Assembly (NCBI GenBank): GCA_048886185.1
Contig: JBHLKY010000040.1
Span: 1 to 19,867, forward strand
Length of the DNA stretch: 19,867 bases
Direction: 5' to 3'
Source of the DNA: Candidatus Hermodarchaeota archaeon
GTDB lineage: Archaea > Asgardarchaeota > Heimdallarchaeia > Hodarchaeales > Hodarchaeaceae
The notes below the pieces were generated by a model that had not been told where the DNA came from, searched no databases, and saw nothing but the letters and a program-made list of their open reading frames with translations. Below, in pieces: positions 1 through 19,867 of this stretch. How positions within the stretch are numbered: the stretch's first letter is position 1; every line of letters starts with the position of its first letter. The position numbers and the translations under genes are program-made.

Positions 1-638
1 ATTACTGCAAAAACTCCAACTGGTATAGCTTTTGTCTTTCTACATAACTCGATTAGATTAATACTTGTTGTTTGAGAGCGTATAGCATCATCAACTATTA
101 AAACATGTTCTCCTCGTCGTAGAGACCCCTTTGGGATATAGAGCGAGTAACTATAGGCTCCTACAAAAACTTGTTGTTCAATAAAATGCTCTACTCCAAT
201 TTCTTTTTTCTTTTTTGCATATACAACTTCTACTTCTAGCTCAAAACCCACAGCATATGCTATTGGAAGTCCATCTGTACTAGTAGATAGTATTTTATCA
301 ATGTCCATGTGGGAGAATTCAGAAACAACGAAAGATGCAATGTGTCGTAGAAGAGCGGTATTATAGAGGAGAAATAGATGATTGAAATGTCCATGCTCAT
401 CTATTGAGATGTTATTTCGAACTTCTTCCTTTAGCATATTCTCATAAGTATTAATAATATATTTAGAACGATCATCGGAAGGTAAAACGTGGCCCTTGAC
501 ATAACGTGCTATTACTGGAACAGGAATGTTCAACATAGTAGATAAAGAATCGTAAGTGTTAGTCTTTTTTAATTGTCTTAATACACTATTAGCAAATAAT
601 CTCTGTTTTACTAAGCTTTCTTTATTCACTTTTCCCAA
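1..638 (-). CDS. HTH + type I phosphoribosyltransferase-fold protein (archaeal PurR-like/APRT-related), truncated at its 3' end by the window edge; absent from the ORF track
   Basis: Manual translation of the - strand is open from TTG 638 (or GTG 629) to base 1: (MGK)VNKESLVKQRLFANSVLRQLKKTNTYDSLSTMLNIPVPVIARYVKGHVLPSDDRSK...IDKILSTSTDGLPIAYAVG...VVYAKKKKEIG...LYIPKGSLRRGEHVLIVDDAIRSQTTSINLIELCRKTKAIPVGVFAV. It has an N-terminal HTH-like segment (TYDSLSTMLNIPVPVIARYVKGHVLP) and a PRPP-binding motif VLIVDD. GAGGT lies 5 nt before the TTG. Confidence 0.85.
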   Translation of the reverse strand, partial: MGKVNKESLVKQRLFANSVLRQLKKTNTYDSLSTMLNIPVPVIARYVKGHVLPSDDRSKYIINTYENMLKEEVRNNISIDEHGHFNHLFLLYNTALLRHIASFVVSEFSHMDIDKILSTSTDGLPIAYAVGFELEVEVVYAKKKKEIGVEHFIEQQVFVGAYSYSLYIPKGSLRRGEHVLIVDDAIRSQTTSINLIELCRKTKAIPVGVFAV

Positions 639-656
639 CTTTAACCTCTAATAATT

Positions 657-1616
657 CTAGAATTCAATTAATTTTCCATCAAAAGGTGAAATGACCTTGA
701 TTTTTCCATTTCCTTTCTGTAAAACTTCTCCGATCATTATACTATTTGGTGCCTGCTTTTCAAATCGTTCTTTATCTTTTGGGTGAATTATTTCGACAAA
801 TCCAATTCCACAATTAAATGTTCGGAGCATTTCAAATGATGGGGTTTCTATCAATTCATTTAACTTTGAATAGAGTATTTCAAAAATCTTCAAAAGTGTT
901 ATTTGACTAAAATCTAAATAAATATCTAAATCATTCGATATCAGCTTTCTTAGCTTGGTAAAAGCTCCTCCTGTAATGTGCATCCTTCTATTGGCGAATG
1001 AAGTCTTTTTTAATACATCTAAGTAAATAGCAGTTGGTATTGTAAGTTCTTCAATGTAATTTTCATAGATACTATCACCTAATAGTCCTCGGGCCATTGA
1101 AAGTCCATTACTATGAATTCCAGTGCTTAAATGTCCATATATAATATTTCCCGCCTTTACTGGATTGTTTATTATACTATGGGTAAAACCAGTCATATGG
1201 ATTCCGACTTCCATTCCCTTAAGTGTATTTAAAATGGCAGTTTCTCCACCCATGAATATAGTATTATATTTTAGGCATAATTCCGATAATTTTTTCACAA
1301 CTAAATTGATTGCGCTTTCTTTCTCTTCCTGTAGAATGAGATGACAATTTAACGTTCTTGGATTGAAACCCAGAATAGCTAGATCATTAATATTCATCGC
1401 AAAAGCATCGATTGCTGCTGATTCGAAACTTCCAAATAACCAGTGTAGATATCCCTTTGTACCAATACCATCAACATGTTCCAGTAAATAACCATTTGAT
1501 TTCTTTATAATGGGATAACCAGCTTCTGTAAAAATAGAATTGGTCCATGTTTTTTGAATACTTTCCAAAATACTCTTAGTAAATGGTTTTTCGGGATTAT
1601 ATAGTCCAAATGTCAT
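657..1616 (-). CDS. purM: Phosphoribosylformylglycinamidine cyclo-ligase (AIR synthetase)
   Basis: Motifs DGIGTK, AMNINDL, GGETA, STGIHSNG, HITGG and TFNCGIG; pur cluster context. The N-terminus is atypical. Confidence 0.9.
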   Translation of the reverse strand: MTFGLYNPEKPFTKSILESIQKTWTNSIFTEAGYPIIKKSNGYLLEHVDGIGTKGYLHWLFGSFESAAIDAFAMNINDLAILGFNPRTLNCHLILQEEKESAINLVVKKLSELCLKYNTIFMGGETAILNTLKGMEVGIHMTGFTHSIINNPVKAGNIIYGHLSTGIHSNGLSMARGLLGDSIYENYIEELTIPTAIYLDVLKKTSFANRRMHITGGAFTKLRKLISNDLDIYLDFSQITLLKIFEILYSKLNELIETPSFEMLRTFNCGIGFVEIIHPKDKERFEKQAPNSIMIGEVLQKGNGKIKVISPFDGKLIEF

Positions 1617-1617
1617 T

Positions 1618-2922
1618 TTAACTGACTCCCTCTCCTATATCAGTTCTAAAGTGTAATTTTCCAGAAACAGAATTTACAGCATTATAGGCATAATCTCGTG
1701 CTTCATTAATTGACTCACCCAAGCCTAATATTCCGATTGATCTAGAGCGAGTTGTTAATATTTTTCCATCAGAAGTCTCATCTACAGAAGCGTAATATAA
1801 TTTGCAATTAGAACCATTTATTTTATCACTATTAACAGCTATCTCCTCATTAGCCTCTGGTTGTGTGGGATATCCCATTGGGGTCAAATATACGCAGACT
1901 GTCGCTCTATTGTGCCATTTTTTCTGTTTTAGATTTCCATCTATCATCTCTTCACAAGACTTTGAAAAATCATCTAAAAGTAAAGGAAGGACATTCATTG
2001 CTTCAGGATCTCCAAATCGAGAATTAAATTCAATAAGCTTGACTCCTCTATCAGTAAGCATAAATTGACCATATAAAACTCCTTTATAATTACCAAGGTT
2101 CATGACAGTCTTCTTCATTATATTGATGGCATGATTGTAATCCTTATTTGACAGAAAAGATAATTTATGATCAGAGAGTGAATAAGATCCCATACTTCCT
2201 GTGTTTGGCCCTTTATCCTCGTTAAAAGCCCTTTTGAAATCTTGAACTAGAGGCATTGGTATAATTTTGTTTCCACTAACTAAGGCCTGTAATGTGAACT
2301 CAGAATTTTTCAGATTGTTTGGTTTTTGGAGCTTCTCTTCAACAATGACTTTTCTAGTACCCTTAGTCAAGACTTGTTTGACATAATCAACGATTTCATC
2401 CTTTGAATTTAAGTGGTCTCCCCATACTTTCACTCCCTTTCCTCCTGTCAAATAATCTGGTTTTATAACAATTTGATTGTTAAAATCTTTCAAGATTTTT
2501 TTGATATTTCTTTCAATATCCTCCAAATTATCTTCATGAGAAAATATGTGGAACTCGGGATAACCAGGTATCTTATTATCCTTCATAAGATTTCTTGTAT
2601 AAGCTTTACTCCATTCAATTTTACTCATTTCCCTATTTGGAGCTGCACATTTAATTTCAGCCTTTTCAAGAGAATCAACAATCCCATTTGATAGGGGATT
2701 CTCAGGCCCTATTACAGCAAAATCTGCTTTGATTGATTTTGCATATTTAACAATTTGATCATTATCACCTAAATCACCAATTTGAAATCCTTTTGATAAT
2801 TTTTTTATTCCAGGATTAATCGTACTCATAAAAGCGAAAAGACGAACTTCATCAAATTTAACAAGAGCTTCGGAGATAACGTGTTCTCTTGCACCATTAC
2901 CTACTAACAAGAACCTGTTCAT
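1618..2922 (-). CDS. purD: Phosphoribosylamine-glycine ligase (GAR synthetase)
   Basis: LLVGNGAREH, VIGPENPL, EWSK, VIKPDYLTGGKGV, GPNTGSMGSYS, GVLYGQFM, IEFNSRFGDPE. Confidence 0.96.
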   Translation of the reverse strand: MNRFLLVGNGAREHVISEALVKFDEVRLFAFMSTINPGIKKLSKGFQIGDLGDNDQIVKYAKSIKADFAVIGPENPLSNGIVDSLEKAEIKCAAPNREMSKIEWSKAYTRNLMKDNKIPGYPEFHIFSHEDNLEDIERNIKKILKDFNNQIVIKPDYLTGGKGVKVWGDHLNSKDEIVDYVKQVLTKGTRKVIVEEKLQKPNNLKNSEFTLQALVSGNKIIPMPLVQDFKRAFNEDKGPNTGSMGSYSLSDHKLSFLSNKDYNHAINIMKKTVMNLGNYKGVLYGQFMLTDRGVKLIEFNSRFGDPEAMNVLPLLLDDFSKSCEEMIDGNLKQKKWHNRATVCVYLTPMGYPTQPEANEEIAVNSDKINGSNCKLYYASVDETSDGKILTTRSRSIGILGLGESINEARDYAYNAVNSVSGKLHFRTDIGEGVS

Positions 2923-4294
2923 AACATCTTACATCCTCATTCATTGATCCAATATTCTTTAATAATATCTTCGCTTTTTCTGTCGGATAATTTCCGTCTA
3001 AACACGCTGTGCATAAGCTTTGAACTCCAATAGCGTCGTGTAAATCCTCGATTGTCATGTAAATTAAAGAATCACAGCCTAAAATCTTCTTTATTCTATC
3101 AACCGAGTTTGCCGCTGCTAATAACTCACCTGGTCGGGACATATCTATTCCATAAACACAGGGAAATTTTATCATTGGTGTAGTAATTCCAACATGAATT
3201 TTTTGGGCTCCTTTTTCATGTAAAAGCTCAATTACTCGTTTCAAAGTTGTCCCCCGTACGATTGAATCATCGATTAAAATTAGGTTCTTCCCCCTAATTA
3301 TGCTGGGAACAGTTTCATATACTTTATTAACAGCATTAAAGCGATCTTTTTCAGTTGGTTTAATAAAAATTCTACCTGATGAACTTTTAATTAATCCATC
3401 TGCATATGGTAGTCCTAAAAATGATGCACAACCTAGTGCAGCAGTTTTAGCAGTGTTGGGAACTGGAATAACATAATCTACTTCTGTAATGTCGTATTCA
3501 AAGAGTAATTTTCCTAATTTTTGTCCTAAGTTAAATCTTACCTGATAAACCTCTTTTCCATCAAGATTTGATGGCGCTTGAGAGAAATAAGTCCATTCAA
3601 ACATACAAGGATGTGATTTCTGATACATAAATCTATGTTTTTCAATAGATTCTCTTGAAAAGATCATTAAACTCCCTGGAGACACAAAATTATACTCTAC
3701 AATCCCTAGCTTTTCCAGAATCCGCGTCTCGGAGGTTACAAAATAACCATCATCCAATTTCCCCCAACAGAGAGGTCTTATCCCATTTGGATCTCGAAAT
3801 GCTATTAATTTATCGTCACCGATAAGCGCTATAACACTGTAGGCTCCATCTATTTCAGATAATAATCTCCTCACTGCAGAGTATATTGTTGGACTGTCTT
3901 CTAAATTCCTTTTTAATAATTTAGTAAGAAGAGCACCATCATTTTCTTCTTTATTGATATGAGGATATAAGATGTTACCATTGAACACTAAACTTAACAT
4001 TCCTCTTCTTGTTGATTCGATAAATGGAGATATGTGGAAATGCATTGATTCTTGGTTTAAAACACCAATAGTTGGATATCTGGTAGAGCCAACACATGCA
4101 TCGATAGTTTCAAAGGAATAAGGGATGTTTTTTTCCAAGTTAACAGCTGTTCCTTGACATTTTTCACTAATGAATCCATTAGCAAATCCAGTGAGACCTG
4201 CAGCCTCTTGACCTCGCGTACTTAAGTCCTCCAAACAATTTACAAAAGTACCAATGCTTATATTTCCTCCGATAACTCCTAAAATCCCACACAT
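2897..4294 (-). CDS. purF: Amidophosphoribosyltransferase (glutamine PRPP amidotransferase), Fe-S type
   Basis: N-terminal MCGILG (Ntn nucleophile Cys), RGQEAAG, RDPNGIRPL, SET, PCMFEWTYF, IDDSIVRGTT (PRPP site), PCVYGIDM, LCTACLDGNYP. Confidence 0.96.
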   Translation of the reverse strand: MCGILGVIGGNISIGTFVNCLEDLSTRGQEAAGLTGFANGFISEKCQGTAVNLEKNIPYSFETIDACVGSTRYPTIGVLNQESMHFHISPFIESTRRGMLSLVFNGNILYPHINKEENDGALLTKLLKRNLEDSPTIYSAVRRLLSEIDGAYSVIALIGDDKLIAFRDPNGIRPLCWGKLDDGYFVTSETRILEKLGIVEYNFVSPGSLMIFSRESIEKHRFMYQKSHPCMFEWTYFSQAPSNLDGKEVYQVRFNLGQKLGKLLFEYDITEVDYVIPVPNTAKTAALGCASFLGLPYADGLIKSSSGRIFIKPTEKDRFNAVNKVYETVPSIIRGKNLILIDDSIVRGTTLKRVIELLHEKGAQKIHVGITTPMIKFPCVYGIDMSRPGELLAAANSVDRIKKILGCDSLIYMTIEDLHDAIGVQSLCTACLDGNYPTEKAKILLKNIGSMNEDVRCYEQVLVSR

Positions 4295-4300
4295 TGTTTA

Positions 4301-4417
4301 TCATAACTCCAATATACATTTATCAATAAAAATGATTTTATCGCCAAGATTTGATTTCGGTTCTTCTTTTATAACGAGTTTCACTAGAGTTTCCTCAACT
4401 TGAAGCATTACATCCAT
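4301..4417 (-). CDS. Possible small ORF (38 aa, MDVMLQVEETLVKLVIKEEPKSNLGDKIIFIDKCILEL) or frameshifted C-terminal extension of PurE
   Basis: It fills the only sizeable gap (4295-4440) in an otherwise tightly packed operon, stops 6 nt before the purF ATG, and its frame is open back to 4486 inside purE. No family recognised. Confidence 0.35.
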   Translation of the reverse strand: MDVMLQVEETLVKLVIKEEPKSNLGDKIIFIDKCILEL

Positions 4418-4440
4418 TGCTTTCTGTTTGAATGGGTGAA

Positions 4441-4815
4441 TTACTTTCCTAATATCCTTAAAGCTAACAATGCAGCATTTTGGCCATTATCTATGCCAAC
4501 ACAAGCAACTGGCACACCTTTAGGCATTTGAACTATCGATAATAAAGCATCTATGCCATTTAAAACTCCCGAGACTGGTACTCCAATAACGGGTCTTTGG
4601 GTTCTTGCCGCAACATATCCTGGTAATGCTGCAGATAATCCAGCAACACAAATGAATATATTCTCTTTTGATTCATTGATTATTTTTTCAACTAATTTGG
4701 GATTCCGATGACATGAGGCATAATGAACATCGAAATTTACTCTTCCTTCCAATTCAGAAGTAATAGTTTTAACGATATTTTCGTCACTTTTGCTTCCTGC
4801 TATTATGGTAATCAT
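4441..4815 (-). CDS. purE: PurE (AIR carboxylase / N5-CAIR mutase family), short form
   Basis: IIAGSKSD, ASCHRNP, VAGLSAALPG, RPVIGVP, DALLSIVQMPKGVPVACVGIDNGQNAALLALRIL. Confidence 0.93.
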   Translation of the reverse strand: MITIIAGSKSDENIVKTITSELEGRVNFDVHYASCHRNPKLVEKIINESKENIFICVAGLSAALPGYVAARTQRPVIGVPVSGVLNGIDALLSIVQMPKGVPVACVGIDNGQNAALLALRILGK

Positions 4816-5515
4816 TGATATCCTTTCTCCATAATTCTAGTAAACGGTAGTGAAAATTAAAGTGCTCTTCATCCCATAAAATTTCTACTTTCCTCCCATT
4901 TAGGTTTAATAATTTCTTCTTGTATAGCCTTAATGTTTCGGCAAATATTAAATACTCTCTCTTTAAATTTCGCTCTGATAAATTACTTAAAGGTTCAGAT
5001 GGCAGAACTGGGGTAGAAGCTTGAAGAATTATTGGCCCATGATCTTCTTTATCATCAACAAAGTGAGTTGTGCACCCAATAACCTTTACTCCATAATTTA
5101 AGGCATCTGGAATTCCATGCAATCCTTTAAAAGAGGGTAAAATTGCTGGATGAATGTTTATTGCAGTAAATTCATCTAGAATTACCGGGGTTACAAAAAG
5201 CATATATCCAGCAAGGCATAATATCTCAACGTCCCTTTTTTTAAGTTCGTACATGATTTTATGATCATATTCTCTTCTTAAAGAGTCATTCATTATATCT
5301 TCAATTTTCATTCCTCTTTTAAATTTGATAAAAGAGGGGGGTTCAAGAAATAAGGATAAAATCCCATTATTCTTAGCTCTTTCCAAAGAATATGAATTAT
5401 TTTTATTACTAATAACAATCTCAACATTTGAATTAGGAATGTATCCTGTTTTACAAGCATCAATTATAGCTTGCAAATTGGTCCCACTTCCACTAGCAAG
5501 AACCCCAATTTTCAT
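4784..5515 (-). CDS. purN: Phosphoribosylglycinamide formyltransferase (folate-dependent GAR transformylase)
   Basis: GVLASGSGTNLQAIID, LAGYM, INIHPAILPSFKG (N-x-H catalytic motif), GCTTHFVD, DHGPIILQ. Confidence 0.95.
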   Translation of the reverse strand: MKIGVLASGSGTNLQAIIDACKTGYIPNSNVEIVISNKNNSYSLERAKNNGILSLFLEPPSFIKFKRGMKIEDIMNDSLRREYDHKIMYELKKRDVEILCLAGYMLFVTPVILDEFTAINIHPAILPSFKGLHGIPDALNYGVKVIGCTTHFVDDKEDHGPIILQASTPVLPSEPLSNLSERNLKREYLIFAETLRLYKKKLLNLNGRKVEILWDEEHFNFHYRLLELWRKDINDYHNSRKQK

Positions 5516-6369
5516 TTTAACACTCCATTGACTCTTTTATATGCTTTAAGGGTATTTTTTAATAAAACAGCGATTGTTAAGGGACCTAATCCTCCCGGAA
5601 CTGTAGAAACAAATGAAGCTTTTTTAAAAATGAGATCAGTAAACTCTCGTTCAGTTTTTGTATTCGCACAGTCAATTGCAATGACTCCCTCCTTTAATAT
5701 ATCAGCATCGATTAATTTTGGCATTCCTGTGGCGGATACAACGATATCAGCGGATCTTAATTCATTAATAACCCGTTCCCTATCAACAATACGATGGATT
5801 TTTGTAACAAAAGCATTCTCTTTCTCTAATAATTGAGCAACAGGTGTCCCTATTAACCTTCCCCGACCGAGGACAACTGCCTTTTTACCTTTCACATCAA
5901 TATTATAAGCTTCTAACAATCGTTTTAATCCTTCAGCTGCACAAGGAACAAAAACATCAGAACTATAGTATGATCTGCCAATATTAATAAAGTTAAGTCC
6001 ATCGATATCTTTTTCAGTGTTAATGAGTTCGAGTATCTCATTCTCATTATATTGTGGAGGTAGCGGTAATTGAACCATAATCCCAGTAATGTCTATGTTC
6101 TCATTCTGTTTCAAAATTAATTCTTTGATTTTAGTAGGTTCAACTATATTATTAAAAGCGTATAGGGAATAGCGAATACCCACTTCTACACATTTACGTT
6201 CTTTCATACGTTGATAGATGTAAGATCCTTTGTCATTACCAATGATGATTGCAATCAATCTTGGATCGTATTGGTTTTTCTCGATTTCTGCTTTTACATT
6301 TTCAAGTATTTTTTGAGAGAGTGTTGTTCCATCCATTATTGTTCCTATATTCGAAACTACTTTTGACAT
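5512..6369 (-). CDS. folD: Bifunctional methylene-THF dehydrogenase / methenyl-THF cyclohydrolase
   Basis: SYIYQRMK (YxxxK), GIMVQLPLP, KDIDG, PCA, GKKAVVLGRG, ADIVVSATG, VPGGLGPLT. ATGA overlap with purN. Confidence 0.92.
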   Translation of the reverse strand: MSKVVSNIGTIMDGTTLSQKILENVKAEIEKNQYDPRLIAIIIGNDKGSYIYQRMKERKCVEVGIRYSLYAFNNIVEPTKIKELILKQNENIDITGIMVQLPLPPQYNENEILELINTEKDIDGLNFINIGRSYYSSDVFVPCAAEGLKRLLEAYNIDVKGKKAVVLGRGRLIGTPVAQLLEKENAFVTKIHRIVDRERVINELRSADIVVSATGMPKLIDADILKEGVIAIDCANTKTEREFTDLIFKKASFVSTVPGGLGPLTIAVLLKNTLKAYKRVNGVLK

Positions 6370-6375
6370 TATAGT

Positions 6376-7200
6376 TCACTTAGTTGCCTGTTTCAAACGT
6401 GTGGTGACTTCTTTGTATCGATTAATGATTAAAGATGCATTTTCTTGCAGAATTTGTTTATACTCGTTCTTATTAGCATTTCTTAGTTTCTCTCGTATGA
6501 ATTCTTTGTCATAATAATCAGGAGGGGCTTTTTTATCCCCTTTAAGCCAGATTCTATCAAATGTACGAAACTCGTCAGGGCCAAATGAATCAATCACACA
6601 TAATTCATCTTTTCCACTTAAACCCATCTCTATTTTTCCATCTACAAGAATCAATCCAGCTTTATCAAATAATTCAGTCAATAAATGCGAAATTACCTTA
6701 ACTTCCTCCAAAACATTCTTATATAACAACATTCCGTTATCCAAATTCATTTCTGAAAAGGATTCTTTCATTATTTTCCAAATATCATCACGATCTAGAT
6801 TATATCGATCCTTTACTTCCTTCTTAGTGCTTACTTCAACAAATACTTGTGGAAATCGCGAATATTCCTTACATTCCATGTCCCTTGGAAGTTTTAGCGT
6901 TCCATTTAGAGCACGTTGTAAAGCAGATCCAGTTAATAAATTTCTAAAAATAAACTCAAAATCTAAAGGATTACATTTATACATGATAATGTAATCATCA
7001 CCTCCTTCCAGCATTGCTGTTTTGATATTATTTTTTGATAAATAATTAAAGATCACTCGTGTACATTCAGCAAGTATCTTTCCTCTTCCTTCTATTTTTC
7101 CTATAACCTCATCAAAAACACTTAGTCTATCTGAAAAAACAAATTTAATTTTACCATCAGAGGAATAACCATCTTTATTTTTTCCTTGAATAATTTTTAT
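6376..7200 (-). CDS. purC: SAICAR synthetase; extended beyond the ORF-track GTG (7056) to a putative ATA start at 7200 (274 aa)
   Basis: The in-frame sequence upstream of 7056 reads IKIIQGKNKDGYSSDGKIKFVFSDRLSVFDEVIGKIEGRGKILAECTR, which is the conserved PurC N-terminus (GKxK, SDRxSxFD). Downstream motifs: EFIFRNLLTGS, LVDGKIEMG, DSFGPDEFR, DKEFIR. The gene call is confident; the exact start is inferred. Confidence 0.88.
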   Translation of the reverse strand: MKIIQGKNKDGYSSDGKIKFVFSDRLSVFDEVIGKIEGRGKILAECTRVIFNYLSKNNIKTAMLEGGDDYIIMYKCNPLDFEFIFRNLLTGSALQRALNGTLKLPRDMECKEYSRFPQVFVEVSTKKEVKDRYNLDRDDIWKIMKESFSEMNLDNGMLLYKNVLEEVKVISHLLTELFDKAGLILVDGKIEMGLSGKDELCVIDSFGPDEFRTFDRIWLKGDKKAPPDYYDKEFIREKLRNANKNEYKQILQENASLIINRYKEVTTRLKQATK

Positions 7201-7215
7201 GAAAAATCCTTCCTT

Positions 7216-7245
7216 TTACTATATCACAATTCCAATAAGAATCAT
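7216..7245 (-). other. Short upstream ORF (MILIGIVI, then TAG TAA) in frame with purC
   Basis: ATG at 7245, tandem stops at 7221-7216, then 15 nt (AAGGAAGGATTTTTC) before the ATA at 7200. The sequence is seen directly; translation is unproven. Confidence 0.25.
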
Positions 7246-7322
7246 AGAAAAATGTCAATTAAAAAATTTTTGCGTCGATTGGTGAAATCTACTTAAATAG
7301 AGATATGACAGTAGTAATATTT

Positions 7323-7342
7323 TTTAACATAAAGATGTTAAA
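7323..7342. promoter_or_regulatory. Perfect inverted repeat TTTAACAT-AAAG-ATGTTAAA, candidate operator in the divergent promoter
   Basis: 8-bp arms with a 4-nt spacer between the divergent purC and purL starts. Confidence 0.5.
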
Positions 7343-7353
7343 TTGCTTAGAAT

Positions 7354-7377
7354 GACGAAACTAAATTTTAAATTTAG
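7354..7377 (+). promoter_or_regulatory. Candidate archaeal BRE/TATA promoter for purL (leaderless transcript), overlapped by palindrome CTAAATTT-T-AAATTTAG
   Basis: TTTTAAAT at 7366-7373 is ~24-31 nt upstream of ATG 7397. Purine-rich GACGAAA lies upstream at 7354-7360. There is no SD before purL. The palindrome spans 7361-7377. Confidence 0.45.
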
Positions 7378-7396
7378 ATAGTAATTTCCCTTCGTT

Positions 7397-10222
7397 ATGA
7401 ATAAAACTTACTTCGTAAGTATTTTTCCTAAAAATAACGTTTATGATCCTTTAAAGCGAGATATAGAAAAAAATTTGGCTGAATTTGAGATAGAAGCAAA
7501 AATTCAAACAACTTGTAATTATATGATCCAAGGTGACCTTGATAATAAACAGATTATTCAGATTTGCGAAGATTTATTAGTAGATTTTGTGTCTCATGAA
7601 TATATTGTTAATGAAGACAAATTAATTTTTCCTGATTGGGGTCAAACATATGTAATTACGGTTGAATATAAAAAAGGAGTAATGGATGCTACAGGTTTAT
7701 CATTAAAACAATTACTTCACTCAGTCGGGATAGAAGTCCGAGGTGTGAGATCAAGTACCTCAGTACTCCTATCTACAAAGACAGAAAAGGAGGTAGTAAT
7801 TGTTGCGCTCAAAAAATTCTTAGTAAATGATTTGATACAGGACGTTATTACTTCAGAGGATAATTCTTATAATTTTAAGAGTGTTAAAATCCCACTTTTA
7901 AATATCGACTCAGAGGCCATGGTAAAGCTAAGTAATGAGTTAATGTTGGCATTAAATATCGAGGAAATGCGAAAGATTCGGCGTTATTTCAAAAATCTTG
8001 GACGTGACCCAAGTGATGTTGAACTTGAAACACTAGCTCAAACTTGGTCAGAGCATTGTGTCCATAAAACTTTCAAGGGTGTTATCACTTATGAAGGAGA
8101 GGAAATCAAAAGTCTGCTTAAATCGTATATAATGAAAGCAACAGAGATAATTAACCCAGATTGGTGTATTAGCGTCTTTTCTGATAATGCTGGTATCATT
8201 AAATTCGATGATCAGTATGCTCTAGCTGTGAAAGTAGAAACTCATAATCATCCCACCGCATTAGATCCATATGGTGGGGCTGGTACTGGAAGTGGAGGTG
8301 TTTTCAGGGATATTATGGGAGTGGGAGGAGAACCAATTCTTTCAACTGATAATCTCTTTTTTGGTTTACTAGACACAAATATTGACGATTTACCAAATGG
8401 GATAATGCATCCAAAAAGACTGATGAAAGGTTCTGTTGCAGGGATTCGTGATTATGGCAATAAAATGGGTATACCAACTGCAAATGGGTCAATTGGATTT
8501 CATAAGAATTACTTAGGTAATCCACTAGTATTTGCGGGATGTGTTGGAATTCTTCCAATTGAAAAATATGTGAGAAATCCTCAACAAGGAGATTTAATTG
8601 TTCTGGTTGGAGGTAAAACAGGAAGGGATGGAATCCATGGTGTAACTTTTGCTTCAAAAACCTTAACTTCTGAATCTGAGTCCACTGCAAGTAGTGCTGT
8701 GCAAATTGGTAATCCTCTTGAGCAAAAACGTGTGATGGATGCTTTACTAAAAGCTCGAGACCATCTCGACGGACCATTGTACTCTGCAATTACTGATTGT
8801 GGAGGTGGGGGCTTAAGTTCTGCTGTGGGCGAAATGGGTAAAAATTTCGGAGTAGAAGTAAACCTCGAGAAAGTGCCTCTGAAATATGAAGGATTATTGC
8901 CATGGGAAATCTGGGTTTCAGAATCGCAAGAAAGGATGCTTTTAACTGTTCAAAAAGAAAACATTGGAAAACTAAGAGAAATTTTCGAATTAGAGAATTG
9001 TGAACTCTCGGTAATTGGTAAATTCACAGATTCTAGATCTTTAGTTCTGAAATTCGATGATGAGATTGTGTGTAATCTGGATATGGATTTTTTACATAAT
9101 GGTGTTCCACCAATTTTTCGGATGGCTAAGAAAACTAAGGTGATTGAAGCAAAAGTAGAGATTAATGATTCGGAAACGTATGGTGATGAACTATGTAAGA
9201 TTCTTAGTCACCCAATGGTTGCAAGTAAAGAATGGATTATACGTCAATATGATCATGAAGTGAGGGCAAATACAATTATTAAACCTCTACAGGGAATTGA
9301 ATATGACAGTCACGGTGATTGTTGTGTTATCAAACCATTGAGAGAATCATGGCAAGGATTTATTGTATCTAATGGCTTCAATCCAAATTACTCTTCTAAT
9401 CCTCGAAAAATGGCTCAGAGTAGTATTGATGAGGCTATACGTAATAATGTTTGTAGTGGAGGAAGGCGAATTGCTATGCTTGATAATTTTAGTTGGGGGA
9501 ATCCAGAGGATAGTGAAAACTTAGGTGCCTTAGTTGAAGCATGTCAAGCCTGCTATGAATCAGCGGTTACACTCGAAGTTCCATTCATTAGTGGTAAGGA
9601 TAGCTTGTATAATGATTTTCTATCAGATACTGAAGAATTAATTACTATACCTCACACTCTACTAATAACAAGTATAGGCTTAATCCCAGACGTAAGAGAT
9701 AGCATAACTACCGATTTTAAAACAGAGGGAAATTATATCTATTTAATTGGGGAAACCTTTCTGGAATTGGGGGGCTCCTTATTTTATGAAATAAAAAATA
9801 TTTCTAGAGGAATCATTCCTGATGTAAATCTAAAGAAATCTAAATTAATTTTTGAGAAGATAGTAAAAGCTATTGATCAAAAGCTAATACTAGCTTGTCA
9901 TGATTGCAGTGAAGGAGGAGTTGGAGTCGCTTTAGCAGAAATGTGCTTTGGAGGAAATATTGGAGCAATAATTGACTTAAATCAAGTTAAAACTGATTTA
10001 ACTAAGAATTATCAGATCCTCTTTTCAGAATCAAATACAAGATTTGTTGTAGAAGTTAACCGATCTGAAGAATTTGAGAGAGTTATGATAGGTGTCTCAT
10101 TTTCTAAAATTGGACATATAAAGGGAGAAAGATTAATCATCAAAGGTTTATCTGGAGAACGGATTGTTGATGAGCGAATTCATGATTTGAAAGAAATATG
10201 GAAAAAGACTTTCAATTGGTGA
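7397..10222 (+). CDS. purL: FGAM synthase subunit PurL with two N-terminal PurS-like domains (PurSL fusion)
   Basis: QTWSEHCVHKTF, KVETHNHP, GIRDYGNKMGIP, AITDCGGGGLSSA, SESQERM, VSGKDS-like ISGKDSLYN, CHDCSEGG, LFSESNTRF. The first ~155 aa are two ~75-aa units resembling PurS (VYDP.../VMDATG...). Confidence 0.95.
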   Translation: MNKTYFVSIFPKNNVYDPLKRDIEKNLAEFEIEAKIQTTCNYMIQGDLDNKQIIQICEDLLVDFVSHEYIVNEDKLIFPDWGQTYVITVEYKKGVMDATGLSLKQLLHSVGIEVRGVRSSTSVLLSTKTEKEVVIVALKKFLVNDLIQDVITSEDNSYNFKSVKIPLLNIDSEAMVKLSNELMLALNIEEMRKIRRYFKNLGRDPSDVELETLAQTWSEHCVHKTFKGVITYEGEEIKSLLKSYIMKATEIINPDWCISVFSDNAGIIKFDDQYALAVKVETHNHPTALDPYGGAGTGSGGVFRDIMGVGGEPILSTDNLFFGLLDTNIDDLPNGIMHPKRLMKGSVAGIRDYGNKMGIPTANGSIGFHKNYLGNPLVFAGCVGILPIEKYVRNPQQGDLIVLVGGKTGRDGIHGVTFASKTLTSESESTASSAVQIGNPLEQKRVMDALLKARDHLDGPLYSAITDCGGGGLSSAVGEMGKNFGVEVNLEKVPLKYEGLLPWEIWVSESQERMLLTVQKENIGKLREIFELENCELSVIGKFTDSRSLVLKFDDEIVCNLDMDFLHNGVPPIFRMAKKTKVIEAKVEINDSETYGDELCKILSHPMVASKEWIIRQYDHEVRANTIIKPLQGIEYDSHGDCCVIKPLRESWQGFIVSNGFNPNYSSNPRKMAQSSIDEAIRNNVCSGGRRIAMLDNFSWGNPEDSENLGALVEACQACYESAVTLEVPFISGKDSLYNDFLSDTEELITIPHTLLITSIGLIPDVRDSITTDFKTEGNYIYLIGETFLELGGSLFYEIKNISRGIIPDVNLKKSKLIFEKIVKAIDQKLILACHDCSEGGVGVALAEMCFGGNIGAIIDLNQVKTDLTKNYQILFSESNTRFVVEVNRSEEFERVMIGVSFSKIGHIKGERLIIKGLSGERIVDERIHDLKEIWKKTFNW

Positions 10223-10226
10223 GCTT

Positions 10227-10952
10227 ATGGTAACCAGTCTAGTATTAAGAGTCGACGGCACTAATTGTGCTCACGAAACTGTAGCAGCACTAGAATTAGC
10301 AGGTTCAAAAGTTGATCTTGCCCATATTAATCAACTTATAAGAGGGACGGTCAGTCTTGAAGATTATCAGGCTTTTATTATTCCTGGTGGATTCAGTTTT
10401 GGGGATCATATTGCAGCTGGAAGAATTATTGCAAATTATTTAAAATTTCAATTGAGGAAGGATATAAAACAATTTATAGAGGCAAGGAAACCTGTACTGG
10501 GCATTTGTAATGGATTTCAAGCATTGTTGAAATCTGGTTTTATGGATATTGAGGCTACGTTAATACAAAATGACTCGGGGTTGTTTATCGATACTTGGGT
10601 AAAATTGAGAAAAGAAAATGACAGTATTTTTACAAATGGAATAAAGTATCTTTTTATTCCAATCAATCATGGTGAGGGAAAATTCTATGCAGAAAAATCA
10701 ATGATCAGAAAATTGGAAAGAGAAGCTAGAATTGTTCTGAAATACATTGACAATCCAAACGGTTCTACTGAAAATATTGCTGCCATTATGAATGAAGGTG
10801 GGAATGTTATGGGTTTAATGCCACATCCAGAAAAGTTTGTACATTATTATACGCATCCATATTGGACTAGATTACCAAAAGAACTGATGAATAAAGAAGG
10901 TGAAGGATTGATAATCTTTGAAAACCTTGTTAAGGCATGTGAGAAGTTATGA
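10227..10952 (+). CDS. purQ: FGAM synthase glutaminase subunit
   Basis: GTNC, IPGGFSFGDH, LGICNGFQ (catalytic Cys), NHGEG, NPNGS, GLMPHPE (His-Glu of the triad). Confidence 0.96.
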   Translation: MVTSLVLRVDGTNCAHETVAALELAGSKVDLAHINQLIRGTVSLEDYQAFIIPGGFSFGDHIAAGRIIANYLKFQLRKDIKQFIEARKPVLGICNGFQALLKSGFMDIEATLIQNDSGLFIDTWVKLRKENDSIFTNGIKYLFIPINHGEGKFYAEKSMIRKLEREARIVLKYIDNPNGSTENIAAIMNEGGNVMGLMPHPEKFVHYYTHPYWTRLPKELMNKEGEGLIIFENLVKACEKL

Positions 10953-12028
10953 ATCAAAATTATACCGTTGGAGTTATAGGTAGTCATTCAGCGGAAGAAG
11001 TTGGTATGAGTGCAAGATCGAATGATTTTGAAACATTGGTTGTTTGCCAAAAAGGAAGAGATGTGTTATATACCAAGTATAATGATTTCCTTTTCACTCA
11101 TAAATTAGTGTTAGATAGATTTAATGATCTATCAAAGCCTGAAAACATGGAAAAATTACATAATTTGAATGTAATCTGGTTTCCTAATAGATCATTTAGT
11201 GTTTACATAGATTTAAACATTATCGAAGATAAAAAAACGTTTCCGATCCCAATTTATGGAAATCGAACTATGCTTGGAGTAGAAGATCGAAGATCACAAT
11301 ATGATCTTCTAGATAAAGCTAATATAAGGCGTCCATTAGAATTTAATTCTCCAGAAGAAATTGATCGTTTAGCAATCATCAAGGTTCAACAAAAGCATAA
11401 ACCCCTTGAGCGAGCTTTTTTTTATGCGAATTCTTTAAGAGAATATGAGAATAAAAGGGATGGATTGATTAAGGATGATATAATTGATGATGTGGATCTT
11501 AAAAATGCTATAATTGAAGAATTTGTTGTAGGCCCCCGATTCAACGCGAATTTTCAAGCTTATGGTTTAATGGATCGTTATGGACGATTTGACTTTGTAG
11601 GATTTGACGATCGCATTCAAATGAACCTCTCTGGATTATTGTATTTACCTGCAAAGGATCAATTAAGCCTAGGTAATTTTTCAGTGACTAATGAAGAAAT
11701 AGGTCATAAAGGAGTAACCATGCGGGAATCGAAGAAACCTCTTGTTTATGCTGCAGCAGAGAATTTCATCGAAATGTCTGAAAAACTATTTCCACCTGGT
11801 ATCATTGGTTTATTTGCTTTACAAGGAGCAATTAATCAAGAAGGAGAGTTTATTGTATTTGATATTTCCCCCCGAATACCTGGATCTCCCTGTTTAGGCC
11901 CAACAAGTCCAGAAATGAGAAGATTATCTATAAAATACAAGCGTGCAATAAATTCTCCTCTGGATCTTTGTATGATGGATCTTAGAGAAGCCATCAGTTC
12001 TGAAAGGGTAGATGAGGTAACTACATGA
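10949..12028 (+). CDS. PurP-like ATP-grasp protein (divergent paralogue of FAICAR synthetase)
   Basis: IGSHSA, PNRSF, PIYGNR, ERAFFYA, IEEFVVG, MRES, PPGIIGLFALQ, DISPRIPGSP. It is clearly homologous to the next gene but has a distinct motif set. Confidence 0.85.
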   Translation: MNQNYTVGVIGSHSAEEVGMSARSNDFETLVVCQKGRDVLYTKYNDFLFTHKLVLDRFNDLSKPENMEKLHNLNVIWFPNRSFSVYIDLNIIEDKKTFPIPIYGNRTMLGVEDRRSQYDLLDKANIRRPLEFNSPEEIDRLAIIKVQQKHKPLERAFFYANSLREYENKRDGLIKDDIIDDVDLKNAIIEEFVVGPRFNANFQAYGLMDRYGRFDFVGFDDRIQMNLSGLLYLPAKDQLSLGNFSVTNEEIGHKGVTMRESKKPLVYAAAENFIEMSEKLFPPGIIGLFALQGAINQEGEFIVFDISPRIPGSPCLGPTSPEMRRLSIKYKRAINSPLDLCMMDLREAISSERVDEVTT

Positions 12029-13038
12029 ATCAAGTTATGGCTGAACATATGGTTATTGGAACTGCTTGTAGTCACTCTGCGATGCAAATATTTCATGGAG
12101 CAAGACTAGAGGGGTTTAAAACAGTTGGGTTTACTCTTCCTCATCGAAAAGAAATATATCAATCGCTCCCAAACGCAACGCCTGATGATTTTATAGTAAT
12201 GAATTCATTTAATGAATTATTAGATCCAGAAATTCAACGAAGATTGTTAGATGAGAATGTTGTTATCATTCCCCATGGTAGTCTTGTTGAATATGTAGGA
12301 GCAAAAAATCTCCTCGATTCCTTCAAAGTACCTATATTCGGAAATAAAAAGAGCTTAATCTGGGAAAGTTCCAGAGAAAAAGTAATTAAGTGGATGAAAT
12401 CCGCTAAGCTTAAAGTACCTGAATACTTGTCACCTGATAAAATAGATAAATTCTGTATAGCAAAAAAGGGAGGAGCTAAAGGGGGAAAAGGTTTTTTTTT
12501 AGTTAAAAACGAGAAACAATTGTATGAGAAGCTTGGTTCGGTCAATATCAATGATCTAGTAATCCAAGAATATATTATTGGTGTGAGATATTATCATCAC
12601 TTTTTCCATTCTGTCGTTAAGAATCGAACTGAATTCCTTGGAGTAGATCAGAGATTAGAAAGTAATGTTGATGGACTCCATCGAATCCAAGAATATGTCG
12701 ATCCAAGTTATAATGTCACAGGAAATTCACCTGTTGTTTTACGGGAATCACTTGTCCCCCAAGTAATTGAAATGGGTAAGAATGTCGTTAAAGCCTCTCA
12801 AAAACTTTTTCCACCTGGTATTTCTGGACCATTTTGTATTGAAACGATTTGTACTCCAGAGCTAGAATTTTTTGCCTTTGAAATCAGTGCAAGAATTGTA
12901 GCTGGAACCAATCTTTACCCTCATGGTAGTCAATACACTTGTTACTATTTCCATGAACCAATGAGCACAGGAAGAAGAATAGCGAGAGAACTTAAAGAAG
13001 CGATTGAATTAAACATATTGGAGAAGGTACTTTCATGA
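12025..13038 (+). CDS. purP: Formate-dependent FAICAR synthetase (AICAR formyltransferase, ATP-grasp)
   Basis: SHSAMQIFHGARLEGF, IPHGSLVEYVG, FGNKKSLIWE, GAKGGKGFF, DQRLESNVDG, GNSPVVLRESL, GPFCIE, FEISARIVAGTN, MSTGRRIA. Confidence 0.92.
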   Translation: MNQVMAEHMVIGTACSHSAMQIFHGARLEGFKTVGFTLPHRKEIYQSLPNATPDDFIVMNSFNELLDPEIQRRLLDENVVIIPHGSLVEYVGAKNLLDSFKVPIFGNKKSLIWESSREKVIKWMKSAKLKVPEYLSPDKIDKFCIAKKGGAKGGKGFFLVKNEKQLYEKLGSVNINDLVIQEYIIGVRYYHHFFHSVVKNRTEFLGVDQRLESNVDGLHRIQEYVDPSYNVTGNSPVVLRESLVPQVIEMGKNVVKASQKLFPPGISGPFCIETICTPELEFFAFEISARIVAGTNLYPHGSQYTCYYFHEPMSTGRRIARELKEAIELNILEKVLS

Positions 13039-14552
13039 TTTTGGTCATTGATTTTGGTAGTCAAGTTGCCCACCTGATTAGCCGTAAAATAAGAGAACTC
13101 AATGTATATTCTGAGCTTTTAACCAACTCTCATTCAATTGATGACATATTAAATAAGAATCCTTGTGGAATAATTCTTTCGGGAAGTCCTGCATCAGTAT
13201 ATGATAGAAATGCCCCTAGCTTAATGAGTGGTATTTTCAATCTTGGCATTCCTATACTAGGTATATGTTATGGTCATCAACTTATAGCTAAACTTCTGGG
13301 GGGAAAAATCTCTCAAGGGAAAGGAGAATATGGCAAAACTTTCATTTTTCCTTCAGAACAAAACGGGATATTAAGGGGAACTCAAAAGAAAGAAATTGTT
13401 TGGATGAGTCATTCAGATTATGTTGTAAATGAACCTCAAGGATTTAATATCACTTCATATTCTGAAAATGGGTATATTGCAAGTATGGAAAATCCAGAAA
13501 AGAAGATTTATTGTGTTCAATTTCATCCTGAAGTTCATCATACACCCCACGGAAAAAATATCCTAGATAACTTCCTGACTTATGCAGGATGCAATCGTAC
13601 TTGGTCTTTAGAAGAATTTATTGAAATAATGATTAAAAAAATTCGAAAACAAGTAAAAAATGCAAAAGTAGTTATGGGGGTAAGTGGAGGAGTTGATTCA
13701 ACGGTAACAGCTGAATTAATTCACCGGGCAATAGGATCCAATCTTGTATGTGTATTTGTAAACAATGGACTTCTACGTAAAGGTGAATACCAAGAGGTTT
13801 GCAATCATTTCACAAAATTAGGCTATAGTTTTTTTACTATTGACGCATCTGAATTTTTTTTAAACAGGTTAAAAGGTGTGACTAATCCTGAGGAAAAACG
13901 AAAAATAATCGGTAAATCCTTCATAGAGATTTTTGAGCTGAAAACAAAGGAATTAGGAGATTTCAATTTTCTAGGTCAAGGGACTATTTATCCAGATCGA
14001 ATTGAAAGTGCTGAACCATCATCTCAGGCCTCAGTTATTAAATCTCATCACAATGTAGGAGGATTGCCAGAGAAAATGAGACTCTCCTTAGTTGAACCTT
14101 TGAAAGAGCTTTATAAAGATGAAGTGAGAAAAATTGGTAGAATAATGGGAATTGATGAGAATTTTCTAAGGAGACAACCATTTCCAGGACCAGGACTTGC
14201 TGTAAGGATTGTTGGTGAGGTCACACTAGATCGCATCAAGATTGTCCAAGAAAGCGACTATATTTTAAATGAAGAATTAAAGAAAGAGAGTATTTACTCT
14301 GGATTATGGCAATCCTTTGCAAGTTTTCTAGATATTCGATCAGTTGGGGTTATGGGTGATGCTAGATCATATCAATATCCCATTGTTATTAGATGTGTGC
14401 AAAGTAATGACGCAATGACTGCAAATGCAGCTCTAATTGATATAGAAGTTTTAAAAAGAATTGCGTCTCGAATTGTGAATGAGGTTGATGGAGTAAACCG
14501 AGTCTTCTATGATTTAACAGATAAACCCCCATCTACAATAGAATATGAGTGA
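13035..14552 (+). CDS. guaA: GMP synthase (glutamine-hydrolysing), single-chain GATase + ATP pyrophosphatase
   Basis: DFGSQ, LGICYGHQ, WMSH, QFHPEV, SGGVDS, IKSHHNVGGLP, PFPGPGL, KPPSTIEYE. Confidence 0.97.
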   Translation: MILVIDFGSQVAHLISRKIRELNVYSELLTNSHSIDDILNKNPCGIILSGSPASVYDRNAPSLMSGIFNLGIPILGICYGHQLIAKLLGGKISQGKGEYGKTFIFPSEQNGILRGTQKKEIVWMSHSDYVVNEPQGFNITSYSENGYIASMENPEKKIYCVQFHPEVHHTPHGKNILDNFLTYAGCNRTWSLEEFIEIMIKKIRKQVKNAKVVMGVSGGVDSTVTAELIHRAIGSNLVCVFVNNGLLRKGEYQEVCNHFTKLGYSFFTIDASEFFLNRLKGVTNPEEKRKIIGKSFIEIFELKTKELGDFNFLGQGTIYPDRIESAEPSSQASVIKSHHNVGGLPEKMRLSLVEPLKELYKDEVRKIGRIMGIDENFLRRQPFPGPGLAVRIVGEVTLDRIKIVQESDYILNEELKKESIYSGLWQSFASFLDIRSVGVMGDARSYQYPIVIRCVQSNDAMTANAALIDIEVLKRIASRIVNEVDGVNRVFYDLTDKPPSTIEYE

Positions 14553-14569
14553 ATATTAATTAATCACTC
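14547..14569 (+). terminator. Possible hairpin at the end of guaA
   Basis: GAGTGA (14547-14552, includes the stop codon) pairs with TCACTC (14564-14569) around an AT-rich 11-nt loop. There is no strong U-tract. Confidence 0.25.
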
Positions 14570-14585
14570 CAGTAATTTTGAATGA

Positions 14586-14987
14586 TTAACCGTTAGATTT
14601 TAAACTATTAGGGAGATTTTCGATTAATATCTGTTTAAATTGCTCAAGTAGTTCAGGATTTCGAATGAACATTAGATTTGCTCCAATTGACTCATTCAAC
14701 TTATTTACTTCCTCGAGATCGACAGAATCAAGCGTATTTGCAACTTCATATCATCTTTAGAAAATTTAAGTGAATGTTTTAATATTGTATAATGCTCTAA
14801 TGCGTATTTATGGACATAACATGATTTCTAACCAAATACCACTGATTGAATTACATTAATGCAATTAATCAGCTTGATCGAAGGCCAAATCTAGCAATAA
14901 ACGTAGAATAATAGTCAAAGCAGTCAACTGATTCTTTTTCATATAATGTAATCGAAGAATGAACGATTCTGGTTTATCATTAATCAT
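14586..14987 (-). pseudogene. Possible degraded gene remnant, unknown family
   Basis: Protein-like frame pieces interrupted by stops and frameshifts: MINDKPESFILRLHYMKKNQLTALTIILRLLLDLAFDQAD*, YVHKYALEHYTILKHSLKFSKD, and YEVANTLDSVDLEEVNKLNESIGANLMFIRNPELLEQFKQILIENLPNSLKSNG* (stop 14588-14586). Confidence 0.3.
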
Positions 14988-15042
14988 CCCAGTTTTCTAT
15001 TATTCTATTAGGGGTAAACAATTAACACCACTAAAGGGCATT

Positions 15043-15504
15043 TTAAATTGAAAAAAAAGTAAAAACAAGAAGAAGAACACCAAAAAAAATTAGCATCAAA
15101 GAAAAATATTTTTGACGCTTTTTTGATTGAAAAATTGATTGAGAATTTGTTTTAATATTAAGAAAACCAATTATAATCCCAAACAATAATAACAGGAATC
15201 CACATCTAAATATTAAGGACAGTAAAAAAAATTCGATGCATTGATTCGTTGACTCGTTGATTAGACCTTCATTTATATTTAAAAAAATTAATTTTTGCTT
15301 TGACCAAGATATAAGAAAGTCATTATCTAATAATTCACCTAAAAATAATCCCACAATTAAACCAAACTCGATTAATGCCATGAATACAAGACTAATTAAG
15401 ATAATAGCTATTTTAAATCCAATGTTAGATCTGATAAAGCACTGAAATCTATTGATCCAAGAAGATTTTCTACTGTATTTATTATAGAAATCTTTGGTAT
15501 TCAT
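15043..15504 (-). CDS. Hypothetical membrane protein (about 3 TM segments)
   Basis: 153-aa ORF with hydrophobic stretches (IAIILISLVFMALIEFGLIVGLFLG; FFLLSLIFRCGFLLLLFGIIIGFL; YFSLMLIFFGVLLLVFTFFSI) flanked by basic residues. Confidence 0.6.
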   Translation of the reverse strand: MNTKDFYNKYSRKSSWINRFQCFIRSNIGFKIAIILISLVFMALIEFGLIVGLFLGELLDNDFLISWSKQKLIFLNINEGLINESTNQCIEFFLLSLIFRCGFLLLLFGIIIGFLNIKTNSQSIFQSKKRQKYFSLMLIFFGVLLLVFTFFSI

Positions 15505-15676
15505 TATTCATTAACAATTAAAGATGTAGTATAAAAACCTTTAAATGACTGATCTTAGAAGATTGATATCCAGAATTCTGACGAGTACAATCAAAATGAG
15601 GTTATAGATAACATAATTACAATGAATTTTTTAAGAATGGAATAATTCACACAATCTAAGATTAGGAGCTATCAAG

Positions 15677-16198
15677 ATGAATGGACTAGAGATAACGGGA
15701 TTCGAGCAGTTGTTTTTCGGATTGTTCCTCATTATTCATGGATTAATACATTTAATATTCTTACTATACAATTATGATGAAAAAAGTAAAGTCTATGTGG
15801 GATGGTCAGGACGGTCTTGGCTCTTAGATAAAGTAATACCCCCAAACATAACTACTTATATCGGTAAAGTTACATGGATTCTTATTATGATTTTATTCGT
15901 AGGGAGCGGATTAGTTGTTCTAGATCTATTAGTCATAAGTGATTATTTAGCTCCATTGATAATCATCTCCTCAGCTATTGCTACATTAGCCTTTATAATA
16001 TTTTACAATGGTTTATCCCCAACACCTTTTCATTGGATACTTGGAGTAGTAATTAATTTAGCCTTAATTACCTATATAATATTCTTTCTGGATAATATAT
16101 TGCTGCTATTGGTTATTTTAATCCTAATAACCTTATATGGAATATTGGTTCATTCAAAAATTGTATCTAAACTAGCGATTCCCAAATCAAAAACTTGA
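15677..16198 (+). CDS. Hypothetical polytopic membrane protein (about 5 TM) with an HGLIH motif
   Basis: AGGAG SD upstream; multiple hydrophobic segments; LIIHGLIHLIF in TM1. Confidence 0.75.
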   Translation: MNGLEITGFEQLFFGLFLIIHGLIHLIFLLYNYDEKSKVYVGWSGRSWLLDKVIPPNITTYIGKVTWILIMILFVGSGLVVLDLLVISDYLAPLIIISSAIATLAFIIFYNGLSPTPFHWILGVVINLALITYIIFFLDNILLLLVILILITLYGILVHSKIVSKLAIPKSKT

Positions 16199-16629
16199 AA
16201 ACCTATAGCAACACAGTAAGCACATATAAAAAGAGATTTAATTTAGCAAATATCATTAATTAAATGAATAATATTCATGGGGTCTTGTAGTTCCGTTTTA
16301 TAACATTTTATATACTGGAACAAGTTTTTTGTTATGTTAAATGACTAACTGTTTTTATATAAAATTTTTTTTCATTCTTATCTTTATTAAGTCCAAACAA
16401 CCTTAAAAGATGAAAAGGAAAGCAAAAAGAGGATTTATAAGATTTACATTGAATTTGGGCATGAAAAAAATTTTTGTGAATATAAAACACTCCCAAGTCA
16501 GTTTTTTTATCCGTATATTTTTAAGAAATCAAGTTTCCTTAATAAAATAAAGAGCTTCTAAATTGATTGCTCAATGATATATCTTTGATAATACTATTTT
16601 ATTATCTATAGAATGGATAGGGGGATTTG

Positions 16630-16651
16630 TCCTATGGTATTACACATAGGA
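16630..16651. repeat. Inverted repeat TCCTATG-N8-CATAGGA upstream of the caspase-like gene
   Basis: 7-bp arms at 16630-16636 and 16645-16651, 24 nt before ATG 16676. Confidence 0.4.
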
Positions 16652-16675
16652 GTTTAAGTTCCGAGGGAAAAAAAA

Positions 16676-17728
16676 ATGAAAATAATTAAATCTAGAATAC
16701 TAATATTCTTTGTATTTTTAACAGTCATCCCAGTCACTGGAGCTCTAGCGACGGATACTGGGGCTGTTGAAGGTTATATAGATAACACATCAAACGAGGA
16801 TCTCTCAAATGTAAAGGTTACTCTACTTAAAAATGGGATCTACAAGGATCACGATTATACTGATGGGAATGGCTATTTTTTTGTCGAGTATCCCGATTTT
16901 TTCTTTGAACCAATGTATGTAGTTTTGAAGTGTGAAAAGCATGGATATCGAACGAAGTACGTCGGAACCACAATTGAGCCTTTTGAAACAACTCGGAAAG
17001 ATGCCACTTTAAATTTCAAACGGGCATCGATTGTTGGTATATCTGACTACAAGGTTATTTATGACTTGAATTATTGCGATGAAGATGCAACCGATTGGTA
17101 TAACTTCTTGGATAGCAAAGGTTATAACTGCAAAGTACTTGGGGATAGCCATCCAGGGAACTACCCTCGTTACGACGCTAAAGCAACGGAAGAAAATTAC
17201 AAGTCATATTTAGAGGATTTAATTGATGATGCGTATTCAGGTGATTCGATCATATTCACAACTGCAGGCCATGGCGATGGCAATGGCCAAGGTAGCAGTT
17301 ACATAGATGCTTGGGATAGTGGTTCTGGAGAATCTGGTGAAGATGGTAAGCTCTATGATACTGAATTAAATTCAATCTTTGACGATCTGAGAGATGGTGC
17401 TAAAGCTTTCGTCTTTATTGACCATTGTCTCTCGGGTGGAATAGGGCCAGATCTGATGAATAGCAATAATGGTGATCAAATCTACTGTGCAACGACTTGT
17501 ACAGATAGTGGCCATGGATATGACAATGGCGATTATCATAACGGATTATGGACGTATTATTTCTTAGATTTCTCCTGGCAGCAGGAATATGGGGGAAATC
17601 CTGGGTATTCATTGGAGACGATTTTCGATTATGCTCATGAATATTATTCTGACGAAGAGCAGCCGGAATATCCAGAAGATGAACCCCAAGAATTTGATGG
17701 GAATCCAAGTTATTCATTTTATATCTAA
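16676..17728 (+). CDS. Secreted caspase-fold (clan CD; C14/C13-like) cysteine peptidase with an N-terminal carboxypeptidase-regulatory-like beta domain
   Basis: Signal peptide MKIIKSRILIFFVFLTVIPVTGALA; beta domain GAVEGYI...VKVTL...TDGNGYF; then IVGISDY...LNYCDEDA, KATEEN, IIFTTAGHG (His199), FVFIDHCLSGG (Cys251) and NGLWTYYFL. Confidence 0.8.
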   Translation: MKIIKSRILIFFVFLTVIPVTGALATDTGAVEGYIDNTSNEDLSNVKVTLLKNGIYKDHDYTDGNGYFFVEYPDFFFEPMYVVLKCEKHGYRTKYVGTTIEPFETTRKDATLNFKRASIVGISDYKVIYDLNYCDEDATDWYNFLDSKGYNCKVLGDSHPGNYPRYDAKATEENYKSYLEDLIDDAYSGDSIIFTTAGHGDGNGQGSSYIDAWDSGSGESGEDGKLYDTELNSIFDDLRDGAKAFVFIDHCLSGGIGPDLMNSNNGDQIYCATTCTDSGHGYDNGDYHNGLWTYYFLDFSWQQEYGGNPGYSLETIFDYAHEYYSDEEQPEYPEDEPQEFDGNPSYSFYI

Positions 17729-17784
17729 ATAGAATGATAACTTTAAAAACGAATTCCCATTCTTTTTTTATGAAGTAGCTAAAG

Positions 17785-18825
17785 ATGGCATCAACATCTC
17801 AAACCAATGAAAATGGAGAATTAAACGACCATTCAAAACCATTTATCCTACCACTAGCTCTCATACTAGCTTTTATTTTTACACTTGCTTTCTATTACGT
17901 AGTGGATGAACTTCCAAAAAGCATTAATAGAATTTTGAAGGATTTTTTTCCTGATTATTCAATTGGTTCAACAGAACAGATGACTTCCTTTGAAAACCTT
18001 CTCAGGCCAATCGGGTATATGTGTTTTTTTGGTGTATTGATTTTAATATTTCTTGGATTCCTCAGCAAACGGTTTAAACTCACTTTTCTCGGATCTTTAA
18101 CCTTTTACTTACCAATTTTCGGCCATTTTGCCGCAACAATGTTCTTATTCGCAGGAATTGGCGTTCTACGAATTTTTTGGATGCCATTGCTTGAATCATC
18201 CTTATTTTCAATTGACCTACTAAAACTTGGGGAGGTTGTCTTATTACCCTATTATTTATTGAAAGAAATAATATCAGATTTAGGAGGAGGAAATCCATCA
18301 TTTATTTCAAAGTTCGCATTTAATTTCAGTAATTCAATGATTGGTTTAGGCATACTTATTTTTCTTTTCAGTACCATGACTTGGATATATGGGCGATATA
18401 CATCTCAAACTCTTTTACTTGATCTTTGGATTTACAAATATTCCCGACACCCCCAATACTTAGGCCTCCTTGTGTGGAGTTATGGTCTCTTGGTTCAAGT
18501 AGGATCATTGTCATATCCAAAAGGGGGATATGTCCCTACTCCAAGCTTACCTTGGGTAATATTTATCTTTATAATAATAGGGGTCGCTTTACAAGAGGAA
18601 CTCAATCTCCTAGAAGAATTTCCCGATGCTTATACAGCCTATTGTCAGAAGACTTCTTTTATCCTCCCTCTTCCTAAACTGATAACTATTTCCATAACGA
18701 AAATGAATAGTTTTTTCCTGAGAAAGGCTAGACCAGAGCGAGGTAAAGATATTATACTTATTTTAGGTGTATATTTCGGGATTTTAACCATCCTTTCATT
18801 CTTTCTTTTATACCTTAGTCAATAG
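17785..18825 (+). CDS. Integral membrane methyltransferase, ICMT/Ste14/PEMT-like family, with a long N-terminal membrane extension
   Basis: C-terminal half has IYKYSRHPQYLG and EELNLLEEFPDAYTAYCQKTSFILP; about 8 hydrophobic segments. Confidence 0.75.
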   Translation: MASTSQTNENGELNDHSKPFILPLALILAFIFTLAFYYVVDELPKSINRILKDFFPDYSIGSTEQMTSFENLLRPIGYMCFFGVLILIFLGFLSKRFKLTFLGSLTFYLPIFGHFAATMFLFAGIGVLRIFWMPLLESSLFSIDLLKLGEVVLLPYYLLKEIISDLGGGNPSFISKFAFNFSNSMIGLGILIFLFSTMTWIYGRYTSQTLLLDLWIYKYSRHPQYLGLLVWSYGLLVQVGSLSYPKGGYVPTPSLPWVIFIFIIIGVALQEELNLLEEFPDAYTAYCQKTSFILPLPKLITISITKMNSFFLRKARPERGKDIILILGVYFGILTILSFFLLYLSQ

Positions 18826-19010
18826 ATCATCTCTTTTTCTGACCCTCTCTTCCTCTTAGTTTTGTTAAATTACTGAGGTTTTCATTAATCTTTTTCGGGC
18901 AATATCATCGAAGCAATAAATATGATGAACAAGTTGTTTCATAAGAAAAGAATATTTAGTCTCATTCACCTGAAATACTCACAGTAGGAAATCATCCGAG
19001 CCTAGAATTT

Positions 19011-19439
19011 CTAAAGATTTGAGTAACGAGTTTTTTTGATGACATGAAAAGCAAGATGTTTTAGGAATTCAGTCTTAAATGAATTACCAAATGATGTAAG
19101 TCCATATATAGCCCCTATCCGTTCTTTCGGGGTGTAATTTCTGACAATCTTCATTTTTTTGAATTGTTTGATCACCCGAGAGACATTTGTTGGTGAAATA
19201 CCAGTTAATATACTGATCTCAGTTTGGGTCAGATTTTCATTCAATAGTAAGTGGTAAATTTGTCGACGATTTTTCCCTCTTAGTACAAAAACAAGACTTT
19301 TTGTCTTATTTTTCTGAGTTTTAGCTGATTTAATATCTATTTTTGAGTTATCCTTGTCTTTAACAATGTAAGCTAGTTCTATTAGTGTAACCAGTCTTTT
19401 TGGGGGCATCTTCTCCCATGAACTTCCCTCTCTCTTCAT
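19011..19439 (-). CDS. Winged helix-turn-helix transcriptional regulator (ArsR/MarR-like, archaeal type); start uncertain
   Basis: LRGKNRRQIYHLLLNENLTQTEISILTGISPTNVSRVIKQFKKMKIV...RIGAIYGLTSFG (HTH plus wing ending YxLT). Confidence 0.8.
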   Translation of the reverse strand: MKREGSSWEKMPPKRLVTLIELAYIVKDKDNSKIDIKSAKTQKNKTKSLVFVLRGKNRRQIYHLLLNENLTQTEISILTGISPTNVSRVIKQFKKMKIVRNYTPKERIGAIYGLTSFGNSFKTEFLKHLAFHVIKKTRYSNL

Positions 19440-19841
19440 TATTAATTTTCAACACGACCCCACGTTTAACAATTGATTCTCCCAGTAATTCTTTTCTTAT
19501 AGTAAAGTCGAGGGATTACAGTTCAATTACTTTTTAAGAGTATTAGATGTAAAAAACTACAATTATTCATACTTTTCTTGCATTGAAATTTATCAACCAA
19601 ATTTGAATACATTTGTTTATTATGGGACTGAGAAATTTAAATCTTAGATAAACTGATTTAGGGTCATTTTATTAGTTTATTAACGATGCAATAAAGAGAA
19701 GAGTCATGAATAAGTCTATTCTGCTATTAAAATTCTTATTAAAAGAAAAAAAGAAAGCTCTTATTGTATCTCATAAATCTTAGAGATAACAACACCCAAA
19801 AACTTCTATATAAATTTCTGACATAGCGTTGGGTATACTCA

Positions 19842-19863
19842 AAAATGACTTCAAAATGACTTC
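19842..19863 (+). repeat. Two tandem copies of the 11-mer AAAATGACTTC
   Basis: Exact copies at 19842-19852 and 19853-19863, close to the window end. Confidence 0.7.
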
Positions 19864-19867
19864 ATAA

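Follow-up and report, generated by a model that had tools for sequence, protein, structure and literature searches.

The window analyzed here, namely the whole stretch of 19,867 nucleotides, corresponds to bases 1–19,867 of contig C40 in the genome G000 (4.84 Mb, 75 contigs, approximately 35% G+C). It harbors two divergent arms of purine biosynthesis genes, and the last gene of the minus-strand arm, from which the plus-strand arm diverges, is the one under study here (Table 1). This gene is a minus-strand open frame running from TTG 638 to base 3, i.e., 212 codons without any stop. Since the stop codon of purM occupies positions 657–659, the gap between the two genes amounts to 18 nt, which agrees with the open frame originally described at this distance after purM on the same strand. 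Such a short gap implies that the gene is co-transcribed with the left pur arm.

The frame leaves the contig at the very position where the window and contig C40 begin, and the gene is therefore truncated through the assembly rather than through a mutation. The full-length homologues consist of 233–236 residues, so that about 21 C-terminal residues are absent from the window copy. The closest relatives of the window protein are named Hodarchaeota (Asgard). They include P0002, a full-length homologue of 233 residues showing 97% identity, which was called from a GTG located three codons inside the TTG used in the window.

Table 1. Features of the window, with the evidence on which each assignment is based
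Feature	Position	Strand	Basis
Candidate HTH-PRT regulator gene, NF006328 family, 5' 212 codons of ~236	3..638	-	ORF and family profile
PRPP-motif loop VLIVDDAIRSQTT	66..104	-	Sequence and alignment of homologues
Xre-type HTH, helix 2 and recognition helix (..PVPVIARYVKGHVLPS)	495..554	-	R, Y, G, P invariant in 36 homologues
Spacer between purM and the candidate regulator gene, 18 nt, with Shine-Dalgarno-like GAGGT at 644–648, 5 nt before TTG	639..656	-	Sequence inspection
Left arm, shared promoter: purC, folD, purN, purE, purF, purD, purM	657..7200	-	
Conserved TATTTAAG-like block, putative TATA box of the purC arm	7292..7302	-	Conservation in relatives
Candidate operator TTTAACAT-AAAG-ATGTTAAA, midway between the putative purC and purL TATA boxes	7323..7342	.	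Comparative genomics
AT-rich quasi-palindrome, 20–36 nt upstream of the purL ATG, with the purL TATA/BRE as its most likely identity	7361..7377	+	Comparison of relatives
Right arm: purS-purL fusion, purQ, two purP paralogues, guaA	7397..14552	+	

Protein family, domains and predicted structure

The truncated window protein scores 203.7 bits with the NF006328 (PRK08558) model, the cut-off of which is 184, and it is thus a member of this family. The scores obtained with full-length P0002 and with a Thermococcus homologue were 216.1 and 343 bits, respectively. The name given to NF006328 in NCBIfam is "adenine phosphoribosyltransferase" (APRT equivalog), in line with the earlier remark that archaeal proteins combining a helix-turn-helix (HTH) and a phosphoribosyltransferase (PRT) fold are usually labeled APRT-like. 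The match with PF00156 (27.1 bits vs. a cut-off of 26.3) identifies the fold as that of type I PRTs. Foldseek gave TM-scores of 0.77–0.86 to APRT, XPRT and the PRT domain of PurR, the PRT part alone being aligned, and 0.52–0.55 over the longer PurR chain. In terms of the sequence, the best match in the PDB is the PRT domain of the Bacillus subtilis PurR (E 1e-8), followed by XPRT (3e-5).

The scores obtained with the curated enzyme models are all far below the respective cut-offs: 29.1 bits vs. 185.85 in the case of TIGR01090 (apt), 54 vs. 177 in that of XPRT, 38 vs. 200 in that of HPT_Archaea, and 37.3 vs. 146 in that of the best NF00263x model. The window protein belongs neither to the Firmicute PurR model TIGR01743 (54.9 bits vs. 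258.7, with the PRT domain only) nor to the GfcR model NF045507 (13.3 bits vs. 300).

The residues of the PRT ligand site D119, G120, A138, K139, E151, D180, and D181 were found to be invariant in the 36 homologues aligned, and T188 and K142 are also conserved across the family. Both acidic residues and the final Thr of the PRPP motif have been retained, and the VLIVDD stretch is present; the motif also includes an invariant Arg at the position where, in the same alignment, the B. subtilis PurR has a Lys and XPRT an Ala. The Gly residue of the loop has been lost in this Hodarchaeota clade, where SQTT, SRTT, or STTT occur instead of TGxT, the window clade having a Gln (SQTT). The PPi-loop position, which is occupied by Arg, Lys, or Ser in the enzymes, is an invariant Asp in the family.

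The HTH_3 model (PF01381) matches the window protein alone only weakly (E=0.15, below the cut-off), and it matches 25 of the 36 aligned homologues with a best E-value of 6.4e-7. The HTH is the best-conserved part of the family, residues K21, Y26, R42, Y43, G46, P50, and R54 being invariant in all 36 sequences. The PuR_N winged helix (PF09182) had no Pfam match in the window protein or in these homologues. The AF2 model of P0002, based on the 36-sequence alignment, has a pLDDT of 91.8 and consists of four N-terminal helices followed by the PRT fold, helices 26–33 and 37–45 being compatible with an HTH. The original description of an HTH-like segment fused to a type I PRTase fold is therefore in agreement with NF006328, PF00156, and Foldseek, with an HTH that is clear at the level of the family.

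The protein is predicted to form a symmetric homodimer: the two-copy model gave an ipSAE of 0.82, vs. 0.00 in the best control, a result which may mirror the likeness to known structures, since the dimers of APRT and PurR have already been solved. The pLDDT of this model was 90, and the runs shared at least 97% of their contacts. The ipSAE mark is reached by 20 of the 30 proteins whose solved structures are pairs, and by one of the 23 whose solved structures are single chains.

Gene neighborhoods, phylogeny and distribution

The gene neighborhoods were compared in 80 homologous loci from reference genomes and in loci looked up for individual homologues. Among the 80 reference loci, pur genes adjoin the homologue in the nearest relatives only. 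In Hodarchaeota (L002, L003, L082, L083, and L144), the homologue closes the operon, following purM. It heads a purS-purQ-purL-purF cluster in L005–L009, precedes purF-purD in L004, and is divergent from purL in L052. The Thermococcus copies adjoin SRP54, an Lrp-family gene and a CxxCxxCC gene, and those of Bathyarchaeia and Brockarchaeota adjoin the genes for the tRNA-splicing endonuclease, HisRS, LeuRS, and an IF-2B-family gene. Synteny between the homologues and the pur clusters, which had been put forward as a check on the original prediction, therefore holds in part: three gene orders link the two, whereas the Thermococcus and Bathyarchaeia copies are located among housekeeping genes. In the maximum-likelihood tree, the Hodarchaeota clade is sister to the pur-linked Nitrososphaerales/Thermoproteales (support 97/91) and stands apart from the other Heimdall-class homologues, with a distant Heimdall clade forming a separate long branch.

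Within the genus to which the window belongs, strong copies of the gene are present in five genomes (G000, G005, G017, G019, and G021), all of which carry purD. The 15 genomes in which no purD was found are all devoid of a strong copy, G006 among them having a 119-bit paralogue. In G001 and G016, purD is present and no copy of the candidate regulator was detected. In addition to purD, purL is lacking in G008, G010, and G013, and G010 encodes a stand-alone APRT/HPT-like enzyme of 190 residues. Since purine auxotrophs should keep a salvage enzyme but need not keep a factor regulating de novo synthesis, this phyletic pattern favors a regulator; as the genomes are kin and some of them are incomplete, it constitutes supporting evidence rather than a statistical test. 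The pattern suggests that in this Hodarchaeota group, the whole purine cluster and the regulator are either present or absent together. Seven genes encoding PRT domains were identified in G000. Two of their products, which are PRTases of 200 and 206 residues, match the Sulfolobus GpT-2 and GpT-1, respectively (4Z1O, E 1e-31 and 4e-28; also 4TRB). In view of these two GpT-type purine PRTases, the HTH-PRT protein would not be needed for salvage.

The candidate operator in the window and in other genomes

The motif TTTAACAY-N4-RTGTTAAA occurs in a single exact copy in the 4.8 Mb genome, between the two pur arms. Its center lies at 7332.5, about 37 bp from each putative TATA box. Palindromes spanning 7323–7377 had been proposed to complete a regulatory circuit with the HTH-PRT protein. 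The part of this proposal that stood concerns 7323–7342, which recurs at pur genes, whereas the segment 7361–7377 is TATA-like and has not been kept palindromic. As a second operator, the latter segment was rejected: one of its arms is altered in L082, and a 2-nt insertion is present in L002. The block TTTAAAATTTAG ahead of the purL ATG is conserved in the relatives but the outer arm of the palindrome is not, and this segment is therefore read as the purL TATA region, and the purL mRNA as leaderless or endowed with a short leader.

When up to two mismatches were allowed, 20 sites were found in the genome of the window. The only exact one is the pur site, and the only one with a single mismatch (C29:8590) precedes a sugar-nucleotide dehydratase/aminotransferase cluster. 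The remaining sites are mostly located inside ORFs, and a wider regulon within this genome was rejected. No convincing operator site was found in it ahead of purB or of the two salvage PRTase genes. A match with three mismatches, which was not counted as a site, lies upstream of purB.

The motif was found again at the same promoter in the nearest relatives. The purC/purL spacer of L082 carries an exact copy with a different N4 spacer, and that of L002/G005 carries TTTCACAC-GAAC-GTGTTAAA, where a T-to-C change and an A-to-G change occur symmetrically on the two arms. One mismatch was observed in G019 and two in L144, the protein of which shows 62% identity. In L004–L009, the motif is present (with 0–1 mismatch) 4–13 nt past the stop codon of the homologue, the arms being fixed and the spacer variable. 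In the Nitrososphaerales-type loci L005–L009, the site is ahead of purS-purQ-purL-purF and is followed, about 30 nt further on, by a strong TATA box and purS, and in the archaeal locus L004, it lies between the stop codon of the candidate regulator gene and purF-purD.

The site is also present in eight Brockarchaeota/Thermoproteota loci without any nearby pur genes, about 50 nt upstream of where the match with the regulator begins. In L092, it occurs 28 nt before the ATG of this gene, over the expected position of the TATA box. A second site was detected in Brockarchaeota some 10 kb away, 39 nt before the gene for a Bmp/PnrA-type nucleoside-binding protein of a nucleoside ABC transporter. Altogether, 22 matches with the motif were obtained in 1.16 Mb of loci, most of them at these fixed positions, vs. 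four matches with the reversed control.

In Thermococcus G043, three sites with at most one mismatch were found genome-wide, ahead of purL, purS-purQ, and a gene of the xanthine/uracil permease family (Xan_ur_permease), and none with the control. All three show the same layout, consisting of the site, 6–8 nt, CTTAAAAA, approximately 45 nt, a Shine-Dalgarno sequence and the ATG. The candidate regulator gene is not linked to the pur genes in this genome, and the positions of the sites support the idea that the regulon may act in trans there. In a second Thermococcus genome, a site with two mismatches precedes purS-purQ, and five other Thermococcus genomes showed no site with at most one mismatch.

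No recognizable copy of the palindrome was found at the purC or purL promoters of the closest sister Hodarchaeota clade (P0006/P0007, G017). In this clade, the candidate regulator gene has a promoter of its own, located in a spacer of about 100 nt carrying a TTAAC-N5-GTTAA element. In 40 Asgard relatives, sites with one mismatch were as frequent as in the reversed control. Since the annotated intergenic sites outside the cluster adjoin unrelated genes, these sites were attributed to chance and rejected as a regulon. The AT-rich Asgard genomes show sites with at least one mismatch at background level. The single sites detected in Atabeyarchaeia and Bathyarchaeota genomes, which adjoin ModE-like or unannotated small ORFs, were set aside as uninformative.

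The distant Heimdall-class HTH-PRT proteins have the same architecture but share only about 27% identity with the window protein, and their NF006328 score (150 bits) is below the cut-off. Their recognition helix is SIANLSRYINGK, vs. PVPVLARYVKGH here. The gene is divergent from a purQ-purL-purE...purD operon, and the spacer carries two TTGCA-N6-TGCAA palindromes (L121, L122), which are absent from the pur promoters of the window lineage. The fact that a different helix is paired with a different operator is what direct pairing between protein and DNA predicts.

Proposed function, alternatives and relation to known regulators

Despite the enzyme label carried by its family, the product of the cut-off gene very probably binds DNA and acts as a switch for purine genes, as judged from the comparisons described above. 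The candidate operator, the family and the purine genes co-occur across phyla, the 20-bp site being present at purine genes of three archaeal phyla. This co-occurrence in Hodarchaeota, Nitrososphaerales, Brockarchaeota, and Thermococcus lends support to the original prediction of a PurR analogue, which would control the divergent pur promoter as well as its own gene. We consider it likely that the protein is a homodimeric factor regulating the purine cluster, the PRT domain of which is involved in sensing rather than in salvage catalysis. According to this mechanism, the N-terminal Xre-type HTH would bind the palindrome as a homodimer and the C-terminal PRT-fold domain would sense a small molecule. 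Since the sole operator is located between the divergent core promoters of purC and purL, this one site would control all 13 genes of the cluster, and since the regulator gene is the last one of the left arm, the autoregulatory loop would be closed.

By analogy with PurR, the effector would most likely be PRPP. This is the most economical candidate, since PRPP is both the substrate of PurF and the effector of PurR, and since the ligand-site residues (the acidic pair, K139 and K142) are conserved. Because the phosphate turn is altered (SQTT) in this clade, however, the effector may be a nucleotide or another phosphosugar instead.

The PurR of B. subtilis and Lactococcus lactis (TIGR01743; 1O57, 1P4A, 7RMW) resembles the window protein in that it combines a DNA-binding domain with a PRT domain, which is non-catalytic in PurR, and in that its gene likewise lies among or close to purine genes, with a link to the promoters of the latter. 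A G-I/L-P-L/I-A loop is common to the two proteins, as is a basic residue in the PRPP motif (Lys in PurR, Arg in the window protein). They differ in that the N-terminus of PurR is a PuR_N winged helix, whereas that of the window family is an Xre/Cro-type HTH (PF01381), and in their length (285 residues in PurR, about 235 in the family). Firmicute PurBoxes are paired, weakly conserved boxes, unlike the candidate operator in the window, which is a 20-bp palindrome of the perfect type. The archaeal host also provides a TATA/BRE promoter context which is not that of PurR.

The only experimentally studied archaeal HTH-PRT regulator found in the literature was GfcR of Haloferax volcanii, a transcription factor which binds promoters directly, uses what was once the PRPP site to sense phosphorylated metabolites and activates sugar catabolism, and which has a PyrE-like (orotate PRT) domain (PMC10838023). 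The PRT domain of the window protein is of the APRT/XPRT/PurR type instead. Nothing relevant beyond GfcR was found in the literature and no description of a purine-pathway regulator was found for any archaeon; the main curated review on archaeal purine synthesis makes no mention of PurR, an operator or a helix-turn-helix. HTH-enzyme fusions in archaea may have been noted by Aravind and Koonin in 1999. In comparison with the logic of PurR and GfcR, the novelty would lie in the different DNA-binding domain, the new operator and the archaeal promoter context. The window protein would be the second, independent case after GfcR of an archaeal PRT fold turned into a metabolite sensor.

As PyrR keeps UPRTase activity, a regulator of the purine genes might keep a low purine or other PRTase activity: the PRT fold is complete, with TM-scores of at least 0.8 to active APRTs, residues D180, D181, T188, K139, and K142 are conserved, and NCBIfam treats NF006328 as an APRT equivalog. 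We nevertheless find such a bifunctional protein rather unlikely, since every curated enzyme model is missed by a wide margin, the PPi-loop position has become an invariant Asp, and two dedicated purine PRTases are already encoded in the genome. Moreover, no solved structure of any NF006328 member was found in the PDB, nor any report on the activity of the family in the literature. The name asserts an enzyme for which no support was found and which is contradicted by the context described here; the "adenine phosphoribosyltransferase" family propagated in the databases is thus probably misnamed. Taking this name at face value, the protein would be a plain adenine or purine salvage enzyme with N-terminal helices playing no role at the DNA, and the palindrome would be bound by some other factor. 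The fact that many homologues are located away from pur genes would fit this picture, which is very improbable, however, given that conservation of the protein is highest in the N-terminal HTH and that the palindrome follows the regulator gene even where there are no pur genes nearby. The absence of strong copies from the 15 genomes of the genus where purD was not found also argues against it, as do the separate APRT/HPT-like enzyme of G010, which has neither purL nor purD, and the dedicated salvage PRTases of G000.

The palindrome might also act as RNA, by forming a hairpin or a terminator-like element, instead of being a protein operator. It can form a short hairpin, and the Nitrososphaerales copy directly follows a stop codon. 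In the window and in L144, however, both putative core promoters are located downstream of it, so that it would not be transcribed. The predicted fold of 7300–7400 was no better than that of shuffled sequences (z = -1.27), Rfam gave no match, and it is the sequence of the arms itself, rather than pairing alone, which is conserved across phyla. An RNA element is thus unlikely, and of the readings considered here it is the one to which we give the least credence.

The preferred reading, that of a DNA-binding purine regulator, specifies one protein, a 20-bp operator defined to the base and a predicted set of target genes, all of which are open to direct testing. It can be extended, with the balance tilting slightly in favor of this extension, to the whole NF006328 family, which would be a pan-archaeal purine regulator (in Asgard, Thermoproteota, and Thermococci) using one operator, TTTAACAT-N4-ATGTTAAA, and controlling de novo genes, nucleobase permeases, and nucleoside ABC importers. 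The extended proposal also holds that the PRT sensor specifically shares its ancestry with that of the Firmicute PurR, as suggested in pairwise alignments by the GIPLA loop and the basic residue of the PRPP motif, while the DNA-binding domains would have been recruited independently. If it is true, this would be the first purine regulator to be defined in Archaea, and a whole family of "enzymes" would have to be renamed.

As regards the sign of the regulation, the data lean modestly toward activation at the pur promoters in the window, since the center of the operator lies approximately 37 bp upstream of each putative TATA box. Archaeal activators usually bind upstream of the BRE/TATA, and both GfcR and the L. 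lactis PurR are activators. The sites of L005–L009 are located at a similar distance from the TATA box to that of the window operator. Autorepression might be favored in Brockarchaeota, because the site overlaps the TATA region of the promoter of the regulator itself. In Thermococcus and on the purL side of L144, the site abuts the BRE/TATA.

Operator-like palindromes in other clades

In the P0006/P0007 clade, the closest sister Hodarchaeota clade, the gene of the HTH-PRT regulator is separated from purM by a spacer which carries a conserved TATA-like box (CTTATAAAT/CTTATATAT). At locus L083, this box is followed by a TTAAC-N5-GTTAA palindrome lying directly ahead of the regulator ATG. The TTTAACA-type palindrome, the candidate operator of the window, was not found at the purC or purL promoters of this clade. 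A second contig of 4.3 kb from the same sample also encodes the identical P0006 protein (L084, 1214-1350), with a run of Ns just upstream; this copy probably reflects duplication during scaffolding rather than another genomic context.

At loci L121 and L122, the gene of a distant HTH-PRT homologue belonging to the Heimdall class (about 27% identity) points away from a purQ-purL-purE-purM-purN-purF-purD operon. The spacer holds two TTGCA-N6-TGCAA palindromes with about 150 nt between them. In this distant clade, a different recognition helix is thus accompanied by a different putative operator. The gene of another homologue, P0012, which is unlinked to pur genes, is flanked by Cas12f1-like/TnpB genes.

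Coordinates of the features discussed
Feature	Location	Strand or context	Note
purE-purF gap	window 4295-4440	left arm (-)	146 nt
position aligned with the purC ATG of L002	window 7197-7202	(-)	ATA
first canonical purC start	window 7056		GTG
142-aa winged-helix protein	window 19011-19439	(-)	near the far end
purB of G000	C5:13574-15503	outside the purine cluster	
purD match of G019	C41:16491-17789		one in-frame TAA
purM-regulator spacer	L083 9900-10000; L003 1922-2024	P0006/P0007 clade	~100 nt
Heimdall-class HTH-PRT spacer	L121 12758-12924; L122 11903-12069	divergent from pur operon	two palindromes
Cas12f1-like/TnpB genes beside the P0012 gene	L142 6701-7897 and 1543-2766; L143 1181-2377 and 6963-8054		

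The purC start codon

When the window was aligned with loci L082 (97% identical) and L002, the position of the purC ATG of L002 was found to hold ATA in the window and ATT in L082, AAGGAAGGA preceding both the ATA and the ATT. Since these codons occupy the position of the ATG of L002, and since the conserved N-terminus of PurC extends upstream of the first canonical start, the alignment suggests that purC of the window has a non-AUG start.

Purine genes in the window and across the genus

In the left arm of the window's purine cluster, a gap of appreciable size occurs only between purE and purF, the position occupied by purB within the operon of the relative L083; a 48-aa ORF was called at this position in L082. 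In the window's own genome (G000), purB is convergent with one of two genes encoding GpT-type purine PRTases, which are present in place of the 190-aa APRT/HPT-like enzyme of the same-genus genome G010, absent from G000. Among the 22 genomes of the genus (G000-G021), only seven carry purD, and purL is also absent from at least three of those lacking it (G008, G010, and G013). Together with the differing PRTases of G000 and G010, this distribution points to a single genus split into purine prototrophs and auxotrophs. The stop codon interrupting the purD match of G019 could be a sequencing error or the mark of a broken gene. The winged-helix protein listed in the table has no evident tie to the purine cluster, and gave weak matches with HTH domains of the Crp, MarR, and ArsR types.
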